Shown here: positions 1 to 64,000 of the stretch, piece after piece
Position numbering within the stretch: position 1 is the stretch's first letter
Layout: each line of letters starts with the position of its first letter
Sequence record: NC_018859.1
Source of the DNA: Escherichia phage ECBP2
Length of the DNA: 64,000 nucleotides
Reading direction: 5' to 3' (one strand)
Position numbers and translations under genes: made by a program
Notes under the pieces: model-generated
Seen by the model: only the letters and a program-made list of their open reading frames with translations
The model's database searches: none
Told to the model about the DNA's origin: nothing

Positions 1-1716
1 CTTCCCTTTGCAGCGATTGGTTCTTATGTCAAGGACTCTAAGGGTCGCACCATTGGTGTAAATCGTACTGGTATCAACTCTGATATCAAACAGCTCACTC
101 AGAAAGTAACCTTTACACAACCTGTAACTGTTCCTGATGCAGTTGGAGATTATGATGCAGTAACTTTGAGACAGCTTCGTAATAGTGGTGGTGGTTCTGG
201 TGGTCCTACCATGAGCGGTATCTCCAACTTTGGTATTGGTGATTTCCATCTTCGTGACAGTCGTGCTTTCATTCCTGCATTTGAAGTTGTGTCTGATGGG
301 CAGCTTTTAAACCGCGCTGACTATCCAGATCTGTGGGCTTATGCACAATTATTGTCACCAATCGAGGACTCTTTGTGGCTTTCTGACAAGTTCAAGCGTG
401 GGAGATATAGTAAAGGGGATGGTTCTACTACCTTCCGTGTTCCTGATAGGAATGGCGTTCAGGCTGGTTCTATTCGTGCTTTATATGCTCGCGGTGATGG
501 TGGTTCTTCTTCTGCTAACGGAGATATTTTTGAATCAGCAGCACCAAACATTACAGCTGATGTGACCTCGTATTCTTCAACCTCATACTCACAGGTATTT
601 GGGATAACTCATGGTGCTATGTATGTAGACAACAGCACTTTCCCAACTGGTGATGGTGATGCTATCCCTTCAACTGGAAACATTGCCATCAAAGGTCGAT
701 TCAATACCTTACACCTAGACGCATCGCGATCAAACTCAATTTATGGTGCATCATCTGATGAAATCATGGGTCGTAACTTTGTTGGTGTTTGGACTATTCG
801 TGCTCATGGTGGTTTTACTGCTGCTAATACTTCTTGGTCTGTTATTAACAGCGACTCGACAGAGCCTCCTAGCGGTACACCGATTACTGGTGGTTTAGTT
901 TCTTCTAAATACTTAGTTGGAGGTGTTGATAAGTATCGGTCTTCTTTCCAATTGCAAGGGTCTAATGAAGTTGATTTATCAACTAGAATTACCACCATAA
1001 ATGATAAATATTCCATCGGAGCTGCAACTTGGGATTTTAAATTAGATGGTAAACTTCTTTTCAACAAGAGTCTAACTCCTAATGGAACAGGAAACGCTCC
1101 TGGAAATACCTACTTAACTCTAGCTAATACTTGGATGAGTTCTTCATACTCTGGATATGTAGGGTTTGTTGGTGGTGGGGCTGGGGTTTCTAATGGGGGT
1201 TGGAGAAACTTTATTTCTTTAGGGGCTCTAATCTTCCCAGACTCTAACCATCCATCCGCTGTTATTTCTCAAGTTTATGACTATGACCTTCCTACAGGAA
1301 ATCAACCTAATGGAGACATTGTCAGAAATACCTATTTCAGTGCTGAGAGCTACGACATTACCTTCGGGAACAACAGTGGGACTACTAATTACATCTTCAG
1401 TAAATCTCCAGTCTCTGACGAACGACTCAAGCATAGCATTAAGGAAGAAGGGACAGCCACAGCTCTTTCTAACTTAAACAAGATGGAGTATAAAACCTTT
1501 ATCTATAATTATGATGAGAAAGCAACTGTAAGGCGTGGGTTTATTGCCCAGCAACTTGAAGCTATTGACCCTCAATATGTTAGGAAGTATAAAACTTTCA
1601 AAGGGACTGATACCCTAGCTTTAGATGAGAATGTGTTGCTTTTAGATGCAATTGCTGCAATCCAAGAACTTACCAAAAAGGTTGAAGTTCTAGAAGCGAA
1701 GTTAGCAGAGAAGTAA
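1..1716 (+). CDS. tail fibre protein, 5'-partial, with C-terminal intramolecular-chaperone (S74-like) domain
   Basis: Reading frame is open from nt 1 (no stop before the track start at 166, which is a TTG); tail-collar-like LNRADYPDLWAYAQ; DAVTLRQLRN fibre motif; C-terminal SDERLKHS...GFIAQQLEAIDPQYV...LDENVLLLDAIAAIQEL resembles the auto-cleaving chaperone domain of tail fibres/endosialidases. Confidence 0.7.
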   Translation, partial: LPFAAIGSYVKDSKGRTIGVNRTGINSDIKQLTQKVTFTQPVTVPDAVGDYDAVTLRQLRNSGGGSGGPTMSGISNFGIGDFHLRDSRAFIPAFEVVSDGQLLNRADYPDLWAYAQLLSPIEDSLWLSDKFKRGRYSKGDGSTTFRVPDRNGVQAGSIRALYARGDGGSSSANGDIFESAAPNITADVTSYSSTSYSQVFGITHGAMYVDNSTFPTGDGDAIPSTGNIAIKGRFNTLHLDASRSNSIYGASSDEIMGRNFVGVWTIRAHGGFTAANTSWSVINSDSTEPPSGTPITGGLVSSKYLVGGVDKYRSSFQLQGSNEVDLSTRITTINDKYSIGAATWDFKLDGKLLFNKSLTPNGTGNAPGNTYLTLANTWMSSSYSGYVGFVGGGAGVSNGGWRNFISLGALIFPDSNHPSAVISQVYDYDLPTGNQPNGDIVRNTYFSAESYDITFGNNSGTTNYIFSKSPVSDERLKHSIKEEGTATALSNLNKMEYKTFIYNYDEKATVRRGFIAQQLEAIDPQYVRKYKTFKGTDTLALDENVLLLDAIAAIQELTKKVEVLEAKLAEK

Positions 1717-1722
1717 TCTAAT

Positions 1723-1743
1723 AGCCCCTTCGGGGGCTTTAGT
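1723..1743 (+). terminator. rho-independent terminator (AGCCCC-TTCG-GGGGCT + T-run)
   Basis: Perfect GC hairpin with TTCG tetraloop followed by TTT directly after the tail fibre stop. Confidence 0.6.
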
Positions 1744-1810
1744 AGTAAGTCTGTTCAAGAAGTAATGAAACTACTATATCACAAAAGGAATACACATAGG
1801 AGATACGAAG

Positions 1811-2029
1811 ATGAAAATGATGAAACAAATCAGTTATGGGTTAGCTTGTGTTGCTACCGGTTTTGCTGTGTCAGTGGCTGTTCCTGTTAACGCAGTGCAT
1901 CCTCTGGTAACACAACCTGCACCAGTTGAGAAATTGAGTGCATCATGTAAGCAGCGTACAATTCAGAATAATCTTGTGGTTATTTGTCCGGACTCTGATT
2001 CTAGTGCTCTGAGAAATATGCTTCAGTAA
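1811..2029 (+). CDS. small membrane/secreted protein immediately upstream of endolysin (holin candidate)
   Basis: 72 aa; N-terminal hydrophobic segment ISYGLACVATGFAVSVAVPV; AGGAG RBS upstream; position in lysis cassette. Confidence 0.4.
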   Translation: MKMMKQISYGLACVATGFAVSVAVPVNAVHPLVTQPAPVEKLSASCKQRTIQNNLVVICPDSDSSALRNMLQ

Positions 2030-2059
2030 TTTAGGGCTGACTGGAAAAGGAGGTGAAAA

Positions 2060-2551
2060 ATGGATAATGTCGCATTGCCACCGATACAACTGAGCTTAAG
2101 CCCAGAAGGGATGGAATTCATCATGAAGCATGAAGGTATGAGAACTCGTGCTTACCAAGATTCCGCAGGTATCTGGACGATATGTGTTGGGGCTACGCGC
2201 GATATGAATGGGTATCCAGTTAGACAGGGATTAACGTATTCTATAGAGGATTGTCTAGCTCTGCTAGATAGAGACACACAAGACTCTGTTCGTGCCACTC
2301 AGAAAAATATTAGGGTTCCTTTGCTAACCCACGAGTTTGATGCTCTCACCTCTTTCAATTTTAATGTAGGAGGAACAGCTCTATCAACTTCTAAGCTAAG
2401 GAAAGTGATCAACGGAGATGCTAAGGGTGATGTTTACTCAGAGTTCTTACGTTGGGATAAGATAACAGTCAGAGGTGTAAAACAACAGAGTCCGGGACTT
2501 CACAACCGAAGAGTTGCAGAAGCAGACCTATACACCATAGGTAAATATTAA
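2060..2551 (+). CDS. endolysin, GH24 lysozyme (muramidase)
   Basis: GMEFIMKHEGMRTRAYQDSAGIWTICVGAT matches the catalytic E...D...T region of T4/P22-type phage lysozymes; GGAGG RBS; no signal peptide. Confidence 0.85.
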   Translation: MDNVALPPIQLSLSPEGMEFIMKHEGMRTRAYQDSAGIWTICVGATRDMNGYPVRQGLTYSIEDCLALLDRDTQDSVRATQKNIRVPLLTHEFDALTSFNFNVGGTALSTSKLRKVINGDAKGDVYSEFLRWDKITVRGVKQQSPGLHNRRVAEADLYTIGKY

Positions 2552-2563
2552 TGGAGGTGCCTT

Positions 2564-3367
2564 TTGGCTATTGAAACTACAGCGGTAGTAACTACCGATT
2601 TAAATCCCCTGTACCCTCGTGACAGGGACTACATCTACGAAGGGGCGGCTCAACTCCGCCTCATTAAACAAGTGTTGATTAATACATTCCCTAATATCAC
2701 TGAACCAGTGAACCTGTCCTCTGAATCCTTTAAGGCTTTGTCAGAGAAGATCACATTTACTGGCGATGCAATGGATGTTGGTAATCTGATGATTAAGAAC
2801 CTAACTCCGGGTACAGGTGATAAAGATGCTGTAACCAAAGGTCAGATGGAAGCTTTCATGTTGAATTGGATGCAGAATAAACTTTATCGTATTGGTGCTT
2901 ACTATATCACTGAAGAAGATATCAACCCCGGTGATTCTAGCTCTCTCGGCTTTGGCTCTTGGGCTAAAGTTACTGGTGTTGTTATGGGTACTGGTGTTGT
3001 CAACCCCGATGGATCTGTTCCTAACGCCCAGCGTGTTGAGTTCCAAGCAGGCGGTACAGGTGGTCGTGTGTTCAATACAGTTCGTGCTGATAACATGCCT
3101 CTGACGACAATCAACGGTTCTAGTTTCCAAGTAAGTTCTTACTCTCACGCACACGGTATTACGATGGGTCGTGGTGATGCTAGTGGTCACAATAGCAACC
3201 CTAACTGGTATAGTCCGGGTGGTGGTTATACTCAGACAACTGATACAAATACTCACTCACACTCAATCTCTGGTTCTGTTAGTTTTGGTTATGATGATAT
3301 CTCTCGTCAGCCTATTAACACTTTACCACCGTTCCGAGCAGCACACATTTGGAGACGTATTAGCTAA
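2564..3367 (+). CDS. tail fibre-like protein (fibre N-terminal adaptor motif)
   Basis: DKDAVTKGQMEAFMLNW resembles the conserved DAVxxGQL motif of podovirus tail fibres (T7 gp17 N-terminal region); Gly/Ser/Thr-rich C-terminus. Confidence 0.5.
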   Translation: MAIETTAVVTTDLNPLYPRDRDYIYEGAAQLRLIKQVLINTFPNITEPVNLSSESFKALSEKITFTGDAMDVGNLMIKNLTPGTGDKDAVTKGQMEAFMLNWMQNKLYRIGAYYITEEDINPGDSSSLGFGSWAKVTGVVMGTGVVNPDGSVPNAQRVEFQAGGTGGRVFNTVRADNMPLTTINGSSFQVSSYSHAHGITMGRGDASGHNSNPNWYSPGGGYTQTTDTNTHSHSISGSVSFGYDDISRQPINTLPPFRAAHIWRRIS

Positions 3368-3376
3368 GGAGGTAGC

Positions 3377-6300
3377 ATGGCTCTCTATCCGATTAAATCA
3401 TTAGGCGCAGTTGGGGTTATCGCTGACCAAGCACCTACTGACTTAGCACCAAATGCTTTCACTAACGCTATTAATGCTCGGTTTGTTGAGCAGAGAGTCT
3501 TTAAGACGGGGGGTAATGCCCCTCTTTCTTATGTAGACGAAGATAAAGATCTGACTCCTCTCTCGTTCCTTTCAATGCCTTTCGATTATTATAGCGCAGG
3601 TACTAGCTTCCTTGTGGTAGGTACAGATAAGAAACTGTATAAACTTACCGATGAAAGTTTAACTGATATCAGCCGTAAGGTTGCTACAGCTACGAAGAAA
3701 GCATCAGCGACAATTAAGATTTATCCAGTGGTCTCTAGTATTTCCCCTAAAGAGACTTCTGTATCCATGAACTTTAACCAGACCAAGATTCTTGAAGTTG
3801 AAGTTAAACCAGTAGATGCACAGAATGCTAACCTAGTTTGGGAAGTGAGTAACTCTTCTTATGGTAGTATCGAGGTTGACCCTACTGATTCTAAGAAAGC
3901 TACACTGACTTCTAAATCAGTTGAAGGTAATCTAGTTGTTACGGTCAGTACAGCTGACGATTCTATCTCAGCTCAGATTGCAGTTAACATCATCGATGGT
4001 GATTCTGGTATTTATCTGAGTCAAGATACACTGACTATGCGTAAAGGTGGTACTTCTACTCTTACAGCTATCACAGGTAAACCTTCTGTAACTTGGACTT
4101 CTTCTAACCCATCTTTGATTTCGGTTTCTCCTAATGCTAACACTAAGACGGTTGTTCTTACAGCTCTTGGAGAAGGACAGGCAACTATCACCGCTGACAA
4201 TGGGACAAAGACTGCATCTTGTGTAGTAACAGCGATTCCTCAGATTGATAGTATCTCATTAAGCCAGACAGATGTTCAAATGAGTCGTGGTACTCAGTAT
4301 ATCTTGACAGCAACTGTTAGCCCAGCTAATGCTCCTAACCAAGCAATCACTTGGACTTCTTCTAATACCAATATTGCTACAGTAAGTGGTACAGGTACAG
4401 AAGCTACCATCACTGGTTTGCTTGCAGGTTATACGGAGATTACAGCAGTGACAGCAGAGGGAAGTCGTTCAGCAGTTTGTACTGTTCGAGTTGACCTATC
4501 CTCTCGTTTGGCAAGTAGGGCTATGTCAGCAATGGCTATCACTACAGAAGCTCCTGTAGAAGAACCGGTTGTTGAGTCAGAAGAAGTTACTTATTTTGAC
4601 ACTGATACAATTGGTATTGATACGTCAGGGATGTCAGAAGGGAATAACTTCTACGACTACTCCAACGTTATGGACTTGGAAGGATTTGGTAGAGCAGCAA
4701 TGCTTGCTAATGATCCTCCTCTCACTGGAGTTACTCTTGATGTTATTGATGCTTCTCTTGATGTAGGTGAAGAAATTGTTATCACAGCTACAGCATCTCC
4801 TACTGGAAGTTACACTTACAAGTGGACGGTTGATAAGAGTGGTTATGTTTCTACTACCTCTACAACTAACCCTACTTTGAAACTTACTGCTATTCGTAAG
4901 GGTGAGATTAAGGTGACTTGTACTGTAAGCCAGATGGTCCAGAAAGACTATGATGCGTTTGAAGATTATCCTTGGTATCATGCGATCATCTCTAACTGTG
5001 CAGTAGCAACTACTCACTACGAAACTCCTCAGGTTAAGGAATTCGATTCTGAATACTTCACTGATCTTCCGGGATGGGGTGAACAGACAGTTGTTGATGC
5101 AGATGGCAACCCTTCTGTTAAGAAGTATAACTGGAAGTGTGAACGAGTAAGGGCTTTTAATAATAGGTTGTTTGCTCTGAATATGAGAGAGTCTAACGCT
5201 TCTGGTGTTACTACTCATTATCCTCTTCGTTTACGTTGGTCTAACTTTGCAGAGGAAAACAAGGCTCCTGAGCTTTGGGATGATTATGCATACGACCGAG
5301 CAGTAACTTCTGACCTAGCAGCTAACATCGTAGGACAGACAGAAGCTCTTGAGAATGGTTACGCAGGGTATATTGACTTGGCTGACTCTAACGGTAGTTT
5401 GTTAGATGTTCTTCCTCTGAAAGATTACCTGTTCGTGTATACTGAGTTTGAAACCTACATTGGTTCTCCTACTAACAACACCTATCAGCCTTTGATGTTT
5501 AAGAAGCTGTTTAACGATTCAGGTATCCTTGCTCCTGAATGTGTGGTGGAAGTTGAGGGTGGTCACTTTGTAGTAACTCAGAACGACGTCATTCTACATA
5601 ATGGTGCTTCTAAGAAATCTATTGCTTCTAACCGAGTGAAGAACATGCTCATTAATGAGATTTGTCTGGTGAACCCAATTGCTACACGAGTTCATCTTCA
5701 TCAGGATAAGAAAGAAGTGTGGGTTCTTTATGTAGGTCCGGGTGAACCTAAAGAAAGTTTTGCTTGTACTAAGGCAGCTGTATGGAACTACGAGTTTGAT
5801 ACTTGGTCTTTCCGTACGATTCCTTACTCTTACTGTATCGGTCTGGTTGATCCTCCTGTTCTGGAACGTGGTCCTATCTGGGCTGATTTCCAAGAGATCA
5901 CTTGGGATGACCCTTCGATTGACAAACTGGTGTGGAGAAAAGATGCAACTAACTTCCGTCAGCGAGTTACAATCATAGGTTCTTTCTTGAAAGGATTTTA
6001 CCAAGTTGATATAGGAGCTTTGGATTATATCTATGACAGAACAAATGATGTGGTTATAGAGAAGCCTCTGGAAATGAGACTAGAGAGAACGGGGATTGAT
6101 TTTGATAACGTCACTAATGAATGGAATCAGAAACACATTAACCGATTTAGACCTCAAGTAACAGGAACAGGGACTTATACTTTTGAAGCAGGTGGTAGTC
6201 AATTCTCTAATGAGTATGGACACAACCACTCTACTAAAGAGTTTAGGGTTGGTGTAGATCGTCACGTAGCAGTCAGACTGAACCATCCATACCTATTCTA

Positions 6301-6382
6301 TAATGTTATAGATAATGATGTTAACAGTAATGCGTCTATGAATGGTTTAACCATAGAGTTTGCTGTTGGCGGTCGAAGATAA
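3377..6382 (+). CDS. large tail/virion protein with bacterial Ig-like (BIG2-type) domains
   Basis: 1001 aa; repeated ~80-aa Ig-like segments (e.g. ITWTSSNTNIATVSGTGTEATITGLLAGYTEITAVTAEG); GGAGG RBS. Confidence 0.6.
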   Translation: MALYPIKSLGAVGVIADQAPTDLAPNAFTNAINARFVEQRVFKTGGNAPLSYVDEDKDLTPLSFLSMPFDYYSAGTSFLVVGTDKKLYKLTDESLTDISRKVATATKKASATIKIYPVVSSISPKETSVSMNFNQTKILEVEVKPVDAQNANLVWEVSNSSYGSIEVDPTDSKKATLTSKSVEGNLVVTVSTADDSISAQIAVNIIDGDSGIYLSQDTLTMRKGGTSTLTAITGKPSVTWTSSNPSLISVSPNANTKTVVLTALGEGQATITADNGTKTASCVVTAIPQIDSISLSQTDVQMSRGTQYILTATVSPANAPNQAITWTSSNTNIATVSGTGTEATITGLLAGYTEITAVTAEGSRSAVCTVRVDLSSRLASRAMSAMAITTEAPVEEPVVESEEVTYFDTDTIGIDTSGMSEGNNFYDYSNVMDLEGFGRAAMLANDPPLTGVTLDVIDASLDVGEEIVITATASPTGSYTYKWTVDKSGYVSTTSTTNPTLKLTAIRKGEIKVTCTVSQMVQKDYDAFEDYPWYHAIISNCAVATTHYETPQVKEFDSEYFTDLPGWGEQTVVDADGNPSVKKYNWKCERVRAFNNRLFALNMRESNASGVTTHYPLRLRWSNFAEENKAPELWDDYAYDRAVTSDLAANIVGQTEALENGYAGYIDLADSNGSLLDVLPLKDYLFVYTEFETYIGSPTNNTYQPLMFKKLFNDSGILAPECVVEVEGGHFVVTQNDVILHNGASKKSIASNRVKNMLINEICLVNPIATRVHLHQDKKEVWVLYVGPGEPKESFACTKAAVWNYEFDTWSFRTIPYSYCIGLVDPPVLERGPIWADFQEITWDDPSIDKLVWRKDATNFRQRVTIIGSFLKGFYQVDIGALDYIYDRTNDVVIEKPLEMRLERTGIDFDNVTNEWNQKHINRFRPQVTGTGTYTFEAGGSQFSNEYGHNHSTKEFRVGVDRHVAVRLNHPYLFYNVIDNDVNSNASMNGLTIEFAVGGRR

Positions 6383-6387
6383 CAACT

Positions 6388-6412
6388 AGGGAGCTTCGGC
6401 TCCCTTTTATTG
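6388..6412 (+). terminator. rho-independent terminator (GGGAGC-TTCG-GCTCCC + TTTTATT)
   Basis: Hairpin with TTCG loop and T-run right after the 1001-aa gene. Confidence 0.6.
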
Positions 6413-6431
6413 TTTATAATTGGAGGTATTT

Positions 6432-7442
6432 ATGGGTGCTGGAGGTTTTCGTAAGAATACTGGAAGAAACAACACCACACTTCCCTACAACGTTGGGTTT
6501 CTAAACAATGTAGAGGATACGGATAAATATAACGTTGCAGTTTATGATGAATTACAGAAAGTCAGTACAGCAACCAATCAAATGTTCCAAGCAATCGACG
6601 AGATTCATGATGAGATAGATGTTCGTATTAAAGCTCTTCATGCAATGAATCTACAGTTCGATGAACTTGAGAACCGAATTACTACAGAGATTGAAACAGC
6701 AATTGCTGATATCCAAACACAGATGGGTAATCTATCCACTGAAGATATTTGGGATAGAAGCACTAATCCTCCTACTAAATTGGATGGTACAGTTGCAGGT
6801 TTCAAAACTTCTATTGAAGGTAATGACTTAAAGATTCAGACAGTACAAGGGATTGTGAACGAACAGGGAGAGGAGATTGCTTTAGTTCAAACAGAACTTA
6901 CTGCTCAGGGTACTCAGATTGCTGAAGTGGATGGTAAGGTTACTACCGTACAGAACTCTCTTTCTCAATACATGAGATTAGACAGCTATGAAGCTACATG
7001 GGGTGTCAACTCTTCTGTTAACGGTCAGTATGCTGGAGTTAAACTTACTAACAACGGTACGAATAGTCAATTCCAAGTAACAGCTAACAAGTTTATTGTC
7101 GGTGATGGTAACTCAGGTAACACACCTTTCGTATTTGAAGGCGGTAGGGCTAGGATGGAGTTCGCTGATATTAAGAACGTCAACATTACCACAGCTCAGA
7201 TTGCTAATGCTCGTATTCAGTTTGCTCAGATTGATAACGTGTGGATTACTGACGGTCAGATTGCTAACCTTACTGCTAACAAGATTACTGCTGGTTCTAT
7301 GAGTGGTTCTAATTGGAGACTTACAGTTGGTGGAGATTTTGTTATGGGTGGTACAGGTGGGGCACAGCTGTGGATGAATGGTAACAGGATTGATTTCTAC
7401 GATGGTGGTGGTGCTTTGAGAATTAGAATAGGGAGTTGGTAA
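6432..7442 (+). CDS. virion structural protein (coiled-coil N-terminus, fibre-like repeats)
   Basis: Track ORF starts at TTG 6420; ATG at 6432 has a GGAGGT RBS; repeats ITTAQIANARIQFAQIDNVWITDGQIANLTANKITAG. Confidence 0.5.
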   Translation: MGAGGFRKNTGRNNTTLPYNVGFLNNVEDTDKYNVAVYDELQKVSTATNQMFQAIDEIHDEIDVRIKALHAMNLQFDELENRITTEIETAIADIQTQMGNLSTEDIWDRSTNPPTKLDGTVAGFKTSIEGNDLKIQTVQGIVNEQGEEIALVQTELTAQGTQIAEVDGKVTTVQNSLSQYMRLDSYEATWGVNSSVNGQYAGVKLTNNGTNSQFQVTANKFIVGDGNSGNTPFVFEGGRARMEFADIKNVNITTAQIANARIQFAQIDNVWITDGQIANLTANKITAGSMSGSNWRLTVGGDFVMGGTGGAQLWMNGNRIDFYDGGGALRIRIGSW

Positions 7443-7443
7443 T

Positions 7444-8463
7444 ATGGCGTATGGAATATGGTGTCAACCAGTGGGGCCGGGTCCAGCTACTCCGGCTGCT
7501 TTGTTTATAGATAGTAATTTAACATTTCCACAATATCTAGGGGCTTTTAGTATATCCCCTTCTTGGAGTGCAAGGAATGCCTCTTTTACTGTCGGTTCCT
7601 TTGACGGACAAGGTGAGTTGCTTATTGTTCCTACTAGTCGGTTGATTCAAGATTATTATGTTGGTACAGACCTGATGCCAAGCTTCAGCACTGTCACTGG
7701 CATAGGAACCTCTGGTCAGACTGTTAATATAAATATAGACCCAGCTGGTGCGAGTGGTAACAACAACCGTAACTTCCCCATGAGCTTTCAAGCCTATAAA
7801 CTCTGGCCTAGAGGTAATAGGAGTTATGGTATCACTTTCTCTAACTCAGCTGACTTCTTCTCTATCTCTGATAGTGGAGTTGTTGGTCAATGCACTTGGG
7901 CATACAGAGGTGGTGTTGGTGACGGCTTCACTGTTCCTAATGCTGGACCTAATGCTCTGGTTTTTGCCAATTGGAGTCAGGGAGGTGTGTGTGTTGGTTA
8001 TAATCCAAGTAATAGTCAAATGATTATTACTCACAATAGATCTAATCAATCTGGTAATAACAGAGGGGCTTCTGTTGGAGACATGCGAATAGCAGTATTT
8101 GCCAGTGGTGTAGGAGTTCCTGAGCACAATGGTGGCCTAAACATCTATTCACCGGGGACTACTTCTTGTGTCTTTTCTACCTACAGAACTCCTTTTGCCA
8201 TAAACAGATTCTTCCCTTCTAGTGGAGGAGGTACTGGATTAGGTATTCCTATGATGTGCCTTAATACTACTAATGGAGCTATAACTGGTCAAGGTGGGGG
8301 TTGGATGTGGGTTCATGAAAGAACACATACAATGGAGAATGGTACTGTTGGTACAGGTTTTGGACCTCTGGTTGCTAACTGGACAGATCAATATCCAATC
8401 AATGTAAATATAAATTTGAACTTCACATACCCAATGCTAGAAGGTTCTTTAATATACGCTTAA
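7444..8463 (+). CDS. virion structural protein
   Basis: 339 aa ORF tightly packed in the structural operon; Gly/Asn/Ser-rich. Confidence 0.45.
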   Translation: MAYGIWCQPVGPGPATPAALFIDSNLTFPQYLGAFSISPSWSARNASFTVGSFDGQGELLIVPTSRLIQDYYVGTDLMPSFSTVTGIGTSGQTVNINIDPAGASGNNNRNFPMSFQAYKLWPRGNRSYGITFSNSADFFSISDSGVVGQCTWAYRGGVGDGFTVPNAGPNALVFANWSQGGVCVGYNPSNSQMIITHNRSNQSGNNRGASVGDMRIAVFASGVGVPEHNGGLNIYSPGTTSCVFSTYRTPFAINRFFPSSGGGTGLGIPMMCLNTTNGAITGQGGGWMWVHERTHTMENGTVGTGFGPLVANWTDQYPINVNINLNFTYPMLEGSLIYA

Positions 8464-8472
8464 GGAGGATTT

Positions 8473-9267
8473 ATGACAATACGCATGGGAGTGTCCGAGC
8501 TAGACCCTATGGTCCAGCAAGCTTCTAAAAAGTACGGCATTCCTGCTGCTCTTATCCATGCAGTTATTCAGAGGGAGTCTAGTGGTAGACCTTCTGTTGC
8601 ATCAGGTACAGGGCCGGTAGGTTTAATGCAAATAAGTAAAGGGCTGGCTAAGGATTATGGCTACAAACTAGAAGATCGTCTAGACCCTGCTAAGAATATT
8701 GATATGGGTGCTAGGTATATCAGAGACAACTTAAAAGCTTTTGATGGTGATGTGAAGAAAGCTATGGTGGGATATTCTGAAGGGACTGGTGGAGCAAAAC
8801 AAATGTTCGCTGGTAAGAAAGGATTCACACCTCAGGCTTTGGATTCTATGAACAATAAGAACTTTCTTCCTTTCTATACAGCTAATGATGCTGCTGGTCA
8901 GGTTGCTAACCCGATGGGTGCTTTACAGTCAGTACAGCCAGTGAATCAGTTCTCTCCTGAATTGGTTACTAGAGAAGGTGCTGCTAATGCTCCTACTCAG
9001 GCTGAGATTGCTGCTGCTAAGACAGGTGCTCTTGGTGGCTCCCCTACTGAGTTCTATTCTGATGATGTAGAGGAAGCTGGAGAAGATCAGAAGCCACAAC
9101 AGAACTTTGGTAATGCTGCACTAGCTGCTGCTGCAATGTTAGCGGGTAAGGCTCCTAAGTCTCAAACAGTTCAGAGAGCACATGCACCAACTCAAGCAGG
9201 TTCTCAATACAGCCCACATACACAAGCCGTTCTTAGACGTTTGGCAAGTGTTGGTGTTATTAAATAA
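8473..9267 (+). CDS. lytic transglycosylase (SLT domain) virion/ejection protein
   Basis: ESSGRPSVASGTGPVGLMQISKGLAKDYGY matches the SLT catalytic E-S...GLMQ...Y motif. Confidence 0.7.
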   Translation: MTIRMGVSELDPMVQQASKKYGIPAALIHAVIQRESSGRPSVASGTGPVGLMQISKGLAKDYGYKLEDRLDPAKNIDMGARYIRDNLKAFDGDVKKAMVGYSEGTGGAKQMFAGKKGFTPQALDSMNNKNFLPFYTANDAAGQVANPMGALQSVQPVNQFSPELVTREGAANAPTQAEIAAAKTGALGGSPTEFYSDDVEEAGEDQKPQQNFGNAALAAAAMLAGKAPKSQTVQRAHAPTQAGSQYSPHTQAVLRRLASVGVIK

Positions 9268-9279
9268 TAAGGAGGACGT

Positions 9280-10329
9280 ATGTCTTTATTCGGGTCTGCT
9301 TCTAAGACTAAAACTACAGTGGCTCCATCTTCTCAGGTTGATGCTCTGTTAAAACAGATTGTAGCTAATGCTCAGAATATGAATAGCAATGATGCAGGTT
9401 TCATCTCTCAGCAATTGGCTGGTCTCAATCCTAATCAACAAGCTGCTCTTTCTAACCTAGCTAACTCCTCTACCCTGAACCAGTTGAGTGGTATGTATAC
9501 TCCTCGTACACAGCAGGGCTTAGATCAGATGAATACTCTGGCTCAGAAGTATTCTGCTCTAGGTAACAACTCTATTGGTGCTGGTGATGTTAATAACTTC
9601 AGTTCTGGACTTAATAACTCAGCTCTTGCTCAGTCAACTGGTAAAGCAGCTTCTAATGTATCTCTCGGTAATGGCTCTGACTCAGGTTCTCTCCGTCGTG
9701 CTTCTGCTCAAGGTGCTGCTTTGAACTCTGCTAATACTAATCTGTCTCGTAGCATCTCTGGCAAGAATTTGGGTGTTAATGCGCTCCAGTCTAATAACTC
9801 TTTCCAACAAGGATTGCTTAATGCTCAGACTGGATTAGCTGGACAGAATTTGAATCTTGGTGCTCAAGGTACACAAGCTGCTCAACAGGCTATTCAGAAC
9901 CAACTTACTGCTGGTAATCTACAGCAACAGCAAGATCAAGCACAAGCTGACCTTAATTGGCAGAACGCTATTGGTAGTCAACAATATGGGTGGAATCAAC
10001 TCAACAACCAACTGAATGTATTAAACTCAGTAAGTCCTATGGCTGGTTACACAATTACTAACAAAGGAGCCGCTCCTAATACAACTCAACAGCTTCTTGG
10101 AGCTGGTGTCACTGGTCTAGGTATTGCAGGTCGGTTAGGTGCATTCACTCCTAGTCAACAAACTACGAATGCTTGGAACTCCTACAATGCTTCTGGTGGT
10201 CAATCTGGTATGGCTGGTCCTATGATTGGTGGGTCTAACCTTTCCAACTCTTCTGGTCAGAGTAACTGGTTGTCTACAGCTGGGAGTAATATTTTAGGTG
10301 GTGTTCTCGGAGCCTTCGGGGCGAACTAA
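9280..10329 (+). CDS. Q/N/S-rich virion protein with glycine-zipper C-terminus
   Basis: 349 aa low-complexity; C-terminal LLGAGVTGLGIAGRLGAF...ILGGVLGAFGAN; paralogous to the next gene. Confidence 0.5.
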   Translation: MSLFGSASKTKTTVAPSSQVDALLKQIVANAQNMNSNDAGFISQQLAGLNPNQQAALSNLANSSTLNQLSGMYTPRTQQGLDQMNTLAQKYSALGNNSIGAGDVNNFSSGLNNSALAQSTGKAASNVSLGNGSDSGSLRRASAQGAALNSANTNLSRSISGKNLGVNALQSNNSFQQGLLNAQTGLAGQNLNLGAQGTQAAQQAIQNQLTAGNLQQQQDQAQADLNWQNAIGSQQYGWNQLNNQLNVLNSVSPMAGYTITNKGAAPNTTQQLLGAGVTGLGIAGRLGAFTPSQQTTNAWNSYNASGGQSGMAGPMIGGSNLSNSSGQSNWLSTAGSNILGGVLGAFGAN

Positions 10330-10338
10330 GGAGGAGTT

Positions 10339-11307
10339 ATGGGTTTATTTGGTGGAGGGGGTAGCACGTCTACTTCCAAAATGACAAGACCTGAATATAT
10401 TCAAAATTATATTGACCAACTAGTCAATCAGGTGAATAACACAAGTTCAGGCGATTATGTTTATAAAGACAATGTAGGTTTTAATCAGAACCAAACTGAG
10501 GCTCTGAATAACCTTTCTCAATCAGGGGCACTAGGTGCTCTCTCTTCTCAGTACATGGGTGCTGCTCAATCTGGTCTAGGTTATCTTGACCAAGCTAATA
10601 CTGGTTACAACAATCTGACTAATTCAGGTCAAATCACTGGAGAACAGATTGGTGCTTTGGCTGGTCAACTCTATGATGATGACGCTGTTCAGGCTGCTAT
10701 TACAGCTAATAACGAACAGACCCAGCAAGACTTGGCTCGTAATGCTCTTCCTCAATTGGCTCAACAGTATGCTGGTCAGCAAGGTTCAGGTGCACGTATG
10801 GCTAAATCTTTTGCTCAGGGTGATGCTCTGAATCAGATGCAGAATACAGCAACCAATATTACTAACAGTGCTTATGACTCTGCTGTCAATCAGGCTCAGA
10901 GTATCCTGTCTGGTAATAGACAATCTCAGGCTTCCGCTCTAAGTGGTCTCTCTGGTATCGGTAACACTATGTCTAACCTTGGTACTCAGGCAGGTCAACT
11001 TTCTCAACAGCAGATGCAGAATCAATGGGCAGCAGGTTTGCAACAGCAACAACAGCAACAGTCTGAATTGGACAATGCTTATACTAATGCTCAGAATGCA
11101 GCCAATTGGGGCTATCAAGACATTAATAACCAACTCGGTGCAGCAGGCGTACTCAATGGTGCTTTAGGGACAACGACTACTAATAAAGTTTCAGGTGGTG
11201 GAAGTGGTTTCTTAGGTGGTGCTATGAGTGGCGCAGCAGCAGGCTCTTCCTTTGGACCTTGGGGTGCGTTAGCAGGTGGGGTCATTGGTGGGTTGGCTAG
11301 TTCTTAA
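10339..11307 (+). CDS. Q/N/S-rich virion protein (paralog of 9280-10329)
   Basis: MGLFGGGGS vs MSLFGSAS N-termini; shared QN-rich composition; C-terminal GPWGALAGGVIGGLASS. Confidence 0.5.
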   Translation: MGLFGGGGSTSTSKMTRPEYIQNYIDQLVNQVNNTSSGDYVYKDNVGFNQNQTEALNNLSQSGALGALSSQYMGAAQSGLGYLDQANTGYNNLTNSGQITGEQIGALAGQLYDDDAVQAAITANNEQTQQDLARNALPQLAQQYAGQQGSGARMAKSFAQGDALNQMQNTATNITNSAYDSAVNQAQSILSGNRQSQASALSGLSGIGNTMSNLGTQAGQLSQQQMQNQWAAGLQQQQQQQSELDNAYTNAQNAANWGYQDINNQLGAAGVLNGALGTTTTNKVSGGGSGFLGGAMSGAAAGSSFGPWGALAGGVIGGLASS

Positions 11308-11321
11308 TTAGGAGATTAATT

Positions 11322-12953
11322 ATGCAACAAACATCTTACGCGTATCTTCGTAGTCAAGACCCGCGCAATCAGATTTATGGTGATCGTCAGAGAGGGGTTA
11401 CGGCCTCTCCTTACATGTCTAGACCTGCTGGTCCAGCTGCTGACCTTTCTATGTATCAGCGTCCTGCTGTACCTGCTGGTTTGGATGAACAAGTACAACA
11501 AGCTCAGGCTGATCAACAGGCAATGGTCAATCCGGGATTCAAGCAACGTTTGTATGAACAGCAAGGCATTTCTGTCCCTACCAGTTTGGCTGGTATTGAC
11601 GCTGGTATTAATCCGGGTGAAGAAGGCTCTATGATACCTCCTGATGTAGCTCCTGCTTCTAGTCCTCTTCCGGTTACTGCTCCTGCTAAACCAATTGAAG
11701 AGTCAGATAAAGAATTTGCCCCTGAACAAGTACAACAGGCACAAGGTGTGATGAATACTATCGCTTCTGGAGTTCCTCAGGGTGAAGGTATGAGCGGTGC
11801 TACTCGTGCTGCTGACCAAGAACGTGTTAACCAAGATATCCTTAAAGTTGCACAATCTAAGAACCCAGCAGAAGCTTGGAAGACTATGCAGAAACAACCT
11901 TTCTATCAGAACTCTAGTTTCTATACTGGTTTGATGGGTGTAGGTCTTTCTATTATGTCTGGTAAGTCTCCGATTGAAGCATTCCAGATTGGTTCTGGTA
12001 TGGCATCTCAGGATGAAGCTAAACAACAGTTGGAGTTGAACCGTGATAACCTGATTGAACAAGGTTACTCTCAAGATTCTGTAGCTGCTGCTATAGCTTC
12101 TGGTGATCCTTCGATGTTGAAGATGCGTCAGATTAGTCCTCAGGAGAAGATGGCTCTTGCTGCTCAGGATGAAGCTCGTGCTAATCAAGAGTGGGATAGA
12201 CGTCAACAGATTCAAGACCAGTCGGTTCGTGAACGTGCTGCTGAAACTCGTCGTGCTGCTGAAGAACGTGCCGATGCACAGTTTGCTAAACAGAAAGAGC
12301 TTATTGGCTATCGTGATCAGGTTAAAGCAGACCGTGCAGAACAAGCTGCTCAGAGCTTCAACTTCAGTACGAAAGAGCTTCGTAACGTTCAGAATACTGC
12401 TGAAGGCTCTGTTGCTAAACAGTGGGCAGAAAAAGCAGCTCTGTTTAAACAGTCTCACAAAGACTTGGATTTGGCAGACAAAGCCATTAAAGATGGTGAT
12501 TATCAATCTGCTCGTACCGCTTACATGCAGGCTATCATGAACTCCGCAAGGGCTGAAATTGGTGCTAACCGCTCTCTGCAAGCAGATGACTTATCCCACT
12601 TTGCAGAAGACCCGTCAATCTTTGTTAAGACTGGTAACACTTGGTCTCTCAAAGCTGGTTATCGTCCTTCTGATGCAGCTCTGTCTTATGCTCGTAAGCA
12701 GGCAACAGTTGGTGCTTCTTCCGCTGATAAGGGTGTTCTGGAATCTAAGAAAGCTACAATTGATGCTTATATTGGTTCTGGCATGGATAAGAAGCGTGCA
12801 ACTGCTGTGGTTAACCGTGGTATCCCTTCTGGTGGTTTCTATGACCCATACAAGACTTTTGATGCAGAAGCTGATGAAGCTGTTGGTGGTGCAGCAACTA
12901 ATCCCAAACTTAATGGTGCTCTGTCTTCTAATGTTGATTGGATGATTCAGTAA
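11322..12953 (+). CDS. virion/ejection protein
   Basis: 543 aa ORF in the structural operon; Ala/Gln-rich helical composition. Confidence 0.45.
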   Translation: MQQTSYAYLRSQDPRNQIYGDRQRGVTASPYMSRPAGPAADLSMYQRPAVPAGLDEQVQQAQADQQAMVNPGFKQRLYEQQGISVPTSLAGIDAGINPGEEGSMIPPDVAPASSPLPVTAPAKPIEESDKEFAPEQVQQAQGVMNTIASGVPQGEGMSGATRAADQERVNQDILKVAQSKNPAEAWKTMQKQPFYQNSSFYTGLMGVGLSIMSGKSPIEAFQIGSGMASQDEAKQQLELNRDNLIEQGYSQDSVAAAIASGDPSMLKMRQISPQEKMALAAQDEARANQEWDRRQQIQDQSVRERAAETRRAAEERADAQFAKQKELIGYRDQVKADRAEQAAQSFNFSTKELRNVQNTAEGSVAKQWAEKAALFKQSHKDLDLADKAIKDGDYQSARTAYMQAIMNSARAEIGANRSLQADDLSHFAEDPSIFVKTGNTWSLKAGYRPSDAALSYARKQATVGASSADKGVLESKKATIDAYIGSGMDKKRATAVVNRGIPSGGFYDPYKTFDAEADEAVGGAATNPKLNGALSSNVDWMIQ

Positions 12954-12973
12954 GACCTAAGTCCTATCTCTTA

Positions 12974-12984
12974 TAATGTATATA
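12974..12984 (+). promoter_or_regulatory. TAATGTATATA promoter-like motif inside a GTCCTA...TAGGAC inverted repeat
   Basis: Exact 11-mer, 35 nt upstream of the ATG at 13019; same motif recurs at four other intergenic sites. Confidence 0.5.
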
Positions 12985-13018
12985 GGAGGTAGGACATTTT
13001 TATTTATAAGGAGAAATT

Positions 13019-16000
13019 ATGGCTAACTTAAAACCGTGGGAAGAAGCTTCTAAAAGCCCTGCGTATTTGAACGCCTCCCCTGAGCAACAGTCTCAGATGC
13101 GAGAACAATATAAAGCAGCAGGTGGAACAATTCCTGAGGCGGCTCCAGCTCCGAAACAAGAAGAACAACCGGGATTAATTGGTGACTTTGCTCAAGGTGT
13201 GTCCAATGCTATTCAATCAGGTGGTGCTAATATTGCAGCTAGTGCTGCTAGAGGTATTGGTGGATTAGTTGAGATTGGAGAGAATCTAACTGGTTCACAG
13301 ACAAGCTATGGTAAGCGTATTCAAGAGAACTCTAAGAATTTATTAGAAGAACGTCTCTCTAAGATTGAAGATGGTATTGGGAAGTCAGCTGGTCAGTATG
13401 CTGGTGTCGCTGCTGATATCGGTTTGACAGTTGCTAACCCTGCTATAGCTGCTGCTGTTATTGCAGCTCGTGAGACAGGCCGTGCTTATGCAGACCAAAC
13501 TCCAGAAGAGGGTGAAGAGAAGTCTGTTCTTGATGCTGGTTTAGTTGGTGGTGCTAACTTTGCAGCTCAGAAGATTCTTCCGGGGATGACAGGCACTGCT
13601 TCTACTACTCTAGGTCGTGTTGGTCAGAGTGTAGCATCTAATGCAGTGGCTGGTGCTAAAGGTGGTGCTCTTGTAGGTGCTGCTGAAGCACAGAACAAAT
13701 ATGGTGATGACACTACTCTTGCTAATATTATTGAAGGTGCTGTAGAAGAAGGTGCGATGGGCGCTGCTTATGGTGGGGCTATTGGTGGGGTTCATGGATT
13801 GATCAGTCGTCCTAGTCCTCAAGTATTTGACCGTACTCCAGAGCATGTTAAAACTGATATTGCCGCTGAAGATGAAGCGATACGTAGTGCTACTAATGCT
13901 GATGAATTACGTGAAGCGTATTCTAAAGCTGACAATGCTAACACTGCTTCTGCCCTTAACCTTCTGGACGAGAATGGTTTCCGTGTTACTGATGCTGTGG
14001 CTATGGATTCTCCTGCTGCTCAGCGTATCCTGAACACTGACCAAAGTCGTGCTGAGAAGGCTGCTACCATTCTGGAAGATCGTTCTAACGTTCCGGGTTT
14101 GAACCCTCTTGCTGCTCCTAACAAGCGTCAAGGTAAAGCGAACGCTGATAACGAACACAACCAGAAACAAGCCGTAGCAATGAAAGATGCGATGGCTGAC
14201 TATACGAAAGACAACACTAAGTCTCTATCTGACGTACTGGACAATCTTGACCGTGAATTAACATCTGCTCGTGCTAGTGGTGACTTTACTGGTAGTGCTA
14301 TGGATATTAAGAATCGTACTCAAGCTGACCGTGACTTCATTGATGCTTACAAAACTTTCTATAACGAAGCTAACCGATTCAAAGCTCGTGATGGTGAAGA
14401 CTTCAACAACTTCATCGAGAAAGCAACTGAACTACAGAAGCTAGCTGATAATGTTTCTCCAGAGATGAAGACTGCTATTGGTGGTTTGAAGAAACTCAAA
14501 GGTATGCCTGAAGGTTTCAACCCAATCCAAGATGCTTTCACTCTGAATAACACAGCTAAGTTAATGAGTAACCAAGACCGTGGTTGGACCTCTCTAACTG
14601 CTGACGGTTTCAAAGAAGCTGCTCCTCCGGTTCTGATTAAGAATCCACTTGGTGCTGCTAAACATGTTCTCAACCGTTTCCGTTCTGACCGTGCTCGCTC
14701 TCAACGTGAAGGCCAACAGGCGGCTAACAGCGAAGCTATTCGTTCTCTTGCTCGTAGTGATATGGAAGTAACTCGTGCTCGTGCTCAGGCTGATGAAGCT
14801 CGTGCTGCGATGGAGAAAGAACCTGAAGTTGATGACATTAAATTTAGAACTCAAAATGACCCGGAAATCGAACCGGTTCGGGAGCCTTCTGCTACTACTG
14901 TGACGGAAGAAATTTCCTCTCCTCAAACCTCTCCTTTAACTGCTCGTGATTTGGTCGCACAAAGACGTGCTTTGAAGGAAGCTCAAGCTAGACGTCAGGA
15001 AGCCGAAGCTAGTAAGATTCAGGAAGAGCCAACTCCCGAGCCAGAGCCACAAGAACCAGTTACTACAGCGAGAGATTTAGTTGCTCAACGTCGTGCTGTT
15101 TCAGAAGCTCGTAAACGTCAAGAAGCAGAAGAGGCCAGCAAGGCTGCTGAGAGCGCCCCCGAGGAACCAACTGTTCAAGCAGAGCCATTGCCTACCCGTG
15201 CTCCTAAAGCTCCTGAGGTTGAGGCTGAGCCTGTTAAACCGGCTACTGGAATCGAACGTCTGGCTGCTATGTCAAGTGCTGCTCGTCAAGCTACTAAAGA
15301 CCGTGCAGATCGCTTTGCTCGTTCTCTGTATACGGCAGGTGCGAAGGCTAAAGCTACAGCTGAAAACTTCCTTTCTTATAAAGGTGACCCGAAAGAGTTG
15401 ATGCGTCGTATTCGTCAGGAAGACCAAGCGAACAACTCCGAACGTCATGCTGAGATGGCTCGTAACCAACTTGCTTCTCAACAGGGTATTGCTGCTGCTA
15501 AGTCACAACGTGTTCGTTCTTCGTTTGCTGATTGGGTTAAGGAACGTGGTCTGCCTTCTGATATTGCTACCAAGGCATTACGTGCTGAGGAGAAAGGTAT
15601 TGGTGGGAACGTGACTAGTTTGGATTCACTGAAGCGTAGGTCTGAACGTCTGTATCAGAAACAACGTGATGATGAATTTAACAAACTATATGAGGAAGCT
15701 CTTGCAGAGAATAAGAAGATTGACAAAGCTGATGCCCCTAAACTGGTTGACCAGAAGAAAGAGTTACACAGTGAAATCAATACACTTCTTGATGCAGAGC
15801 CATTACGTCCAGCTCAGAAAGATGCTATGCGTAAGATGATGGAAGATTTTGTAGATGGGAAGTTTAAAGCTTCAGAGAGGGCTGGAAGGGAAGATGCTTT
15901 GGAAGTGGGACAGATGAAGGATATATGGGATGGCTTTATCAACACCTATAACCGTGAAGTTAACATGTTCAACAAAGCTAATAAGAACTCTCAGTACGAA

Positions 16001-17437
16001 GCAGCAGCTAAACACCTGCAAGCACGTCAGGAACGTCTTGATACGCTCCGTAACAGGGCTAAGGCTCGTAGTGATGCCAAGGCAGCGGTAGAGACAGAAA
16101 GGCAGTCTCTCGAAGCTATAGCGGCTCAGAAATCGGAGATGGAGAAACTGATGAAAGATCTGCCAGAGTCAGTACGTGAAGCTCAGGAAGGTCGTACGCT
16201 GAAACAGTTAGCAGCTCACCATGAGAAGAACTCTCCTGTACCACCAGAGCGTTTCCGTAGTATCATTGAACGTATCCACAACGCAGAGAGTGATTACATC
16301 GACCGTAAACGTCGACTCACTGAAGCGGAAGAAGATGCTCGTGAAGCTAAGTGGAATAAGATGTATGAGCAAGCGGAAGAGATGAACCGTAAGTTCGATA
16401 TTGACTCTCGTGTACAGCGTGATAAGAAGCTCAAAGAAGCTCAGGAAGCAGAGAATGACCGTATGGCAGTACAACGTCAACGTGATGACATTCACAAGCG
16501 CCTGATGCGTTCTATGGAGGATAAGGGTATTCCTAAGGAAGATGCAGAAATCTTTGCAGGTTCTTATATGGATAACCGTTACTCTCTTCTGGAGAAACCT
16601 ATGACTCCTACTGAGCACCAGAATGCTCGCTCTCGTATTGAATCTGATATCTCTAAGTTTGCTAAGGATTTTGAGAAGATGACACCAATCGAGAAAGATA
16701 TTGCTAAGGCAACTGGTGATATGGATGGGAAGGTAGAGGTGGATGCAGACACTTCGAAAGCTATCGAAGATGCGAAGAAGGTAGATTCTGAGTTGAAGAA
16801 ACTTCAGGATGAAGAGTTGGAAATGGAGAAAGTTCGTTCGGCGTTGCCGGAAGATGAAAGATCTCAAGCCTCCTCTGATATACTGGAAAGTATTAAGAAG
16901 CAGGAAGATGACTTTGCTAACAAAGCAGAGAAAGCTTTTATCGAAGGGAAAGACTTGCAGGAGCTGGCTAGTGTAGCGGAGGTTCTAGATAGGGTTCATG
17001 GTGCTGACAAAGCTGGTAATAACCGTCGCTTTGTGCGTGCTTTACAAACGGCTGCGGAGAACAAGAAACAATATGGAGATAATCCAGTGGCTTGGTTTAG
17101 TGCTGATGATTACTCTGCTATTGCGAAACTTGGTGCTGCTTCAGCGGGTGGTAACAAATCTAGAGCACTGGAGAAAATCTTTGGTTCTACTGCTGAACAA
17201 GCTAAAGGGAAACTTTTAGGGCGGGATGATGTAGCGAAGATTAGACATGTGATTGAAGAGAATCCTGATGTTAAGATTCCTTCTTACAAGACAACTACTC
17301 GACAAGAGTATTTACAGTTCTTGGAGAAGTATAATGACGAGGGAGAGTTGAAAGTCAAACGTGGTTCTCTGTCTGACAAGTTGGAGAGAGGTAAGCGTCA
17401 AGCTAAACTCCGTGTTAGAGTTCGAGCTAAGGAGTAA
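13019..17437 (+). CDS. giant virion (internal/ejection) protein, coiled-coil rich
   Basis: 1472 aa, highly charged; internal tandem repeat ARDLVAQRRALKEAQARRQEAEASK / ARDLVAQRRAVSEARKRQEAEEASK; last gene of the + arm. Confidence 0.55.
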   Translation: MANLKPWEEASKSPAYLNASPEQQSQMREQYKAAGGTIPEAAPAPKQEEQPGLIGDFAQGVSNAIQSGGANIAASAARGIGGLVEIGENLTGSQTSYGKRIQENSKNLLEERLSKIEDGIGKSAGQYAGVAADIGLTVANPAIAAAVIAARETGRAYADQTPEEGEEKSVLDAGLVGGANFAAQKILPGMTGTASTTLGRVGQSVASNAVAGAKGGALVGAAEAQNKYGDDTTLANIIEGAVEEGAMGAAYGGAIGGVHGLISRPSPQVFDRTPEHVKTDIAAEDEAIRSATNADELREAYSKADNANTASALNLLDENGFRVTDAVAMDSPAAQRILNTDQSRAEKAATILEDRSNVPGLNPLAAPNKRQGKANADNEHNQKQAVAMKDAMADYTKDNTKSLSDVLDNLDRELTSARASGDFTGSAMDIKNRTQADRDFIDAYKTFYNEANRFKARDGEDFNNFIEKATELQKLADNVSPEMKTAIGGLKKLKGMPEGFNPIQDAFTLNNTAKLMSNQDRGWTSLTADGFKEAAPPVLIKNPLGAAKHVLNRFRSDRARSQREGQQAANSEAIRSLARSDMEVTRARAQADEARAAMEKEPEVDDIKFRTQNDPEIEPVREPSATTVTEEISSPQTSPLTARDLVAQRRALKEAQARRQEAEASKIQEEPTPEPEPQEPVTTARDLVAQRRAVSEARKRQEAEEASKAAESAPEEPTVQAEPLPTRAPKAPEVEAEPVKPATGIERLAAMSSAARQATKDRADRFARSLYTAGAKAKATAENFLSYKGDPKELMRRIRQEDQANNSERHAEMARNQLASQQGIAAAKSQRVRSSFADWVKERGLPSDIATKALRAEEKGIGGNVTSLDSLKRRSERLYQKQRDDEFNKLYEEALAENKKIDKADAPKLVDQKKELHSEINTLLDAEPLRPAQKDAMRKMMEDFVDGKFKASERAGREDALEVGQMKDIWDGFINTYNREVNMFNKANKNSQYEAAAKHLQARQERLDTLRNRAKARSDAKAAVETERQSLEAIAAQKSEMEKLMKDLPESVREAQEGRTLKQLAAHHEKNSPVPPERFRSIIERIHNAESDYIDRKRRLTEAEEDAREAKWNKMYEQAEEMNRKFDIDSRVQRDKKLKEAQEAENDRMAVQRQRDDIHKRLMRSMEDKGIPKEDAEIFAGSYMDNRYSLLEKPMTPTEHQNARSRIESDISKFAKDFEKMTPIEKDIAKATGDMDGKVEVDADTSKAIEDAKKVDSELKKLQDEELEMEKVRSALPEDERSQASSDILESIKKQEDDFANKAEKAFIEGKDLQELASVAEVLDRVHGADKAGNNRRFVRALQTAAENKKQYGDNPVAWFSADDYSAIAKLGAASAGGNKSRALEKIFGSTAEQAKGKLLGRDDVAKIRHVIEENPDVKIPSYKTTTRQEYLQFLEKYNDEGELKVKRGSLSDKLERGKRQAKLRVRVRAKE

Positions 17438-17442
17438 ACAAG

Positions 17443-17487
17443 AAAAGCCCCCAACCTGTAAAAAGGAAGGGGGCTTCTTTATTTCTA
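17443..17487. terminator. bidirectional rho-independent terminator at the convergence point
   Basis: GCCCCC...GGGGGC hairpin flanked by T-runs on both strands, between the last + gene (stop 17437) and the last - gene (stop 17673). Confidence 0.55.
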
Positions 17488-17672
17488 GATATAGATTCGA
17501 CATTTTGATATCAAACCTTTATCACTTCTCTTGCCATATCTACTATACAGTAGGGGTGTGTCCTTGCTCTTAATAGAAACCATTAGAACAAAGAGAAAAC
17601 CCAAGGCTATTAGAATCCATCGAATTCATCATACATCCCAATTTTCTTCTTCGAAGTCAATCATAAGACCTC

Positions 17673-17975
17673 CTAGATTAGATCATAATACTTAATAATA
17701 TCAGAGAGCTTAAACTCTCGAATGTCATTCTTGTCATTGTCCCAAGCGGTCATTATCCAACAAGGTTTGCCCCCATTATGATAACGGGAAGAAGCAACTG
17801 AGGTTCGTATAGGAACAACGGAGCGGTCTGCAATTTCACCTCTCCAATTACGATAGCTAAAGCGAAGAGTTTGTGTCGTAGATACTTGATCATTTGTATT
17901 TTCCTTGTTCATAGATTCAAAGACTTCCTTCTCTTCAGGAGTCTCTAGATTTTTTAAATTCGCGTCTTGCATCAT
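17673..17975 (-). CDS. hypothetical protein
   Basis: Track ORF 17673-18032; internal ATG at 17975 has an AAGGAAG RBS and reduces overlap with the upstream HNH gene. Confidence 0.4.
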   Translation of the reverse strand: MMQDANLKNLETPEEKEVFESMNKENTNDQVSTTQTLRFSYRNWRGEIADRSVVPIRTSVASSRYHNGGKPCWIMTAWDNDKNDIREFKLSDIIKYYDLI

Positions 17976-18339
17976 TCTCTTCCTTAGTTTTAATCTTATG
18001 GCAAGGTTCTTTACACAAGACTTGAAAGCCATCTACCTCAACCAAAGCTCTCTCAATGATTTCATCCCAAGATGCTTCATGGTCCACTGGAACAATAGGA
18101 TTAATGTGGTCAACAGCTACTTCCTTAAGAGGAGAGTCATTACCACACATGGCACACTTGTAGTGCATTGCCAGCTTGCCAGTCTTAGGGTTGATCTTAC
18201 GTTCTGTCTGAGCTTCTTTGAGAGCATCAAACATAGGCTTCCACTTTCTAGTCAGAGAACGAATCCCTGACTTGATGAAGGAATTATAACGTGCTTCAGT
18301 CCACTGGTTTGAACATCTTGTTTTCTCAGCCTTCGCCAT
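17935..18339 (-). CDS. HNH endonuclease
   Basis: HYKCAMCGNDSPLKEVAVDHINPIV...LCKEPCHKIK: Cys/His HNH-type motif. Confidence 0.6.
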   Translation of the reverse strand: MAKAEKTRCSNQWTEARYNSFIKSGIRSLTRKWKPMFDALKEAQTERKINPKTGKLAMHYKCAMCGNDSPLKEVAVDHINPIVPVDHEASWDEIIERALVEVDGFQVLCKEPCHKIKTKEENDARREFKKSRDS

Positions 18340-18517
18340 AACCTACATCCATATCAGCGTCTTCCCAAATACGTTTGTTAATACGATGTGATTCTTTTTC
18401 AGCACGAGGGATACGTCCAGTACGACGATCAAATGCTTGATGTTTAATCTTCTGGTCTTTACGAGACTCACGATTAGAGGAATTTTCATCATACGAACGA
18501 TAGTCAAATTTACCCAT
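18326..18517 (-). CDS. small basic hypothetical protein
   Basis: 63-aa ORF, Arg/Lys-rich, fills the gap between flanking genes. Confidence 0.3.
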   Translation of the reverse strand: MGKFDYRSYDENSSNRESRKDQKIKHQAFDRRTGRIPRAEKESHRINKRIWEDADMDVGYGEG

Positions 18518-18530
18518 TATAATATCCTTA

Positions 18531-19349
18531 TTACCAAGTTTTATCTAACCATGACCATTCAAAGAGGTCACCTTCAGCTTGTCCGACGAAGAGCAATCGA
18601 GCATTTTCTAGCATCTTAGCTTCTGCTTCTTCCTCGAACCTCTTATAGTATTCCATTCGTATAATGTGATAAAGAGTACACTTATCGAATACCTTCTCAA
18701 TAAGTTTGATTGCAGCCTTGCTACCAATACCTTTACGACGCATAACTAGGTTGCCACCCCACATCATTTCAACTTTCTCACCACATCCGGGGATGTTGTC
18801 TGTACTGTCCCCAATCAACATCTGATAGAAGAAGTTCTGCCATGCTACTTCCTCTGATACATAATGAGGAGGTACTTCTTTCTGTCGTTCACCACAAGCC
18901 CAGCGATAATGCCATCCGGGAGTGATTAACAAATCCTTATCACGAGTACAGATGATAGTGTTCTTCTCAATACGTTGTCGTTCAGCGAGTGCATCATCTG
19001 CTTCTCTACCAAACACCTCAACGTACTGATAATGTTCTTTGATGTAATCACTAACGTTCTGCCAATGATGTGGCCTTTCTCCCGGAGGTCGGTTAGCTTT
19101 GTAACCTTGTTGCTGAGCAATATCAAATCGGAAGTTACCACCTTCACTAAAATAGAAGACAGTTCTTTCACAACCAGCTCTTGAGATGATTACATCAATC
19201 TTATGTTGGAGACGTTCAATCAAGAATCCATAATCAACTGGAACACGACCTGTGTCTAGAAAAGGATGCTCTTGTGTAAGAGCACCAACCTCATACCGTA
19301 GAACATCTCCGTCCACAATCGCTACTTCTGGATAAGATATATCACTCAT
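18531..19349 (-). CDS. 5'-3' exonuclease / flap endonuclease (T7 gene 6 / RNase H-like)
   Basis: GYKANRPPGERP (YKAxR motif) and GDSTDNIPGCGEK...IGSKAAIKLI (H3TH-like); likely start MSDISYPEVAIVDGD (GGAGGA RBS) overlapping the upstream stop as ATGAGTGA. Confidence 0.7.
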   Translation of the reverse strand: MSDISYPEVAIVDGDVLRYEVGALTQEHPFLDTGRVPVDYGFLIERLQHKIDVIISRAGCERTVFYFSEGGNFRFDIAQQQGYKANRPPGERPHHWQNVSDYIKEHYQYVEVFGREADDALAERQRIEKNTIICTRDKDLLITPGWHYRWACGERQKEVPPHYVSEEVAWQNFFYQMLIGDSTDNIPGCGEKVEMMWGGNLVMRRKGIGSKAAIKLIEKVFDKCTLYHIIRMEYYKRFEEEAEAKMLENARLLFVGQAEGDLFEWSWLDKTW

Positions 19350-19785
19350 GATTTCCTCCATGGTGTCGGATAAGGTGACAATTAGCACAGAGCATGACAT
19401 ATTTATCTAACTCTGCCTTAAGTTTAGGCCAGTACCGATAGTATGAAGGGTTTTCGTCTTTTGTTTGTTCATCCAGATGATGGAACTGCATAACACAAGG
19501 TGGGTATTCTTTTTTACAATCTAAGCAAACACCTCCCATGTATTCTATTGCTTTTATCTTAAGATCTCTATTTGCCTTATTAGCAACCTCTTGCCGTCTT
19601 TTTCTATTGGCAGCATACCAAGCTCTTTTCTTTTCTGCGGTACAAATCTTACAAGTTCCAGTCACACCCTTAGTGCACACCTTATTGGGGTGATATTCTG
19701 TTAGGGCTTTTTCAACCCCACAAACGTTACACACCTTAGTATCTGCATCCACAATTGCTACTTCAGGATAGATTACATCAGGCAT
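19342..19785 (-). CDS. HNH homing endonuclease (Zn-binding)
   Basis: CNVCG...CKIC...CLDC...QFHHLDE...CANCHLIRH; N-terminus MPDVIYPEVAIVDAD duplicates the N-terminus of the downstream exonuclease. Confidence 0.65.
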   Translation of the reverse strand: MPDVIYPEVAIVDADTKVCNVCGVEKALTEYHPNKVCTKGVTGTCKICTAEKKRAWYAANRKRRQEVANKANRDLKIKAIEYMGGVCLDCKKEYPPCVMQFHHLDEQTKDENPSYYRYWPKLKAELDKYVMLCANCHLIRHHGGNHE

Positions 19786-20377
19786 AGAGATCTCTCCGTG
19801 TCTGTGCAATACTGTACTCTAAATACTCCACTGCCTCTTCTACAGAACCATCATTAAAGAGAAGATAGGTTGAAAGGTTCGTGCCTTCAATATAGGAACG
19901 AGAGTCTCCTTCAAAAGTACATCCATCCCGATAAATCTGAATTACTCGAACATCGAAATGCTTTTCCAGTTCTTCAACTTCTGCTTTGAATCCACCATCA
20001 GAGAAAACGATAACATCGTTCTGTCCTAGCAGTTGTTGTTGTTGAATGCTGCTAACAGCAAGTTTACCCATGCAGGTATCCCCAAACATTGGCTTCAGAT
20101 AGTTCTCACTAGTTGAAATCATCAAATCTCGAACTGACTTACCGCCCCATTCAGGACGGTTATGTTCTTTCCACTCACGGTCGTTGTACAGCTCCATGAA
20201 CTCATGAAGAGGGAGACCTAATGCAGCAGCAGCCACTCGATACATAGGCTCCTTAAAAGCCTTTACATGAGGTCTAAACTCATCGTTACCGAGTGTCTTC
20301 TCTAACCAAGAATTAGCGATTGTATCTTTACCACAACCCGGTGGTCCATTCAGAATTACTACTAATGGTTTACTCAT
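19778..20377 (-). CDS. P-loop nucleotide kinase (dNMP kinase-like)
   Basis: Walker A VVILNGPPGCGKDT resembles the N-terminus of phage dNMP kinases. Confidence 0.5.
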   Translation of the reverse strand: MSKPLVVILNGPPGCGKDTIANSWLEKTLGNDEFRPHVKAFKEPMYRVAAAALGLPLHEFMELYNDREWKEHNRPEWGGKSVRDLMISTSENYLKPMFGDTCMGKLAVSSIQQQQLLGQNDVIVFSDGGFKAEVEELEKHFDVRVIQIYRDGCTFEGDSRSYIEGTNLSTYLLFNDGSVEEAVEYLEYSIAQTRRDLYA

Positions 20378-21027
20378 TATTGAATCATCCCTTGAAGATC
20401 TTCTTTATCAAAGTGCTTCTCTACTACCGCTTCATACAGATCACGATTCTCTGCATAACGGCGATAGAAAGTTCCGTGTGAAATTCCCAGCTCCTGCTGG
20501 ATGTGATCATGAGGTATTCCAAGGAAGAGCATAGAGAACATGCTTGCCATTTTCTTGGTATCCATAATATCACTTAAGTCTTGGAAGAAGAAAAAGATTC
20601 TAGATTCCAAGAATGGGTCTCCAGTAGAGTCATGCTTATCCATCGCAATCTCTAAAGGACTTTCCCACGAGTTCATCTCAGGAGGTCTAAACATATCAGC
20701 CTCTGGAATAGAGTAGATACGTCGGTCTCCAACTGTCTGACGGTTAGAACGAATTGACCAGATGATATTCTTAACACGATAAGTCATGTGCTCAATATCT
20801 TTTTCATCAGTGAGCAGAAGTTCTTCTTGCTTTGCAAACACAAAACGCCAAGCGTTCAGTAACACTTCCTGAGCAACATCCTCTGCTTCGTGATAATCTT
20901 TAATGTCATACATAAAATACTTATGCACAACTTTCCAGTTCTCCCGATAGAATTCATCGAAGGTTGGATAATACTTAATAGGAATGCCATGAATACGATA
21001 GCGTGTAGGTGTTGTCTTTTTCTTCAT
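20377..21027 (-). CDS. phage-encoded sigma factor-like protein
   Basis: [15 protein letters not shown] resembles sigma region 2; C-terminal [17 protein letters not shown] resembles a region-4 helix-turn-helix. Confidence 0.5.
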
Positions 21028-21051
21028 AAGTCGTCCTTAACTTACTTTACA

Positions 21052-21276
21052 TTAAACTACGCAGAATAAATACATAGCCGTTTCAGGGCAAGGGATGGCT
21101 GTCTGAATGCCACTCACTTTAATCCACATATCCTCTTCAGAGTCATAATAGGCCCAATAGGATTGATCTCCATCTACAAAGAACTTAAAGGTTCGTCCCC
21201 AAATCTGGTTGTTATACTCCCATACTGCATGAAATTGAGTAACACCTTCTGGTATTGTAAGTTCCGCTCTGATCAT
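21052..21276 (-). CDS. hypothetical protein
   Basis: 74-aa ORF between the sigma-like gene and the spanins. Confidence 0.4.
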   Translation of the reverse strand: MIRAELTIPEGVTQFHAVWEYNNQIWGRTFKFFVDGDQSYWAYYDSEEDMWIKVSGIQTAIPCPETAMYLFCVV

Positions 21277-21533
21277 TGTATCCCTCTCTTCTTGAGAGCT
21301 TTCAGTAAACCATTATGGTTAGCAGCACAGGTTGTGTAGTTGTCCTGATACCACTCTAATGTTGTTGCAAATGCCACTCCCTGTGCACTCTGAAGCAAAG
21401 GGAGATCAACATCACATTCAGCTTTTAGGTTTGTTGGTAAGGGCACTAGCTGCCTGCTGTTGTCGCTCGTTGAACAAGCTGACAAATTCATCGCTAGCAC
21501 ACACATTGTAAAAAACTGGCTTAGTCTTTTCAT
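21273..21533 (-). CDS. o-spanin (Rz1-like outer-membrane lipoprotein)
   Basis: Signal peptide with lipobox LSAC; Pro-containing short mature part; starts inside the i-spanin gene in another frame. Confidence 0.5.
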   Translation of the reverse strand: MKRLSQFFTMCVLAMNLSACSTSDNSRQLVPLPTNLKAECDVDLPLLQSAQGVAFATTLEWYQDNYTTCAANHNGLLKALKKRGIQ

Positions 21534-21765
21534 AATGCATCTCTTTGTAAATAGTTTCTGTGTTCTTCTTCCAGTTTGATAAACCAGTTAGAACTTTCTG
21601 AGCTACTTCATCAGCAGCCTTAGCTCTCTCTATCTCTATCTCTTGCTGTTTCTTCTCTTGGTCAAGAGCATTACTATCATTTCGATATTGCTCAAACTTC
21701 ATACCACCAAAGAAAACCAGAGCTGTAAAGATTAAGAAGCCGATATTATTTTGAAGCTTTTCCAT
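21418..21765 (-). CDS. i-spanin (Rz-like)
   Basis: N-terminal TMD IGFLIFTALVFFGG followed by a charged coiled-coil; track start 21789 is a GTG inside the upstream terminator hairpin, ATG at 21765 has a GGAG RBS. Confidence 0.5.
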   Translation of the reverse strand: MEKLQNNIGFLIFTALVFFGGMKFEQYRNDSNALDQEKKQQEIEIERAKAADEVAQKVLTGLSNWKKNTETIYKEMHYEKTKPVFYNVCASDEFVSLFNERQQQAASALTNKPKS

Positions 21766-21777
21766 TTTAACTCCAAC

Positions 21778-21802
21778 GAAAAAAGCCACCCGAAGGTGGC
21801 TA
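21778..21802 (-). terminator. rho-independent terminator (AGCCACC-TTCG-GGTGGCT + U6 on - strand)
   Basis: Hairpin plus T-run after the gene ending at 21825. Confidence 0.6.
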
Positions 21803-21824
21803 AGCTATTACAAGGAGAGATTCA

Positions 21825-22565
21825 TTAGAAAGGGCTGTCATCTTCTTCAAAGGTAGATTGCGGCTCTTCATTAATAGTAGGGATACTTGGAGTCGCGTCT
21901 TTCTGTTCAGTGTCAGAAGCGCGAGTAACTTCACGACCGGCCAGAGGAATGTTTTTAGCATCGTTAGCTTGAGTCAGAAGGTTACGTTGGAATGGAAACA
22001 TAGCTTGATAAGCAGCCAAGTTGGCGTCAGTTTCAGCGTACGGTTCGAAGAAGATAAGGTCGCTACGAGGAGCACCTACTGCATCACGATACTTGGTCGG
22101 GATTGGAGTGATGCTCTTGATGGAGTTTTTCTTCTCACCAGCTTTGTTGGTGTAAGAGTTAACTAGAATGTTGACAGGCTGACCAAGCAGCATATCTTTG
22201 AACCAACCCAAATCACCTTTCAGTGCTTGAACACTTGGGTCGATCATTTTAATTAGGTTCAGAATACCAGAGTTCTTAGCTCGTGGGTTTACATCGAAGG
22301 ATTTAAACTGACAAGCAGGACGTGGGTCCAATGCCTTACCATCACTATCTGTACCAGTTGCGTCAACACCAATCAGTTCAAATGCCAAGTCCATACGGAA
22401 AGCTGGGTTCTTAGGAGTAACTGCTTTGGTCTTAGGGTCAATCCAAGGGTCACGATTGTGAACACCTAAACCTACTACACGAACAATTCGTGCTTCGTAC
22501 TCGCCATCAGGGATTACATCGTAGTTGGATTTACGGGATACAGACAGTTCAGGGATCATAGACAT
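21825..22565 (-). CDS. putative ssDNA-binding protein (acidic C-terminal tail ending in Phe)
   Basis: 246 aa ending EEPQSTFEEDDSPF, like the acidic C-tails of SSB / T7 gp2.5; first gene after a TAATGTATATA motif. Confidence 0.4.
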   Translation of the reverse strand: MSMIPELSVSRKSNYDVIPDGEYEARIVRVVGLGVHNRDPWIDPKTKAVTPKNPAFRMDLAFELIGVDATGTDSDGKALDPRPACQFKSFDVNPRAKNSGILNLIKMIDPSVQALKGDLGWFKDMLLGQPVNILVNSYTNKAGEKKNSIKSITPIPTKYRDAVGAPRSDLIFFEPYAETDANLAAYQAMFPFQRNLLTQANDAKNIPLAGREVTRASDTEQKDATPSIPTINEEPQSTFEEDDSPF

Positions 22566-22622
22566 ATTAATATTTCCTTATATAAATTTAAGATTGTTGC
22601 TCTCTTTGAGCGGTTGGTATAC

Positions 22623-22633
22623 TATATACATTA
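22623..22633 (-). promoter_or_regulatory. TAATGTATATA promoter-like motif (- strand)
   Basis: Exact 11-mer about 55 nt upstream of the ATG at 22565. Confidence 0.5.
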
Positions 22634-22695
22634 CACCTATACAGATAAGGTTCTATTATACTATAACCTTTTTGGTAGTAGATAACAGTAAGTAG

Positions 22696-22706
22696 TAATG
22701 TATATA
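22696..22706 (+). promoter_or_regulatory. TAATGTATATA promoter-like motif (+ strand, no downstream ORF)
   Basis: Exact 11-mer pointing rightward into about 200 nt of non-coding sequence and then antisense to the next gene. Confidence 0.35.
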
Positions 22707-22913
22707 TGGTATAGTTAGTAAAACTATTGCACGGGACCGACGACTATAAGGCGCGGACAACCACCTCTCATAAGTTTGTTAGAAATTGAGAGACTACCGG
22801 AAGGGCAGGAGACACCTGCGAGATAAAAATAGAGAATTAAGGAAATCCTTGATTTAGGTTGAGGACTCCTAGGACTTTGATTCTCTATTAAAATCAAAAG
22901 AAAACTAATTAAC

Positions 22914-23492
22914 TTACCATTCAATAAACTGATTTAGATTAGTATACTTAACTTCTCTCTGAAACTGAAGATTAGATTCTCTCTGTTTAGTAAGAAGATT
23001 AAGTTCATCTTCCTTTCTTTTATCAAACTCTTTTCTAATCTCTTGCAGAGACACAGCTCTGTAATCAATTTGTTCCATAGAAGTACAAAAGTATCTCCAA
23101 TCTTTGATAGTAGAGTTATGAGTATGAGCATAGATATTATACTTTCCTCTCATTTCATCAGAGTGAATAGGAATATGAGTTACCCAAAACTCTTTGTACT
23201 TATAATCACCACTGATGTGTCTAAAGACTTTCATCATATCAGGGAGAAGTTCTAATCTGTCATGATTTCCTAAGACAAGATGTTTCTCTCCTTTTACTTC
23301 AGCGATGATATCAAGGGCATACTTTTCAAACACCCAATCACCGGTAAAGAAAGTTTTATCACGTTTAGTAACATGGTCAAACGCTGCTAAGATAGCTTTG
23401 TCGTGTTCTTCAATACTACTAAACCTCTTCCTAAAGCTACAGATGTTACGATGGCCTAGGTGACCATCACCTGCAAAATAAACTTCAGCCAT
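22914..23492 (-). CDS. calcineurin-like metallophosphoesterase
   Basis: YFAGDGHLGH ... FTGDW ... LGNHD match metallophosphatase motifs I-III. Confidence 0.65.
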   Translation of the reverse strand: MAEVYFAGDGHLGHRNICSFRKRFSSIEEHDKAILAAFDHVTKRDKTFFTGDWVFEKYALDIIAEVKGEKHLVLGNHDRLELLPDMMKVFRHISGDYKYKEFWVTHIPIHSDEMRGKYNIYAHTHNSTIKDWRYFCTSMEQIDYRAVSLQEIRKEFDKRKEDELNLLTKQRESNLQFQREVKYTNLNQFIEW

Positions 23493-23652
23493 TCTCGTAT
23501 GTGTCCTCATAATATGAGTAGTTGAAGGATTCAGCTTTCGTTTCAGCCTCCTCCATATCGTCTGTTTCCAGAATCACTCTCCAGCCAGAACCGTTAGGAT
23601 ATTCAGCTCCCTCATCTAGCCAGACTTTGTATCGTTTAGATTGTGCAACCAT
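23485..23652 (-). CDS. small acidic protein (paralog of 24220-24399)
   Basis: RYKVWLDEGAEYPNGSGWRVILETDDMEEAE vs KYSVWFNEEEEGFDEVGGWVNILNTDDIEEAE. Confidence 0.4.
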   Translation of the reverse strand: MVAQSKRYKVWLDEGAEYPNGSGWRVILETDDMEEAETKAESFNYSYYEDTYENG

Positions 23653-23839
23653 CGCAGATGTAATCTCCACTAAGAGACTCTTGTAGGAGTCGAGATTGCT
23701 CATCGGCATACAGAGCATCAATTTCTTCCTTGAGCTTTGCAAGTTCTACGAAGTTTATCAATTGACCATAATCCGTCGCATCAGTGACGAATTGAAACAA
23801 ACCTTTACCTTCAGCTTTAACAATATACTCTTTAGACAT
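23636..23839 (-). CDS. hypothetical protein
   Basis: 67-aa ORF, tightly packed. Confidence 0.4.
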   Translation of the reverse strand: MSKEYIVKAEGKGLFQFVTDATDYGQLINFVELAKLKEEIDALYADEQSRLLQESLSGDYICDGCTI

Positions 23840-24063
23840 TATAAGATCTCCCTTTGTTTGCTGTTAATGACCGTCATCGCTGTGACTGGATTGTTTGTTC
23901 CAAGATATTCCAGAACAGGGACACCCTTAGTCGGTTTATCAGCCTCTGTGTAATTCTTAACCTTGCCACCAAGAACCGCTAGAGAAGCCTGAGCTTCCGC
24001 TTCATCATAGTGAATTCGGTCAACTGTTTTCTTTCCAATCCTATAAGTGTGAACGTAAATCAT
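23839..24063 (-). CDS. hypothetical protein
   Basis: 74-aa ORF, tightly packed. Confidence 0.4.
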   Translation of the reverse strand: MIYVHTYRIGKKTVDRIHYDEAEAQASLAVLGGKVKNYTEADKPTKGVPVLEYLGTNNPVTAMTVINSKQREIL

Positions 24064-24266
24064 TTAACTTCCTCAATATCAACTAATTCAAAACTTCCTA
24101 TTTCTTCAAGCTTAATAATCTCTTTAACCTTCTCAACAGCTTTAATAGGGTTTTCTTCTTCTACAACTTTACACCCTGATACTTCAAGACTGCCTGTTCC
24201 ACGAAGGTATAAATTCAACTTATAAACTACTTTGTAGTATTTCATCGTGCTCCCAATTTCTTTCAT
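24060..24266 (-). CDS. hypothetical protein
   Basis: 68-aa ORF, tightly packed. Confidence 0.4.
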   Translation of the reverse strand: MKEIGSTMKYYKVVYKLNLYLRGTGSLEVSGCKVVEEENPIKAVEKVKEIIKLEEIGSFELVDIEEVK

Positions 24267-24399
24267 AATATCCAGAGTTGTAGTTTAGGGCGCATTTCTC
24301 GGCCTCTTCTATGTCATCTGTGTTTAGGATATTAACCCAACCACCAACTTCATCAAAACCCTCTTCTTCTTCATTAAACCATACGCTGTATTTCTTCAT
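24220..24399 (-). CDS. small acidic protein (paralog of 23485-23652)
   Basis: Start taken at MKKYSVW, overlapping the upstream stop as ATGA. Confidence 0.4.
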   Translation of the reverse strand: MKKYSVWFNEEEEGFDEVGGWVNILNTDDIEEAEKCALNYNSGYYERNWEHDEILQSSL

Positions 24400-24575
24400 C
24401 TTGATAAGACTCTCCCCCAATCCTTGATGTAACAGCGACCGTCAACCCACTTTGTATCTGACTTAAATTCTTGAGACAGTCTCACTTCACAATCTTCTCT
24501 ACTGGCATCCCCTCCGATATCAATCAGATACAGGAATAGGGCTATACCTAAAGCCCAAAGAATTAACTTCTTCAT
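24396..24575 (-). CDS. small secreted/membrane protein (59 aa, below track cut-off)
   Basis: MKKLILWALGIALFLYLIDIGG...; start and stop both overlap neighbours as ATGA. Confidence 0.35.
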   Translation of the reverse strand: MKKLILWALGIALFLYLIDIGGDASREDCEVRLSQEFKSDTKWVDGRCYIKDWGRVLSR

Positions 24576-24964
24576 CGTATCACCAGAGGCTCTTCAGAGT
24601 ATACAGGAGAGGCTATTTCTACCGGAGGTGCTGCTCTAAGGTCATTAAGCCTTACGCCCTTCAGCATACCATCTAGGTGGTCCATTTTAGGGATACCTAC
24701 AGGGAAGTCATCAATCCAAACATCCACAAAGAAACCCAAGCTCTGGGTGACGGAATCCTTCTGAACACCGTTGCAAAAGATAACAGGAATATCTAGACTT
24801 GCTGCATCTGCTAGAAGCTCCTCATTTGAATACCCATTGGGTTGAGCAAAACGATAGGTGACAATACGTACATCATGTCCACGAGATTTCATAAGACCTA
24901 CAATGTGGGTCCACATCTCTTTGTCCACTGTAAAAGTATCATCATAATCTAAACCAATATTCAT
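24572..24964 (-). CDS. HAD-superfamily phosphatase-like protein
   Basis: N-terminal IGLDYDDTFT (DxDxT motif). Confidence 0.45.
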   Translation of the reverse strand: MNIGLDYDDTFTVDKEMWTHIVGLMKSRGHDVRIVTYRFAQPNGYSNEELLADAASLDIPVIFCNGVQKDSVTQSLGFFVDVWIDDFPVGIPKMDHLDGMLKGVRLNDLRAAPPVEIASPVYSEEPLVIR

Positions 24965-24980
24965 ATTAGCCTCTTAGACA

Positions 24981-25004
24981 AGAAAAGCCACCCGAAGGTA
25001 GCTT
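24981..25004 (-). terminator. rho-independent terminator
   Basis: AGCTACC-TTCG-GGTGGCT hairpin + U-run on the - strand after the gene ending at 25003. Confidence 0.5.
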
Positions 25005-25245
25005 ATTTATTTTGTGTTTCCAGCTCGATAATACGAACCTTCAATCCATTGATTTCTGCATCAGCAGCTTCTAACTTAATCAAACTTTCTTCAGCGTTAG
25101 CTTCAATCTGGATAACAGCAGTAGTCAGTTCATACAAAGCTTGACGTAAGGTATCCTTACCCATAGAGTGAATCTGTGCAAGGAGGTGTTGTTTACCTTC
25201 AGATGTTTCCAGAGTTTCTTTTAATTCTTTAGAGGTTAGAGTCAC
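25003..25245 (-). CDS. hypothetical coiled-coil protein
   Basis: 80-aa ORF. Confidence 0.4.
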   Translation of the reverse strand: MTLTSKELKETLETSEGKQHLLAQIHSMGKDTLRQALYELTTAVIQIEANAEESLIKLEAADAEINGLKVRIIELETQNK

Positions 25246-25247
25246 TA

Positions 25248-25442
25248 TTAATTCCTTTCGTAGATTTTGAGAACTGTACCACCATCTTCTTCAATCTGAG
25301 CAACGACTTCATCGCGTTCTTCATCAGAATAAACTAGTTGGTTATGAAATTTACCAGTGGAGTCTTGATAATAGATATTCCACTTTGGAGCAGGTTTACG
25401 AATCAGGTCCATCATTTGGCTTTCTCCTCTCGTTCTACCCAT
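25248..25442 (-). CDS. hypothetical protein
   Basis: 64-aa ORF. Confidence 0.35.
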   Translation of the reverse strand: MGRTRGESQMMDLIRKPAPKWNIYYQDSTGKFHNQLVYSDEERDEVVAQIEEDGGTVLKIYERN

Positions 25443-25627
25443 GTTTGAAATAATTCACCGTAATCTTTGGCGTCTTCAAAACGCCCTTCATCCTGTGCGA
25501 GCTTCTGTTGATTCAAGCACCATTCAGAACTTTTTACTTCTTCCACTTCCTTGTCTCCTTAAAAAGAACTAATCAATAAGACTAGTTCATTTCGTAATAC
25601 CATTCAACTCTTCCACTGAACTAATCA

Positions 25628-25939
25628 CTACTTCTCCACCACAAAGAGGTTAACTTCAATGAAAGTTTCGTATTGTGTTGACTCCTGCTTACGGGTGTAG
25701 TAGAAATGACGACCTTCTAATGCACCTCCGTACTGAGTGGCACATCTTTTAACCATCTCTTTTATCACATCTATAACTGATACGCCTTTCCACGGACGTA
25801 ACCCATGAGTAGGAATTTCTGCTGTGCAGGTTACTTGTGTATAACCTACATCTTGTAGAGGTGTCTCAAGAATCAGCTTTGCCCAAGCATCAAAATTAAG
25901 CTTGGGGTTATATTTAACTTCAGTTTTGATATCAATCAT
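25628..25939 (-). CDS. hypothetical protein
   Basis: 103-aa ORF; its ATG overlaps the stop of polymerase exon 2. Confidence 0.45.
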   Translation of the reverse strand: MIDIKTEVKYNPKLNFDAWAKLILETPLQDVGYTQVTCTAEIPTHGLRPWKGVSVIDVIKEMVKRCATQYGGALEGRHFYYTRKQESTQYETFIEVNLFVVEK

Positions 25940-26094
25940 TAGTGAGTATGATTCCAGTTTAATCCAATCTTACAATCAGATGCAAGAGGACATTCCATCT
26001 TGAGATATTCCCCTGCTTTACGGACACACTCTTCAGTGAGAGTGCGCAGAATATTAACATCATCACGATGTACAGTGAACTGGCCTTCATCCAT
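25939..26094 (-). CDS. DNA polymerase (family A, T7-like), exon 2
   Basis: Translates to DEGQFTVHRDDVNILRTLTEECVRKAGEYLKMECPLASDCKIGLNWNHTH*, matching the C-terminus of T7 DNA polymerase; joining to exon 1 restores motif C as ...VIDMH|DEGQF. Confidence 0.6.
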   Translation of the reverse strand: MDEGQFTVHRDDVNILRTLTEECVRKAGEYLKMECPLASDCKIGLNWNHTH

Positions 26095-26698
26095 TCAGTT
26101 ATTCCCAAATTACTTCGGGTGTCGGACTATATCATAACAGCATAGCTAATTTGCTGTTGTTGGCGCTTCGAGGGTTTCCCTGTTAACCCCCTACTCCCTT
26201 AGGATAGTCTCTACACTTTCCACTTCCGAATCCATCTACAACCGATTCCGAAGCTCACACCAAACTTCTCTGCAAGATGTACACCAGAGCATTCTGTTTC
26301 TAGCCAATAGAGCCTTGCAGCCTCTTGCCTATCTCCATTTCTTCCAGTGTTTGATTCTATTGCATGTTCTGAACCTTCAAGCATTTCTAAGTGCTCAAGA
26401 TTGGAACAAGCTCTATTCTTGCATTTGTGATTTATTTCATAACCGTCAGGAATAGAACCAAAAGATTCTTCCCAAACATGCCTGTGATACATGACCCATT
26501 TGCCATCTATTACTTTTCTGAAATAACCATTTTTATTAAGTTTGTGTGAGATAGGGATGATACACCCTGTTTCGGTTGTTTCCAAAACAAGAGTTTTCTT
26601 AGCCATATCATCTCCTAATAGCTTAGCTCGGTATTGCCCTCAACTTAATGGTAGGGTTTCACCGAGTTCACCAACTTTTACATGCACAATGAAAGTTT
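26095..26698 (-). mobile_element. putative group I intron (604 nt) carrying an HNH endonuclease ORF
   Basis: Interrupts the polymerase at motif C; 5' exon ends in U (CAU) and intervening sequence ends in G; contains a free-standing ORF with its own start; stops in the polymerase frame. Confidence 0.5.
26211..26606 (-). CDS. HNH homing endonuclease (intron-encoded)
   Basis: YEINHKCKNRACSNLEHLE: HNH motif; lies entirely within the polymerase intervening sequence. Confidence 0.65.
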   Translation of the reverse strand: MAKKTLVLETTETGCIIPISHKLNKNGYFRKVIDGKWVMYHRHVWEESFGSIPDGYEINHKCKNRACSNLEHLEMLEGSEHAIESNTGRNGDRQEAARLYWLETECSGVHLAEKFGVSFGIGCRWIRKWKV

Positions 26699-28393
26699 AT
26701 GCATGTCGATAACCTTCGCACAACGAACACCATCACGCTCAATCCATTTATTGAGGAATAGCATTGCATACTTCATAACAATCGCCCCAGCGCTCTGTAA
26801 GAGCGTATTTAAGGCTTTATGGACCATAACCTTTCCAGTTGCATCTCTTCTCATTGTAATACGACGTCCATCCACACCGTAGATGTATCCACTTTGTGCT
26901 TTCTCGGTCATACGTTCAATAAGGATTGCAATACAAGGATTCTCTGCTAAGAATCTTGCTCTCATAATAGCCCCTTCGTCAGAGCCACCACCTACGATAC
27001 TTCCTAGTTTAGCGTCACCTGCCCCATAGTTAAAGGCATATATAAACGTCTTAGCGTTATCGCGAGTAGGAAGACCAGCAAGTTTTTGGTTATGTGAGTG
27101 AATATCTCCTTCTAAAAGAATATCTCTGTACATAACAGCAGAAGCTAGACCACGTTCAGCTTCTCGTTTCTTAGCTGGGTTGTTTTCTCGCTCTGCTTCA
27201 GCGAGCATCTCACGACATTCTTTAATAAGGTAGTGAGCTAGCATCCTCAGCTCAAGACCAGAGCCATCGTAACCTAAGAAGATTTCACGACCAGCAGGTA
27301 CATAGAACTTATAGGCACCTACAGGTTTGTCTTTCTTGCCCGGTTTTCCCACTTCGTAGATAATGTTAGTACCTTTTCGTACGTAACACCCATCAGGGAT
27401 ATGGTTGGTAATGATGAAAGGATAGTTATGACTATCGTCTGAGGAATAGTCAGATTGAAAAAGACTGCGGCACTCGTGACCAAACAAACCGCGAGAAGGA
27501 ATATTAACAACAATACGGTGTTTAAAACGAAATGTCGGAGTAGCGCAGCTATTAGCTTCGGCGGACAACTTACCATCTTCTCGTTCCTTGTCTATAAGAC
27601 CATTAATCAAGCCAAGCCTGTGAGCCGCTACAACACGTCTCTTAAGCAAACCTCCCACACCCCCTAGCTCACCCCCAAGACCTTCTTCAAGCGTCTCCTC
27701 GAGGTTTGTAGGAGCTGTAGGCCACTTGTTTGACATGGCTAAAGCTTTCTTAATTTCATCAAAGGTTACAGGCTTCTTCCTGTTCGGATTCAAGCCTAAA
27801 CCACTGACGTAGGCTTTCATGTAGTTGACAGTGTGATAACGGAAGTGTTTATCCAAGAACCGACGAATGTCAGCATCAATCATCTCAGCTGTCTGTTTTT
27901 CTTTAGCGTTTCCTCGCATCCAAGCAGAATACCAAGCAGCATATGTGCCATACTTCTTCATCGCTTTACGGATTTCGTAAGTATTCCAAGGTTTCTTGGA
28001 TGTGTTCCACTCTGGAGGAATGAAGCCTTCATCCATCAAGGCTTCTTTGATACGTGCATCTTTCGATGGGTCGAAGTCTACATACTCAACGCAAGTAAAC
28101 GCCCCACCGATATCTTCTCTTTTAAGACCAACTCTGTCACAATAAAGCTGAGGCCACTTCTGTAAAGCACCTGACTTCTTAAAAGGTTTCGAATAAGTTG
28201 AACCATCCACCCGCATTTTGGGGAGGAGAGGAATCAGTTCTTTATCAATATTGACAATAATCTCTTTGAGAAGGTGAACAAACCACCGAGCGTTTCTTCT
28301 GTGGAAGTTGACGCCATGCTTCGCCTGCTTTGAGATTATATCAGCGACTGTCATCTCCGTTATGAAAGGTAACTTATCAGGGTTATCCATCAC
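26699..28393 (-). CDS. DNA polymerase (family A, T7-like) polymerase domain, exon 1
   Basis: DGSGLELRMLAHY (motif A), RDNAKTFIYAFNYGAG (motif B), LNTLLQSAGAIVMKYAM; no exonuclease domain; the track ORF runs into a 6-codon tail and stop inside the intron. Confidence 0.85.
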
Positions 28394-28406
28394 CCACTCC
28401 TTATAG

Positions 28407-28760
28407 TTATTGATATATTAAATCAGTGAACGCTTGGTTATCCTCAACGATATCTAACTGTTCGTAGGATTCCGTTAGTTCATCCACATAAAAGACTGCT
28501 GGAATATCTTCTGCTCGCTGTCTACGAGCTTCTCTTCGTTCGTTACTGTTCCTCTGAACCTGTGCAAGTTTCATACCCCACACCTGCTCATACAACTCAG
28601 GATACTTATCACTAACCACTACAAAGTTTCGAGCTGGTTGGTTTCGGTTAATCTTCGCTGTTAATTCAATAAACTGACGAAACTCTTGAATGGAGAGGTT
28701 GTCATGAATATTGTCCCATTTGAGAACGCAGTGACGTTCTAGGCGTTGAGGTACTGGCAT
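28407..28760 (-). CDS. hypothetical protein
   Basis: 117-aa ORF immediately downstream of the polymerase. Confidence 0.45.
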   Translation of the reverse strand: MPVPQRLERHCVLKWDNIHDNLSIQEFRQFIELTAKINRNQPARNFVVVSDKYPELYEQVWGMKLAQVQRNSNERREARRQRAEDIPAVFYVDELTESYEQLDIVEDNQAFTDLIYQ

Positions 28761-28763
28761 AAC

Positions 28764-29033
28764 TTACTCCACTGTCGGGAAAGGTTTCAGATTGTTCATA
28801 GCTGTACGAACATCATCACAGATTTCAGGGTCACGATAAGAGAGGAATTTACCATCCTTACCACGAATCATTACATTCGTCCGTGCTGTTTTATTAGGCA
28901 ATAAAGAAATCCCTCCAATAAGATGGTTGGTAGGGTGTTGTCCTTGATTAACCTTGTAGTCATGAGTCTGAGCGTCACCATTAAAGAGATGATCACGAAT
29001 TTGGATTAAGCTAATCTTCATATTATGCACCAA
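28764..29033 (-). CDS. small protein, tandem paralog A
   Basis: KTARTNVMIRGKDGKFLSYRD...NLKPFP shared with the adjacent gene. Confidence 0.45.
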   Translation of the reverse strand: MVHNMKISLIQIRDHLFNGDAQTHDYKVNQGQHPTNHLIGGISLLPNKTARTNVMIRGKDGKFLSYRDPEICDDVRTAMNNLKPFPTVE

Positions 29034-29274
29034 AGTTAGGGAAAGGTTTCAGATTTTCAATAGACTCAGCAATACGCTTAGGAACAGCCTTATCACGGAA
29101 GGAGATGAACTTGCCATCAGGACCACGAAGGGCTACATTAGTACGAGCTGTTGTTTTGTTAAACTGAATCATCTCAACAGAGCTTGTAACATTTTCTACA
29201 GGAAAAGTATAGCTCTCAGTTGTGTTCAGAGAAGGGAGGAAATCAGTTACAGTGATGTAAGTTACTTTAGACAT
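29023..29274 (-). CDS. small protein, tandem paralog B
   Basis: KTTARTNVALRGPDGKFISFRD...NLKPFP. Confidence 0.45.
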   Translation of the reverse strand: MSKVTYITVTDFLPSLNTTESYTFPVENVTSSVEMIQFNKTTARTNVALRGPDGKFISFRDKAVPKRIAESIENLKPFPNFGA

Positions 29275-29295
29275 ATTTATTACCTTAGGTTACAT

Positions 29296-29326
29296 AAAAG
29301 AAAAGGCCACCCGAAATGGGTAGCCT
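29296..29326 (-). terminator. rho-independent terminator
   Basis: GGCTACCC-ATTTCG-GGTGGCC hairpin + U-run on the - strand. Confidence 0.5.
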
Positions 29327-29330
29327 TATA

Positions 29331-29657
29331 TTAACTTGAGCTTAAAGCTCCTTTTCTAGACTTGACTCCGCCTGCTGATTTTCCAGCACGATCTCCACTT
29401 TTGCCGCCGTTCGAGCGATTTCCAGAGATTGATTCAACACGTAAGTTACTTGACGCATTAGAACCTCCCGACTTGATTGATCGTTTATGTCCAACGTCTT
29501 TACCTCGGACAGCAGCTTTTCCATCGCGCTTTTCAACGATGCGACGTGCACGGTGGCGCTGAGCATCTCCGCTCTTGCTACCAACACCTGTCTCCCCACG
29601 TTTGATTGCAGTTCTTCGTTCTTGTGCATAATCACGTTTCGCCTTATCGGTCATCAT
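29331..29657 (-). CDS. highly basic Lys/Arg/Gly/Ser-rich protein
   Basis: 108-aa ORF behind AAGGAG RBS and a TAATGTATAC motif; an alternative 97-aa ORF in another frame covers the same DNA (29342-29635). Confidence 0.4.
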   Translation of the reverse strand: MMTDKAKRDYAQERRTAIKRGETGVGSKSGDAQRHRARRIVEKRDGKAAVRGKDVGHKRSIKSGGSNASSNLRVESISGNRSNGGKSGDRAGKSAGGVKSRKGALSSS

Positions 29658-29688
29658 AACTCCTTAATATATCAGTGTACACTAAGGA

Positions 29689-29698
29689 GTATACATTA
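29689..29698 (-). promoter_or_regulatory. TAATGTATAC promoter-like motif (- strand)
   Basis: About 32 nt upstream of the ATG at 29657, just after the PhoH stop. Confidence 0.45.
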
Positions 29699-29701
29699 TG
29701 T

Positions 29702-30439
29702 TTATGATTTTTCAGATTCCATTGCTTTAACAATAGCTTTACAGAAACCTGAACGAACAATATCATCCGATTCGCCATCTACTAGAGCGGCAAATTCAAA
29801 TAACTGGTGACGGTAGATGAAATCAGTAGCCCAATCAAGACCACTCTCACCACGCATGTCGTGCTGGTTAGTGTCCCCCATGCAGAACATCTGAGAGGTT
29901 TCACCAAGACGTGTCATGATTGAATATGCTTCATCAGGAGTAGTGTTCTGGAACTCATCAACAATCACGATAGCATCGTTGAACGAGCGACCACGTAGAT
30001 ATTCCAGAGGTACGAACTCAATATTACCATTACCTACTTGACATTCGTAGAAACCTTTACCGTAGCGCTGAGTAATAACATCAACGATTGGCATTAGGTA
30101 TGGTTCAAACTTCTCACGAAGCCCACCGGGAAGTAATCCAAGACTATTACCCATACCAACAGCAGGTCGGCTTAGGATAATCTTCTCAATCTTCCCACTC
30201 TTCAGAGCATCAATCACTGTAGAAGTGATTACGAAGGTCTTACCACAACCAGCAGGAGCATCTGTGAATACAACCTGTTTGGTTTTAATTGCATCAAGCA
30301 GCTCACTCTGGAATTGGTTCTGAGGTACTACCGGCTTAGCAAGAACTACTTCTTCAAATTCCCGCTTTCCTTTCTTGGTGACGAGAGCTTCACGACGTAA
30401 TTCTCTCCGTGACGCTTTCCGAGATTCTCTACGACTCAT
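29702..30439 (-). CDS. phoH: PhoH-like ATPase
   Basis: Walker A PAGCGKTFVITSTVIDAL and PhoH-typical overall layout. Confidence 0.8.
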   Translation of the reverse strand: MSRRESRKASRRELRREALVTKKGKREFEEVVLAKPVVPQNQFQSELLDAIKTKQVVFTDAPAGCGKTFVITSTVIDALKSGKIEKIILSRPAVGMGNSLGLLPGGLREKFEPYLMPIVDVITQRYGKGFYECQVGNGNIEFVPLEYLRGRSFNDAIVIVDEFQNTTPDEAYSIMTRLGETSQMFCMGDTNQHDMRGESGLDWATDFIYRHQLFEFAALVDGESDDIVRSGFCKAIVKAMESEKS

Positions 30440-30617
30440 TTCCTACCTCCGTGTTCTTCATATAAGAAGCTACAGGATTTACACTCTGAGCAATGGATAC
30501 CTATAACCTTAATTTCGACAAACTTCTTATTCTTCCCTTTAGTCGGGGAGCCTTTGGCAAGCTCCCGTATTACTTTCGAGTTCAAATGGAGAAGAGTTGA
30601 TTCACATTTAAAACATT

Positions 30618-30938
30618 TCAGATTGATTTGTCCTTATGTAAACGGTATACTTCAGTAGCCATACAAGCAATACGCTCGTCATGTGGGAGATGCATACCAG
30701 TAGAGCCGTTCCATCCTTCGAACTCTGAATCAAAGAATCCAACAGGCTCGGGATACATCTCTTGCAAAGTGGTTAAGTCATCAGCCACTTGTTGCCATTT
30801 GTCATCAGACCAGATTGGGTCATCCAACCAATAATACAGATAGGAATGGATAAGCATCTGCGTTCTGTGTCGTTTAATCACTTCAGCAGGACTAATCTCG
30901 TTTCCGTTAACAGTCCTAAATGTATTATCATTAATCAT
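30618..30938 (-). CDS. hypothetical protein
   Basis: 106-aa ORF. Confidence 0.45.
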   Translation of the reverse strand: MINDNTFRTVNGNEISPAEVIKRHRTQMLIHSYLYYWLDDPIWSDDKWQQVADDLTTLQEMYPEPVGFFDSEFEGWNGSTGMHLPHDERIACMATEVYRLHKDKSI

Positions 30939-31414
30939 TCCAAAACCCTTTCTTCTAAATCGTAAAAGATTTGATTTGTCCCATTATTCTCAACAAGCAC
31001 TGTTCCATTATCTAACAGGGTAGCAACTTGGGAATAAGGAATGTTCTTTAACATCAGAGCATTAATGGTCGGCTTATTTTTGAAGTAAGCGACAGGCTCA
31101 ACATAGAAGGAAATCCCACGACTTCCTTTAATTGGAGTGCTAGAAGATAGAACCCAAATTGTTTCTGGCTTGTCTATTTCCTTTTCAACACCAACCTCAA
31201 CAAGTGAGTCAGCAGCGAAACCTACAGGACGACTAGAAGAGCCAAGTGCCCGAATAAATCCTGGCAATTTTGACATGTTAGACCAACTACCAGTGTTTTC
31301 ATTAAACACAGGTCTTACGTCTCCATATGCCCAAACCAGATTATCATAGTCACGGGCTATGTATTTAACCCAATCAGGAACATCATACTCCCTTCCTTCA
31401 AAAATAACTTTCAT
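30935..31414 (-). CDS. hypothetical protein
   Basis: 159-aa ORF, ATGA overlap with neighbour. Confidence 0.45.
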   Translation of the reverse strand: MKVIFEGREYDVPDWVKYIARDYDNLVWAYGDVRPVFNENTGSWSNMSKLPGFIRALGSSSRPVGFAADSLVEVGVEKEIDKPETIWVLSSSTPIKGSRGISFYVEPVAYFKNKPTINALMLKNIPYSQVATLLDNGTVLVENNGTNQIFYDLEERVLE

Positions 31415-31645
31415 TTAGATAACCTTGTGCTTATAGATGTTAGGGTTGAAGTAGTGCAACCAGTTTATATATTGTTTCTGTTCGAGGTAGTGCCTGCAAT
31501 CATGACAAAAAGCATGACCCAAACCTGTTTCCTCATTCAGTTTGAAATTGATAAGAAGCTTCTGCTTTCGACAGAAGCTACATGCTTTAGTGGGCTTCAC
31601 GTAATGCATCCCAAGAGATTGGATATATTTTACGAAGCTCTTCAT
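31415..31645 (-). CDS. Cys/His-rich (zinc-finger-like) small protein
   Basis: CSFCRK...CHDCRH; start chosen at an internal Met to limit overlap with ThyX. Confidence 0.35.
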   Translation of the reverse strand: MKSFVKYIQSLGMHYVKPTKACSFCRKQKLLINFKLNEETGLGHAFCHDCRHYLEQKQYINWLHYFNPNIYKHKVI

Positions 31646-32237
31646 CAATTGTTGATGCGAACACTCGTACTTCGTACTGAGCATGGTCTGACAGTCGCTG
31701 ACGACACAACTCTGACCAACCGTATAGAGAACCAGTCCATACCCACTCAGTGATCATACCCTGAGGTAATACGAATCGAGCTTGTTCTGGAGCAATGAAC
31801 TTAATCAATTCATCGTACGACTCAAGAGCTGTTTCATATGCTCGGTTAATCAGAACTAGTGCAGAGTTTTGTGCTCCTGTGGTGAGGAGATTCCCTGCAC
31901 CTGCATGGAGGTCCGAAGGTCTTTCAAAAATCTCTTTAGGGATGAAGAGTTCAACTGCTCCATCTTTATACCGCCGGGACATTTCGTTCCACGAGAATCC
32001 AACTTGGTGTTTATTGAGTTGTCTAGCAATTGCAATGGGAGCCTTACACCGAAAGGTGATTTGAGGGTGTCGAAAAGGAGTCACATGACGTTCCCGAGCT
32101 AAGAATTTAATCAACCGCTCGTCACGTTCGTTCAGATCACCATCTCGTGTCACACCAAAGGAAACCCTTGCTGCATTGACCACAGATTTGTCGGAACCCA
32201 TGTGCTCTACCAGTGTTGCTTTTAAAAAATCAGACAT
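31587..32237 (-). CDS. thyX: flavin-dependent thymidylate synthase
   Basis: RHVTPFRHPQITFRCKAPIAIARQLNKHQVGFSWNEMSRRY matches the ThyX RHR...S...SxRY signature. Confidence 0.8.
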   Translation of the reverse strand: MSDFLKATLVEHMGSDKSVVNAARVSFGVTRDGDLNERDERLIKFLARERHVTPFRHPQITFRCKAPIAIARQLNKHQVGFSWNEMSRRYKDGAVELFIPKEIFERPSDLHAGAGNLLTTGAQNSALVLINRAYETALESYDELIKFIAPEQARFVLPQGMITEWVWTGSLYGWSELCRQRLSDHAQYEVRVFASTIDEELRKIYPISWDALREAH

Positions 32238-32697
32238 ACTTCAACTTCTCCTTGTTGTAAATTTCTTCTGCCTCTTCGCAAGAAGCAAAAGTTCCTAAAT
32301 GTATATTCTTACCTTTGACGCCGATAATGGCTCGATATTTATCACCAGAAGCTGTCTTACGAAGATACACACCTCTAGGAAGATTTCCTATCTTGTTATC
32401 AACATCGTACTGCCTTCTGTTATGACAGTTAGTAGATGGATTCACATCTCTTAGGTTATCAATTGAGTCATTAAGTTTGTTCTGGTCAATGTGGTCAATT
32501 TCAAACTCAGGGAATTTTCCATGAACAAAGAACCAAGCAAGACGGCAAGCTCTGTAGCTTTTCCCTTCATGCTCAATGTAACGATAACCTAGAGAAGATA
32601 CATACCCAGCTTGATTTCCTTTAACCCTTCGACCTTTTGTGTTCTTCCAGAAGAAGTCTCCAGTCTTAGGGTTGTATTCCAAGTCGTCTTGTATCAT
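32230..32697 (-). CDS. HNH homing endonuclease with AP2-type DNA-binding domain
   Basis: EIDHIDQNKLNDSIDNLRDVNPSTNCHNRR (HNH) plus RGVYLRKTASGDKYRAIIGVKGKNIHLGTFASCEEAEEIY (AP2-like). Confidence 0.7.
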   Translation of the reverse strand: MIQDDLEYNPKTGDFFWKNTKGRRVKGNQAGYVSSLGYRYIEHEGKSYRACRLAWFFVHGKFPEFEIDHIDQNKLNDSIDNLRDVNPSTNCHNRRQYDVDNKIGNLPRGVYLRKTASGDKYRAIIGVKGKNIHLGTFASCEEAEEIYNKEKLKYV

Positions 32698-32704
32698 TTC
32701 TTAC

Positions 32705-32920
32705 TTAATAGTGAATCTTTTTATAAATCAGGTTGCTTCCACTTTCTGTTTCAATCCCTTTCTGGATTGTAACTTTAGAAGCACCGGTATTAGCAATTTT
32801 TAAAGCTCGCTTAAACCGGCGAGCCTCTTTCCGTGTGGAGTATGTTGAGAAGCTAGGGATTGTGCTATCAAAATTAAACCACTTAACTACCCAAAAAGTA
32901 ATCCAAGGTTTCTTTTCCAT
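32705..32920 (-). CDS. small basic protein, family with 34785-35000 and 35000-35212
   Basis: Shared W..V..W......TRxEARxxKK core (STRKEARRFKR). Confidence 0.4.
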   Translation of the reverse strand: MEKKPWITFWVVKWFNFDSTIPSFSTYSTRKEARRFKRALKIANTGASKVTIQKGIETESGSNLIYKKIHY

Positions 32921-32921
32921 A

Positions 32922-33197
32922 TTAAATACCTTTCAGAGCCGTGTCTAAAAATGCACGGAGATTAGATTCAGTTTGCATACCTGATAAACTATAATGAGCA
33001 CCACTATTCTTATCAGGGACGACAAAGGCTGGGATACTGCGAACACCGTATTCAATGGCTCGCTCTCGACCATTACCTTCAGAGATATTTACTTCTTCAA
33101 CTTCTACACTGTAGTCAGCCACAACCTTCTTAAACACAGGAGCCATAGCTGCACATGGAGCACATGAATTACTATAAAACTTAATTACTTTACTCAT
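32922..33197 (-). CDS. thioredoxin/glutaredoxin-like protein
   Basis: MSKVIKFYSNSCAPCAAM with CxxC motif and thioredoxin-like length; start at internal Met 33197. Confidence 0.65.
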   Translation of the reverse strand: MSKVIKFYSNSCAPCAAMAPVFKKVVADYSVEVEEVNISEGNGRERAIEYGVRSIPAFVVPDKNSGAHYSLSGMQTESNLRAFLDTALKGI

Positions 33198-33387
33198 TCT
33201 ATTCCTTGTTAATAAACAGGTTGATATGACGCTGGGTAGCAGGAACAACAATAAAAGATTTATACTGACCTTTTGCTAAGTCATGAGCAATCTTCTTTGT
33301 CTGACCAAGACCCATCACACAGCCACTAACGATAATGGCATGTGCTTGTAATTCTTCAGGTAGGTTTAGTTTCACTCTTTAGATTCC

Positions 33388-33573
33388 TTATAGCATACAA
33401 AGAATAATAACAAGAGGTAGTGTTATAGCAAAATGTACCAGAACAACACTACCTAGCTTGATAGCTTTAACATCCTCTTCTGCTGGGTTTTCTTTAATTG
33501 CTAAATTTCGAGCTTTATATATAACAGTACCAACTATTAACGACCACACGGCCCACACAATCAGTGAAATCAT
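33388..33573 (-). CDS. small two-TM membrane protein (paralog pair)
   Basis: Two hydrophobic segments around an ENP motif (AIKENPAEEDVKAIKLGSVVLV). Confidence 0.45.
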   Translation of the reverse strand: MISLIVWAVWSLIVGTVIYKARNLAIKENPAEEDVKAIKLGSVVLVHFAITLPLVIILCML

Positions 33574-33582
33574 ATCAAACCC

Positions 33583-33804
33583 TTATGCAGTCAACAGGTG
33601 GAGAAGGAAAGGAATGACAACAGAGAAAATTACCAGAGCAATGCTGCCATGTTTAATGGGTTTAGCATCATTCGGATTTTCTTTAAGCATCTGTTTCTGA
33701 GCCAGATAAACGATACCACCAACAAGAATTGCCCACACAGACCATACGATTGCTGAAAACATATTCACATCCTTATAAAGAAGTTCGCCCCACCTCTTAA
33801 ACAA
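33583..33804 (-). CDS. small two-TM membrane protein (paralog pair)
   Basis: MLKENPNDAKPIKHGSIALVIF aligns with the adjacent gene. Confidence 0.45.
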   Translation of the reverse strand: MFKRWGELLYKDVNMFSAIVWSVWAILVGGIVYLAQKQMLKENPNDAKPIKHGSIALVIFSVVIPFLLHLLTA

Positions 33805-33825
33805 AGAGACAGGGCGGAGGTTTGA

Positions 33826-34392
33826 TTAGTAAGACACGTCACCACTAGAGTGGGACATGTTGCTCTTGACGAAGTAACAGAACTTGCCAAGACCTTCATT
33901 AATTTCTTGAAGCATACTCTGGTCTACTGGATAGGTGCACAAGTCTGAATCAAACTCGTCCATCTTTTCAATGATACACATCAGAGTCATGCACATGTCG
34001 GAAAGCATACCGTCCATGTCGAGATCAGCACTACCTTCTCTGAACCAAGCACAACTAAGATAGCTACTAGCTGTTGCATCCACTTTGATACAGTGATAAC
34101 GCATTCGCTCAGCTACTCGGTCTCCTGTTTCACGAGCATAGTCTTCTAATTCATCGAACATACCATGAACACCTTGGAAACCAGCTCCAGAGACGTTCCA
34201 GTGGTAATTCTTTGCTTTGATGTGTAGAAGCTCAAGGTTAGCCTGCACACCGCATAGGATGTGCTCTAGACTGTTACCGCTGATCAGTTTATTCATTCCC
34301 TCAAGACGAGAGATAGAGGAGTCAGTTGTAGAGAATGGGTTACTAGAACCCACTCGTGTTAGTTCAGGTAAGTCGAAGACATTATTATGCAT
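33826..34392 (-). CDS. Dps/ferritin-like protein
   Basis: KNYHWNVSGAGFQGVHGMFDELEDYARETGDRVAERM matches the Dps ferroxidase-site signature. Confidence 0.7.
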   Translation of the reverse strand: MHNNVFDLPELTRVGSSNPFSTTDSSISRLEGMNKLISGNSLEHILCGVQANLELLHIKAKNYHWNVSGAGFQGVHGMFDELEDYARETGDRVAERMRYHCIKVDATASSYLSCAWFREGSADLDMDGMLSDMCMTLMCIIEKMDEFDSDLCTYPVDQSMLQEINEGLGKFCYFVKSNMSHSSGDVSY

Positions 34393-34714
34393 TAGGAGTC
34401 TCTCCTTCTAAGTTGGTTGAATTGGCTACGTTACGAGCAATGTTGTCCATGACCTGCTGGGTAATAACAATGCAATTCTGTGGGTCTACAGACTTAGAAC
34501 GCCCCATTTCAGGGTCATAAACCTTAACACGTTTGGCTGTTGAGCCAGTAACTTGCAACACTTTGAGAAGATAACCTTGATTTCCAATAGACCATGCAAC
34601 AACATCACGATTCTTGATATAACGACCAAGCATATCACGATGATAGAACTGCTGCATAACTTTAGCTTTGCTAATCTCTTCAGATGGCGGGGCCACTTTA
34701 CTCAAATCTAACAT
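34385..34714 (-). CDS. hypothetical protein
   Basis: Track ORF 34385-34732; second ATG (34714) has an AGGAGAGAG RBS; an AATGTATATA motif lies just upstream. Confidence 0.45.
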   Translation of the reverse strand: MLDLSKVAPPSEEISKAKVMQQFYHRDMLGRYIKNRDVVAWSIGNQGYLLKVLQVTGSTAKRVKVYDPEMGRSKSVDPQNCIVITQQVMDNIARNVANSTNLEGETPNA

Positions 34715-34748
34715 AACTCTCTCCTGTTTCATACAATATTCTTATACT

Positions 34749-34759
34749 GTATATACATT
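34749..34759 (-). promoter_or_regulatory. AAATGTATATA promoter-like motif (- strand)
   Basis: Ten of eleven positions match the TAATGTATATA motif; sits in the 50-nt gap between genes. Confidence 0.4.
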
Positions 34760-34784
34760 TGAGAGTTATCATATCTACTACCAA

Positions 34785-35000
34785 CTAGTAATAAACCTTG
34801 CTGGATATGAATCCAGCACTGTTCTGGATATTTTCAATCCAACGATGAATCTCCACCTTTTCAGCGATTCCTAAAGCTTTTGTAGCTTTTATAGTTTTCT
34901 TAGCAAGACGAGCCTCTTGTCTTGTGTTGAATAATTGAATACAATCACCACCAAGAGCTTTGTTAGCCCATTTAGTACGAACTGCCCATAATTTATCCAT
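34785..35000 (-). CDS. small basic protein, family member
   Basis: NTRQEARLAKK; 71 aa. Confidence 0.4.
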   Translation of the reverse strand: MDKLWAVRTKWANKALGGDCIQLFNTRQEARLAKKTIKATKALGIAEKVEIHRWIENIQNSAGFISSKVYY

Positions 35001-35212
35001 TAGTAATGTACCTTTCCGCTGATATAGAAACGACCTGATTTAAAGTCTTGAGCTTTGTGGATAGTGATCTTATTAATTGTGCTTTCACAACTTAACAAGA
35101 ACTTCTTATGAGCGCGAGCTTCTTGACGGGTATTCCTAATACCCATTGACTCTGTACCACTGCTCCAGTGAATACGAACTACCCAACGTCTTTTCATTGT
35201 TCCAAACTCCAT
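35000..35212 (-). CDS. small basic protein, family member
   Basis: NTRQEARAHKK; 70 aa, adjacent to its paralog. Confidence 0.4.
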   Translation of the reverse strand: MEFGTMKRRWVVRIHWSSGTESMGIRNTRQEARAHKKFLLSCESTINKITIHKAQDFKSGRFYISGKVHY

Positions 35213-35403
35213 TATCTGTCAACCGATTTAGGGACAAACTGCATTACACAGACCTGATTACGAGGGAGATTTATTTCACAAGCGGCTCTTCTCGTCTCAA
35301 TCTTAACGCTAGAATCTGGACCAACGTTAGATATAAATACTCCCATAGCAAATGCCCCAACTACAAAACCAATAGCTAAGTAAGTAGCTTTTTCTTCTTT
35401 CAT
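35212..35403 (-). CDS. small membrane protein
   Basis: One TMD YLAIGFVVGAFAMGVFI. Confidence 0.4.
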   Translation of the reverse strand: MKEEKATYLAIGFVVGAFAMGVFISNVGPDSSVKIETRRAACEINLPRNQVCVMQFVPKSVDR

Positions 35404-35408
35404 CTTGG

Positions 35409-35942
35409 TTATACACCTTTAGATGCAACTACACCTTCAGAGTTATTATAACGACCCTTCACTGCATAGGAGTGTTCCCCTGCATGAGAGTGCTCAAACA
35501 TCACCATCTGACCAACACGCATACCAGCACGAACTCGTAAGCTGTGGTTGTGAGTAACGTTATGGAATTCAAAGGTTAGCTTACTGCTATTAAACCCTGC
35601 ATCAGCCCAACCAGCATGAAGGTGGTTCAAACCACAACGAGCCATTGAGGAGCGGAGTACAAACAGGCTTGAGATATTATCTGGAAGGTTAAACTCTTCC
35701 ATCGAGTGAGCTAAGAAGAACTGTCCCGGAGTGATAACGATACCATCTTCAGGGATTTTTACTTCTTTCCACTTGAGGTTTTCTTTAGCATCAATGTCAA
35801 CAATGCCGTCAGCCTGTTCTTCAACAAGGATAGTATCACCAATACGGATATCCACGCTAGCAGCGTTAACATATTTATGCTCCGCATCTAAAAAGCCATT
35901 ATCAATAACGCTGTGTAATTCTTGAGAACCTAAAAGACTCAT
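35409..35942 (-). CDS. dcd: dCTP deaminase
   Basis: ASVDIRIGDT...ITPGQFFLAHSMEEFNLP...GWADAGFNSSKLTFEF resembles the dCTP deaminase/dUTPase fold. Confidence 0.75.
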   Translation of the reverse strand: MSLLGSQELHSVIDNGFLDAEHKYVNAASVDIRIGDTILVEEQADGIVDIDAKENLKWKEVKIPEDGIVITPGQFFLAHSMEEFNLPDNISSLFVLRSSMARCGLNHLHAGWADAGFNSSKLTFEFHNVTHNHSLRVRAGMRVGQMVMFEHSHAGEHSYAVKGRYNNSEGVVASKGV

Positions 35943-37387
35943 GAGTTTCTATTTCCTTGTACAGATGATGCCAAATTGTTAATCATGTTGCGAGCTGTTT
36001 CACGAGATAGTGTAACACCTGCTAAGTTGTTATGAAGCTCACCAGATAGTTCACGAGCAGCAGCTCGAAGTTCTGCACCAAGTGCAGTGTCAGAGTGAGC
36101 CAGACCGTTACGACGACCGACAGGTCGAGGAGTATTGTTAGCATCATTAGCTAAAGATGGAAAATCAATACGAGCAGCTTCACGAGCCGCTATCGCTGCT
36201 ACTCGATCTTCCGTAGGGGTTGGCAAATCACCAACTTCTACACGTTCTATATCACCAGCACATAGACCCTGAACAACTGAGCTTACTGTTTCCCATGAAC
36301 GATGAGAACGCTGTAAATCACCCATTGACGGAGAAGGAATAGGACGAGCAGTTCCCCCTTGAACATGCCATGTACGGTTGTGGGTGTCCGTCCCAGAAGA
36401 ACGTGCACTACCAAAACTACCATTAAAAGTATTACGAGGGTCCATTGTAGAAGGGGCTGCGAATCTTGGGACTTCCTGTTGCCAAGAGTCACGTCTGTTG
36501 GTTCCCGGAGTCCAAGGTTGTGTGATTGCTTCAGCACCGATAGTGGTTAATCCACTAGACCATTCTGTCTGTAGGTTAACTTCCTCGTCCAGATAACTAC
36601 GACCCCTTTCCTGAGGAATGTTTAATATAGTTTCCATCATCTTCAGGGTATAATGACGACGCTGATTCTGATATAAATTTACACCAGCCATAGGTCCAAC
36701 TAAATCACTAATCAGGTGAACTTCTGGCTCACCGAAAGCTCCCATTGCAAGGTGCATATATTCGGTAGAACTGCTATAAACTGCAACAGTTGCTTCAGGC
36801 CACTTCTTGTGAACGTACTTCATTTCACGACTAGATACCACAGGAATGTCACGAGTGTATGACATTGCAAACAAACCTTCGTTTGACACATACAGATTAC
36901 CAAGAGTCATAAACCCTTGACAGATCATAGGGAAGCGACGGCTTAAAGTATCCATATCCAAAGGTAGATTAATCATCATCTGGATTTTAACTTGATCAAT
37001 CTCAATTTCCAGAATCTCTTGGAAAGTGAAAAGCGCTTCAGCATAGGTTGTCCCGTTAACAGGCTGAATTAGTCGAGATGTAACTTGAAGCCCCTTACTC
37101 TCTGTCCAAGACAAGAAGTTGTCAAGGAACAGTGCAGCATTACTTACGTTAGCAGGGCTGTTTTCCTGACGAGTGTTCCAACGGAATCCCCCTTGAACTA
37201 GGAAGATATCAACATCATTCGGAGTTCGATTTTGGAAGAACGTATCACGGATAGCACCACCTGCAATGACAGGATAGATACCATCAGGGACTACGTTATC
37301 TCTGATCAAATTACGAATTAGGTCAAGCCCTACACTGAGGGCTTCTCCTTCTTGAAGGTTCAATTCAGACAATGGAATCTTAATCAT
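35939..37387 (-). CDS. Pol-beta-superfamily nucleotidyltransferase (CCA-adding/poly(A)-polymerase-like head) with long C-terminal extension
   Basis: YPVIAGGAIRDTFFQNRTPNDVDIFLVQ matches the GG[AV]xRD...DxD head motif of class II tRNA nucleotidyltransferases; 482 aa. Confidence 0.5.
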   Translation of the reverse strand: MIKIPLSELNLQEGEALSVGLDLIRNLIRDNVVPDGIYPVIAGGAIRDTFFQNRTPNDVDIFLVQGGFRWNTRQENSPANVSNAALFLDNFLSWTESKGLQVTSRLIQPVNGTTYAEALFTFQEILEIEIDQVKIQMMINLPLDMDTLSRRFPMICQGFMTLGNLYVSNEGLFAMSYTRDIPVVSSREMKYVHKKWPEATVAVYSSSTEYMHLAMGAFGEPEVHLISDLVGPMAGVNLYQNQRRHYTLKMMETILNIPQERGRSYLDEEVNLQTEWSSGLTTIGAEAITQPWTPGTNRRDSWQQEVPRFAAPSTMDPRNTFNGSFGSARSSGTDTHNRTWHVQGGTARPIPSPSMGDLQRSHRSWETVSSVVQGLCAGDIERVEVGDLPTPTEDRVAAIAAREAARIDFPSLANDANNTPRPVGRRNGLAHSDTALGAELRAAARELSGELHNNLAGVTLSRETARNMINNLASSVQGNRNS

Positions 37388-37389
37388 TT

Positions 37390-37938
37390 CTACATTTTCC
37401 AGTTGAGAGATGGGGGATTCTTATAATCAAATCCTGCCATTTGGCAAAGACACATATAAACCTTAACTGTTAAGTTAACGTCTTGCTCACAATATGTGAA
37501 CATGTCTTCAGTGAATGCATCCCATGCTTCTTCCTGCTCACCATAATCACCCTTCAGCTCACCCAGAAATTCGCCCCATTGCTTGAGGCCGTGACCACGA
37601 GGGCCATGTCTTGGGTCGCCTTTGGGATATTCTGGATTGTCTCCAATACGGTCAGGCTTGAGATAACGACTCAGGCAAAGTGTATCGAAAACATTGAAGT
37701 GGAAAGGTATTACATGAGAGTAGAATTTAAAGAGAGCTGGAAGGTCGAAGTCGATAATGTTATGACCTACAACTACATCAGCTTCTTTCAGTTTGTGAAG
37801 AGCTTCTTCAATTTGGTGAGGGCGATACCCCCACCGTTCACCTGTAAGAGCATCAAATATCCAGATACACCAGACATTTTGGATGCCCTCATAGAGATTA
37901 TCACCCTCGATATCGAAGGCGAATATTTTCTTTACCAA
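37390..37938 (-). CDS. DNA polymerase 3'-5' proofreading exonuclease domain (separate gene)
   Basis: AFDIEGDNL (Exo I), [13 protein letters not shown] (Exo II), YCEQDVNLT (Exo III); aligns with the N-terminal ~190 aa of T7 DNA polymerase. Confidence 0.8.
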
Positions 37939-39722
37939 GGTCGTGCCTCCCCGTCTTGTGTGAGCAGAGAAGCTGCATCCTCACCATTGGTCAAGACAAA
38001 CGGATTAGCTTCATCAACTTCATGATCTTCTCGTTCTACAAGTCGACCTGTTTCATTGATGTACTTGGTGTAGCAAACACCTGTCTGACCATAGTTACGC
38101 TCTTTGAGGAGTCGTATGATTGACAAGTTCTTGCCTAACCCATCAGCTTGCTTATCTCGTTCAAAACCAATGATGCACTGACACCAACGCATTAGTGAAC
38201 GTGAACCAGTGAACTGAACCTCTTTCACCTGTCCACCTTCTTCGTGAGGAGCACCACCTGCCGGAGCATTCAAGTGAGATAATACAAAAGCAGTGAAGTC
38301 TAATTCCTTACACATACCAGCAAGCTCTGAGGCAATCTTACTGATTTCTGTATTCACTTCAGATGGGGTTAGGTGAGAGACTAGCGCAGTGATGTTATCA
38401 AGAATGATAAACTTACACTGATTCTCGACTACCCAGAAGCGAATACACTGCTTAATATCATCCCACTCATTCTGACCGAAGTTATCATACAAGAAGAATT
38501 TATCAGCATAACGAAGTGCTTCATCACGTAGCTGAGATTCCTCATATTCAACATCAGGTCGGTGGAAAGGTACAGATGCTGACTTACCTGCAATGTTTTT
38601 AACAGACATGCCTACCTTCTCTTCCAAGAAGAAGCCACCACCATTAAACCCATGTTCAAGGCAAAGCCATGCTACCAGTTCGTGTGCGATCAGGGTTTTA
38701 CCTGAACCAACACCACCACCGATTGCAACCATCTCTCCCCAACGAATACCGAAGGTCATTTCATTCAGAGTTTTCCACGGATAAGGAATACCCCACTCCG
38801 CTTTCTTCAGAGCATCTTCTAAACAATCAAAGACAGTAACAGCACCAGCAGGTGATTCCCGCTTCGCTGAATATTTCAGATTGTTGAATAACTCTTGACC
38901 TCGACCAGCGAGTAACATGTCATTTGCATCTTTGATTTCCTTCTCTTGACCATTGTAAGTGAAGGTTCCTTTCGGAATACGAGCAAATTTAACATGGGGG
39001 TATAATGCACGACCTTTAGTTAATGCAATCTCACCTGCATCATCATTGTCCATGCAGAGCACAATCTCCTCAAAACCATTCAAGAAGTCACGGTTACGTG
39101 AGAGAACGGAAGAGATTGAACCTGCACCAAACGGTAGAGATACACACGCAGGTTTGATGTTTGTAGCGTTCGTAAACGCAGTGAGCACATGGAAGCCAGA
39201 CATACAAGAGAGTGGGTCTTCAAAGATGAAGAGCTTCTTGTTGTACACGTCACCACGTTGTGCTTGAGCCATACCGAATAGGTCAGCTTCTTTAACACTG
39301 CCGATGTAATAGAATTTCTTGCTGTCCAGAAGCTTAACTTCATAACCAACAATGTTTCCATCACGTTCACGAGGGAAGAAATAACTATCAGGAGTTTGCC
39401 CATCCGTCTGACTTAAACCGATACGACATTCATATCGTTCAGAGACAGCTTTAGGAATCAAACGACGAGTAAGCTCGCCCTGAGGTAGCTCTAAGCAATC
39501 GTCTAAGATCTCTCGGAGTTCTTCAGGGGATAGTTCTTTCTTCTCATTCGGTGTAGGAGTTGTTCCCTTTTCGAAAACTTCATAACTGCCACAACGATTA
39601 CAACTGCCCCACTCTTCACCGGACTCTTCGTTTCGGAAGAGAATCATGTGATTGTGGGTCTTATCACGACCATGAGAGATACATTCCTTACAACCTGTAT
39701 CTCCTAGGATGATCTTTGACAT
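37932..39722 (-). CDS. primase-helicase (T7 gp4-like)
   Basis: N-terminal Cys4 zinc ribbon (CKEC...CNRC), primase region, Walker [10 protein letters not shown] of a DnaB-type helicase. Confidence 0.85.
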
Positions 39723-39758
39723 GCTCTATCCTCCTTGGAATTCCTTGAGCAGACTTCT

Positions 39759-39965
39759 TCAATAAAACGAACGTATTTCTTCCCACACATCATCTTGAAG
39801 ACTTTTAAAACCCTGTAAAGCTGATTGGGTTCTCATGATAAAATCTTCAGAATGTTTATTGCGGTCAAGCATACTGACAAACTTATCATAACGGTTAATC
39901 TTCCACCGTAACTTTAAGTAATCAGACTCAAGCTTTCTCAGCTTCTGTCGCTCAATTACTGTCAT
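39759..39965 (-). CDS. hypothetical protein
   Basis: Track ORF 39759-40064; internal Met chosen to limit overlap with the upstream gene. Confidence 0.35.
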   Translation of the reverse strand: MTVIERQKLRKLESDYLKLRWKINRYDKFVSMLDRNKHSEDFIMRTQSALQGFKSLQDDVWEEIRSFY

Positions 39966-40383
39966 CCTGTTCACCTGCCAGATACGCTGTCCAATCACCA
40001 GATTCAACCAGAACATCTTGTTCTTCGTCGATATGATAAATCCACGCTTCCACAGTTTCACCACTATCCAGCACTACTGGAATTAGTGTACGATTATAGA
40101 AGGTATATGGGTTGTCTTTACCACGATAACCTTCCAGACCGTCATATGGACCTTCCAGACCAGCTTGAGTTGTTTCAAACACTTCCACACGAACAGGCTT
40201 ACCATTACTGTCATGTTCCAGAGATACACTTGGGAAGTATGCTGTGCAATACTGATACAGGTTACAGTTGTTTACTGTCCACCCTTCACCAATAGACACA
40301 CCACCTGCACGAGCGTTGATAGCGTGGTTGTGTTGACCTTTACGAAGAGAACCATACGTTGCAACTAATACTTTATCAGACAT
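39952..40383 (-). CDS. gamma-glutamyl cyclotransferase-like (AIG2/GGCT fold) protein
   Basis: VATYGSLRKGQHNH (YGSL motif) and LEGPYDGLEGYRGKDNPY resemble the GGCT core. Confidence 0.55.
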   Translation of the reverse strand: MSDKVLVATYGSLRKGQHNHAINARAGGVSIGEGWTVNNCNLYQYCTAYFPSVSLEHDSNGKPVRVEVFETTQAGLEGPYDGLEGYRGKDNPYTFYNRTLIPVVLDSGETVEAWIYHIDEEQDVLVESGDWTAYLAGEQDDSN

Positions 40384-40387
40384 TACA

Positions 40388-40585
40388 TTACCTTTTGTTT
40401 AGAATTTCTTTTGTACAAGAAGTCCCGTTACACACGAGAATTGTTTGAGTTACAGAATCGACAACCGTTACATGGCTGCCACATTGAGTTATAATTTGAC
40501 CTCTCCCTGAATCTTTAGAGATGCATTCATCAGCGGCGATTGCTGATACGCTGAATAAGGAGAGGAGGAGTAAAATCTTTTTCAT
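40388..40585 (-). CDS. secreted Cys-rich small protein
   Basis: Signal peptide MKKILLLLSLFSVSAIA; four Cys in a 48-aa mature part. Confidence 0.45.
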   Translation of the reverse strand: MKKILLLLSLFSVSAIAADECISKDSGRGQIITQCGSHVTVVDSVTQTILVCNGTSCTKEILNKR

Positions 40586-40591
40586 GACTGT

Positions 40592-41008
40592 TTACCAATC
40601 GTATAGGAAACCAGAATATCCGGAGAAAATGATTGATCGAACATCTTTTTCAGAGATTAGTTCAAAACTCTTCTTAACAGCTTCCACAAGATCACTGTTC
40701 GACAATTCTTTTTCCTTGAACCAATACTCTTCAAAAATATCAGAGAAGGTGTAGGTTCGATATCTCTCCAAGTCATAATAATGGTCTACTGCATAGTTAA
40801 TAACTCTGCTGATAGAGCTAGAAGCCACAGGGAAAAGGGAGCTGTGCTCCATAAACAGGCACCAGCGATTAAAGAGTGGTATGTCTTCATCTTTCAGAAG
40901 ACTCTCTAGCTCTTCCTTTGCCTCTTTCTTATGCTTCTCAAAGAGGTTTTTGGAATACTCTACGTCTAAGATACGACTTTTAAACATATCCAGTTTATTA
41001 TCAACCAT
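40592..41008 (-). CDS. hypothetical protein
   Basis: 138-aa ORF with GGAGG RBS. Confidence 0.45.
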   Translation of the reverse strand: MVDNKLDMFKSRILDVEYSKNLFEKHKKEAKEELESLLKDEDIPLFNRWCLFMEHSSLFPVASSSISRVINYAVDHYYDLERYRTYTFSDIFEEYWFKEKELSNSDLVEAVKKSFELISEKDVRSIIFSGYSGFLYDW

Positions 41009-41064
41009 TTACAACCTCCAGTTAAATTCGAACTAGCCTCCTCTTTCGAAGAGGCTAAAGCAAA

Positions 41065-41250
41065 TTATTCTACTTCGAAGTGTTTGATCACACCAGTCAA
41101 CACATCAGATTGGAATGTACCTACCAACTCCACTCCTCGGAAGAAGTTAACACTTGTTCCAAGCGATTCAAAACGCTCTGCTTGAATATCTAGAGATTGA
41201 ATATTACCTTCTGAGTTTACTGTACGAAACATGATTGTGTATTTATTCAC
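41065..41250 (-). CDS. hypothetical protein
   Basis: 61-aa ORF. Confidence 0.35.
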   Translation of the reverse strand: MNKYTIMFRTVNSEGNIQSLDIQAERFESLGTSVNFFRGVELVGTFQSDVLTGVIKHFEVE

Positions 41251-41489
41251 AGAGTTGTTACTCCCTTATCTTCTTGTGCAATTGCGATGATACGCTCAAC
41301 ACATTCCATTGAATATTTATCACCTCGTTTAAGGAAGGTGACAATTGCAGAGAACTGATTACCAATCATTCTCTTGTTTGTGATTCCAAACTCTTCACAG
41401 AGTTGGTTAATAGCTTTACGAGAACCAACAATCAGAGGTTCTTTTTGTTCGGTCATTCCACGACTGATCAAATCTTCGATAGACAACAT
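41247..41489 (-). CDS. hypothetical protein
   Basis: 80-aa ORF, ATGA overlap. Confidence 0.4.
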   Translation of the reverse strand: MLSIEDLISRGMTEQKEPLIVGSRKAINQLCEEFGITNKRMIGNQFSAIVTFLKRGDKYSMECVERIIAIAQEDKGVTTL

Positions 41490-41514
41490 TACAAATTCCT
41501 TTTGTTTTTTTTAA

Positions 41515-42762
41515 TTACAGAGTTACTGCTACTTCACTACCTTCAACAGTTACAGACTCTAACTTACGAGGGTTATTAATCTGTGCTGGATGGACTGGAA
41601 CGTTCCAACCACTGCGGTAGAAGTTACGACCATCGCAGAACAGAATGACATTGGCAGACATTGCATTAGGTTGCAGGTTGTTGTAAACATGACGAATATT
41701 TGCAATCCAGTAACCACGAGACAAAGTATAACCAGTAGGTGCATTACGAATAGTTTGAGTATTCATCTGACCTTCCAGTTGCATTTCTTCAGGAACCACA
41801 TCAACTGAATCAACCGGTTGTGCTACTTGGCCTTCCAGTGCAAAGTTTTCATCGTCAGCACTTTCACTGTCAGCAACCAACTCACCGTCTCCGTCTTCGA
41901 TTGGAGCTTCAACAGGAGTCTGGTAAACTACTTTATACTGAGGAGTATAGAGAGGGTTTTGAGCTTTAACAAACTCAAGGATGTTGTGACGGTAGATATC
42001 CAGAGTTGTGCCAGTTAGGCCCGGTGCTGTATTAACTTCCAGTACCCATGCTTCTTGACCTTTGGTGATGATATCAACTGCACCGAAATCTAGACCCATT
42101 GATTCAACAGCTTTCACTGCGTTGATCAGAGAGGCATCGTTCGGAACGTCTGTGAAGGAACTTGAGTAAACCCAACCAGTGTGATGGTTACGAACATCTT
42201 CACGATAGTTAGGGTCTTCACGATAACCGTTACGACGAATCTTTTTCTGAACATAGGTGATAGCACCTTTGAACACATGGACACGCCATTCACGACGTGG
42301 GCCTTGAATGCCTTTAGTGTACAGTTCAGCTCGACCAAGACCATCACCCGGTTCTACAACAACAATGCCCGAACCAGAGTGACCAGTCAGCTCATGGCGC
42401 TCATACACAATATTACCAGTGTTTGACCACTCTTGAGCAGTCTCTTGAACATCTGTGTATTCCACAGTTTTAACACCTGCTTGGCCCATCACGCTGAAAG
42501 CACGACGTTTGTTCGCTGCCATATGTAAGGCTGCGGTACGGTTAAGGACGGTTGCAGAACCAAAGAATGATTCAGGATAGCGACGGTTCCCGTAGTTAAC
42601 AACCACATCACCTTCACGAGAACGCCAGCGGCTATTCTCTGAAAGAAGACCCATCACGTTAGCATTGATGCGTTCATCACGGATAGTATCACTGATAGCA
42701 GATACCAGAGCGTTAACAGAATCAGACGGGCCATACGGAAGAACACGGATACGAGTAGTCAT
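41515..42762 (-). CDS. ATP-grasp ligase (RimK/GshB-like) with C-terminal extension
   Basis: VYERHELTGHSGSGIVVVE, REWRVHVFKG, GLDFGAVDIITKGQEAWVLEVNTAPGL match ATP-grasp motifs. Confidence 0.7.
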   Translation of the reverse strand: MTTRIRVLPYGPSDSVNALVSAISDTIRDERINANVMGLLSENSRWRSREGDVVVNYGNRRYPESFFGSATVLNRTAALHMAANKRRAFSVMGQAGVKTVEYTDVQETAQEWSNTGNIVYERHELTGHSGSGIVVVEPGDGLGRAELYTKGIQGPRREWRVHVFKGAITYVQKKIRRNGYREDPNYREDVRNHHTGWVYSSSFTDVPNDASLINAVKAVESMGLDFGAVDIITKGQEAWVLEVNTAPGLTGTTLDIYRHNILEFVKAQNPLYTPQYKVVYQTPVEAPIEDGDGELVADSESADDENFALEGQVAQPVDSVDVVPEEMQLEGQMNTQTIRNAPTGYTLSRGYWIANIRHVYNNLQPNAMSANVILFCDGRNFYRSGWNVPVHPAQINNPRKLESVTVEGSEVAVTL

Positions 42763-42763
42763 T

Positions 42764-42994
42764 TTAGATACCTTTTAGTTTAAGAATTTCGTTACGACAG
42801 GATTGAATTTTAACTTCGATTGCCCAATACTCGGCGAACATTTCGTCTTCTTGGTCATCGTTTGGTGAATCAATTAGGTTGAAAGCAAACGGATACAGCT
42901 TTCGCTGCTCCGTCACCATTTGTTGAAGTCGGAGCTGTTGATACTCCAGCATTGTCAGGTGAGGCTTAGCTCCCTTGCTTGACATGAGGCTCAA
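42764..42994 (-). CDS. hypothetical protein
   Basis: 76-aa ORF inside the ligase cluster. Confidence 0.4.
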   Translation of the reverse strand: MSLMSSKGAKPHLTMLEYQQLRLQQMVTEQRKLYPFAFNLIDSPNDDQEDEMFAEYWAIEVKIQSCRNEILKLKGI

Positions 42995-43199
42995 CTTTAA
43001 TCCCCTTCATTTTCACGTAGTCAGCCAACACGTTGTTAATAACGGTTGGAAAAGGGATTTCAACTGGAGAGTCAACCAGCTTCCCAATACCTTCTTGCAT
43101 CCACTTCTGAATGGCTCGAAGGTTATCACATCCTGTGCTTGTCATTGGGATACGTCGAGTAGTTACAACGTTATCCAACATCAATTTACGAACTTCCAT
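42966..43199 (-). CDS. hypothetical protein
   Basis: 77-aa ORF inside the ligase cluster. Confidence 0.4.
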   Translation of the reverse strand: MEVRKLMLDNVVTTRRIPMTSTGCDNLRAIQKWMQEGIGKLVDSPVEIPFPTVINNVLADYVKMKGIKVEPHVKQGS

Positions 43200-43210
43200 A
43201 ACTTCACCTC

Positions 43211-45244
43211 TTAATGTTTACCTTTACAGTAATCTGAATTACAGATCACCCTGTTTTCTTTGTTTAGTGAGCAAATTTCTGCATCACGCCACGGAATTTG
43301 TTTATAACAGACTGCACAAAACCCAATTGAAGTCCAGAGGGCTTTTGTGAACTCAGCTGTTCGTTGTCCGTCGTAACTGACAACTGTTTTTCGGAGAGTT
43401 GTTTGCTTTTCTGGAAATGTCTCCGCTTTCTCAGCGGGCACCTCCTTTGGGGCATTCTTTGGACCATAAACAGAGATGGCATAGGTATCGCCACCACGTT
43501 TTTCCAAATAAGAGTTTGGAACATCAGACAATTCAATGTCACCAGAACGTTTAGCTGAGCTGACCATTACAATCATCCGGCTAAGCATACGCTGATCAAC
43601 ACGAACTGCTACTTCAGGGCGGCGTGGGTTAGTTGTGTCAACTGCTTTAGTCCAAATGTAACCTTCAGACAATGTAGTGTTAGTCACTTTGTCTTTGATT
43701 TCTTTGGCACAGACATAACAAATGTCTTCACCACGCAGTTTACTCATTTCATTATCAAACTCGAAATCAGTTTTAACATTACCACACACAGCACAGACAC
43801 CCAAAGGAATGTCTTCATCTTCTTCAGATGGTTTGGAGAGTGCTTCGAAACAGGCCGGATGCCAATATGCTTGGTAAGCGAACACAGCTTTCTTAGCATC
43901 TTTCCAATCAATGTGCTTATCACAACCACCACAATCACCGTGAGAATGTGATTCCCAGAACTTACGAGTGACTTCTACACCATTCTTAGTGATGAAGGAG
44001 TCTTCTAAGTCAAAAGGGATATCATCATCAAAATCAGCGGTGGTGCTTTGAGGCTCCTTATCGGTAGCGTCAACAAACAGCCCTGAAGTTAGTACGAGGC
44101 GAATCATACTGTCCACTTCGGAGATACAAGCAACTGTCCCGCGATACACTACCTTTGGGTTTTCGAGAGCCTTCAAGTACTCACTCTTGGCTACATTATG
44201 AACATCACCCTCAACATATTCTTGAGCAGCATCATCATAAATATAACCAACCATCTTACCACGGTCAGTGTTGTTGTAAGCATGGAACTCGTGAGGGATG
44301 ATATCCACACGACCATCACGACGATATGGAAGACCACGATCGGCAGCCAGTTTATTCTGATCTTCAATCGCTTTACGACGGCGAATGTCTCCGCTTGTCA
44401 CGCCGGGCTTGTCGTCTTTGTTTCCGTAAATGTCGCTTGTGCTGCTGCTTGATTTGTTTGTCTGTTGGCTCTGATATAGTGAGGAGTTCGAGTAATAGCC
44501 GCCCCAGCGACTCGTTACCGTAAAAACCGGAAGCTTGTGCTCCACCTCTTGAGTCAGAGTCATACGGTTGCCAGACAAATCAAAGATGTATTCAGTTCCC
44601 ACTTTACACTCAAAGTGATCATTGATACGGTTCTTGTGTGACTTGGAACGATTAAGAATCCACATCAACATATCTTCTTCAGAAGCACCAAACCAATCCA
44701 GACCACAACGGGCCAGATGGAAAGGACGTTCATCGTTACGAATGATATGCAGAGTATTGTCTTTGGCGTCATGCCAGATTAAAGTGAACGCACCATCCAA
44801 CTTCTGGATAGTCTCTGCTGCACCAATGGTGTTGATTGAATGACAGATGTTTTCGCTATCAACTTCGAAGTTCTTATGGTCAGGTAACAGCTCTTGGTCC
44901 ATCAATGTACCATTGTGAACCAGAGTAATGTCACCATGAGAGAACGGGTGAGCATTTCGAGCATTGACAGCGCCACGAGTGGCATGTCGGCTATGACCAA
45001 CAATCCACGCTGGAGGAACTACATAGTTCGTAAGCCCCTTAGTAATATTCGTGTACTCTGTCTGAAGCATGAAAGCATAAGAAGGAAGTGCTTCTTTATA
45101 AGAAAACACTCTTGCATCACTTTTACGCTGACCGAACACACCAGTTGAGTGCTGACCACGGAAGACTCCGGCATACAGAAGCTGGTTGAATACGTCTAAG
45201 TCTGTGGAGGTCATGTTGCCCCCAGCTAATACGATACCACAAAT
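43211..45244 (-). CDS. class-II glutamine amidotransferase (Ntn hydrolase) with Cys-rich C-terminal region; probable AUU start
   Basis: In-frame upstream extension reads stop-K-I-CGIVLAGGNMTS...; CGIVLAGG...VFRGQHSTG...GHSRHATRGAVNARNAHPF...LVHNGTL is the GATase-II signature with the nucleophile Cys directly after an ATT codon; AGGTGGA RBS 7 nt upstream. Confidence 0.7.
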   Translation of the reverse strand: MCGIVLAGGNMTSTDLDVFNQLLYAGVFRGQHSTGVFGQRKSDARVFSYKEALPSYAFMLQTEYTNITKGLTNYVVPPAWIVGHSRHATRGAVNARNAHPFSHGDITLVHNGTLMDQELLPDHKNFEVDSENICHSINTIGAAETIQKLDGAFTLIWHDAKDNTLHIIRNDERPFHLARCGLDWFGASEEDMLMWILNRSKSHKNRINDHFECKVGTEYIFDLSGNRMTLTQEVEHKLPVFTVTSRWGGYYSNSSLYQSQQTNKSSSSTSDIYGNKDDKPGVTSGDIRRRKAIEDQNKLAADRGLPYRRDGRVDIIPHEFHAYNNTDRGKMVGYIYDDAAQEYVEGDVHNVAKSEYLKALENPKVVYRGTVACISEVDSMIRLVLTSGLFVDATDKEPQSTTADFDDDIPFDLEDSFITKNGVEVTRKFWESHSHGDCGGCDKHIDWKDAKKAVFAYQAYWHPACFEALSKPSEEDEDIPLGVCAVCGNVKTDFEFDNEMSKLRGEDICYVCAKEIKDKVTNTTLSEGYIWTKAVDTTNPRRPEVAVRVDQRMLSRMIVMVSSAKRSGDIELSDVPNSYLEKRGGDTYAISVYGPKNAPKEVPAEKAETFPEKQTTLRKTVVSYDGQRTAEFTKALWTSIGFCAVCYKQIPWRDAEICSLNKENRVICNSDYCKGKH

Positions 45245-45321
45245 TTTCTAATCCACCTGAAGGGTAAACCCTTTCATCTAATTAACCTTTAAATGCGCCC
45301 TTTATCAGAGCGCCCATTGTA

Positions 45322-46422
45322 TTACAGCAGTCGTTCTAATTGCATTTCCAGATGGTCTGGAATATAACCAGTGACGTTATCATCACTGCTACCCGATTCA
45401 CGCATCAATGCAAACATGTGACGAATTTCACGAACCGTTGCGATTCGAGTGCTTTCAATCTGAGGGGTGTAATAGGTCATGATCTCTTCATAGACAGCGT
45501 TGGCATTACCACGAACATATCCCAAGAAACCATAGAAGTCACCCATATCACGCAAGTTGATAAGGACTTCACCATCAGGGCCAGTCTGTTGTACACGAAC
45601 ACGACCAACCAGAGTAACAGAATGTTCACGACAGAACAGAATATCACGAGCCAAACGATAACCACCAGTCAGGTCATCATCATTAGGTGTGTAGTCCAGA
45701 GGCAGATACTGAATCATAGGAGCGAAGCGTAGCTCATTCAGTTTCTCAACATATGCTTCATTGTCCAAATCTGCATACTCAACAGCCAGTTTCTTAAGAA
45801 CCAAGAAGCGGTTGACCAGATTAAGGAGTTGGCTTTTCTTCCACTTTGGCTCTGAGATACGAAATTCAACAGAACCAAACTGAGCCAGAGGTAATAGGTT
45901 AAGGGAGGTGTACTTGTCCCAGCTATTAACAAGAGTATTGAAGAAGGCTTCACCATCTCGGTTGAACGCTGAGGAAGCATTCATTACCTGTGCTTGAACA
46001 ACAGCAAAGGCAGGACAGAAGTTGCTACGATAACGATGATATCCAGAACATTTGAACATCATCTTTTCATAGAACGTCCATCCAAGAATTACTTTCTTCA
46101 GGATATTACTATCAGCGTCACGCATATCCATATGAACGTGAGTAGAGCAGCGCCAAGTCCCTTCAGCTTCAGAGTCTTGTACTGCTTCACTCAGATTGTT
46201 AATAGCACTAAGCAATTCTACACCGTTGTAAGGCCGTGCACAAACCATCTCACAGCCATCACGAAGTGAACCATCTTCAGTACAGACCCAAAGATCTGCA
46301 TCAATTTCAGAGGTTCCTTCAACTTCCAGCTCGATGCCAATACCACACTGAAAAGCGATGCTTGGGTGCGGCTCAGCCAGACGAGCATTACGGTATCCAA
46401 AAACTTGTGCTACGGTTGTCAT
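45322..46422 (-). CDS. amidoligase (glutamine-synthetase-fold carboxylate-amine ligase)
   Basis: QCGIGIELEVEG and WRCSTHVHMDMRD resemble the GIELE / HVHxG motifs of GCS2-type amidoligases. Confidence 0.55.
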   Translation of the reverse strand: MTTVAQVFGYRNARLAEPHPSIAFQCGIGIELEVEGTSEIDADLWVCTEDGSLRDGCEMVCARPYNGVELLSAINNLSEAVQDSEAEGTWRCSTHVHMDMRDADSNILKKVILGWTFYEKMMFKCSGYHRYRSNFCPAFAVVQAQVMNASSAFNRDGEAFFNTLVNSWDKYTSLNLLPLAQFGSVEFRISEPKWKKSQLLNLVNRFLVLKKLAVEYADLDNEAYVEKLNELRFAPMIQYLPLDYTPNDDDLTGGYRLARDILFCREHSVTLVGRVRVQQTGPDGEVLINLRDMGDFYGFLGYVRGNANAVYEEIMTYYTPQIESTRIATVREIRHMFALMRESGSSDDNVTGYIPDHLEMQLERLL

Positions 46423-47045
46423 AACGTTTCCACCAACTCTACATTATATGATGACAGATCTGAAGAAATATGCTTGAACTTCTCCAGAAGGTTTAAAGAT
46501 TGACGACCATTGTCGCCGTTACCAGCAGAAAGATCAACTTGACCTACAAAAGCCCCTTTGTAGTAAACTTTACCATCAACAGGGTTAATATAGATGAAGC
46601 GAGTAACCAGACCTTCAAAGTCAGGGTTGAACAGGTTATACACCAGCTCTCCTGGAATCGAACGTCCCATTGAAGGAGGTGCACCACGCAGCTTGTTCCC
46701 CATCAGACCCTTAGCTCGCTGACGAACAGGGTTGATATGAGTCCAGCTTACCATGTTGTTACCATGTTGCAGATAGCCCACATCTGGAGATTCCAGAATC
46801 AGGCTCTGATCAAACACAGGAATACCCTGAACAACCTGTCGCTCAAACTGCCCTTCGGAGTTCTTAGACCAGCGTTCAACTTCAAAGGTTAAGGCCATTT
46901 CGGCTTCGTGAGAGAAGTCGTCTTCCCCAAAGCGGTTTGGTTGGGTTACGTTAAGCACATACAGAGGGAGATTAATCCCTCGTTCTGCGCGTTGGGCAAT
47001 CCATGTTCCGCAATAATAATGCTGAAAATCTCTTAACAGGCTCAC
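46419..47045 (-). CDS. hypothetical protein (ligase cluster)
   Basis: 208-aa ORF, ATGA overlap with the amidoligase. Confidence 0.45.
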   Translation of the reverse strand: MSLLRDFQHYYCGTWIAQRAERGINLPLYVLNVTQPNRFGEDDFSHEAEMALTFEVERWSKNSEGQFERQVVQGIPVFDQSLILESPDVGYLQHGNNMVSWTHINPVRQRAKGLMGNKLRGAPPSMGRSIPGELVYNLFNPDFEGLVTRFIYINPVDGKVYYKGAFVGQVDLSAGNGDNGRQSLNLLEKFKHISSDLSSYNVELVETL

Positions 47046-47054
47046 GATAACACC

Positions 47055-47861
47055 TTAGATAATCTGAAGTTGAGAGGAGAACTTATCCGCTTCTTTAACA
47101 TCATTGCTGTTAATGATGTTGTGAAGCTTTTCGATAGGCAAACGGGAGTGCAGAGACATGAGGATTTCCATGTCACAGCCCTGAATAACCTTATCAACTT
47201 GATCGTAAACAAACTTACGAGTGGACTGTTCACCAATCCAGAAGTTCGACAGAGAACGATATTCAATACCGTAATCTTTATAACGAATCGCCGATGCCTT
47301 ACCGTAAAGTTCTTTACGACGAGTGTCCTTGTCCATCACAACCGCTGGAAGTGACAGGAAGTAATCGCACAGCACACCCAGCATCATCTGAGTCTGACGA
47401 CTAATTTCCAGTGTACCAGTAACACCGAGGTGAACGTGACCTCCAGCGGTACGCAGACCTTTGTCTGTCGCTACCGGAGATGGGTTTTTCTGACCAGTGA
47501 AGGCGTTGAAATCAGGAGTACAGCCAAATACGAAGGCTGACGGGTGGAATGATTCCAGCTCTTCAGCAGTATACACATGAGAGCTAATCCCAAGCGCAGC
47601 TTCCATACCACGTTCATGGAGAACTTTGTTGGTCAGATCAATACCACGCTGGATGTTATCATCAAACGCTTCAAACCCTTTCTGTGGGTTAATATCAAAT
47701 TCAGCCAGAACGTTGTCTTCTTGAAGACGAACATCAGGGGCCAGATCGATTTTGTTATCTTTAGAACAGCCCAGCTTACCAGCCACAGAGGTGATAACAC
47801 CAGAAGCAGTACGAACAAACATTTCAGGGTCAGAACCAATAAGGAAAGCACGCTTAGTCAT
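47055..47861 (-). CDS. second amidoligase-like protein
   Basis: FLIGSDPEMFV and AGGHVHLGV loosely mirror the amidoligase motifs; start at internal Met MTKRAF. Confidence 0.4.
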   Translation of the reverse strand: MTKRAFLIGSDPEMFVRTASGVITSVAGKLGCSKDNKIDLAPDVRLQEDNVLAEFDINPQKGFEAFDDNIQRGIDLTNKVLHERGMEAALGISSHVYTAEELESFHPSAFVFGCTPDFNAFTGQKNPSPVATDKGLRTAGGHVHLGVTGTLEISRQTQMMLGVLCDYFLSLPAVVMDKDTRRKELYGKASAIRYKDYGIEYRSLSNFWIGEQSTRKFVYDQVDKVIQGCDMEILMSLHSRLPIEKLHNIINSNDVKEADKFSSQLQII

Positions 47862-48804
47862 TGTAATACTCCACAAGTTCATCAAAAAGGGAAACAACAC
47901 GGGCACCAGCTTCTTCTGGTGTCATTGAGGAAGGTACTGCTTGCATCAAGCGTTCAATAAAACTGCGAACAGTAATTCTGTCCATACGCTGATCTAATAC
48001 TTCACGTTTATGGCCTGCACACATTGACCAGAGACGTAACCACTCACTCATACTTTCATAATAGTCAGGGTCTTGGTCACGACGACGGGCCATACTACGA
48101 AGAACTCCGTCATTATGGTTTCGTACATAACCATCTCTGTTAGCGTCAATACCAAATATATTCTGAACCCATACGTTTTCAGAAAATTCATCAGTTGAAC
48201 AGACCAGTGGCAAAAATGCGATTGCACTCATTTCACCGGTAAAATAGGTCGCTGCTGATTCATCATCAGTATCCACATCATGTGAATAATCCCAACGACC
48301 AAAGAAGTTACGACTTAAACCAGCTAAGCGTAAAGCTAAGCCGATTCGTTGTCGCTTGAGTAACTCTTCCTTGTCTTGAACGCCTTCCTGAAGGAACTCC
48401 ATTCCCATAAAATCCCCATCCAGATAACTCCGGAGGGTCATTAATCCAGTAAACACCTTGTCTGCTGGATGGTCTCGAAGGTTCACGGCAACTGAGTTCA
48501 CCGAAGTGACAGAGAACATGTTTTTATAACAAGACATTGAGTTAAAAATGTCTGTTGCTTCAACTAAAGCTCTTTCGATATCTTTAGCTGGTGTGCTATA
48601 AAAGTTGTGAGGCCAGAAGTTAATAACTCCAATTTCTGAAGTTCTATCACGAAGGCTTGAGAGATTGATACTGTCGCCATTAATGTCTGTAACAGAATAC
48701 ATATGCTGACAGTTGAAAGTACCAAAACAAGCTCGCCCTCTGAACACTGACTCACCAAAGTCCTCTGATGGTGTTACCGGAGCAGTCGATGCGGAGATTG
48801 ACAT
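47854..48804 (-). CDS. hypothetical protein (ligase cluster)
   Basis: 316-aa ORF. Confidence 0.45.
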   Translation of the reverse strand: MSISASTAPVTPSEDFGESVFRGRACFGTFNCQHMYSVTDINGDSINLSSLRDRTSEIGVINFWPHNFYSTPAKDIERALVEATDIFNSMSCYKNMFSVTSVNSVAVNLRDHPADKVFTGLMTLRSYLDGDFMGMEFLQEGVQDKEELLKRQRIGLALRLAGLSRNFFGRWDYSHDVDTDDESAATYFTGEMSAIAFLPLVCSTDEFSENVWVQNIFGIDANRDGYVRNHNDGVLRSMARRRDQDPDYYESMSEWLRLWSMCAGHKREVLDQRMDRITVRSFIERLMQAVPSSMTPEEAGARVVSLFDELVEYYND

Positions 48805-48812
48805 ATTCGCCT

Positions 48813-50033
48813 CTATTTATTGAAGAATAATTTTTCCAAAATGTTTTCCCACTCTTCTGAGGGACGTACTGTATAATTACTACCTGTCAGTCCATTGGAC
48901 ATACTACTGATAATGTTATACATGTTGTAGCTTCGAGCTGAAGCTGTTTCATTGTTCCAGTTATAACCGAACACAATTTTAGCAAAAGATGTTTCAGATT
49001 CAGCCACCTCTCGGATAAATTCAACCAAGAGTGACTTTTCTGTGATGATTGGGCGGGTATCTTCCGACAGATGGCAATATTGAGGCAAAAGGATTGGCAA
49101 GAACATCGAGTTGTTCACTCGACAATCACGAACACCTTCACTGCGATAGATCAGACTGGAGAAGTCTTCATCACGCAGGTGGCCTTCACCTTCAGTGTAT
49201 TCACACTGTCGCCATTTGGTCTGGCGAGGCTCAATCATCGTACTACCAACACCCACTGTATACAGAGATGCTTGGAAGATACAGGAATCGTAATCATTCC
49301 CTGTTAAAGCAACACGTTCGTTACCGAATACATTCACTGAAGAGTTGATCAGTCGGCTGAATGCAAGAGAGGCTAAAGGAGACCAGCCCTTCTTATACAT
49401 CTTGTTCAACATTTCATACACAGCAGATTTTTCATCATCTGTATAGAATGTGCGATTCAACATCAGATAGAACAGAGCACGATCAGCGGGACAGCCATCA
49501 GTGCAAACACCCATGAACCCCACTTCATGCCACACCAGACATGAGTCAGAGTCTTTGTCCATAAATGCTGCAAAGGTTTCCATAACAACACGATCAGTGA
49601 TGTCAGGACGGTTGTTTTCTTCTGCCCATGTTTCCACATGAGAAGGAGGACGAGGGTCTTCATTTTCTAACCCTTCACGGAAATACTGAGTAGCGATATA
49701 TTCAGTATCACCATAACGTCTTACACCGTGAGCTGGAAGATGTGTTCCGGAGTTCCAGATATACTTGATTTCAGACATAGGCAACATATTCTCAAGAACG
49801 TTCTCTTCAGCAGTGCCTTGACGAACCATCATATTTTTACTCCACACCTTGATGCGGATATTCCAGCCGTAGTTGCTGTCATACGTGTTGTAGTAGTCAG
49901 GATCATCGTCTTCATCATCTTCATCATAATCACCACCCTGATAGTAACCTGCTTTAAGGAAACCATAACAAGGAGGCCAGACGGTTACAACATCTTCTGA
50001 TTCTTTCCAGCTTTGAAGTGTTACAGGGAACAT
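48813..50033 (-). CDS. hypothetical protein (ligase cluster) with acidic N-terminal tract
   Basis: 406-aa ORF; DYDEDDEDDDPDYY. Confidence 0.45.
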   Translation of the reverse strand: MFPVTLQSWKESEDVVTVWPPCYGFLKAGYYQGGDYDEDDEDDDPDYYNTYDSNYGWNIRIKVWSKNMMVRQGTAEENVLENMLPMSEIKYIWNSGTHLPAHGVRRYGDTEYIATQYFREGLENEDPRPPSHVETWAEENNRPDITDRVVMETFAAFMDKDSDSCLVWHEVGFMGVCTDGCPADRALFYLMLNRTFYTDDEKSAVYEMLNKMYKKGWSPLASLAFSRLINSSVNVFGNERVALTGNDYDSCIFQASLYTVGVGSTMIEPRQTKWRQCEYTEGEGHLRDEDFSSLIYRSEGVRDCRVNNSMFLPILLPQYCHLSEDTRPIITEKSLLVEFIREVAESETSFAKIVFGYNWNNETASARSYNMYNIISSMSNGLTGSNYTVRPSEEWENILEKLFFNK

Positions 50034-50044
50034 CTTTTACCTCT

Positions 50045-50407
50045 TTACTCTGCTACCAGAAGGCCCAGAGATTTGCGAATGTAGGCAATGCTACGGAAGT
50101 TTCGGTAGTTTTCTTGGAAGCGCATTTTTTCGAATTCTGCTTCCTGAAGTTCTACCTCTGCTGCATTGTATCCTGCCACAGCCAAACTCACCACATCCTG
50201 AGGTAAGGTATTACGACGACGAATAAGATATTTATTCGCCTTTAACTTGCTTTGTGCACGAGCCATTTTGGCCTTTGCCGCCTTGATGCCATGAGCAATC
50301 CAGAGCAATTGCTGCTCCAAATCATTCTCGTCCATGCCACCCAAATCATTTGCTACTTTATGCAGCGTAGACAGGTTCACATGGCCTTTGATGGGGCGTA
50401 GGTTCAT
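50045..50407 (-). CDS. hypothetical protein
   Basis: 120-aa ORF. Confidence 0.4.
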   Translation of the reverse strand: MNLRPIKGHVNLSTLHKVANDLGGMDENDLEQQLLWIAHGIKAAKAKMARAQSKLKANKYLIRRRNTLPQDVVSLAVAGYNAAEVELQEAEFEKMRFQENYRNFRSIAYIRKSLGLLVAE

Positions 50408-50571
50408 AACTTCTCCTGTTTATCACATTGATTGGTAAGCCAGTTATAAGACCCTCTGTTGTTCTTGCTTAATTCACAAGATACAAAGGAAGTCACACGG
50501 GCAAACCCCACGGTGGCTAAGCAAATAAAGATTGCTGCCAATAAGAACTTAACTTTCAACTTATTATCCAT
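50404..50571 (-). CDS. small secreted/membrane protein (55 aa, below track cut-off)
   Basis: MDNKLKVKFLLAAIFICLATVGFA...; stop overlaps the next ATG. Confidence 0.3.
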   Translation of the reverse strand: MDNKLKVKFLLAAIFICLATVGFARVTSFVSCELSKNNRGSYNWLTNQCDKQEKL

Positions 50572-50590
50572 ACAACCTCTTCTTTGAACT

Positions 50591-50616
50591 TAAAAAAGGA
50601 CTCTCCTAAGAGAGCC
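50591..50616 (-). terminator. rho-independent terminator
   Basis: GGCTCTC-TTAG-GAGAGTCC hairpin + U6 on the - strand. Confidence 0.5.
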
Positions 50617-50684
50617 AAGCTTTAAGGCCAATTAAATAGATATCACCCAATATCTGTGGATAACCTGCTCTTAAAATATTCTAT

Positions 50685-50815
50685 CCGACGGATGTTCGAG
50701 GACTGTTCCTCTCCCTAGCATCGGCCCCATACGGGTAAGATTAAATTAAGTTTAGGTTAGTTGAGCCAGAATAGCTCACATAGCCCTCTGATACTCACAA
50801 GGGCTATAGATGTTA
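50685..50815 (-). other. conserved 3' non-coding element, copy 1
   Basis: About 130 nt starting at the stop of gene 50813-51064; core CTCACATAGCCCTCTGATAnnCACAAGGGCTATA...GATGTTAC is shared with 56348-56465. Confidence 0.5.
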
Positions 50816-51064
50816 CTCTGTGGCTCCGTCGAAGCGTAGGATTGCTGTTGGAACAGGAATCACAACCATGTCAATCTCTAAACGGAAGAGATGGCCTGTG
50901 CTTAGCTGAACTGCTGTTACCGGTTTAGCGATACCACCAACAGATGCTGAGGGGATTCGAATAAAGAAATCCCCCGGATATTCCGTTGCACGAAATACAT
51001 CTCCCGGTGACATATCCTTTACTTGGGTAATTGATTCAGGAGGGGTTTTATTAGCAATTTGCAT
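50813..51064 (-). CDS. small GDVF-motif family protein
   Basis: VKDMSPGDVFRA... Confidence 0.5.
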   Translation of the reverse strand: MQIANKTPPESITQVKDMSPGDVFRATEYPGDFFIRIPSASVGGIAKPVTAVQLSTGHLFRLEIDMVVIPVPTAILRFDGATE

Positions 51065-51297
51065 TACAGACCTTTCTTAGCACGATCTTTGGCAGTTTTG
51101 CCAGTGCGGATACGGTGGGAAACATTAACCAGCTCGCCGCCTTCGACGATGGTCACGCTTTTGTTTTTCGCAATATCAAACACAGACTTCTCTGTACCAC
51201 CCAGACGAATCTGACGCGGTTCACTTTGGGTCTGAGTTGACTTGGATTCAAACTGGAACGGCTGACGGATGGCATCAATTGCGCTAACTTTAGACAT
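51064..51297 (-). CDS. hypothetical protein
   Basis: 77-aa ORF. Confidence 0.4.
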   Translation of the reverse strand: MSKVSAIDAIRQPFQFESKSTQTQSEPRQIRLGGTEKSVFDIAKNKSVTIVEGGELVNVSHRIRTGKTAKDRAKKGL

Positions 51298-51325
51298 GTT
51301 TTTATTACCTTAAATTAAAGAGAGA

Positions 51326-51739
51326 TTAAACAACGAATTGGAACGCTTCGTATCCAAACTTGTACGAGAAACCGTGCTTGAACTTCACTACACGACCACG
51401 ATCACGGAAAGCTTTCAGACGACTGCTGAACCCAGCCATCGGCTCAGGGTCAATAGGGCTGCGAATCTTCATAGCTACAGAGTGCAGCTTGAAGCGCTTA
51501 CCAGTGCTACAGGCCATCATCACGTACTCCATACGAGTAGTCCAGATGTTAAGCACCATGCTTGTTTTCTCCGCTGACCAACCAGTCTTGCGGGCGATTT
51601 CCTTATGGATGTTAAGTTCCAAAGGAAGTGGGAATTGCTTGTTGAATGAAGCCGGATAAAGCTTGACCAGAAGATCAATGTTTTCTTTATACGTTAAGTA
51701 AGCCAATTTCTTGCTTACGTTGGGGAATTTCCCAGCCAT
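51326..51739 (-). CDS. ProQ/FinO-domain-like RNA-binding protein
   Basis: LYPASFNKQFPLPLELNIHKEIARKTGWSAEKTSMVLNIWTTRMEYVMMACSTGKRFKLHS follows the FP..F...PL.I...S...L..Y....Y...G..R.L pattern of ProQ/FinO N-domains. Confidence 0.5.
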   Translation of the reverse strand: MAGKFPNVSKKLAYLTYKENIDLLVKLYPASFNKQFPLPLELNIHKEIARKTGWSAEKTSMVLNIWTTRMEYVMMACSTGKRFKLHSVAMKIRSPIDPEPMAGFSSRLKAFRDRGRVVKFKHGFSYKFGYEAFQFVV

Positions 51740-51937
51740 TTTTGAAGCTCCAAAACAGCGCCGAAAAGAGAGGCGTCATAGTAGCTAAAGGGAGGAGAGA
51801 AGAGGGCTTATTTACTTGCCTTTTTCTGTCCGTTAATGTACCAGATAACTGAACCATCAGGCTGTCGTTGACCGAAGCCTTTCAAGTTAACCATTTCTTC
51901 TTCAGAGTAGGCACGTTTTCTCACTGATTTTCTCCTG

Positions 51938-52195
51938 TCAGTAGAAGGTGTGTGTAGAGTCGTCGTTCATAGATAACCAAACGAAGAAGACAATCACACA
52001 GAAAGCAATAATACCGAGAGTTGCAAGGATTATAGTGTTAGCTAATGTGATATCTAACACTCTTTGCAGGTACATAAAGAATTGTATGATACCACATAAC
52101 CCTAGCACGACCCCAATAACAATAAGGAGCCAGTACGTGCAGAGAAGGACTGCATCCAATAGTGATACATACTTTGGATCATCTTTATGTTTCAC
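51938..52195 (-). CDS. small multi-TM membrane protein
   Basis: Three hydrophobic segments. Confidence 0.4.
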   Translation of the reverse strand: MKHKDDPKYVSLLDAVLLCTYWLLIVIGVVLGLCGIIQFFMYLQRVLDITLANTIILATLGIIAFCVIVFFVWLSMNDDSTHTFY

Positions 52196-52448
52196 TAATC
52201 TTCTCCACTAAATCCAGAGTTGCCGATTCAAATACAACACCAACTGGCATATTGGATGCCATATTACGAACATATCCACTCTGCATCGACACAGCTCGGT
52301 GGTATTCACAACCATTAGAGCTTTTGTTTACTTTCATGTAAATGGTTTGTTCTTTATCTTCTTTCAAAGTAAAGAAAGAGCCGATAGAAACACCTGCCAC
52401 CATTAGAGGAATATCCGCAATACGAGTTTTGTTAATGGTCAGAGCCAT
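52185..52448 (-). CDS. small protein, divergent GDVF-family member
   Basis: IADIPLMVAGVSIGSFFTL. Confidence 0.4.
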   Translation of the reverse strand: MALTINKTRIADIPLMVAGVSIGSFFTLKEDKEQTIYMKVNKSSNGCEYHRAVSMQSGYVRNMASNMPVGVVFESATLDLVEKISET

Positions 52449-52451
52449 TGC

Positions 52452-52706
52452 TTACTCCTTAATAGTTGCTTCAGCTTTGATAGGAATAACAGCAACATCT
52501 TTACGAGGCGCTGTCGCTCGGCCTGTGTTAAGACAGGCTACGAGTCTGTGCTCATCCGCACCTTTAATGCAGAGTCGAGTTGAGAACTCGGTAGACAGCA
52601 AGATGTATAAATCACCATCTTCACTGTTAGGATACATAAAGCAATCCCCAAGTCGCAAAGCACTGAGGGGTATTGAATTTTTACCTGCTGGCATGTTAAC
52701 TTTCAT
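52452..52706 (-). CDS. small GDVF-motif family protein
   Basis: LSALRLGDCFMY. Confidence 0.45.
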   Translation of the reverse strand: MKVNMPAGKNSIPLSALRLGDCFMYPNSEDGDLYILLSTEFSTRLCIKGADEHRLVACLNTGRATAPRKDVAVIPIKAEATIKE

Positions 52707-52716
52707 TTCATCACCT

Positions 52717-53013
52717 TTATTTGTGAGAGTTTACGAACTCTTCAAGAACATTAACTGCATCTCGATATGCATTGGTAACTTTATACCAGTGATCAGTACC
52801 GAATGCACTCGGTTTGACGATTCTAACCAGACGACGGTGATAACGCACTGAGTAGACTAGATTCTCATAAGTCACCCTCAGTTCGTTTTTGCGTTCCATC
52901 TGAATAGATTTAAGGTGTCGCTTTGTTTTCCAGACTGTTACCGGCATAACCCTCTTACCTTGTTGTAAAGTATGGACCAATTTATGAAAGAACTCTCGGA
53001 AGAATGCTTTCAT
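52717..53013 (-). CDS. hypothetical basic protein
   Basis: 98-aa ORF. Confidence 0.4.
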   Translation of the reverse strand: MKAFFREFFHKLVHTLQQGKRVMPVTVWKTKRHLKSIQMERKNELRVTYENLVYSVRYHRRLVRIVKPSAFGTDHWYKVTNAYRDAVNVLEEFVNSHK

Positions 53014-53231
53014 AAATAGGGGGAGGGGACGAATCCTCCCATATCCTATTAATTAATGTTGCATGTAAGACCTAACAATCCGATGCTGTAGTGGATAGCG
53101 TAAAACGCTTACCGGCATTAAACCCAGCCCATGAGGGGCTTATGTGATTAAAATGCTCAACATTGAGCGGTTAGTTGATAGGAGATCTGAAGTCCTATCT
53201 CAAAGGACTCTCGTAAGAATCCTTCACGATA

Positions 53232-53486
53232 TTACTTAGTAATAAAGACTGTCACCTTATCCATTACCCAGCCTATCAACATAAGGAAAGGTAAGAAGAG
53301 GATAAAGATCAGCATAAAAGGCCAGAAGAATATTACCGTCCAAATAGAATATTCATCAGGCTTACCACTCCATGAGGAATGGAAGAAGTTGTAGAGTGTA
53401 TTGGTTTTGAAGCACCATTTAACTACAATGGCTGCTAACCACCAACCAATAACATAAATCAGGAGGACATACGCTGCTGTAATCAT
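53232..53486 (-). CDS. small multi-TM membrane protein
   Basis: Three hydrophobic segments, Trp-rich. Confidence 0.4.
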   Translation of the reverse strand: MITAAYVLLIYVIGWWLAAIVVKWCFKTNTLYNFFHSSWSGKPDEYSIWTVIFFWPFMLIFILFLPFLMLIGWVMDKVTVFITK

Positions 53487-53713
53487 TCACCGTTCCATTG
53501 ATAGTTGCGAGTTACCACGTTTCCGTGGATAAGGAAGTGCTGGCGGCGAAGGATATCTTTAACGTTGTAGTAGGCAGCGTTACCGAGATGGCCTTCTTTA
53601 ATAAGCCAACGAAGATTACGGATATCAACCAACAGCATTTTTACTTGCTGTTGGCATGAAGTTTGAGCTGCTGTTTCAAGTAGAGCTTTCGTATCAGAAT
53701 AATGACCGGACAT
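53483..53713 (-). CDS. hypothetical protein
   Basis: 76-aa ORF. Confidence 0.4.
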   Translation of the reverse strand: MSGHYSDTKALLETAAQTSCQQQVKMLLVDIRNLRWLIKEGHLGNAAYYNVKDILRRQHFLIHGNVVTRNYQWNGE

Positions 53714-53714
53714 A

Positions 53715-54041
53715 TCACCACTCCTTACCTGTTGTTGTCACAGAGCCACCACACAGCTCACCACGGGAGATGAAGTCATAACGTGACCAATCACCTTGGG
53801 TAGCCATATCACGCTTTGCATAAGCCTTCTCGTCAACAGCACCGCCATTGGAACAAGAAGCACCAGCATAACGCATATCAATTTCACCACTAGGAATCTT
53901 CTCCCCGCTGTGCCAACGGGAAACACAGACACCTTCTACCGATAATGCACACCATCCATCAGGACGATGCTGTACGCAGCCTGTAAGAGCTACACAGGCG
54001 ATAAAGATACAGGTTAAGGTAATTACACCACCCCAGCTCAT
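53715..54041 (-). CDS. Cys-rich lipoprotein
   Basis: Signal peptide ending in lipobox LTGC; eight further Cys. Confidence 0.45.
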   Translation of the reverse strand: MSWGGVITLTCIFIACVALTGCVQHRPDGWCALSVEGVCVSRWHSGEKIPSGEIDMRYAGASCSNGGAVDEKAYAKRDMATQGDWSRYDFISRGELCGGSVTTTGKEW

Positions 54042-54178
54042 GATCCCTCCTGAAGCGCCTTACGGCGGCTATCTCGCCAAGCCATCCAAGTGTAGATTTT
54101 GAGTTCTTCTCTTTCTTCTTCACTGAACAAACGAGGAGTGAAGATATCATCAAACCATTTATTAAACTCAGGGGTCAT
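54038..54178 (-). CDS. small protein (46 aa, below track cut-off)
   Basis: AGGAGG RBS; stop overlaps the lipoprotein ATG. Confidence 0.3.
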   Translation of the reverse strand: MTPEFNKWFDDIFTPRLFSEEEREELKIYTWMAWRDSRRKALQEGS

Positions 54179-54294
54179 ATACCCTCCTACGTTGATTGGT
54201 AGCCCCAAGATGCCGTATCTTATCCAACGACCCCATACAGACCTATAGGCTATTGTATGGCGCCGAAGGAGTACGCAAGCATCTTAGGGACATA

Positions 54295-54370
54295 TGGTGC
54301 ACCCTACAGGATTCGAACCTGTAACCAACGACTTAGAAGGTCGCTGCTCTATCCATTGAGCTAAGGGTGC
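54295..54370 (-). tRNA. tRNA-Arg (anticodon UCU), CCA encoded
   Basis: GCACCCTTAGCTCAATGGATAGAGCAGCGACCTTCTAAGTCGTTGGTTACAGGTTCGAATCCTGTAGGGTGCACCA folds as a cloverleaf: 7-bp acceptor, GCTC/GAGC D-stem, anticodon loop CUUCUAA, T-arm ACAGG-TTCGAAT-CCTGT. Confidence 0.85.
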
Positions 54371-54379
54371 TTGAATTGT

Positions 54380-54688
54380 TTATAAGGAGAAAGACTTCTT
54401 ACAATCCTTATCTTCAAAAGTGTAGTAGCCTGTTGTATCAGGGAAGTAGGCATACTTTGTTTCTTTGCCATCAGTAGCCATGACACGATTACCAGAAGTT
54501 GTTTCTACAAACAGAAGCCCATCTCTTACCATACCATTAGATTCTTTGATACCAGTTAAGCTATGCTCTTTAAGAGTGCATTGCTGAACACTCTGATACT
54601 TAACTCCAATCTCTGCACTATTAACAGAGATGATACCAATGGTTGTCATTAGTAGTAAGGTTGAGATGATAAAATGCTTTTGTTTCAC
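54380..54688 (-). CDS. secreted protein
   Basis: Signal peptide MKQKHFIISTLLLMTTIGIISVNSA. Confidence 0.45.
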   Translation of the reverse strand: MKQKHFIISTLLLMTTIGIISVNSAEIGVKYQSVQQCTLKEHSLTGIKESNGMVRDGLLFVETTSGNRVMATDGKETKYAYFPDTTGYYTFEDKDCKKSFSL

Positions 54689-54706
54689 ATTAACCTCTGG
54701 ATTTAT

Positions 54707-54916
54707 TTAACTGAAGATACGCAAGGCCACATCGTGATAGATATGACCGGGGACTTTGTGCTGTTCTATTTTCAAACAGCGTTTACAGACACGAGATACA
54801 CGAGACTCTTTCGCTTCAACTGGAGTGTCTTTAGCGTGAGTGATATGTAAGTTTTCAGTGATCACCCACTCGTGTTTACATCCAGAATCTTCGGGCTTTT
54901 TCTTACGAAAGAACAT
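54707..54916 (-). CDS. small zinc-ribbon-like protein (family with the next two)
   Basis: CKHEW...CKRC. Confidence 0.4.
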   Translation of the reverse strand: MFFRKKKPEDSGCKHEWVITENLHITHAKDTPVEAKESRVSRVCKRCLKIEQHKVPGHIYHDVALRIFS

Positions 54917-54924
54917 AACACCTC

Positions 54925-55089
54925 TTAGATCAAATCTGTTTTCTTGTGCTTACCACACACTTTACAGCGGGAGTAGATACGCAACCCTTGCTGCTCTCCT
55001 CCAGCAATACGATGTGTAACCTTTAGTTCATAAGTAGAAAGATCTTCCCACTCATGGAAATGAAAGAAACGTTTGAACCATTTAATCAT
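54925..55089 (-). CDS. small zinc-ribbon-like protein (54 aa, below track cut-off)
   Basis: MIKWFKRFFHFHEWEDL...CKVCGKHKK. Confidence 0.35.
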   Translation of the reverse strand: MIKWFKRFFHFHEWEDLSTYELKVTHRIAGGEQQGLRIYSRCKVCGKHKKTDLI

Positions 55090-55098
55090 AACGATTCC

Positions 55099-55245
55099 TT
55101 AGATTATGTCACGATGACTAACTTCACCACACACTTTACACTGGATATCGTAACGTACGCCCCTTGAATCTCCACAGATCAGCGGACGGGTGGCAATAAT
55201 CTTCCAATCATGACAATGAAAGACACGCTTTATCCACGTAATCAT
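55099..55245 (-). CDS. small zinc-ribbon-like protein (48 aa, below track cut-off)
   Basis: MITWIKRVFHCHDWKII...CKVCGEVSHRD; paralog of the previous. Confidence 0.35.
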   Translation of the reverse strand: MITWIKRVFHCHDWKIIATRPLICGDSRGVRYDIQCKVCGEVSHRDII

Positions 55246-55246
55246 A

Positions 55247-55504
55247 TTAAACACACGCCGGTAGTTCAATTAACTGAGGAGCACGACAAGGACCATCTTC
55301 ATACACACCAACCAACGTTGGCATGTAAGGCCCAGCGCACTGGTATTCGTCGAACAGTTCGTTATAGTTAGGCTTCCACTTCCAAGCCCACACATAACCC
55401 ATTCGATCAATGGCAATGTAACGAGTGTTCAGAGGAACCTGCATCATCACATCACCAACTGCTATTACTTTCGTAATAACTGCTGCTCGGAAATTTGTCT
55501 TCAT
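55247..55504 (-). CDS. hypothetical protein
   Basis: 85-aa ORF. Confidence 0.4.
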   Translation of the reverse strand: MKTNFRAAVITKVIAVGDVMMQVPLNTRYIAIDRMGYVWAWKWKPNYNELFDEYQCAGPYMPTLVGVYEDGPCRAPQLIELPACV

Positions 55505-55752
55505 GGCGCTTTAATCTCAATCTGAACATTGACAACAAATACAGTATGGTTTGCACTGTACACCGAAGTGCCTATGATTGGCTTGTCATCACTGAGGATT
55601 TCAACAGCGTGTTCAAGGTTGATCTTCAGATGAAGACGCCCTGATTCCATGAAGAAATCACCAGCACGTATCTCACCGAACTTGGCTGGCACACCGATAG
55701 AGGGTATCAGTATGTCAGTGCGACCTTTACGGTCAAATAAACGATTAAACAT
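55501..55752 (-). CDS. small GDVF-motif family protein
   Basis: FGEIRAGDFFME. Confidence 0.45.
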   Translation of the reverse strand: MFNRLFDRKGRTDILIPSIGVPAKFGEIRAGDFFMESGRLHLKINLEHAVEILSDDKPIIGTSVYSANHTVFVVNVQIEIKAP

Positions 55753-55796
55753 ATCAACCTCTCTTGTTAGTTTAAGTAAGAGTTATCCCTTAATTA

Positions 55797-55827
55797 AAAC
55801 AACAAAGGCCACCCCGAAGGGCAGCCT
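55797..55827 (-). terminator. rho-independent terminator
   Basis: GGCTGCCC-TTCG-GGGTGGCC hairpin + U-run on the - strand. Confidence 0.5.
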
Positions 55828-55831
55828 CTTA

Positions 55832-56029
55832 TTAAGCACTACGCAGTTTGTTATTCAAGAAGCGATCTTCTGCATTATATAGGAATGCATAGAATAATTC
55901 TTTTGCTACATCCCGATCGCAATTGAGACATTTAGAAACCTGTAACAACAGGCCATCGCGACTGTTAGGATGGTCAATTATCGCAAGACGAATAATCTCA
56001 CGGATACCAACATCATGCTCAGCCGCCAT
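55832..56029 (-). CDS. hypothetical protein
   Basis: Track start 56041 is GTG; ATG (MAAEHDVG) at 56029. Confidence 0.35.
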   Translation of the reverse strand: MAAEHDVGIREIIRLAIIDHPNSRDGLLLQVSKCLNCDRDVAKELFYAFLYNAEDRFLNNKLRSA

Positions 56030-56159
56030 AGAACCAATCACCTTGACGCTTACGGATGTTAGTGGTCAGACGAAGCATGGCAGACTCAATCTTCAGAGCA
56101 CCATTTGCTACTGCATCCATACGTTCAGGACGGTTCATACGTTTGGTTGTCTTTTTCAT
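56019..56159 (-). CDS. small basic protein (46 aa, below track cut-off)
   Basis: MKKTTKRMNRPERMDAVANG... Confidence 0.3.
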   Translation of the reverse strand: MKKTTKRMNRPERMDAVANGALKIESAMLRLTTNIRKRQGDWFYGG

Positions 56160-56190
56160 AACGTTCTCTCTTTGTTAATGGAGGCAGGAT

Positions 56191-56223
56191 TGCCAGTTAA
56201 TATAAAGGGAAGCCCTACACGTT
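56191..56223 (-). terminator. putative terminator hairpin
   Basis: GGAAGCC...GGCTTCC 7-bp stem with 11-nt loop followed by a U-rich run on the - strand. Confidence 0.35.
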
Positions 56224-56347
56224 AAGGCTTCCGCTTGTACAAACTGTCGAGAACTCTCTACCCCTAGATTGTTCTCTATCCCAAACCGATACATACCCCT
56301 ACATATCGGAATGCCATTCGAAAATTAAACAGGTTTTAGTCTATCAC

Positions 56348-56465
56348 CGGATGTTTGAGACAAGTCTCGCCCTAGCGGTGAGCCATATGGCATTGAGATT
56401 ATAGTTAATTGAGGAACATCCTCACATAGCCCTCTGATAAACACAAGGGCTATAAGTCGATGTTA
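56348..56465 (-). other. conserved 3' non-coding element, copy 2
   Basis: Core shared with 50685-50815; begins at the stop of gene 56463-56687. Confidence 0.5.
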
Positions 56466-56687
56466 CTTATTAGTTAGTCGAACGTTAGGCACAAGTTTAA
56501 CTGCTGCTGTTTTCATCTCTCCAATGACCTTACCGGTAGAGAGATTAACAAAATAAGCAGTGACTTCACCACCACAAGCTGTACGCATATAATAACTGCT
56601 TCCAGTTCTGTCAAACTGAAAAACGTCTCCCGGCTTTACATCACCAAGAGTTGTGACGCTTTGCTTTTTATCAATATCAATCTTCAT
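56463..56687 (-). CDS. small GDVF-motif family protein
   Basis: LGDVKPGDVFQF. Confidence 0.5.
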   Translation of the reverse strand: MKIDIDKKQSVTTLGDVKPGDVFQFDRTGSSYYMRTACGGEVTAYFVNLSTGKVIGEMKTAAVKLVPNVRLTNK

Positions 56688-56918
56688 TTAACCACCAATA
56701 TTCGTTACTTGTACATTAGGTACAGAGATAACTTCATGATCTTCAGGTATCTGGAACAAAGTCCCCTGACCAAGACCAACGACACGGCGCATACCCTGCA
56801 CATAGGTGTCTGTCTTTAGGTAGAGGTGTTCAGTGTTATTTTGTAATCGGAATACGTCACCCGGACGTAGATCGCTGAGCTTTTTAGTAACAACTAAAGA
56901 TGGGAGATTAATTTTCAT
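56688..56918 (-). CDS. small GDVF-motif family protein
   Basis: LSDLRPGDVFRL. Confidence 0.5.
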   Translation of the reverse strand: MKINLPSLVVTKKLSDLRPGDVFRLQNNTEHLYLKTDTYVQGMRRVVGLGQGTLFQIPEDHEVISVPNVQVTNIGG

Positions 56919-57157
56919 TACTTACTCTCGATAGCAATTTTGTATTCATACTTAGAGACTTCAGCGTCCGCAGAAACCTTAAGTATATCAGAGGTGTTGT
57001 TTAATTGCATTGCCGATGAATATTGAGATGATACCTTCATCCAGAAAAAGGTGTCACCATCGGGGTTTTGAAACTTGAAGATGTCCCCATTAGAGAGGTC
57101 ACCGAAAGTTAACTTATTTTGTTTAGGCTTGGGGATGATTTCGAAATTCATTTTCAT
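56918..57157 (-). CDS. small GDVF-motif family protein
   Basis: FGDLSNGDIFKF. Confidence 0.5.
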   Translation of the reverse strand: MKMNFEIIPKPKQNKLTFGDLSNGDIFKFQNPDGDTFFWMKVSSQYSSAMQLNNTSDILKVSADAEVSKYEYKIAIESK

Positions 57158-57345
57158 TTGATTAACACCAAATCAGTACGACGTTCGAAGGAAGGGGAAG
57201 ACTCACCATTCCACTGAACAAGATAACAGAGAACACCATCAATTATTGTTCTCTGACGAATAACACCTGTAATAGTTCCACCAACAAGGCGAACGGTGTC
57301 GCCAATGGTAATTTTAACCTTTGAGCGCATCTCCTGTTTCCTCAT
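57154..57345 (-). CDS. small protein related to the GDVF family
   Basis: KITIGDTVRLVGGTITGVI...LCYLVQWNG; start taken at an internal Met of track ORF 57154-57483. Confidence 0.35.
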   Translation of the reverse strand: MRKQEMRSKVKITIGDTVRLVGGTITGVIRQRTIIDGVLCYLVQWNGESSPSFERRTDLVLIK

Positions 57346-57619
57346 TCTGGCGTTTAATTTCTTCAGTGAGTTGCTTATTGAGATCTTGAATACGCTTAAT
57401 CTCCCAACCCAAAGAAGCCAAACGATCATTACGTGCTTCGATTTGCTCCTGCATCTTTGCCAGCTTAAGTCGAGTAGCATCATTAAAGTCTTCCTCTAGC
57501 TTAAGAAGGAACTCGTAACAACGCTTCCAGCTTGCTGATTTATTTCTTAAAATAATAAATCCTAGAGTAGAAATCGTTACAGTGAGTACGAAAAGAAATT
57601 TATAAACCTCTAAAGTCAT
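57314..57619 (-). CDS. membrane-anchored coiled-coil protein
   Basis: N-terminal TMD FLFVLTVTISTLGFIIL then coiled-coil. Confidence 0.4.
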   Translation of the reverse strand: MTLEVYKFLFVLTVTISTLGFIILRNKSASWKRCYEFLLKLEEDFNDATRLKLAKMQEQIEARNDRLASLGWEIKRIQDLNKQLTEEIKRQNEETGDALKG

Positions 57620-57820
57620 ATCTTTATCCTCTTAAAGTAAGATATTATAAGAAATATTATTTAGAATTTATTATTTCTAAACTTAATTTCTATCAATAAT
57701 TTTCAGAGGTCTATATACAGTCATTACCTCTGGTTCCGAATCACTACCACTTTTTGCAGAGAAAATCATAAGTAGGTGATTTATAAAGGAATTTAGTTTG
57801 CCAATCTTGGCACCTATGAA

Positions 57821-58207
57821 TCAGTCACGGGCACTATTATTGAACACTAAATCACCACAATACATAGGATTGGTATACCACTTTGGCACCCCTTCACTCT
57901 TACTTTGAAAGTGTGTACCGCTGTACAAAGGCACATAATCTTTCTTCAGTGCACGTCTTGCAAGCCGCTCGCTCTCTCTGATTGACTTCTTAGTCAGAGG
58001 GTTATCATCACGAATCAGCTTTACATAACGCTTAAAAGGTTTCTCCTTCTTTAATAAGACGGGTATCCACTCGAACTGGTTTCGTTGGTTTATAACCTGC
58101 TCGGCAGTCAGTTTTCGTTGTGACATTCTGTTTATTACGGTATCCGCTACTAATGCTTTGCAAGCGGTTGGCTGATTCCCTGCCTCATAATAAATAGTCA
58201 ATGTCAA
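57821..58207 (-). CDS. cell-wall hydrolase-like protein (SleB/CwlJ-type)
   Basis: YYEAGNQPTACKALVADTVINRM resembles the N-terminal motif of SleB-family hydrolases. Confidence 0.4.
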   Translation of the reverse strand: MTLTIYYEAGNQPTACKALVADTVINRMSQRKLTAEQVINQRNQFEWIPVLLKKEKPFKRYVKLIRDDNPLTKKSIRESERLARRALKKDYVPLYSGTHFQSKSEGVPKWYTNPMYCGDLVFNNSARD

Positions 58208-58260
58208 AAGTAGCTGGGCTGTCGTTATCAGAACTTACTACCCCCTTGTTTTACGGGCAT

Positions 58261-58285
58261 AAAAAAGCCCCATCCGAAGACGGGG
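58261..58285 (-). terminator. rho-independent terminator
   Basis: GCCCCGTC-TTCG-GATGGGGC hairpin + U5 on the - strand. Confidence 0.45.
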
Positions 58286-58445
58286 CGACCTGAAAGAGTG
58301 AACATGACCTCACTCATTTAAGAATCCTCGCAAAGACTCTTAAAAAAGCGGCCTCGTTAAAGGCCCGGTCAAATGACCATCCAATAGGGATTGAACCATG
58401 CCAATGATTCACAAAGGGAGTTCCCTTTAGGCATCACTAGCTACG

Positions 58446-58466
58446 CAAAAAGCCGCACAAAGGCGG
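58446..58466 (-). terminator. rho-independent terminator
   Basis: GCCGCC-TTTGT-GCGGC hairpin + U5 on the - strand. Confidence 0.45.
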
Positions 58467-58527
58467 CAGACACAAAGACGCTCAAGAAGAGCGTCATAGT
58501 AGTTGACTACTGGTACAGAGAAGAGGC

Positions 58528-58971
58528 TTACTTCACTCTCGCTTCCTTGATGGGGTCAATGTATTTTTCAACTCCCCATTTATGCTGACTATCAGCGTAG
58601 AAAACATCCGGTGCACACTGGCTTGTCTTAGGGAAAGCCTGCGGGTCTTTCGTGCTACCCTTAAACTTCTGTTTACCACGGGTGCGACCATTACAGAAGA
58701 TTTCTAACTTCTTCTCTTCTTCGGTTTTAGCTCCCCCGCTCTGTAACAAAGAACGTTTATGATCAGCTAACAACAACGCATCAGCACGATGGACACGATG
58801 GCCTACACGTTTTGCCACACTGGAAGGAACATGGGATTCAGCCTCAGCCTTTGCAGCACGACGTTTTAAACTGCGCTTACTGACGTGATTGGTTGCCTTC
58901 GACTTCTCTTTCTCCAGTTCAGAGATAGAAAAACAACGCCCGCCCTTCATGCTGATTTTAGATTTAGCCAC
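58528..58971 (-). CDS. hypothetical basic protein
   Basis: 147-aa Lys/Arg-rich ORF. Confidence 0.4.
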   Translation of the reverse strand: MAKSKISMKGGRCFSISELEKEKSKATNHVSKRSLKRRAAKAEAESHVPSSVAKRVGHRVHRADALLLADHKRSLLQSGGAKTEEEKKLEIFCNGRTRGKQKFKGSTKDPQAFPKTSQCAPDVFYADSQHKWGVEKYIDPIKEARVK

Positions 58972-59040
58972 AATCTTATTCCTTTTAGTGATAAGTTATA
59001 TCGGGCAAGCCCATCAAGGCGATAGGCTTGAACAAATAAC

Positions 59041-59250
59041 TTAATCAAGTAAACCGAATGACTTCCAACTGCGTAGCAGGATTGTACCGTCATCCATAGT
59101 TACACATAATTTTAGTAGTTTCTTATTGGCACTACTCACCGTTGTAATTCTTCCGGTTGTGCATTTACCTTTATTGCTGTAAAGATATACAACACGACGG
59201 CCTAACAGTCGGGAAGGAGCTTTCTTAAATTCTGAGATGTTAGTGATCAT
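59041..59250 (-). CDS. hypothetical protein
   Basis: 69-aa ORF. Confidence 0.4.
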   Translation of the reverse strand: MITNISEFKKAPSRLLGRRVVYLYSNKGKCTTGRITTVSSANKKLLKLCVTMDDGTILLRSWKSFGLLD

Positions 59251-59471
59251 AATGCTTGATACCTTTGAATGTGTTCAATACGGGTAGATTGAGCAAAGGA
59301 CGCTTTAACAGCCATTTTCCTAACTTCTTCTTTACGCTGATTGGTGTGTACAGTATCCCAATGGTTGTTATCACGTTGGCGCTGTAATATCTTACTGCAT
59401 TTGCGATGGTTTCCCGTGCTGCGATGTTTCTCACAAATAGGACACTTGCCAAAATTGCTACTGAATATCAT
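59247..59471 (-). CDS. small zinc-finger-like protein
   Basis: CPICEKHRSTGNHRKC. Confidence 0.4.
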   Translation of the reverse strand: MIFSSNFGKCPICEKHRSTGNHRKCSKILQRQRDNNHWDTVHTNQRKEEVRKMAVKASFAQSTRIEHIQRYQAL

Positions 59472-59695
59472 TTTCTCAATCCCAACTTTCTTAAGATACG
59501 GCCTAACGTTGTTTCTTGCGTGATAATATAGCTGATCGCTTCACGTTCCAACGTTTCGATCTTCATTGGCGACGGATACCATTCACCGGTAATCACACAT
59601 TTACACTCAACGCCATACTTTTTAGATAGGCGGTAATGTTGACCGTTGACAAGGTTTCTATAAATCGTGGTATGCGTAATTAACATGATCATCAC
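59468..59695 (-). CDS. hypothetical protein
   Basis: 75-aa ORF, ATGA overlap. Confidence 0.4.
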   Translation of the reverse strand: MMIMLITHTTIYRNLVNGQHYRLSKKYGVECKCVITGEWYPSPMKIETLEREAISYIITQETTLGRILRKLGLRK

Positions 59696-59797
59696 CTTTG
59701 ATTAAATTCTTTGATTAATGCACTGAATCAATGCACTGATAAAAGAAAAGGCGCTACCCGTTAAGATAGCGCCTTATGTTTATTCAAATTGTCTTAC

Positions 59798-60706
59798 TTA
59801 TGCTGCCTGACGTGCTGCCATAATCTCAGCCGCTTTACGCAATACTTCTTCCTCTTCTTCTTTCGCAGCTTGTTCGGTACGGGTAGCAACCGTTGAAGAG
59901 ATACGACCGCGCAGGCTTTCTAACTTCTCCTGCATTTTGGCAATGGTGGATTCCATTTCATCGGCATACGAATCCAGTGATTCCAGTTCCTTGCTTGATG
60001 CGTTCATCAGATAATCATCAGAGATCGCTACCGTTGAAGCCGTGACTTTCTTGATGAGTGAGTCAAAAGACTTCTTAACCTTGCCTACTTCTTCACTCAG
60101 GGCAATAGTATTATCACTGGTAGCGCCGTTACGTTCATCAGCCAATAATTTTGCTTCAATACGGATTGCATTTAAGCGTTCAACCAAAGCGTAAATATCT
60201 TGGTTAAAATCTTCCTTGTTTTTCGCCGGGATTTGCAGGTGTGCCGCCACGTTGTCATTGCAACCCTTGTAAAAGTTAGGGTTATCTACTTCAATTTCAC
60301 GACCTAACGCAAAGTTTTCGAAAGCGTTCGACCAGCGAGCGCGATTCTGTTCCATTTTGGCCTTAATTTGCGCTTCTTTCGCATCTTCTTTCGCTTTCGC
60401 TTCACCTTCCAGATTAATCCACTTTTTACGACCGTTTGCCGCATCGGTGTTAAACTTGACAGGAGTCAGGAAAGTGATTGCAGTGGCGATCACATCCATA
60501 TCACGAAAACGCTCGGTTAACAGAAAATCGACCGCCGCCTGCAATACGTCTAACTTTTTACCGTTGCTGCGGAAGTGCTGCAAATGACCTAACAGAAAAT
60601 TAGAAACATCTTGCTTAATCGCCGCGTTATTGCTACGAATGTTGTTAGCCAGTGCGTTAAAACCAGACTCTTTTACCAGATTAAAAATTTTAGCCATGAT
60701 ATTCAC
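59798..60706 (-). CDS. coiled-coil hypothetical protein (first gene of the - arm)
   Basis: 302-aa ORF; Ala/Glu/Lys-rich; visibly more GC-rich than downstream genes. Confidence 0.5.
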   Translation of the reverse strand: MNIMAKIFNLVKESGFNALANNIRSNNAAIKQDVSNFLLGHLQHFRSNGKKLDVLQAAVDFLLTERFRDMDVIATAITFLTPVKFNTDAANGRKKWINLEGEAKAKEDAKEAQIKAKMEQNRARWSNAFENFALGREIEVDNPNFYKGCNDNVAAHLQIPAKNKEDFNQDIYALVERLNAIRIEAKLLADERNGATSDNTIALSEEVGKVKKSFDSLIKKVTASTVAISDDYLMNASSKELESLDSYADEMESTIAKMQEKLESLRGRISSTVATRTEQAAKEEEEEVLRKAAEIMAARQAA

Positions 60707-61499
60707 CTTTCAATTGTAAGGGCACTATGCCCCGCTCTCTATGAGCTTTTTAAGTCGCCATTGACTTATCAATATCCACTCATTGTTAAGTAATTATTGA
60801 TAAGTGGGGCGGTCTTATCAGAAGTTAACCTTGCCGCCCCTTTATCTGTGATGTTTCATCTGGTATCTTTAATTAGTCGCTATAAACGAAGCCGACCTGA
60901 TAGCGATGATCAATCATCACAATAAGGCAGTGCGTCCGACTCTAATTAGTTACTTTATTGTAACCGTCGGCAATATCGTCTACTTTGCTTTCGCTCTCGC
61001 CTATCCTTTTATACTAACTCTCAATCGCTAACCATCGCCCACTACGGGAGGTTATTGCGAAAGAGTCATTAGCCGTCTAATATTCCGACGTTTTATATCT
61101 TTCGGCAAGTTTACTACATAACCCGACTATGTACTTTCATCTTATGATGAATCTCAAGCCGTTCACATCGTAAACGTTCACACTAAACCTTATTGTTAAA
61201 TAGCAATTTGCCACTTTTTAACCACTCCCCGCCGCTCTCAATTGAGCGTTAATTCGTCGGACTTGCCTACCCTGATTAACTTCTTTCACTGTAGCACCAT
61301 GTTAGCGATGGCCGCCGCTACCCTTAACCGTGGGCGATTAGCTTAAGCCTTTGCGTGTACTCAATGAATCCGTTTATCAGTGGTGACTTTTCCAGTAAGG
61401 GAATGTAAAACTGTTTACCCTGATATTTTAGGGAGTTTTACGCCGTTTTATCTGGTATGCTGTCCGATGGTTATTATCTTCCAGCATATTTAACCGATA

Positions 61500-62470
61500 T
61501 AGGAGAATGTTTAAATTGTTAAAGAGCGGTAAATCTATCAACGTGCTTTCTCACGTTATGCAACTGTTAGCCGTTGTTACGCTTTTCACTGAAGCGGTGA
61601 TTTGCTCAAGTGATGCTCATTATGGACCATGTTGTTTTTGCCGTCAATCACTTTTTTAATCTTTTTCGTCGTTCCCGCTATTGGGAGGATATATCAACCC
61701 GCTTTATTGGGTTGAAGATTAAGCGATGAGGCTTAACCCATGATTCATATTGTTAAAGAGCGTTTAGCCTTTTATAGTGTCTGCTAATCACTACATCATT
61801 AAAGGCTTACTTGTTCATTAACGGGGCGCCTAAGCCCGAACTACCCGCTGCACTATGTGCCACCTTTCCCGCGATACGTTGATTTGGGAACTAGTTAACG
61901 TTGTTTTGTTAACTTGTGGTTAGTATGGACTACCTTAACCACGTTTGCAACCTCTTTTTTATCATCTTCTTTTATTCTTTTCCCTTATCTCGCGTGAATC
62001 TATGCGAAAGGGCAAGATGATAAGTCTGATTTGTCTTTTAGGAATCTAGTGCGCTTTCAAGCATTGACCATTTGAAAGTATCGAACAAATGAGGCTTATT
62101 TTGTTGCTCATCGTCCGCATGTTCACGTATGAATCAGGAATCAATTCTAGTGGTCAACTAAGCGCCTTATAGTAATGACGTTCCCGCCACCTGTAAGACA
62201 AATCATATTTTTAAAGAGCGGGATTTTTCAAGTCATCGCTGACTATGCTCACTATATATCAGGCTTTTTCCGGTGTCAATACTCTTTTTCAAGTATTTTC
62301 ACTTTCTAGCCTGATTTTTAAAGAGCGGGGCAATTTCTTGCCTTGTATGTTTTACATCGTACCCGATGAAATGAAGTATACATTAATCAGATGAGGTTGC
62401 AATAGGGTAAAGCAAATTATTTTAAACTTTTTCACTATAGGGAGGTAAAAGAGCGGGCGCACGTGATACA
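61500..62470. repeat. dispersed copies of an AAAGAGCG(G) motif in a non-coding region
   Basis: TTAAAGAGCGG-like sites at about 61515, 61753, 62214, 62325 and 62449, plus 63701; no ORF of 60 aa or more between 60793 and 62352. Confidence 0.45.
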
Positions 62471-62558
62471 TCATAGGAAACGGCTTGTAAAGCGATAAAA
62501 AGCGGCCTGAAACGCACTGTAGCGAGCTAAAAGGGAGTAAGGTATACAATCACCTTAG

Positions 62559-62586
62559 AAAAGAAAAAAGCCTCATAGCGAGGCTT
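62559..62586 (-). terminator. rho-independent terminator
   Basis: AAGCCTC-GCTAT-GAGGCTT hairpin + U-run on the - strand. Confidence 0.5.
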
Positions 62587-62664
62587 ATAAGAAGGGTTTA
62601 AAACATCAGATAGATTATGACCATAGGCATGACCACGGCACAATAAAGAAGGAAGATCAGTCCT

Positions 62665-62772
62665 ATGGATTTAAGCATTACCCATAGCCGATAGTAAAAC
62701 ACCCAGCAGGAGAACGACCAGAAAAAACCCTACAACCGTTTTAATGATGAATTTAATAAACCACATAGCCAT
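62665..62772 (-). CDS. small hydrophobic peptide (35 aa, below track cut-off)
   Basis: MAMWFIKFIIKTVVGFFLVVLLLGVLLSAMGNA behind an AAGAGG RBS. Confidence 0.3.
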
Positions 62773-62860
62773 AAACCTCTTTAATTAAAGGATGTAAGAA
62801 TAAAGCATATCAGCGACGAATAACGCCACTGTAACGACGAATAAGCACCGCCAAAAATAA

Positions 62861-63127
62861 TCATTCCCCATTTATATCACCCTCAATCAGCCCATGATTT
62901 AGCAGGTTAGCAAGTGATAATCCACCGTCAAAATATATAGAACGAAAATCATCGCGGGTAATTTCAAAATCAGCAAAGGCTAGCCAATCTTTAAGAGGCT
63001 GATATTCCATCCTGCAAAAAGTGATAACAGGTAACGTTATCTGACCATCAAGTGTGTTAAACATGATAGATTGCTCGCCAACAAAACAAGAAAAGCCGTT
63101 TGATAATTTAACTTCTTTAATAGCCAT
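62861..63127 (-). CDS. hypothetical protein
   Basis: 88-aa ORF downstream of 63154-63645. Confidence 0.4.
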   Translation of the reverse strand: MAIKEVKLSNGFSCFVGEQSIMFNTLDGQITLPVITFCRMEYQPLKDWLAFADFEITRDDFRSIYFDGGLSLANLLNHGLIEGDINGE

Positions 63128-63153
63128 TATTTATACTCCAAAAAATAGATTAT

Positions 63154-63645
63154 TTACTTACTAGCCTTAATGCAGTTGGCTAAATTAACGTGAACGGTAT
63201 AAACAGCGTTATCAGCGTTATTATAAACGGTAGTCGCAAGCATTGATTCGTTCATCGGGCCATAACTGACCAGATTCGTGACAGCTTTCGCATGGCTGTA
63301 ACGTTGTACAGTGCCAAATGTAACTAGTTCAGGATCGTTATCAGTACGCTTGAGAACTAGATCACTGTTAGGCTGATTGTCTAGTGTTTTGGTACTAACG
63401 ACCAGACCATCACGGGAAACGTTACTGAATTTAACTTTTAACACGATTTGATTGGTGTCACTATCCGCACCGTTACAAATCAGCCAACCTTTATTGATGG
63501 AACTAGCGAAAACGTCAGCGGCATTAGTTGCAGGAGCAGGACTAGCGATAGCCTTATCAGAAAGAGAAGTTACCAGTGTACTAACACCGATCGCGGCGAC
63601 TAGCGCATAACTTGCCAGATTAATAGCCTGCATTACTTTCGCCAT
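63154..63645 (-). CDS. secreted protein
   Basis: Signal peptide MAKVMQAINLASYALVAAIGVSTLVTSLSDKAIA; AAGGAG RBS; TTGTCG-N16-TATAGT sigma70-like promoter upstream. Confidence 0.5.
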   Translation of the reverse strand: MAKVMQAINLASYALVAAIGVSTLVTSLSDKAIASPAPATNAADVFASSINKGWLICNGADSDTNQIVLKVKFSNVSRDGLVVSTKTLDNQPNSDLVLKRTDNDPELVTFGTVQRYSHAKAVTNLVSYGPMNESMLATTVYNNADNAVYTVHVNLANCIKASK

Positions 63646-64000
63646 TTTTGTTACTCCTTAGGTAGAATCAATTAACTATTGCCAACTATATAATAAAAGG
63701 AAAGAGCGACAACTATTTATTTTTAGCTTTCTTATAACTCACTGAATCTTAAAGAAATTTAATTTACTAACTTCTCTCATTCAGGGCATAGCTTACTACT
63801 TCTATTGTTACTTTATAACATAACGCCAGACCGACGGGGAGAACGTGCCGCATAAACAGACCTACGGGGCAACGGTACAACGTAACCAGCACGGGGGAAG
63901 GATAAACGGGTAACCTATAATGTATGTTGTTACATGATGCTATTGTTAGCGGCTTGCGGGGATAATATACCAATCAAATAATTAACCCATCAAACTATCA

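What the first reader, a model, noticed from the sequence alone, without database searches (positions are those of the whole stretch)
12961..12996. Recurring TAATGTATATA promoter-like motif on both strands, with a sigma-factor-like gene in the window
Exact or near-exact copies occur at 12974 (+), 22696 (+), 22623 (-), 29689 (-) and 34749 (-), all in short intergenic gaps and four of them 25-55 nt upstream of a gene. At 12974 the motif sits inside a GTCCTA...TAGGAC inverted repeat, which could be an operator. An 11-mer recurring five times in 64 kb is far above chance. A sigma-like protein (20377-21027) is a candidate specificity factor for these sites.
Basis: partly seen in the sequence, partly recalled or inferred. 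Interest (0 to 1): 0.5.

Follow-up and report, generated by a model that had tools for sequence, protein, structure and literature searches.

The report
Known phage sigma-factor promoters, plus one extra
The repeated TAATGTATA motif is the already published promoter signal read by the phage's own sigma factor in phiEco32-like coliphages, so the finding is correct but not new; the one loose end is a fifth, conserved copy that points at a structured non-coding stretch.

Summary
The window is a phiEco32-like (Kuravirus-group) coliphage. The motif is real, and five of the seven AATGTATA copies lie in the 9% of the window that is non-ORF sequence.

Four copies (12974+, 22623-, 29688-, 34750-) sit at the syntenic positions of the published phiEco32 promoters P26, P40, P58 and P68. 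Their sequences match the published table, consensus tAATGTAtA.

The 216-aa ORF is 81% identical to phiEco32 sigma factor gp36 (PDB 9m7y). Every reported DNA-contact and clamp-contact residue is conserved. The co-activator gp79 is also encoded (41247-41489, -).

The "operator" reading is not supported. GTCCTA/TAGGAC is the base of a 15-bp hairpin followed by a T-run. Substitutions across phages keep the pairing only through G·U on the + strand, which fits an RNA terminator for the upstream gene with P26 embedded in it.

The fifth copy (22696+) is not among the six published promoters. It shares with P68 an exact 13-mer at the -35 position. It is kept in 18 of 19 distinct relatives. It faces an ORF-free, conserved, + strand-structured ~185-nt region. 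It is a candidate non-coding RNA promoter and is untested.

The parts
12974..12984 (+). Core element (TAATGTATATA) of the orthologue of phiEco32 late promoter P26. Predicted start about 12988-12990, 30-nt leader to the ATG at 13019.
   Evidence: Exact match. Syntenic with phiEco32 26015, upstream of gene 26. Matches published Table S3. Invariant in 6 phages.
12951..12959 (+). TAAGACCTA, an upstream element ending 15 nt before AATGTA (positions -38 to -30). It has A at -34.
   Evidence: Invariant in 6 phages. The same 9-mer at the same spacing precedes phiEco32 P13. It occurs only 3 times in the window. Any function is inferred.
12961..13005 (+). 15-pair hairpin (12961-12995, loop ATGTA) followed by ATTTTTATTT. 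It is a terminator-like RNA structure at the end of the gene-25 orthologue.
   Evidence: MFE -21.2 kcal/mol, z -4.5. Top hit of the terminator scan. 98.9% of cells paired across 6 phages, with 5 one-sided changes all kept as G·U on the + strand.
22623..22633 (-). Core element of the orthologue of phiEco32 middle promoter P40. Predicted start about 22617-22619, 53-nt leader to the ATG at 22565.
   Evidence: Exact match. Syntenic with phiEco32 36632 (-). Invariant in 11 phages. Listed in Table S3.
22672..22706 (+). Px, a fifth gp36-type promoter-like site: TTGGTAGTAGATA (-39 to -27), a 12-nt spacer, then AATGTATATA. It is divergent from P40 and is not among the six published promoters. Predicted start about 22710-22712.
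   Evidence: Exact core. The 13-mer is shared only with P68, at identical spacing. It supplies G-37 and A-34, the two -35 contacts reported by cryo-EM. The flanking elements are invariant while the spacer varies in 11 phages. Kept in 18 of 19 distinct sequences. Also present in phiEco32 at 36705 (+).
22709..22895 (+). ORF-free, conserved, structured region downstream of Px; a candidate ~185-nt non-coding RNA. It has three modules: a 5' hairpin (22709-22732), a variable middle module found in two alternative forms, and an invariant ~100-nt 3' block (about 22798-22893) ending in a long hairpin. On the - strand the same long hairpin is followed by TTTTTATCTC, which is terminator-like for leftward transcripts.
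   Evidence: Alignments A1 and A5. The + strand folds better than the - strand: z -3.44 against -2.26, and consensus -34.5 against -24.8 kcal/mol. The 5' hairpin shows compensatory changes and + strand-only G·U pairs. No Rfam family matches. No consistent reading frame across the two forms.
29688..29698 (-). Core element (TAATGTATA + CT) of the orthologue of phiEco32 middle promoter P58. Predicted start about 29682-29684, 26-nt leader to the ATG at 29657.
   Evidence: Syntenic with phiEco32 42937 (-). Listed in Table S3. Has G-37 and A-34.
34750..34784 (-). Orthologue of phiEco32 middle promoter P68: TTGGTAGTAGATA (34784-34772), a 12-nt spacer, then AATGTATATA (core aAATGTATA). Predicted start about 34744-34746. 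The likely ATG is at 34714.
   Evidence: Identical architecture in phiEco32 at 46869 (-), SU7, MN05 and Bas93. P68 is the promoter used for the cryo-EM open complex. Table S3 gives aAATGTATA.
20377..21027 (-). Sigma factor, orthologue of phiEco32 gp36 (216 aa).
   Evidence: PDB 9m7y chain F, E 2.2e-119. 81% identity. DNA-contact residues E79, H80, Y83, R84, W90, S91, S94, N95 and Y186/R187 (here Y188/R189) and clamp-contact residues D44, E47, E49, D50, E54 are all conserved. The Pfam Sigma70_r2 match is sub-threshold, 19.2 against 24 bits.
41247..41489 (-). Orthologue of phiEco32 gp79 (80 aa). gp79 inhibits sigma-70 transcription and co-activates gp36 transcription.
   Evidence: PDB 9m7y chain G / 9m7z, E 1.3e-38. 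Function taken from PMC12276001.

Best explanation
The window belongs to a phiEco32-like (Kuravirus-group) coliphage. The recurring tAATGTAtA element is the -10-like recognition element of the phage's middle and late promoters.

The mechanism comes from phiEco32 experiments. The phage sigma factor (here the ORF at 20377-21027) replaces sigma-70 on E. coli core RNA polymerase. Its N-terminal domain reads A-14, A-13, T-12 and G-11 and melts the DNA from -11. Its C-terminal domain touches the -35 region, around G-37 and A-34. The small protein gp79 (here 41247-41489) evicts sigma-70 region 4 and stabilises the sigma's C-terminal domain. Transcription then starts 6-8 nt downstream of the motif.

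In this window the sites at 12974 (+), 22623 (-), 29688 (-) and 34750 (-) are the orthologues of P26 (late) and P40, P58 and P68 (middle). The identity of the parts is shown here by homology, synteny and conservation. Activity in this particular phage is inferred.

The GTCCTA/TAGGAC repeat is the base of a + strand RNA hairpin with a U-tract. It most likely terminates read-through from the upstream late genes, and P26 re-initiates from inside it (inferred).

The fifth site at 22696 (+) has the full P68-type bipartite architecture. It is most likely a genuine gp36 promoter that transcribes a conserved, structured, non-coding + strand RNA of about 185 nt (inferred, moderate confidence).
For: - Phage identity: 92% DNA identity to Escherichia phages TH42 and Bas88, and collinear with phiEco32.
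- Sigma factor: E 2e-119 to the gp36 chain of PDB 9m7y, 81% identity, all published contact residues conserved.
- gp79 orthologue present.
- Motif: enriched and concentrated in intergenic sequence.
- The four sites are syntenic with the published promoters and match their published sequences, including the P68-specific aAATGTATA.
- All five sites carry A at -34, and three carry G at -37. The two AATGTATA copies judged not to be gp36 promoters (32298+, 62384-) carry neither.
- Literature: PMC8948821, PMC4331800, PMC4281155, PMC12276001.
- Hairpin.
- Px.
Against: - No transcript data exist for this phage, so activity is inferred from an 81%-identical sigma factor and conserved sites.
- P58 here deviates from the 11-mer at two positions, although not within the published 9-mer.
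- The -37 base is G in only 3 of the 5 sites, so the -35 contact is not uniform.
- For Px, no + strand U-tract follows the 3' hairpin. One metagenomic relative (L020) has G-11 changed to A.
- The invariant 3' block carries no covariation. It could be conserved for a - strand terminator or a DNA-level role.
- I could not read Pavlova et al. 2012 or Savalia et al. 2008. I therefore cannot exclude that Px was tested there and found inactive, or was already described.
Confidence: 0.93

Rival explanations
1. The motifs are host sigma-70 promoters of an extended -10-like type (TG next to a TATA-rich hexamer), not sites for the phage sigma factor.
For: P26 contains a perfect TATAAT overlapping the motif (cttATAATGTA). 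The authors of the SU10 genome paper suggested that middle genes may be served by both holoenzymes. The AATGTATA copy at 62384 (-) does coincide with a sigma-70-like TTGCAA-16-TATACT site in the early region.
Against: The five sites have no TTGACA-like -35 element at the right spacing, and the sigma-70 scan did not report them. What is invariant across phages is AATGTA, not a -10 hexamer. In phiEco32 the orthologous promoters are transcribed by the gp36 holoenzyme, and gp79 shuts off sigma-70. The structure shows gp36 residues reading A-14, A-13, T-12 and G-11.
Confidence: 0.04
2. The GTCCTA...TAGGAC repeat around the 12974 motif is a protein operator that represses or activates P26.
For: The outer arms GTCCT/AGGAC are invariant in six phages and bracket the promoter from about -28 to +7.
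Against: The repeat extends to 15 pairs with a 5-nt loop and is followed directly by ATTTTTATTT, which is the anatomy of an intrinsic terminator. Five positions differ between phages on one side only. Each remains a pair only as G·U on the + strand RNA, so the DNA dyad symmetry is degraded (13 of 15 Watson-Crick pairs here, 12 of 15 in phiEco32) while RNA pairing is kept at 98.9%. No candidate repressor was found or is known.
Confidence: 0.05
3. The 22696 (+) copy (Px) is not a productive promoter for an RNA gene. On this view the conserved 22798-22893 block is kept for the - strand, as a terminator or processing hairpin ending the upstream middle or early operon before P40. Alternatively it is kept for a DNA-level function such as a transcription-activated replication origin. 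Px would then be a decoy site, a promoter that opens an origin, or an antisense promoter.
For: On the - strand the 10-bp lower stem is followed by TTTTTATCTC. The + strand hairpin lacks a U-tract. The 3' block is invariant, so it gives no covariation signal. In the available sources Px is not among the six published promoters. One relative carries AATATA at this site. No complementary target for the RNA was found in the window.
Against: Px shows a promoter-style footprint, with invariant -35-like and -10-like boxes around a variable spacer, in 18 of 19 distinct sequences. The hairpin that begins at the predicted +1 shows compensatory changes, and its invariant U·G and frequent G·U pairs exist only on the + strand. 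The + strand consensus fold is 10 kcal/mol better and has 42 pairs against 27. A plain terminator would not need invariant loops over ~100 nt.
Confidence: 0.4
4. The recurrence of the motif is a chance effect of A+T-rich intergenic sequence.
For: At up to 2 mismatches the 11-mer is not enriched, 26 against 24.6. Two AATGTATA copies (32298+, 62384-) look unrelated to gp36 promoters.
Against: 0 of 100 shuffles reach the observed count at up to 1 mismatch. Five of seven core copies fall in 9.3% of the sequence. All five sites are conserved at syntenic positions across phages whose intergenic regions are otherwise about 75% identical.
Confidence: 0.01

Closest known systems
[quoted passage not shown]
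   Same: The core sequence is the same. The gene neighbourhoods are the same for P26, P40, P58 and P68, and P68 carries the same aAATGTATA variant. The sigma factor is 81% identical with conserved contact residues, and the gp79 co-activator is present.
   Different: This is a different phage, about 75-92% DNA identity to described relatives. P6 and P13 lie outside the window. An additional conserved copy, Px at 22696 (+), faces away from all genes and is absent from the published list of six. It is also present in phiEco32 itself, at 36705 (+).
Late promoters of phage 7-11 read by SaPh711_gp47 (GTAAtg-N16-aCTA)
   Same: Both are phage-encoded sigma-70-family factors directing host core polymerase to phage-specific promoters at equivalent genome positions.
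   Different: The 7-11 sigma factor is only about 15% identical to gp36, its promoter consensus is different and clearly bipartite, and 7-11 has no gp79 homologue. The window matches the phiEco32 type, not the 7-11 type.
T4 middle transcription by sigma appropriation (AsiA and MotA)
   Same: In both, a small phage protein disables sigma-70 region 4 while a second phage protein supplies new promoter specificity. This analogy is drawn by the authors of PMC12276001.
   Different: Here sigma-70 is replaced by a phage sigma factor rather than remodelled, and the specificity element lies at -14 to -9 rather than at -30.
Rho-independent (intrinsic) terminators
   Same: The 12961-13005 element has a stable hairpin directly followed by a T-run at the 3' end of a gene.
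   Different: The stem is long (15 pairs) and A+U-rich with G·U pairs. Its loop and upper stem contain the -10-like element of the next promoter. Termination activity has not been tested.

Membership tests
phiEco32-type gp36-dependent promoters | Core element tAATGTAtA, with AATGTA at -14 to -9 | tested here: met
   TAATGTATA at 12974+, 22623-, 22696+ and 29690-29698-. AAATGTATA at 34752-34760-. The sequences are identical to published Table S3.
phiEco32-type gp36-dependent promoters | Location upstream of the orthologues of phiEco32 genes 26, 40, 58 and 68 | tested here: met
   The window is collinear with NC_010324 at an offset of about 13,040 nt. The sites correspond to 26015+, 36632-, 42937- and 46869-. 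Px at 22696+ corresponds to phiEco32 36705+, which is not a published promoter.
phiEco32-type gp36-dependent promoters | Cognate sigma factor (gp36) encoded by the same phage, with its DNA-reading residues intact | tested here: met
   E 2.2e-119 to 9m7y_F and 81% identity. E79, H80, Y83, R84, W90, S91, S94, N95 and Y186/R187 are conserved.
phiEco32-type gp36-dependent promoters | gp79 co-activator and sigma-70 inhibitor present | tested here: met
   ORF 41247-41489 (-), E 1.3e-38 to 9m7y_G.
phiEco32-type gp36-dependent promoters | -35-region contacts (G at -37, A at -34, as in P68) | tested here: inconclusive
   A-34 is present in 5 of 5 sites. G-37 is present in P58, P68 and Px, while P26 has A and P40 has T. 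The contacts were defined on P68 only.
phiEco32-type gp36-dependent promoters | Transcript 5' ends 6-8 nt downstream; transcription dependent on the gp36 holoenzyme | not testable with these tools
   This needs primer extension or dRNA-seq and in vitro transcription. It has been shown only for phiEco32.
Sigma-70 family (ECF-like) sigma factors | Recognisable region 2 and region 4 domains | tested here: inconclusive
   Pfam Sigma70_r2 scores 19.2 bits, below the 24-bit cut-off, and there is no region 4 hit. The solved orthologue has sigma-2-like and sigma-4-like folds. Membership is therefore by structure of the orthologue, not by sequence profile.
Intrinsic terminator (for 12961-13005) | Stable stem-loop immediately followed by a U-tract, at the end of a transcription unit, on the transcribed strand | tested here: met
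   15 pairs, -21.2 kcal/mol, z -4.5, tail ATTTTTATTT, 8 nt after the stop codon of the gene-25 orthologue. Pairing is maintained through + strand G·U. Termination itself has not been tested.
Palindromic operator (for 12961-12995) | DNA dyad symmetry maintained in evolution, and a cognate DNA-binding protein | tested here: not met
   The changes between phages break Watson-Crick symmetry on DNA but keep RNA pairing. No candidate binding protein was identified.
Described RNA families (for 22709-22895) | Match to an Rfam covariance model | tested here: not met
   No hit at gathering thresholds. Only chance-level hits with E of at least 0.66 in the permissive search.

The most novel reading that the evidence does not exclude
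The fifth motif copy (Px, 22672-22706, +) is a genuine gp36-dependent promoter that has so far gone undescribed. It would drive a conserved, structured, roughly 185-nt non-coding RNA on the strand opposite to all neighbouring genes. That RNA would have a 5' hairpin, a swappable middle module found in two forms, and an invariant 3' domain. If so, phiEco32-like phages would make a phage-sigma-dependent regulatory, antisense or replication-priming RNA in the middle or late phase. A smaller related point is that the gp36 promoters fall into subclasses by upstream element: TTGGTAGTAGATA for P68 and Px, and TAAGACCTA for the late promoters P13 and P26. This could underlie middle-versus-late timing.
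Probability: 0.4. Interest if true: 0.45.

Novelty: already known. Interest (0 to 1): 0.22.

Why it matters
This is an independent, sequence-only rediscovery of a well-characterised phage transcription switch: a phage sigma factor gp36, a co-factor gp79 and tAATGTAtA promoters. It confirms that the system is intact in another member of the group and lets the window's middle and late transcription units be annotated with confidence.

The possible added value lies in three details that the available papers do not describe:
- A conserved seventh promoter-like site that faces a structured non-coding region.
- A late promoter nested inside a terminator hairpin.
- Class-specific upstream elements that might explain middle-versus-late timing.

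Each is cheap to test in the phiEco32 model system. The reagents already exist there: purified gp36 and gp79, and promoter assays.

Tried and rejected
- Pfam scan of the sigma ORF gave only a sub-threshold Sigma70_r2 hit. The solved-structure search settled its identity instead.
- Pavlova et al. 2012 (PMID 22261232, PMC3275717) and Savalia et al. 2008 (PMC2587145) are not held. The primary experimental paper could therefore only be cited through later papers.
- An IMG/VR scan for the bipartite Px/P68 pattern returned one unrelated coding-region match, L015.
- Rfam searches at gathering and permissive thresholds found no family for the 22560-22930 region.
- A search for long complementarity between the candidate RNA and the rest of the window found only chance-level 11-12-mers.
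- Literature searches for a phiEco32 or Kuravirus non-coding RNA or transcriptome found nothing relevant.
- I considered and rejected a small protein-coding gene downstream of Px. The region has no ATG, and the two alternative middle modules put the conserved block in different frames.
- AATGTAGA copies (the P6-type variant) at 6507+, 37396- and 46445- lie inside genes and are not conserved in phiEco32, so I treated them as chance.
- The promoter features annotated in the SU7 record are generic sigma-70 predictions and were not informative.

Full report
**What the window is.** A 14-kb stretch around the finding matches 97 phage records, all coliphages or Shigella phages of the phiEco32-like group. 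The best matches are about 92% identical (TH42, TH34, StefiGeyer_Bas88). Gene order is collinear with phiEco32 (NC_010324) at an offset of about 13,040 nt. Rightward structural genes run up to 17437. After that, all genes run leftward.

**Checking the observation.** The exact 11-mer TAATGTATATA is at 12974 (+), 22623 (-) and 22696 (+). A one-mismatch copy is at 34750 (-). A two-mismatch copy is at 29688 (-), and it is exact for the 9-mer TAATGTATA.
- At up to 1 mismatch, no shuffle out of 100 reaches the observed 5 matches (expected 1.4). At up to 2 mismatches the 11-mer is not enriched (26 against 24.6).
- The core AATGTATA occurs 7 times against 2.5 expected.
- Five of those seven lie in the 9.3% of the window not covered by same-strand ORFs, P about 1e-4.
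- The stated distances to the start codons and the inverted repeat are correct, with small adjustments.

**What the motif is.** The motif is the published promoter element of the phiEco32 sigma factor gp36.
- Lavysh et al. 2022 summarise the original work: six gp36-dependent promoters, upstream of genes 6, 13, 26, 40, 58 and 68. These share the single consensus tAATGTAtA, with starts 6-8 bp downstream. [quoted passage not shown]
- Their Table S3 lists TAATGTATA for P13, P26, P40 and P58, aAATGTATA for P68 and TAATGTAgA for P6.
- The same six are given in PMC4331800. PMC4281155 gives them as three middle and three late promoters.
- Xu et al. 2025 solved the open complex on P68. The gp36 N-terminal domain reads A-14, A-13, T-12 and G-11. 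The C-terminal domain contacts G-37 and A-34. gp79 displaces sigma-70 region 4 and stabilises the gp36 C-terminal domain (PMC12276001).

**Mapping to the window.**
- 12974 (+) corresponds to P26, upstream of the 1472-aa orthologue of gene 26.
- 22623 (-) corresponds to P40.
- 29688 (-) corresponds to P58.
- 34750 (-) corresponds to P68, and it carries the P68-specific aAATGTATA.
- P6 and P13 lie left of the window.
- With the cryo-EM numbering, the predicted starts are about 12989, 22618, 29683 and 34745. That gives leaders of 26-53 nt.

**The specificity factor.**
- The ORF at 20377-21027 (-) matches the gp36 chain of PDB 9m7y at E 2e-119 and is 81% identical to phiEco32 gp36.
- All reported DNA-contact residues are conserved: E79, H80, Y83, R84, W90, S91, S94, N95 and Y186/R187.
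- The acidic residues that contact the polymerase clamp (D44, E47, E49, D50, E54) are conserved too.
- Pfam alone gives only a sub-threshold Sigma70_r2 hit. This fits the literature's description of gp36 as a distant sigma homologue.
- The gp79 orthologue is the ORF at 41247-41489 (-), E 1e-38.

**The supposed operator.**
- GTCCTA (12961-12966) and TAGGAC (12990-12995) are the outermost pairs of a 15-pair hairpin at 12961-12995, whose loop is ATGTA.
- The hairpin has a minimum free energy of -21.2 kcal/mol (z -4.5). It is followed by ATTTTTATTT, 8 nt after the stop codon of the gene-25 orthologue.
- It is the top hit of the terminator scan.
- Across six phages, 98.9% of cells pair. Five positions change on one side only, and every change is an interconversion with G·U on the + strand. 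On DNA, or on the - strand, these would be mismatches.

This points to selection on a + strand RNA hairpin. It is most simply a terminator for late transcripts coming from upstream, with P26 nested in its apex. It is not a dyad-symmetric protein-binding site. Only read-through RNA can form the hairpin, because the P26 start lies inside its 3' arm.

**The fifth copy (Px).**
- The site at 22696 (+) lies back-to-back with P40 in a 348-bp ORF-free gap, 22566-22913. It points away from every nearby gene.
- It is not in the published list of six, yet phiEco32 has it too, at 36705 (+).
- It shares with P68 an exact 13-mer, TTGGTAGTAGATA, placed exactly 12 nt before AATGTA. This 13-mer occurs nowhere else in the window. 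It supplies G-37 and A-34, the two contacts seen in the P68 structure.
- In 11 diverse relatives the boxes TGGTAGTA-AT and TAATGTATA are invariant while the spacer between them varies. That is a promoter-type footprint.
- After adding metagenomic and IMG/VR genomes, 18 of 19 distinct sequences keep it. One, L020, has AATATA.

**What lies downstream of Px.** From the predicted start at about 22710-22712, the region has three parts:
- a hairpin with compensatory changes (U-A to G-C; C-G to U-A or A-U), an invariant U·G, and G·U in half of the sequences. These pairs exist only on the + strand;
- a middle module present in two unrelated forms. The window carries the longer form, also found in MN05 and myPSH1131. 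Its closest relative, Bas88, carries the shorter form;
- an invariant ~100-nt block ending in a long hairpin.

The + strand folds better than the - strand. Single-sequence z-scores are -3.44 against -2.26. The consensus folds are -34.5 kcal/mol with 42 pairs against -24.8 kcal/mol with 27 pairs. There is no consistent reading frame, no Rfam family and no obvious antisense target.

Some evidence points the other way. The + strand 3' hairpin lacks a U-tract. On the - strand, its lower stem is followed by TTTTTATCTC, so it may also, or only, terminate leftward transcription ahead of P40. I rate a gp36-dependent non-coding RNA at about 0.4. I could not read the 2012 primary paper, so I cannot say that Px was never examined.

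**The other AATGTATA copies.**
- 32298 (+) is inside a leftward gene and lacks A-34 and G-37.
- 62384 (-) coincides with a sigma-70-like TTGCAA-16-TATACT site in the ORF-free early-promoter region. It is absent from phiEco32 and also lacks A-34 and G-37.

Neither looks like a gp36 promoter.

**Verdict.** The system is already known: it is a further member of the phiEco32 group carrying the published gp36, gp79 and tAATGTAtA transcription switch. Three points are worth a small follow-up: Px with its structured downstream region, the promoter-in-terminator arrangement at P26, and the class-specific upstream elements.

Noticed in passing
window 22672-22895 (+): A fifth gp36-type promoter-like site (Px) is divergent from P40. 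It is followed by a conserved, ORF-free region that is structured on the + strand: a 5' hairpin with covariation and an invariant ~100-nt 3' block. It is not among the six published phiEco32 promoters, but it is present in phiEco32 at 36705 (+).
   Followed up: yes
window 22733-22797, compared with L001 (Bas88), L005 (MN05) and L008 (myPSH1131): The middle module of that region exists in two unrelated forms. The window carries the long form, as in MN05 and myPSH1131. Its closest relatives (Bas88, SU7, XT73) carry the short form. This suggests modular exchange by recombination.
   Followed up: partly
window 29659-29690 (-): Downstream of the P58 core, ACTCCTTA (29690-29683) can pair with TAAGGAGT (29666-29659), which contains the Shine-Dalgarno sequence of the gene-58 orthologue. 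The predicted P58 start, about 29683, lies at the end of the left arm. Only read-through transcripts could therefore hide the ribosome-binding site. The sequence is identical in phiEco32, MN05 and Bas93.
   Followed up: partly
window 12951-12959 (+); L002 about 9078-9086 (phiEco32 P13): The late promoters P26 and P13 (the latter in phiEco32) share TAAGACCTA ending exactly 15 nt before AATGTA. P68 and Px instead share TTGGTAGTAGATA. These may be class-specific upstream elements.
   Followed up: partly
window 60707-62351: This is a 1.6-kb ORF-free stretch in the early region. It holds five copies of an 18-nt repeat (TCATATTGTTAAAGAGCG and variants, + strand coordinates) and several strong sigma-70-like promoters on the - strand, for example TTGACA-17-TATAGT at 62279-62251. 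It corresponds to the gene-free early-promoter spacer of phiEco32 and SU10.
   Followed up: partly
window 62375-62402 (-): An extra TAATGTATACT copy coincides with a sigma-70-like TTGCAA-16-TATACT site. It is not conserved in phiEco32 and lacks the A-34 and G-37 of the gp36 promoters. It is probably an early promoter, not a gp36 site.
   Followed up: partly
window 34714 and 34732 (-): The ORF finder starts the gene-68 orthologue at the ATG at 34732. An in-frame ATG at 34714 is preceded by AGGAGAG and gives the 109-aa length of phiEco32 gp68, so it is the likelier start.
   Followed up: partly
L012 (SU7) 21233-21631: In phage SU7 the P58 site is missing. The gap upstream of the gene-58 orthologue holds an inserted small ORF with an HNH-like CxxCH motif.
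   Followed up: no
L020 (metagenome contig ERZ1034915 NODE-75), about 120 nt upstream of 9044: One relative has AATATA in place of AATGTA at Px, a G-11 to A change. That should inactivate gp36 recognition while creating a TATAAT hexamer.
   Followed up: no
window 54295-54370 (-): A single tRNA-Arg (anticodon TCT) lies among the early genes, as in phiEco32.
   Followed up: no

What the first reader, a model, noticed from the sequence alone, without database searches (positions are those of the whole stretch)
19318..19809. HNH endonuclease gene begins with a duplicated copy of the 5' end of its downstream neighbour
The HNH ORF starts MPDVIYPEVAIVDAD and the adjacent 5'-3' exonuclease starts MSDISYPEVAIVDGD; the nucleotide sequences match closely, differing mostly at synonymous positions (TATCCTGAAGTAGCAATTGTGGATGCAGAT vs TATCCAGAAGTAGCGATTGTGGACGGAGAT). 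This looks like a footprint of homing-endonuclease insertion at the start of the exonuclease gene with duplication of the target 5' end.
Basis: seen in the sequence. Interest (0 to 1): 0.5.

Follow-up and report, generated by a model that had tools for sequence, protein, structure and literature searches.

The report
Homing endonuclease cassette carrying spare gene start
A selfish 436-bp HNH endonuclease cassette sits in frame inside the first codons of this E. coli phage's 5'-3' exonuclease gene: it uses the gene's original start for itself and carries a re-coded copy of that start, so the exonuclease stays whole.

Summary
The HNH ORF (ATG 19785) and the exonuclease ORF (ATG 19349), both on the minus strand, begin with 45-nt copies that are 35/45 identical and 436 nt apart; chance expectation in the window is about 5e-8.

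The window is a Kuravirus (phiEco32-like). Close HNH-less relatives (TH42, Bas88) differ here by one clean 436-nt gap. The HNH's first 15 codons are 45/45 identical to TH42's exonuclease start, so that copy is the resident one. The exonuclease's present first 15 codons are identical to those of Bas93, an HNH-carrying phage of another clade, and are found in no HNH-less record among 50,697 phage records. That copy came with the cassette.

The same design recurs at the same site:
- four cassette types in kuravirus-like contigs;
- a 99.4%-identical with/without pair in Grimontviridae;
- many aquatic phages.

It is therefore not a transposon-style target duplication. It is an in-frame HNH homing cassette with a cassette-borne, largely synonymously re-coded replacement 5' end. 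The closest known design is T4 MobA/gene 60 (HomR), without a bypass.

Cleavage specificity, homing and self-immunity are inferred, not shown.

In passing: 20 of 22 aquatic relatives have a short frame break or stop at the equivalent junction. These are candidate natural stop-hops.

The parts
19741..19785 (-). Resident exonuclease codons 1-15 (MPDVIYPEVAIVDAD) with the resident translation start. They now serve as the N-terminal leader of the HNH protein.
   Evidence: 45/45 identical to the exonuclease 5' end of HNH-less TH42, and 44/45 to Bas88, 4E8 and PAS59. The dNMP kinase stop overlaps this ATG by 8 nt, exactly as it overlaps the exonuclease ATG in Bas88. In the AF2 model these residues have low confidence (pLDDT 60 for residues 1-10), so they are probably not part of the HNH fold.
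19305..19740 (-). The 436-bp mobile cassette: HNH codons 16-147 and stop, an SD, and ATG plus 15 re-coded exonuclease codons.
   Evidence: It appears as a single 436-nt gap in global alignments with TH42 and Bas88. The same block has the same ends in Bas93, L095 and L096, where the flanking sequences are different. The end positions are ambiguous by up to 3 nt because both flanks share GAT.
19342..19785 (-). HNH endonuclease ORF, 147 aa: leader, then a Cys-rich (CxxC x2) N-terminal half, then an HNH beta-beta-alpha-Me C-terminal half.
   Evidence: PHROG 2255 'HNH endonuclease', E 7e-40. Family-invariant residues are C19 C22 C45 C48 C87 C90 H102 H103 N112 C133 N135 C136 H137 H141, all present in the window protein. 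The AF2 model has pLDDT 89, and its best PDB fold matches are HNH nucleases with weak E-values (Gme HNH 4h9d, Cas9 HNH, T4 endo VII). No Pfam HNH model matched.
19354..19359 (-). Cassette-borne Shine-Dalgarno sequence GGAGGA for the restored exonuclease ORF. It lies inside the last HNH codons (..HHGGNHE*).
   Evidence: Read directly from the sequence. It is identical in Bas93, L095 and L096. The HNH stop TGA overlaps the exonuclease ATG by 8 nt (ATGAGTGA).
19305..19349 (-). Cassette-borne replacement of exonuclease codons 1-15 (MSDISYPEVAIVDGD). It is 78% identical in DNA to the resident copy and corresponds to the 'HomR' of the MobA element.
   Evidence: It is 45/45 identical to Bas93 and 44/45 to L095/L096. 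A 73-nt blastn query against 50,697 phage records found it only in HNH-carrying Bas93.
18531..19349 (-). FEN-type 5'-3' exonuclease ORF, 272 aa, intact. Codons 1-15 come from the cassette and codon 16 onward is resident.
   Evidence: PHROG 107 exonuclease, E 3e-61. There are weak Pfam 5_3_exonuc_N and 5_3_exonuc hits. hhalign of the family against T5 FEN gives E 3.4e-5. It is colinear with the Bas88 exonuclease. From codon 16 the DNA is identical to Bas88 and differs from Bas93.
19778..20377 (-). dNMP kinase gene, the upstream neighbour. Its stop overlaps the start now used by the HNH ORF.
   Evidence: PHROG 139, E 5e-41. In HNH-less relatives it directly abuts the exonuclease gene.

Best explanation
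The feature is a selfish homing-endonuclease cassette inserted in frame after codon 15 of the phage's FEN-type 5'-3' exonuclease gene.

Shown:
- The cassette is 436 bp with sharp ends.
- It is present or absent among otherwise close relatives.
- Its HNH ORF has no start of its own. It is fused to the resident exonuclease start and first 15 codons.
- Its 3' end carries an SD, an ATG and a re-coded copy of exonuclease codons 1-15, which joins the resident codon 16 and restores a full-length exonuclease ORF overlapping the HNH stop.
- The insertion point lies directly after the family-invariant D13-x-D15 and before invariant L17/Y19.

Inferred:
- The HNH enzyme nicks or cuts HNH-less exonuclease alleles at or near the codon 15/16 boundary during mixed infection, and repair from the cassette-bearing genome copies the cassette in (homing).
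- The arrangement arose when a free-standing HNH gene lying just upstream of an exonuclease gene (the layout seen in several aquatic phages) was copied, together with the donor's exonuclease 5' end, into a recipient without upstream homology. The recipient's broken end, at codon 15, became joined in frame to the HNH ORF.
- The nucleotide differences of the replacement copy (10/45; next to the junction GAT GCA GAT becomes GAC GGA GAT) stop the enzyme from recognising the rebuilt junction, giving self-immunity. They also reduce recombination between the two copies, which would delete the cassette (longest shared run 8 nt).
For: Presence/absence:
- 92 phage records match this region. Twenty-one relatives (88-95% identical) that cover at least 80% of the query align in 2-3 pieces without the HNH segment, and only Bas93 matches across it.
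- tblastn with the HNH body finds one close copy (Bas93, 97%) in 50,697 records.

Boundaries:
- There is a single 436-nt gap against TH42 and Bas88, with no raised divergence beside it.

Which copy is resident:
- HNH codons 1-15 equal the TH42 exonuclease start, 45/45.
- In Bas93, L095 and L096 the HNH starts MEDVKLPEVAIVDAD, which is the exonuclease start of the HNH-less relative Paul. The downstream copy stays MSDISYPEVAIVDGD.
- The re-coded copy occurs only in HNH-carrying genomes.

Recurrence:
- Four cassette types (HNH proteins 58-96% identical) sit at the same codon in kuravirus-like contigs. Each has its own replacement N-terminus.
- A near-isogenic pair, PKM.Hi.22.6 and PKM.Lu.22.1 (99.4% identical), differs by a 416-nt gap plus 3 changes in the next 14 nt. 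There the cassette replaces resident codons 7-10 with a copy changed at 10 of 30 nt, nearly all synonymous.
- Aeromonas phage BUCT695 has a degenerate 75-aa HNH with a leader at the same site.
- Most of 101 family members start with an exonuclease-like M-x-P-L-I-D-[AG] leader.

Target motif and enzyme:
- D13, D15, L17 and Y19 are invariant across exonucleases of three phage groups. 35 HNH-less aquatic loci conserve LID[AGS]D[VI]L.YE.
- All family-invariant HNH catalytic and Zn-binding residues are present.
- No ribozyme is detected.
Against: - No cleavage, nicking or homing data exist. The target site and the immunity role of the re-coding are inferences.
- No co-conversion tract is visible next to the cassette in the window. 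The immediate donor may simply have had identical flanks, but the lack of a tract is also what a non-homing acquisition would give.
- The cassette is rare among isolates: 1 of 92 kuravirus-region records besides the window.
- Pfam HNH models do not match, and fold matches to HNH nucleases have weak E-values.
- Three of the changes in the replacement copy alter amino acids, so the restored exonuclease is not proven to be fully functional.
Confidence: 0.8

Rival explanations
1. In-situ tandem or target-site duplication: the exonuclease 5' end was duplicated in this genome when something inserted (transposon-like, or by replication slippage), and the two copies then diverged.
For: Two direct copies flank the inserted ORF, spaced by exactly the insert length.
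Against: The copies are only 78% identical, although the flanks are about 94% identical to relatives. The upstream copy is 45/45 identical to TH42. The downstream copy is 45/45 identical to Bas93, a phage of another clade whose own resident start is different. The same foreign copy therefore travels with the HNH gene between lineages. No transposase or terminal inverted repeats are present.
Confidence: 0.03
2. A stable, domesticated HNH gene (for example a packaging or repair accessory) that is ancestral to kuraviruses and was lost from most of them. It would not be a mobile element.
For: HNH proteins can have host-beneficial roles in phages. A second HNH gene (17935-18339) is conserved in all kuraviruses examined. 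No homing experiment exists.
Against: Loss would have to remove exactly 436 bp and restore the clade-specific resident start in about 90 genomes. The cassette occurs in two clades with different resident flanks. Four divergent cassette types occupy the same codon. A 99.4%-identical with/without pair exists in another family, and a degenerate copy in BUCT695. Together this is the classic homing-endonuclease gain/decay pattern.
Confidence: 0.07
3. The HNH gene is carried by a self-splicing intron or is an intein, so the exonuclease is restored at the RNA or protein level and the second copy is incidental.
For: Many phage HNH and GIY-YIG endonucleases inside genes are intron- or intein-borne. The HNH ORF is in frame with the upstream 'exon'.
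Against: The HNH ORF ends in a stop codon, so it is not an intein. There is no Rfam match (group I/II or any family) in 18400-20500 even at E<=1. The whole insert is 436 nt, of which 399 are HNH coding sequence. A complete SD + ATG + 15-codon replacement makes splicing unnecessary.
Confidence: 0.01
4. Chance or convergent similarity of two N-termini, or similarity limited to shared translation-initiation signals.
For: None beyond the short length (45 nt).
Against: Expected about 5e-8 such matches per window. The similarity begins at the ATG, and the upstream RBS regions differ.
Confidence: 0.005

Closest known systems
T4-type MobA / gene 60 mobile element (Bonocora et al. 2011, cited from memory; Manning & Atkins, bioRxiv 10.1101/2022.08.31.505936, read)
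   Same: An HNH homing-endonuclease gene is inserted inside a conserved coding sequence, next to a metal-binding motif. The element carries, at its 3' end, its own diverged copy of the target segment ('HomR', 67-81% DNA identity to the parental sequence; here 78%, and 67% in PKM). That copy rebuilds the downstream part of the gene. Break points are clean, and there are repeated independent insertions at the same codon in different clades. Each clade's HomR resembles its own host gene. The ORFs overlap.
   Different: The HNH family is different: there is no similarity to T4 MobA fragments beyond the HNH motif. The target is an exonuclease, not topoisomerase. The insertion is at codon 15, so the gene is not split into two working polypeptides with CTE/NTE tails. 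Instead the tiny upstream piece is fused in frame to the endonuclease and supplies its start. The window's element has no translational bypass; its exonuclease ORF is continuous.
Free-standing phage homing endonucleases (T4 Seg and Mob proteins; review PMC2988022, listed but not read, so features are from memory)
   Same: Sporadic distribution among close relatives; location next to the presumed target gene; expected spread by double-strand-break repair in mixed infection; immunity of the carrier through sequence differences at the target.
   Different: Classical free-standing genes sit between genes with their own start. This one sits inside the ORF, borrows the target's start and brings a replacement 5' end. 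Some aquatic relatives (L010, L017, L018, T2S1, Phriendly) do have the classical intergenic layout.
Fungal mitochondrial mobile ORFs that bring a foreign gene terminus (Allomyces macrogynus atp6 plus a GIY-YIG ORF, Paquin et al. 1994; from memory, not checked here)
   Same: The endonuclease ORF is fused in frame to a host gene. A foreign copy of the gene end replaces the resident one, which remains beside it as a remnant.
   Different: There it is the 3' end of the gene, a GIY-YIG enzyme and an organelle genome. Here it is the 5' end, an HNH enzyme and a phage.
Intron- or intein-encoded homing endonucleases
   Same: Insertion inside a conserved, functionally critical coding segment without loss of host gene function.
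   Different: Function is preserved by a DNA-level spare part, not by RNA or protein splicing. No ribozyme is detected and the ORF is interrupted by a stop.

Membership tests
HNH (beta-beta-alpha-Me) nuclease superfamily | His-Asn-His catalytic motif on a beta-beta-alpha metal finger, often with a CxxC...CxxC zinc site | tested here: met
   PHROG HNH families match at E 7e-40 and 2e-17. Invariant ..FHHLD..N..C..NCH..RH.. with C87/C90/C133/C136 across 47 homologues. In the AF2 model (pLDDT 89) residues 99-142 form strand-helix-strand-helix. Top PDB fold hits are HNH nucleases, but with E-values of only 0.1-1. Pfam HNH models do not reach threshold.
Homing endonuclease gene (mobile, selfish) | Present or absent at one precise site among otherwise near-identical genomes, with sharp insert boundaries | tested here: met
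   There is a 436-nt gap against TH42/Bas88. The same block lies in different flanks in Bas93, L095 and L096. There is a 416-nt gap in the 99.4%-identical PKM pair. A degenerate copy is present in BUCT695.
Homing endonuclease gene (mobile, selfish) | The enzyme cleaves or nicks the cassette-less allele at a long specific site, and the cassette-bearing allele is resistant | not testable with these tools
   This needs an in vitro cleavage assay. The only supporting evidence is indirect: every cassette alters the sequence around the rebuilt junction.
Homing endonuclease gene (mobile, selfish) | Super-Mendelian inheritance in mixed infection, with co-conversion of flanking markers | not testable with these tools
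   No co-conversion tract is visible in the window. Three changes just 3' of the insert in the PKM pair could be part of the cassette or a short tract.
MobA/gene-60-type cassette | Element-encoded diverged copy (HomR) of the target segment that rebuilds the downstream ORF | tested here: met
   19305-19349 is 78% identical to the resident copy, is linked to the cassette and is absent from HNH-less genomes.
MobA/gene-60-type cassette | Translational bypass cassette (take-off codon, stop, landing codon) at the 3' end of the element | tested here: not met
   The window exonuclease ORF is continuous and colinear with Bas88. Short gaps with stops are present at this position in aquatic relatives, but whether they are decoded is untested.
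MobA/gene-60-type cassette | Target gene split into two functional polypeptides with element-encoded C- and N-terminal extensions | tested here: not met
   The upstream fragment is only 15 codons and is fused to the HNH protein. There is no separate upstream exonuclease ORF.
MobA/gene-60-type cassette | Endonuclease homologous to T4 MobA | tested here: inconclusive
   hhalign of the family profile against the two defective T4 MobA fragments gives E 0.08 and 0.32, aligning only the HNH motif. No intact MobA sequence was compared.
Group I/II intron- or intein-borne endonuclease | Ribozyme core around the ORF, or an uninterrupted host-intein-host ORF | tested here: not met
   There is no Rfam hit at E<=1 in 18400-20500. 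The HNH ORF ends with TGA at 19342-19344.
Transposon-type target-site duplication | Short direct repeats generated from the target itself, identical at insertion, flanking an element with a transposase or terminal repeats | tested here: not met
   The downstream copy is foreign: identical to Bas93 and not derived from the resident copy. No transposase domain or terminal inverted repeats are present.
FEN / 5'-3' exonuclease family (the target gene) | N-terminal acidic metal-binding motif, EADD and GDxxDNIPG motifs, H3TH region | tested here: met
   PHROG 107 at 3e-61. Pfam hits fall below the gathering score. Equating D13/D15 with the first metal-binding Asp of FENs rests on motif resemblance and family invariance, not on a structural alignment.

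The most novel reading that the evidence does not exclude
The window's element may be the gap-less member of a widespread family of endonuclease cassettes that target the 'LIDxD|[VI]L.YE' codons of phage FEN exonuclease genes and must neutralise the target they rebuild.

Enteric-phage cassettes do this by synonymous re-coding.

Aquatic-phage cassettes do it by a 1-8 nt insertion, usually beginning with a stop codon, at the same junction. The exonuclease would then be made by programmed short translational bypassing or frameshifting. Examples are natural 'stop-hops' with matched codons flanking a stop (CTT TAG CTT, CTT TGA CTT, CTG TGA CTA), +5 hops (GAT TA GAT, CGA CC CGC), and a 7-nt skip in the cultured Vibrio phage Phriendly (CTT TGA C CTA). 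The Atkins et al. 2016 review (PMC5009743) states that no natural in-frame stop-hops are known.

This would be a second, independently evolved and much simpler counterpart of the T4 gene 60/MobA system.
Probability: 0.4. Interest if true: 0.85.

Novelty: new variant of a known kind. Interest (0 to 1): 0.55.

Why it matters
It shows a third way, besides introns and inteins, for a homing endonuclease to live inside an essential coding sequence. The cassette takes over the host gene's start signals by in-frame fusion and brings a re-coded spare 5' end. Until now this element-borne replacement design was documented essentially only for the T4 MobA/gene 60 element.

The system is small (436 bp) and occurs in cultivable E. 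coli phages for which matched cassette-free relatives exist (BASEL phages Bas86-93; the PKM.Hi/PKM.Lu pair). Target recognition, self-immunity by synonymous re-coding and homing frequency are therefore directly testable.

For annotation, it explains why HNH proteins of this family start with an exonuclease-like peptide.

The aquatic relatives offer candidate natural examples of short translational hops, long predicted from synthetic constructs. One of them is in a cultured phage.

Tried and rejected
- Pfam scan of the HNH ORF: no HNH model matched, only a spurious sub-threshold ALKL1_2 hit. PHROGs and the family alignment were used instead.
- Close-relative search in IMG/VR with the single protein: nothing found. 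The profile search worked.
- PDB sequence search with the exonuclease: no hit. With the HNH profile: only weak HNH hits at E 0.2-0.9.
- Foldseek of the HNH model against PDB: HNH nucleases rank on top, but none reaches E <= 1e-3.
- hhalign of the exonuclease family against T5 FEN did not extend to the N-terminus. The claim that D13/D15 is the first FEN metal site therefore remains motif-based.
- Looked for a co-conversion tract beside the cassette in the window: none.
- Looked for a 'hit-and-run' allele, that is, the re-coded start without the HNH gene: none in 50,697 phage records.
- Intron hypothesis: no Rfam hit.
- Homology to T4 MobA: not detectable with the defective T4 fragments.
- Literature searches for a prior description of an exonuclease-HNH cassette in phiEco32/Kuravirus phages, or of HNH plus exonuclease-gene frameshift: nothing relevant.
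- The Sclerotinia mitogenome paper did not contain the gene-terminus-replacement precedent I was looking for.
- For the aquatic frame breaks, a simple matched take-off/landing hop does not fit all cases (L011/L017 GAT TAGGT, L013 GAT TCAC, L177/L180 CGA TAGC, L113, L240, L244). L180 also has a second frameshift and may be a pseudogene or a poor assembly.
Full report
**1. What is in the window**

All genes here are on the minus strand, in this order:
- ECF-type sigma factor, 20377-21027
- dNMP kinase, 19778-20377
- a 147-aa HNH ORF, ATG 19785 to stop 19342-19344
- a 272-aa FEN-type 5'-3' exonuclease, ATG 19349 to stop 18531-18533

The HNH ORF starts MPDVIYPEVAIVDAD and the exonuclease starts MSDISYPEVAIVDGD. 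The repeat finder reports exactly one meaningful direct repeat: 19305-19349 vs 19741-19785, 45 nt, 35/45 identical, 436 nt apart.

The next best match of this 45-mer in the whole window is 27/45. The chance expectation for 35/45 or better is about 5e-8 per window.

The similarity begins at the ATG. The ribosome-binding regions upstream are unrelated.

**2. What the window is, and what relatives look like**

Megablast against 50,697 phage records shows the window is a Kuravirus (phiEco32-like podovirus of E. coli). The closest records are TH42 (94.7%), TH34 and Bas88.

In those records the region is 1661 nt instead of 2101 nt, and the dNMP kinase gene abuts the exonuclease gene directly. Global alignment gives one clean 436-nt gap against both TH42 and Bas88, with no raised divergence on either side.

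Only one record, Bas93, matches across the HNH segment. tblastn with the HNH body finds only Bas93 as a close copy, at 97%.

**3. Which copy is which**

The first 15 codons of the HNH ORF are 45/45 identical to the exonuclease start of TH42, and 44/45 to Bas88, 4E8 and PAS59. That copy is the resident exonuclease start. The dNMP kinase stop overlaps it just as it overlaps the exonuclease start in cassette-free relatives.

The present exonuclease start (ATGAGTGATATATCTTATCCAGAAGTAGCGATTGTGGACGGAGAT) is 45/45 identical to that of Bas93. Immediately after it, the window returns to the Bas88-type sequence while Bas93 follows its own clade.

Bas93 belongs to the Paul-like clade, which has a different dNMP kinase and an extra GTP-binding gene. 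Its HNH ORF starts MEDVKLPEVAIVDAD. That is the exonuclease start of cassette-free Paul.

So in two clades the same block is flanked by two different resident contexts. The block consists of HNH codon 16 through the stop, an SD (GGAGGA), an ATG, and 15 re-coded exonuclease codons.

A blastn search with the re-coded start finds it only in Bas93 among 50,697 records. It is linked to the cassette, and no 'hit-and-run' allele is seen.

**4. Recurrence**

The protein database holds 101 homologues. Most begin with an exonuclease-like leader, M-x-P-L-I-D-[AG], before the first CxxC. Some have no leader.

Kuravirus-like contigs carry four cassette types at exactly the same codon, after ..[IV]DAD and before VLRYE:

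| Type | Where found | Resident start, now the HNH leader | Cassette-borne exonuclease start |
|---|---|---|---|
| A | window, Bas93, L095, L096 | MPDVIYPEVAIVDAD (window); MEDVKLPEVAIVDAD (others) | MSDISYPEVAIVDGD |
| B | L092-94, L009 | MEDVKLPEVAIVDAD (L092-94); MEEVKLPEVALVDAV (L009) | MSNETPAPPEIAIIDSD (L092-94); MMNKETPAPPEIAIIDSD (L009) |
| C | L089, L090 | MEDITLPTLAMIDAD | MSDITLPKIATIDGD |
| D | L091 | ..YDYTLALIDAD | MEMYDYTVALLDAD |

In every case the HNH N-terminus is the resident exonuclease start, the exonuclease N-terminus is a cassette-borne copy with different codons, and the exonuclease ORF is intact.

The cleanest case is in Grimontviridae. PKM.Hi.22.6 (with HNH) and PKM.Lu.22.1 (without) are 99.4% identical. 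They differ here by one 416-nt gap plus three substitutions in the next 14 nt, and the next mismatch is 400 nt away.
- Resident sequence: ATG CGT ATA CTT ATT GAC GCT GAC ATT CTT.
- Cassette-borne sequence: ATG AGG ATA TTA CTG GAC GCT GAC ATA TTG.
- That is 10 of 30 nt changed, in four synonymous codons (including six-fold Arg and Leu switches) and one Ile-to-Leu codon.
- Resident codons 1-6 are fused to the HNH (MRILID|TKTC), and codons 7-10 are replaced.

Aeromonas phage BUCT695 has an internally deleted 75-aa HNH with a leader at the same place. This is a decaying copy.

**5. The two proteins**

*HNH.* It matches PHROG HNH families at E 7e-40. All family-invariant residues are present:
- two N-terminal CxxC pairs;
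- C87/C90 and C133/C136;
- H102, H103, N112/N135, H137 and H141.

The AF2 model has pLDDT 89, with the first 10 residues (the borrowed leader) at only 60. Its best PDB matches are HNH nucleases, with weak E-values. Pfam does not recognise it. It shows nothing beyond the HNH motif in common with T4 MobA fragments.

Across kuravirus, Grimontviridae and aquatic exonucleases, D13, D15, L17 and Y19 are invariant. The cassette sits between D15 and L17, inside the most conserved N-terminal motif. By resemblance to the hhhDG motif of FENs (established knowledge; not structurally verified here), this motif probably holds the first metal-binding Asp. A conserved catalytic-site coding sequence is the typical homing-endonuclease target.

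**6. How it most likely works**

*Shown.* The anatomy, the sharp mobile block, the resident-versus-foreign identity of the two copies, the recurrence at one codon, the intact exonuclease, and the absence of any ribozyme or intein-like continuous ORF.

*Inferred.*
- (a) The HNH enzyme cuts or nicks cassette-free exonuclease alleles near codon 15/16, and repair copies the cassette in.
- (b) Origin. In several aquatic phages the HNH gene is a classical free-standing gene between an SSB-like gene and the exonuclease gene. If such a donor repairs a break in a recipient that lacks upstream homology, the 3' side resolves in the exonuclease gene. The 5' side must join the recipient's broken end (ending at the cut, codon 15) to the HNH gene. 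Only in-frame joins keep the endonuclease expressed. This gives exactly 'resident codons 1-15 + HNH + donor codons 1-15 + resident codon 16 onward'.
- (c) The re-coding keeps the rebuilt junction from being a substrate, which is self-immunity. It also lowers homology between the two copies (longest shared run 8 nt), which protects the cassette against deletion. In all five enteric cassettes the codons next to the junction differ from the resident ones.

My confidence in the composite explanation, including the inferred homing mechanism, is about 0.8. It is higher for the cassette anatomy alone and lower for the inferred steps; the immunity role of the re-coding is the least certain.

**7. Rivals**

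- In-situ duplication is contradicted by the foreign identity of the downstream copy.
- An ancestral domesticated gene is contradicted by the distribution, the four types, the near-isogenic pair and the decayed copy.
- Intron or intein is contradicted and the stop codon.
- Chance is contradicted.

**8. Comparison with what is known**

The closest design is the T4-type MobA/gene 60 element as analysed by Manning & Atkins. That element is an HNH gene inside a conserved ORF, with clean ends, repeated insertions at one codon, and an element-encoded 'HomR' of 67-81% identity that replaces the parental segment, followed by the bypass cassette.

The window's element shares the HomR logic. It differs in four ways:
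- the enzyme family;
- the target gene;
- the in-frame capture of the target's start, instead of splitting the protein;
- the absence of a bypass.

It is therefore a new variant of a known kind, not a member of the MobA family. I found no description of it in the literature searched.

**9. Noticed outside the window: frame breaks in aquatic relatives**

In aquatic relatives the HNH gene is again followed by SD + ATG + 'M.PLID[AG]D..'. At the junction with the rest of the exonuclease, however, the frame is broken or an in-frame stop is present. This holds in 20 of 22 distinct loci. All 38 cassette-free loci examined are continuous. Fisher p = 5.5e-14.

The exonuclease bodies after the break are intact ORFs of about 250-286 aa in the 11 loci where this was checked, and in Phriendly.

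Several breaks have the form of the synthetic 'stop-hops' of Weiss et al. 1987, with matched codons on either side:

| Sequence at the break | Loci |
|---|---|
| CTT TAG CTT | L012; also L126, where a different HNH_3-type endonuclease lies upstream |
| CTT TGA CTT | L179 |
| CTG TGA CTA | L020, T2S1 |
| GAT TA GAT | L010, L018, L241, L242 |
| CGA CC CGC | L245 |

Removing the gap plus the landing codon restores the exact consensus spacing D.D[IV]L.YE.

The cultured Vibrio natriegens phage Phriendly reads GAC ATT CTT TGA C CTA CGT TAT GAG. Its cassette-free relatives WD615, KIT05 and VPp1 read GAC ATC CTA CGT TAT GAG. The conceptual bypass product of Phriendly is 283 aa and colinear with theirs.

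One freshwater genotype with a 4-nt break was assembled identically from at least four separate metagenome assemblies.

The 2016 recoding review states that no natural in-frame stop-hops are known and that shorter gene-60-like bypasses had 'long been presumed'.

Other breaks do not fit a simple hop (TAGGT, TAGTC, TAGCT, TCAC, TAGC, one extra C), and one locus (L180) looks damaged. Alternatives therefore remain open: a recently invaded, crippled exonuclease gene, or reinitiation.

This is the most novel reading not excluded by my evidence. It concerns relatives, not the window itself.

**10. Verdict**

The element is a new variant of the HNH-plus-HomR cassette design. It is of moderate interest in itself and is a good experimental system. 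It also leads to a possibly important recoding phenomenon in related phages.

Noticed in passing
L007 (Vibrio phage Phriendly MN062185, locus 2901-2975); L008, L010-L018, L020, L022, L023, L113, L177-L180, L240-L242, L244, L245: In aquatic relatives of the cassette, the exonuclease reading frame is broken (1, 4, 5 or 7-8 extra nt) or carries an in-frame TAG/TGA exactly at the junction between the 'M.PLIDxD(IL)' start and the rest of the gene. This is seen in 20 of 22 cassette-bearing loci and 0 of 38 cassette-free loci (p = 5.5e-14). The downstream exonuclease ORFs are intact in the 12 loci checked. Many gaps have matched take-off/landing codons around a stop (CTT TAG CTT, CTG TGA CTA, GAT TA GAT, CGA CC CGC). 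These are candidates for natural short translational bypass ('stop-hop'), analogous to T4 gene 60.
   Followed up: partly
L126 (IMGVR_UViG_3300034168_000065, locus 1-330): A different endonuclease type (partial ORF with an HNH_3-like ..SNLEWSTRKLN.. motif plus an HTH-like tail) lies upstream of an exonuclease gene that reads DIL*LLYE, again with CTT TAG CTT. The stop-hop-like junction may therefore be independent of the endonuclease family, as reported for the gene 60 bypass.
   Followed up: partly
L005 vs L237 (Salmonella phage PKM.Hi.22.6 OR053651 vs phage PKM.Lu.22.1 OQ829281): A near-isogenic (99.4%) pair of Grimontviridae phages from Denmark differs by presence or absence of a 416-bp HNH cassette in the exonuclease start, with 10 of 30 nt of the rebuilt start re-coded. 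This is an ideal pair for homing crosses.
   Followed up: yes
L238 (Aeromonas phage BUCT695 OL799327, locus 1578-1805): A 75-aa internally deleted HNH ORF with leader VKALIDA|KICRVC sits upstream of the exonuclease gene. It is a degenerating copy of the same cassette family.
   Followed up: partly
window 17935-18339 (-): A second HNH-family ORF of 134 aa (PHROG 3106, E 7e-38) lies downstream of the exonuclease gene. Unlike the cassette HNH, a gene at the corresponding position is present in all six kuraviruses examined (Bas88, Bas93, 4E8, PAS59, Paul; also a ~133-aa ORF at that position in L092/L093). It is annotated 'terminase small subunit' in some records, so it is probably a fixed gene, not a sporadic one.
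   Followed up: partly
window 18517-18531 region; L003 1618-2148, L004 1642-2127, L091 3785-4243, L092/L093 3767-4252: The 3' flank of the exonuclease gene is a second variable spot in kuraviruses. 4E8 has a Dam methyltransferase there, PAS59 a 161-aa ORF, and several metagenomic contigs an HNH_3+AP2 endonuclease gene. The window has none of these.
   Followed up: no
window 17673-18032 (-): A small ORF with a WYL-domain hit (Pfam E 2.3e-5, just above the gathering score) overlaps the 3' end of the second HNH gene. The region 17490-17675 is highly variable against TH42 and Bas88 (several indels of 20-263 nt).
   Followed up: no
window 20025-20038: A compound indel (10 nt in the window vs 7 nt in TH42 and Bas88, net +3) lies inside the dNMP kinase gene. 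It is in frame and probably trivial.
   Followed up: no
window 19347-19354 and 19778-19785: Both gene junctions use the same 8-nt overlap pattern, ATGNNTGA. The dNMP kinase stop lies inside HNH codons 2-3 and the HNH stop lies inside exonuclease codons 2-3. The cassette thus reproduces the resident translational-coupling layout.
   Followed up: partly

What the first reader, a model, noticed from the sequence alone, without database searches (positions are those of the whole stretch)
21273..21765. Spanin pair lies 19 kb from the endolysin, on the opposite strand
A classical overlapped Rz/Rz1-type pair (TMD plus coiled-coil i-spanin, with a lipobox LSAC o-spanin starting inside it in another frame) sits among replication genes next to the sigma-factor-like gene, while the endolysin is at 2060-2551 on the + strand. 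No obvious holin is adjacent to either. The lysis functions are therefore dispersed and probably expressed from different transcripts.
Basis: partly seen in the sequence, partly recalled or inferred. Interest (0 to 1): 0.45.

Follow-up and report, generated by a model that had tools for sequence, protein, structure and literature searches.

The report
Known phiEco32-type spanin pair, detached from endolysin
This is a real but ordinary, already catalogued pair of overlapping phage genes (i-spanin and o-spanin) that most likely breaks the host outer membrane at the end of infection. As in all phiEco32-like coliphages, it sits about 19 kb from the holin-endolysin genes, in the middle-gene block beside the phage sigma factor gene.

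Summary
On the minus strand, 21765..21418 encodes a 115-aa protein with one N-terminal membrane helix and a helical remainder (PHROG 1152 "Rz-like spanin", E=7e-37). 21533..21273 encodes, in the +1 frame, an 86-aa lipoprotein precursor (lipobox LSAC, Ser at +2). The two genes overlap by 116 nt.

Both frames are conserved in the eleven relatives compared, and the non-overlapping part of the o-spanin is under purifying selection (pN/pS about 0.2). Three relatives carry an HNH endonuclease gene between the two genes. There the lipoprotein signal peptide has been replaced, but the lipobox cysteine is kept.

The window is a phiEco32-like coliphage (Gordonclarkvirinae). Its spanins are already listed by Kongari et al. 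2018 and annotated in phage Paul, so nothing here is new.

ORF 1811-2029, directly upstream of the endolysin, is the family's annotated (untested) class III holin.

Spanins apart from the endolysin have precedents in T4, Privateer and a Felix O1-type relative. A conserved terminator sits directly before the i-spanin ribosome-binding site, downstream of a gp36-type middle-promoter motif. This suggests middle-phase expression by read-through, which is inferred, not shown.

The parts
21418..21765 (-). i-spanin gene (115 aa): an inner-membrane protein with one N-terminal membrane helix and a helical periplasmic domain carrying one Cys (C89).
   Evidence: ORF and sequence. phrog_1152 'Rz-like spanin', E=6.9e-37. 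AlphaFold2 single-sequence model is helical at residues 2-75, 78-90 and 92-110, mean pLDDT 77. 80% identical to Paul CPT_Paul_036, annotated 'i-spanin'.
21700..21744 (-). Codons 8-22 of the i-spanin: the predicted transmembrane segment IGFLIFTALVFFGGM.
   Evidence: The Kyte-Doolittle 19-residue maximum (1.43) falls at residues 4-22. The Paul homologue is annotated with a TMpred TMD at residues 8-23.
21273..21533 (-). o-spanin gene (86-aa precursor, 67-aa mature outer-membrane lipoprotein with Cys40 and Cys69).
   Evidence: ORF. phrog_2425, E=7e-25, and a weak match to phrog_456 'Rz-like spanin', E=0.004. tblastn matches annotated o-spanins in Paul, EK5, SU7, Yersinia vB_YenM_324 and Sasha. pN/pS about 0.2 in the non-overlapping part.
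21474..21485 (-). Lipobox LSAC (o-spanin residues 17-20). Cys20 is the predicted lipid-modified residue, followed by Ser at +2.
   Evidence: Match to the pattern [LVI][ASTVI][GAS]C. The Cys is conserved in all 10 relatives, including three whose signal peptide has been replaced. The homologous Paul protein is annotated with a LipoP SPII cleavage at 19|20.
21418..21533 (-). 116-nt dual-coding overlap: the i-spanin C-terminus in one frame and the o-spanin signal peptide plus N-terminus in the +1 frame.
   Evidence: Coordinates. The overlap length is the same in the 7 relatives that have the overlapped layout. Within the overlap the i-frame is the constrained one (pN 0.03-0.09 against pS 0.18-0.55), while the o-frame signal peptide is free to vary.
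21778..21801 (-). Intrinsic-terminator-like hairpin (AGCCACC-TTCG-GGTGGCT followed by TTTTTT) directly upstream of the i-spanin ribosome-binding site.
   Evidence: Terminator scan and RNA fold. The stem is invariant and the loop varies in the 11 genomes compared. Annotated as a terminator in Paul.
21771..21774 (-). Shine-Dalgarno GGAG of the i-spanin, 6 nt before the ATG.
   Evidence: Sequence. A possible pairing with a conserved upstream CUCC appears in the consensus fold, but without covariation.
22625..22633 (-). TAATGTATA, the phiEco32 gp36-holoenzyme promoter element. It is the nearest promoter motif upstream of the spanin genes, 868 nt before the i-spanin ATG.
   Evidence: Exact match. 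Conserved at -865 to -872 in all 9 genomes (window included) whose locus reaches that far. Consensus and start sites 6-8 bp downstream are from PMC8948821 and PMC4281155.
21825..22565 (-). 246-aa gene of unknown function (phiEco32 gene 40 equivalent) lying between the promoter motif and the terminator.
   Evidence: phrog_6599, E=4e-109. Synteny with relatives.
21052..21276 (-). 74-aa ORF immediately after the o-spanin. Its ATG overlaps the o-spanin stop (ATGA). This slot is variable among relatives.
   Evidence: phrog_30479. phiEco32 and Paul carry a macro-domain gene in this position instead.
20377..21027 (-). Phage sigma factor gene (phiEco32 gp36 equivalent), downstream on the same strand.
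   Evidence: phrog_1740, E=9e-45. Weak PF04542 match. Annotated as such in relatives.
1811..2029 (+). Putative holin (72 aa, one N-terminal hydrophobic segment), adjacent to the endolysin. It is part of the same lysis system.
   Evidence: phrog_11161 'holin', E=8e-47. Annotated 'putative holin' or 'holin class III' in phiEco32 and Paul. Whether the segment is a membrane anchor or a cleaved signal peptide is unclear.
2060..2551 (+). Endolysin (a lysozyme, 163 aa) with no N-terminal hydrophobic export domain.
   Evidence: PF00959, E=5.4e-31. phrog_7. Kyte-Doolittle maximum only 0.83.

Best explanation
The locus encodes a two-component spanin in the overlapped gene layout.

Proposed mechanism:
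- The i-spanin is anchored in the inner membrane by its N-terminal helix and extends a helical domain into the periplasm.
- The o-spanin is exported, lipid-modified on Cys20, cleaved by signal peptidase II and sorted to the outer membrane, because it has Ser rather than Asp at +2.
- The two proteins bind through their C-terminal regions to form covalently stabilised complexes that span the periplasm through the peptidoglycan mesh.
- These complexes stay inert until the holin (probably 1811-2029) lets the soluble endolysin (2060-2551) destroy the peptidoglycan. They then fuse or disrupt the two membranes and release the progeny.

Because spanins are harmless while the wall is intact, they need not be co-regulated with holin and endolysin. 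Here they sit in the middle-gene block. They lie downstream of a gp36-type promoter motif and a conserved terminator, and upstream of the sigma factor gene. The holin-endolysin pair lies among the late tail genes on the other strand.

Shown here: the ORFs, membrane helix, lipobox, cysteines, homology, purifying selection and gene order. Inferred: lipid modification, complex formation, membrane disruption, and middle-phase expression by terminator read-through.
For: - Family match: phrog_1152 'Rz-like spanin', E=7e-37, for the i-spanin.
- Predicted fold: the AlphaFold2 model is almost entirely helical.
- Lipoprotein features: lipobox LSAC and Ser at +2. The homologous Paul proteins are annotated i-spanin and o-spanin, with TMpred and LipoP support.
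- Literature: PhiEco32 is listed among overlapped two-component spanins in Kongari et al. 2018, in the JH2 i-spanin family and in the NJ01/ECBP2/KBNP1711/PhiEco32 o-spanin group (PMC6139136).
- Association with lysis genes elsewhere: distant o-spanin homologues (35-40% identity) sit in ordinary holin-endolysin-spanin cassettes in Yersinia phage vB_YenM_324 and Salmonella phage Sasha.
- Selection: pN/pS about 0.2 on the non-overlapping o-spanin codons.
- Natural experiment: in SU7, Bas87 and EK010 an HNH gene separates the pair and the o-spanin signal peptide is a different sequence. The lipobox Cys and the mature protein are kept.
- Co-occurrence: the 4-kb locus DNA, the holin and the close (at least 60% identical) o-spanin matches are each found in 97 phage records. 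I did not check that these are the same 97 records.
- Transcription context: the TAATGTATA motif and the terminator are conserved. gp36 is described as a middle-gene product, and middle genes are assigned to this block (PMC8948821; PMC4281155).
Against: - No member of this particular spanin family has been tested experimentally, as far as the searched papers show.
- Pfam and NCBIfam have no model that recognises either protein.
- The best PHROG match for the o-spanin (2425) is labelled 'unknown function'.
- A stricter PROSITE-like lipobox pattern fails because of Asn at -4.
- The terminator leaves no room for a dedicated promoter, so the level and timing of expression are unknown.
- I could not read the phiEco32 transcription paper (PMC3275717).
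Confidence: 0.9

Rival explanations
1. The pair is an envelope complex with a non-lysis role. For example, it could be a superinfection-exclusion or receptor-masking lipoprotein, as known for some early phage lipoproteins, with an inner-membrane partner. This would fit its position among middle genes rather than with the lysis genes.
For: It lies in the middle or replication block beside the sigma factor gene, far from the holin and endolysin. The best PHROG match for the o-spanin has no assigned function.
Against: The i-spanin matches a spanin family strongly. Homologues of both proteins occur as the last genes of ordinary lysis cassettes in other phages. The overlapped pair layout and the conserved periplasmic cysteines are spanin hallmarks (PMC6139136). 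T4 and Privateer also keep genuine or predicted spanins away from the endolysin.
Confidence: 0.05
2. Only the i-spanin gene is real. The +1-frame ORF with a lipobox is an accidental by-product.
For: Most GenBank records annotate only a truncated 41-57-aa 'hypothetical protein' without the signal peptide.
Against: The 145-nt extension beyond the i-spanin stop shows pS 0.70-0.85 against pN 0.16. The start, lipobox Cys and two further Cys are conserved in all relatives. When the overlap is broken by the HNH insertion, a new signal peptide with a lipobox is present. There are 175 phage records with homologues.
Confidence: 0.02
3. The pair is a retained but dispensable spanin, and outer-membrane disruption is carried out by another factor encoded next to the endolysin. 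One candidate is the 1811-2029 product, if it is really a secreted peptide rather than a holin.
For: 1811-2029 has a signal-peptide-like N-terminus (PVNA|VH). It has a weak match to a spanin PHROG (phrog_812, E=0.006). A published DeepTMHMM analysis found only a signal peptide in a homologue (PMC13417854).
Against: Strong purifying selection and universal retention of the spanin pair. The endolysin has no export signal, so some holin is required, and 1811-2029 is the only candidate with a holin family assignment.
Confidence: 0.03

Closest known systems
phiEco32 genes 39 and 38, and phage Paul CPT_Paul_036 and CPT_Paul_035 (Kuravirus, Gordonclarkvirinae)
   Same: They are orthologues: about 80% (i-spanin) and 76% (o-spanin) amino-acid identity. 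They share the 116-nt overlap, the terminator directly upstream, the promoter motif about 870 nt upstream, and the position upstream of the sigma factor gene. They are catalogued as overlapped two-component spanins in PMC6139136.
   Different: The gene between the o-spanin and the sigma factor differs: a 74-aa ORF here, a macro-domain gene there. The N-terminal few residues of the i-spanin also differ. The window is only about 93% identical at the DNA level to its closest records, TH42 and Bas88.
T4 PseT.3 / PseT.2 spanins
   Same: It is a two-component spanin whose genes are not near the holin and endolysin genes (PMC6139136 Fig. 8 legend). The sizes are similar (117 aa and 83 aa).
   Different: The T4 pair has the separated gene layout, not the overlapped one. 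No sequence similarity was found. In T4 the holin and endolysin are also apart from each other, whereas here they are adjacent.
Lambda Rz / Rz1
   Same: The functional class and protein anatomy are the same: a type II inner-membrane protein with a helical periplasmic domain, plus a small outer-membrane lipoprotein encoded in the +1 frame (PMC6139136).
   Different: Lambda's Rz1 is fully embedded in Rz, and the pair is the last part of a contiguous lysis cassette. The Pfam scan of these proteins returned no spanin family.
Spanin pairs of Yersinia phage vB_YenM_324 (Peduoviridae) and Salmonella phage Sasha
   Same: The o-spanins are homologous (35-40% identity over more than 90% of the length), and the i-spanin of vB_YenM_324 also matches over about half its length. 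They have the same overlapped layout.
   Different: There the pair directly follows the holin and endolysin in a normal cassette.
T5 versus Shivani/phiR201 spanins (homing endonuclease between the spanin genes)
   Same: [quoted passage not shown] It converts an overlapped pair into a separated one while keeping a lipoylation signal, as described for T5 and Shivani in PMC6139136.
   Different: The enzyme is HNH here and GIY-YIG there. The window itself lacks the insertion.

Membership tests
Two-component spanin, overlapped architecture (Summer 2007; Kongari 2018) | i-spanin: a small protein with a single N-terminal transmembrane domain (type II, N-in/C-out) | tested here: met
   The only hydrophobic stretch is at residues 8-22. 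It lies within helix 2-75 of the AlphaFold2 model. The Paul orthologue has a TMpred TMD at 8-23. Topology itself was not tested.
Two-component spanin, overlapped architecture (Summer 2007; Kongari 2018) | i-spanin periplasmic domain is predominantly alpha-helical (coiled-coil-like) | tested here: met
   AlphaFold2 single-sequence model: helices at 2-75, 78-90 and 92-110, mean pLDDT 77. Oligomeric coiled-coil formation was not tested.
Two-component spanin, overlapped architecture (Summer 2007; Kongari 2018) | o-spanin: signal peptidase II signal with a lipobox Cys, no Asp at +2, and a small mature protein | tested here: met
   MKRLSQFFTMCVLAMNLSA|C with LSAC, Ser at +2 and a 67-aa mature part. 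The Paul orthologue has a LipoP SPII score of 18.0 at 19|20. A stricter PROSITE-like pattern fails on Asn at -4.
Two-component spanin, overlapped architecture (Summer 2007; Kongari 2018) | The o-spanin gene starts inside the i-spanin gene in the +1 frame and extends beyond its stop | tested here: met
   116-nt overlap and a 145-nt extension.
Two-component spanin, overlapped architecture (Summer 2007; Kongari 2018) | Periplasmic cysteines available for intermolecular disulfide bonds | tested here: met
   i-spanin C89 and o-spanin C40 and C69 are conserved in all 10 relatives. Disulfide formation cannot be tested here.
Two-component spanin, overlapped architecture (Summer 2007; Kongari 2018) | Sequence membership in a recognised spanin family | tested here: met
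   phrog_1152, E=7e-37, for the i-spanin. The o-spanin matches annotated o-spanins by tblastn. PhiEco32 orthologues are listed in PMC6139136.
Two-component spanin, overlapped architecture (Summer 2007; Kongari 2018) | Required for outer-membrane disruption; complements lambda Rz/Rz1 mutants | not testable with these tools
   This needs genetics. No experimental test of this family turned up in the searched papers.
Lambda Rz and Rz1 sequence families (Pfam) | A significant match to a Pfam Rz or Rz1 model | tested here: not met
   The Pfam scan at E<=0.1 returned only a sub-threshold DUF3290 hit for the i-spanin and nothing for the o-spanin. The pair is a functional analogue, not a member of these sequence families.
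Contiguous lysis cassette (holin-endolysin-spanin, lambda type) | Spanin genes adjacent to, and co-transcribed with, the holin and endolysin | tested here: not met
   The spanins are at 21273-21765 (-) and the holin and endolysin at 1811-2551 (+), 18.7 kb apart on opposite strands.
Class III holin (for ORF 1811-2029) | A small membrane protein with one stable transmembrane domain, next to the endolysin, able to permeabilise the inner membrane | tested here: inconclusive
   Adjacency and the phrog_11161 'holin' match are met. The hydrophobic segment at 7-27 ends in a signal-peptidase-like PVNA|VH, and a homologue was predicted to have only a signal peptide (PMC13417854). Function is untested.

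The most novel reading that the evidence does not exclude
The spanin genes may be deliberately uncoupled from the late holin-endolysin genes and gated by the invariant terminator hairpin, possibly together with a flanking CUCC/GGAG pairing that hides the ribosome-binding site. They would then be made at a low level from the middle phase onward by read-through, on the same transcript as the sigma factor gene. In addition, the dual-coding overlap appears to be a recurrent target for an HNH homing endonuclease. The way it resolves, with about 45 nt duplicated and a new lipoprotein signal peptide read from another frame of the endonuclease gene, would be a live example of how spanin gene layouts interconvert.
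Probability: 0.35. Interest if true: 0.3.

Novelty: already known. Interest (0 to 1): 0.12.

Why it matters
It matters little for biology. It confirms that this window carries the standard phiEco32-type lysis layout.

Practical value for annotation:
- Most GenBank records of this subfamily, including phiEco32, ES17 and the Bas88, Bas89 and Bas94 records, annotate the o-spanin only as a truncated 41-57-aa hypothetical protein with no signal peptide.
- The holin assignment in this subfamily rests on position only and deserves a test, because the endolysin has no export signal of its own.

Tried and rejected
- Pfam and NCBIfam scans of both spanins gave no meaningful hit. Membership therefore rests on PHROGs, tblastn and the literature.
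- A PROSITE-like lipobox pattern failed on Asn at -4. The standard four-residue lipobox pattern matched.
- I tried to read the two primary phiEco32 papers (PMC2587145, PMC3275717). Neither is held, so the temporal class of genes 38 and 39 comes from secondary sources and map position.
- I looked for a dedicated promoter between the terminator and the i-spanin. There are only about 12 nt, and no sigma-70-like or TAATGTATA-like site.
- I tested whether the hairpin region has a conserved structure that hides the ribosome-binding site. A CUCC/GGAG pairing is predicted, but there are no compensatory changes, so nothing can be concluded.
- I tested whether the HNH insertion in Bas87, EK010 and SU7 is a recognisable intron. 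Rfam gave no match at E<=0.1. Both spanin ORFs are complete without splicing, so I read it as a free-standing endonuclease gene, although the Bas87 record annotates the i-spanin as a two-piece join.
- I screened other small membrane proteins for holin families (33388-33573, 33583-33804, 51938-52195, 53232-53486, 24396-24575, 35212-35403 and others). None matched.
- The hairpin upstream of the holin (about 1723-1738) lacks a T-run and did not pass the terminator scan.

Full report
**What the window is**

The 4 kb around the finding is 91-93% identical to E. coli podophages of the phiEco32 group (Gordonclarkvirinae: Kuravirus and Suseptimavirus). Examples are TH42, Bas86-88, SU7, EK010 and 4E8; 97 phage records match. 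Gene order around the locus is the same as in phiEco32, Paul and Bas88.

**Checking the observation**

On the minus strand, an ATG at 21765 is preceded by GGAG 6 nt upstream. It opens a 115-aa ORF that ends at 21418. A second ATG at 21533, in the +1 frame, opens an 86-aa ORF that ends at 21273.

The first protein has one hydrophobic stretch (residues 8-22) and a charged remainder with a single Cys at position 89. A single-sequence AlphaFold2 model is helical at residues 2-75, 78-90 and 92-110, with mean pLDDT 77.

The second protein begins MKRLSQFFTMCVLAMNLSA|CSTSD. It has a lipobox LSAC and Ser at +2. The mature part is 67 aa, with a short Pro-containing stretch (PLP) near its N-terminus and two further Cys.

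The genes overlap by 116 nt, and the o-spanin runs 145 nt past the i-spanin stop.

**Is it more than chance?**

- Both ORFs, the lipobox Cys, C89 of the i-spanin, and C40 and C69 of the o-spanin are present in all ten relatives I extracted.
- In the non-overlapping part of the o-spanin, comparisons with Paul, phiEco32, ES17, Bas94, EcoN5 and Bas89 give pS 0.70-0.85 against pN about 0.16. That frame is therefore under purifying selection.
- Inside the overlap the i-frame is the constrained one (pN 0.03-0.09), while the o-frame signal peptide drifts. This is expected if only the lipobox matters there.
- A natural experiment points the same way. In SU7, Bas87 and EK010, an inserted segment of roughly 480 nt (about 430 nt between the two spanin ORFs) carrying an HNH endonuclease gene lies between the two genes:
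  - About 45 nt of the former overlap is duplicated.
  - The upstream copy keeps the i-frame and the downstream copy keeps the o-frame.
  - The old o-spanin start has decayed to a 17-codon ORF.
  - A different signal peptide (MLTKKKQKSCLVILLASSLMAC) is read from another frame of the 3' end of the endonuclease gene. It again ends in a lipobox Cys at the same junction with the mature protein.

**What it is**

- The i-spanin matches PHROG 1152 "Rz-like spanin" at E=7e-37.
- The o-spanin matches PHROG 2425 (function unlabelled) at E=7e-25 and, weakly, PHROG 456 "Rz-like spanin".
- tblastn finds the o-spanin in 175 phage records and the i-spanin in 412. Many are annotated as spanins, in Paul, EK5, SU7, Felix O1-like phages, Erwinia Kolesnikvirus, Yersinia vB_YenM_324 and Sasha.
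- In vB_YenM_324 and Sasha the homologous pairs are the last genes of ordinary holin-endolysin-spanin cassettes. This ties the family to lysis.
- Phage Paul's record annotates the orthologues as i-spanin (TMD 8-23) and o-spanin (LipoP SPII cleavage 19|20), with a terminator directly upstream.
- Kongari et al. 2018 already list PhiEco32 among the overlapped two-component spanins. Its i-spanin is in the JH2 family together with Felix O1-type phages. Its o-spanin is in a group with NJ01, ECBP2 and KBNP1711 (PMC6139136).
- The Pfam scan returned no spanin family for either protein, so they are not recognisable members of the lambda Rz or Rz1 sequence families. NCBIfam has no model for them either.

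**The rest of the lysis system**

The endolysin at 2060-2551 (+) is a Phage_lysozyme domain protein (E=5e-31). It has no N-terminal hydrophobic segment, so it needs a holin.

Directly upstream, 1811-2029 encodes a 72-aa protein that matches PHROG 11161 "holin" at E=8e-47. It occurs in 97 phage records, all Escherichia or Shigella phages or unnamed phages, the same number as match the locus DNA. It is annotated "putative holin" in phiEco32 and "holin class III" in Paul.

The assignment is positional, however. The hydrophobic segment ends in a signal-peptidase-like PVNA|VH. A 2026 paper on a Kuravirus reports only a signal peptide, and no TMD, for the homologue (PMC13417854). None of the other small membrane proteins in the window matches a holin family.

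The holin-endolysin pair lies between a tail fibre gene and a baseplate-like gene. This is the late-gene placement noted for Kuravirus phages in PMC7881722 and PMC4281155. The whole-genome annotation of Bas88, the closest annotated relative, contains no further lysis gene. A second, complete cassette outside the window is therefore unlikely.

**Transcription context**

- The spanins are on the opposite strand from the holin and endolysin, so different transcripts are certain.
- The phiEco32 gp36-holoenzyme promoter element, tAATGTAtA, has start sites 6-8 bp downstream (PMC8948821; PMC4281155).
- This element occurs exactly at 22633..22625 (-), ahead of the 246-aa gene 22565..21825. It is conserved at -865 to -872 relative to the i-spanin ATG in every genome whose locus reaches that far.
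- Between that gene and the i-spanin lies a classical intrinsic-terminator hairpin followed by six T, at 21801..21778 (-). Its stem is invariant and only the loop varies among the eleven genomes compared.
- Only about 12 nt separate the T-run from the ATG, and they include the GGAG. There is no room for a separate promoter.
- Downstream on the same strand come a variable small gene, whose ATG overlaps the o-spanin stop, and then the sigma factor gene. gp36 is described as a middle-gene product (PMC8948821). The SU10 paper assigns this whole block to the middle class.
- My inference is that the spanins are made from the middle phase onward by read-through of the terminator. This was not measured here, and I could not obtain the primary phiEco32 transcription paper.
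- A possible CUCC/GGAG pairing that would hide the ribosome-binding site has no covariation support.

**Why separation is not surprising**

Spanin complexes are thought to be restrained by intact peptidoglycan until the endolysin acts (general spanin model, summarised in PMC6139136). Their timing therefore need not match that of the holin. Precedents:

- The T4 spanin genes are not near its holin and endolysin genes (PMC6139136 Fig. 8 legend).
- Privateer's spanins are about 12 kb from its endolysin (PMC7881722).
- In an Erwinia Felix O1-type relative, no holin or endolysin is annotated within about 2.5 kb of the homologous pair.

**Verdict**

The finding is real and correctly described, but it is already catalogued and is the standard layout of this subfamily.

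Two small points may be worth keeping. Most database records truncate the o-spanin to a fragment that lacks its signal peptide. The HNH insertion in three relatives gives a clean example of an overlapped spanin pair being converted into a separated one.

Noticed in passing
L002 (SU7), L005 (Bas87, i-spanin 691-1032, o-spanin 1462-1728), L012 (EK010). This corresponds to the window overlap at 21418-21533.: An HNH endonuclease gene is inserted in the spanin overlap of three relatives. About 45 nt of the overlap is duplicated. The old o-spanin start has decayed. A new lipoprotein signal peptide is encoded in another frame of the 3' end of the endonuclease gene. The Bas87 record annotates the i-spanin as a two-piece join, but Rfam finds no intron and both ORFs are complete without splicing.
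   Followed up: partly
window 22625-22633 (-) and 22696-22704 (+): Two exact copies of the gp36-type promoter element TAATGTATA lie back to back in one intergenic region. The plus-strand copy points antisense into the phosphoesterase gene. It is conserved in 7 of the 8 relatives checked. There are five exact matches in the window against about 1.3 expected.
   Followed up: partly
window 1811-2029 (+): The annotated 'holin' has an N-terminus that looks as much like a cleavable signal peptide (PVNA|VH) as like a membrane anchor. The 44 aa beyond it include two conserved Cys. A published prediction for a homologue found only a signal peptide. The true holin of this subfamily may still be unidentified.
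   Followed up: partly
window 33388-33573 and 33583-33804 (-): Two tandem paralogous small proteins, each with two predicted transmembrane segments, both match phrog_9296 (unknown function). They are the most holin-like alternatives by topology, but have no family support.
   Followed up: partly
window 53715-54041 (-): A 108-aa early-region ORF has a lipoprotein-like N-terminus (…IACVALTGC, lipobox LTGC). It matches phrog_4281, function unknown. It could be a second phage lipoprotein unrelated to lysis.
   Followed up: no
L001 (Bas88_0028), L007 (phi32_38), L008, L009, L010, L011: In most deposited genomes of this subfamily the o-spanin is annotated only as a 41-57-aa 'hypothetical protein'. 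That fragment starts after the signal peptide and lipobox, presumably because gene callers avoid the overlap.
   Followed up: yes
window 8473-9267 (+): A second cell-wall-degrading enzyme, a protein with an SLT lytic transglycosylase domain (E=8e-24), lies among the structural and ejection genes. It is probably a virion-borne entry enzyme and not part of the lysis system.
   Followed up: no
window 21052-21276 (-), compared with L006 and L007: The slot between the o-spanin and the sigma factor gene is variable. It holds a 74-aa ORF here and in Bas88 and SU7, a macro-domain (Appr-1-p processing) gene in phiEco32, Paul and probably EcoN5 (an unannotated ORF of identical length), and nothing in ES17 and Bas94.
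   Followed up: no
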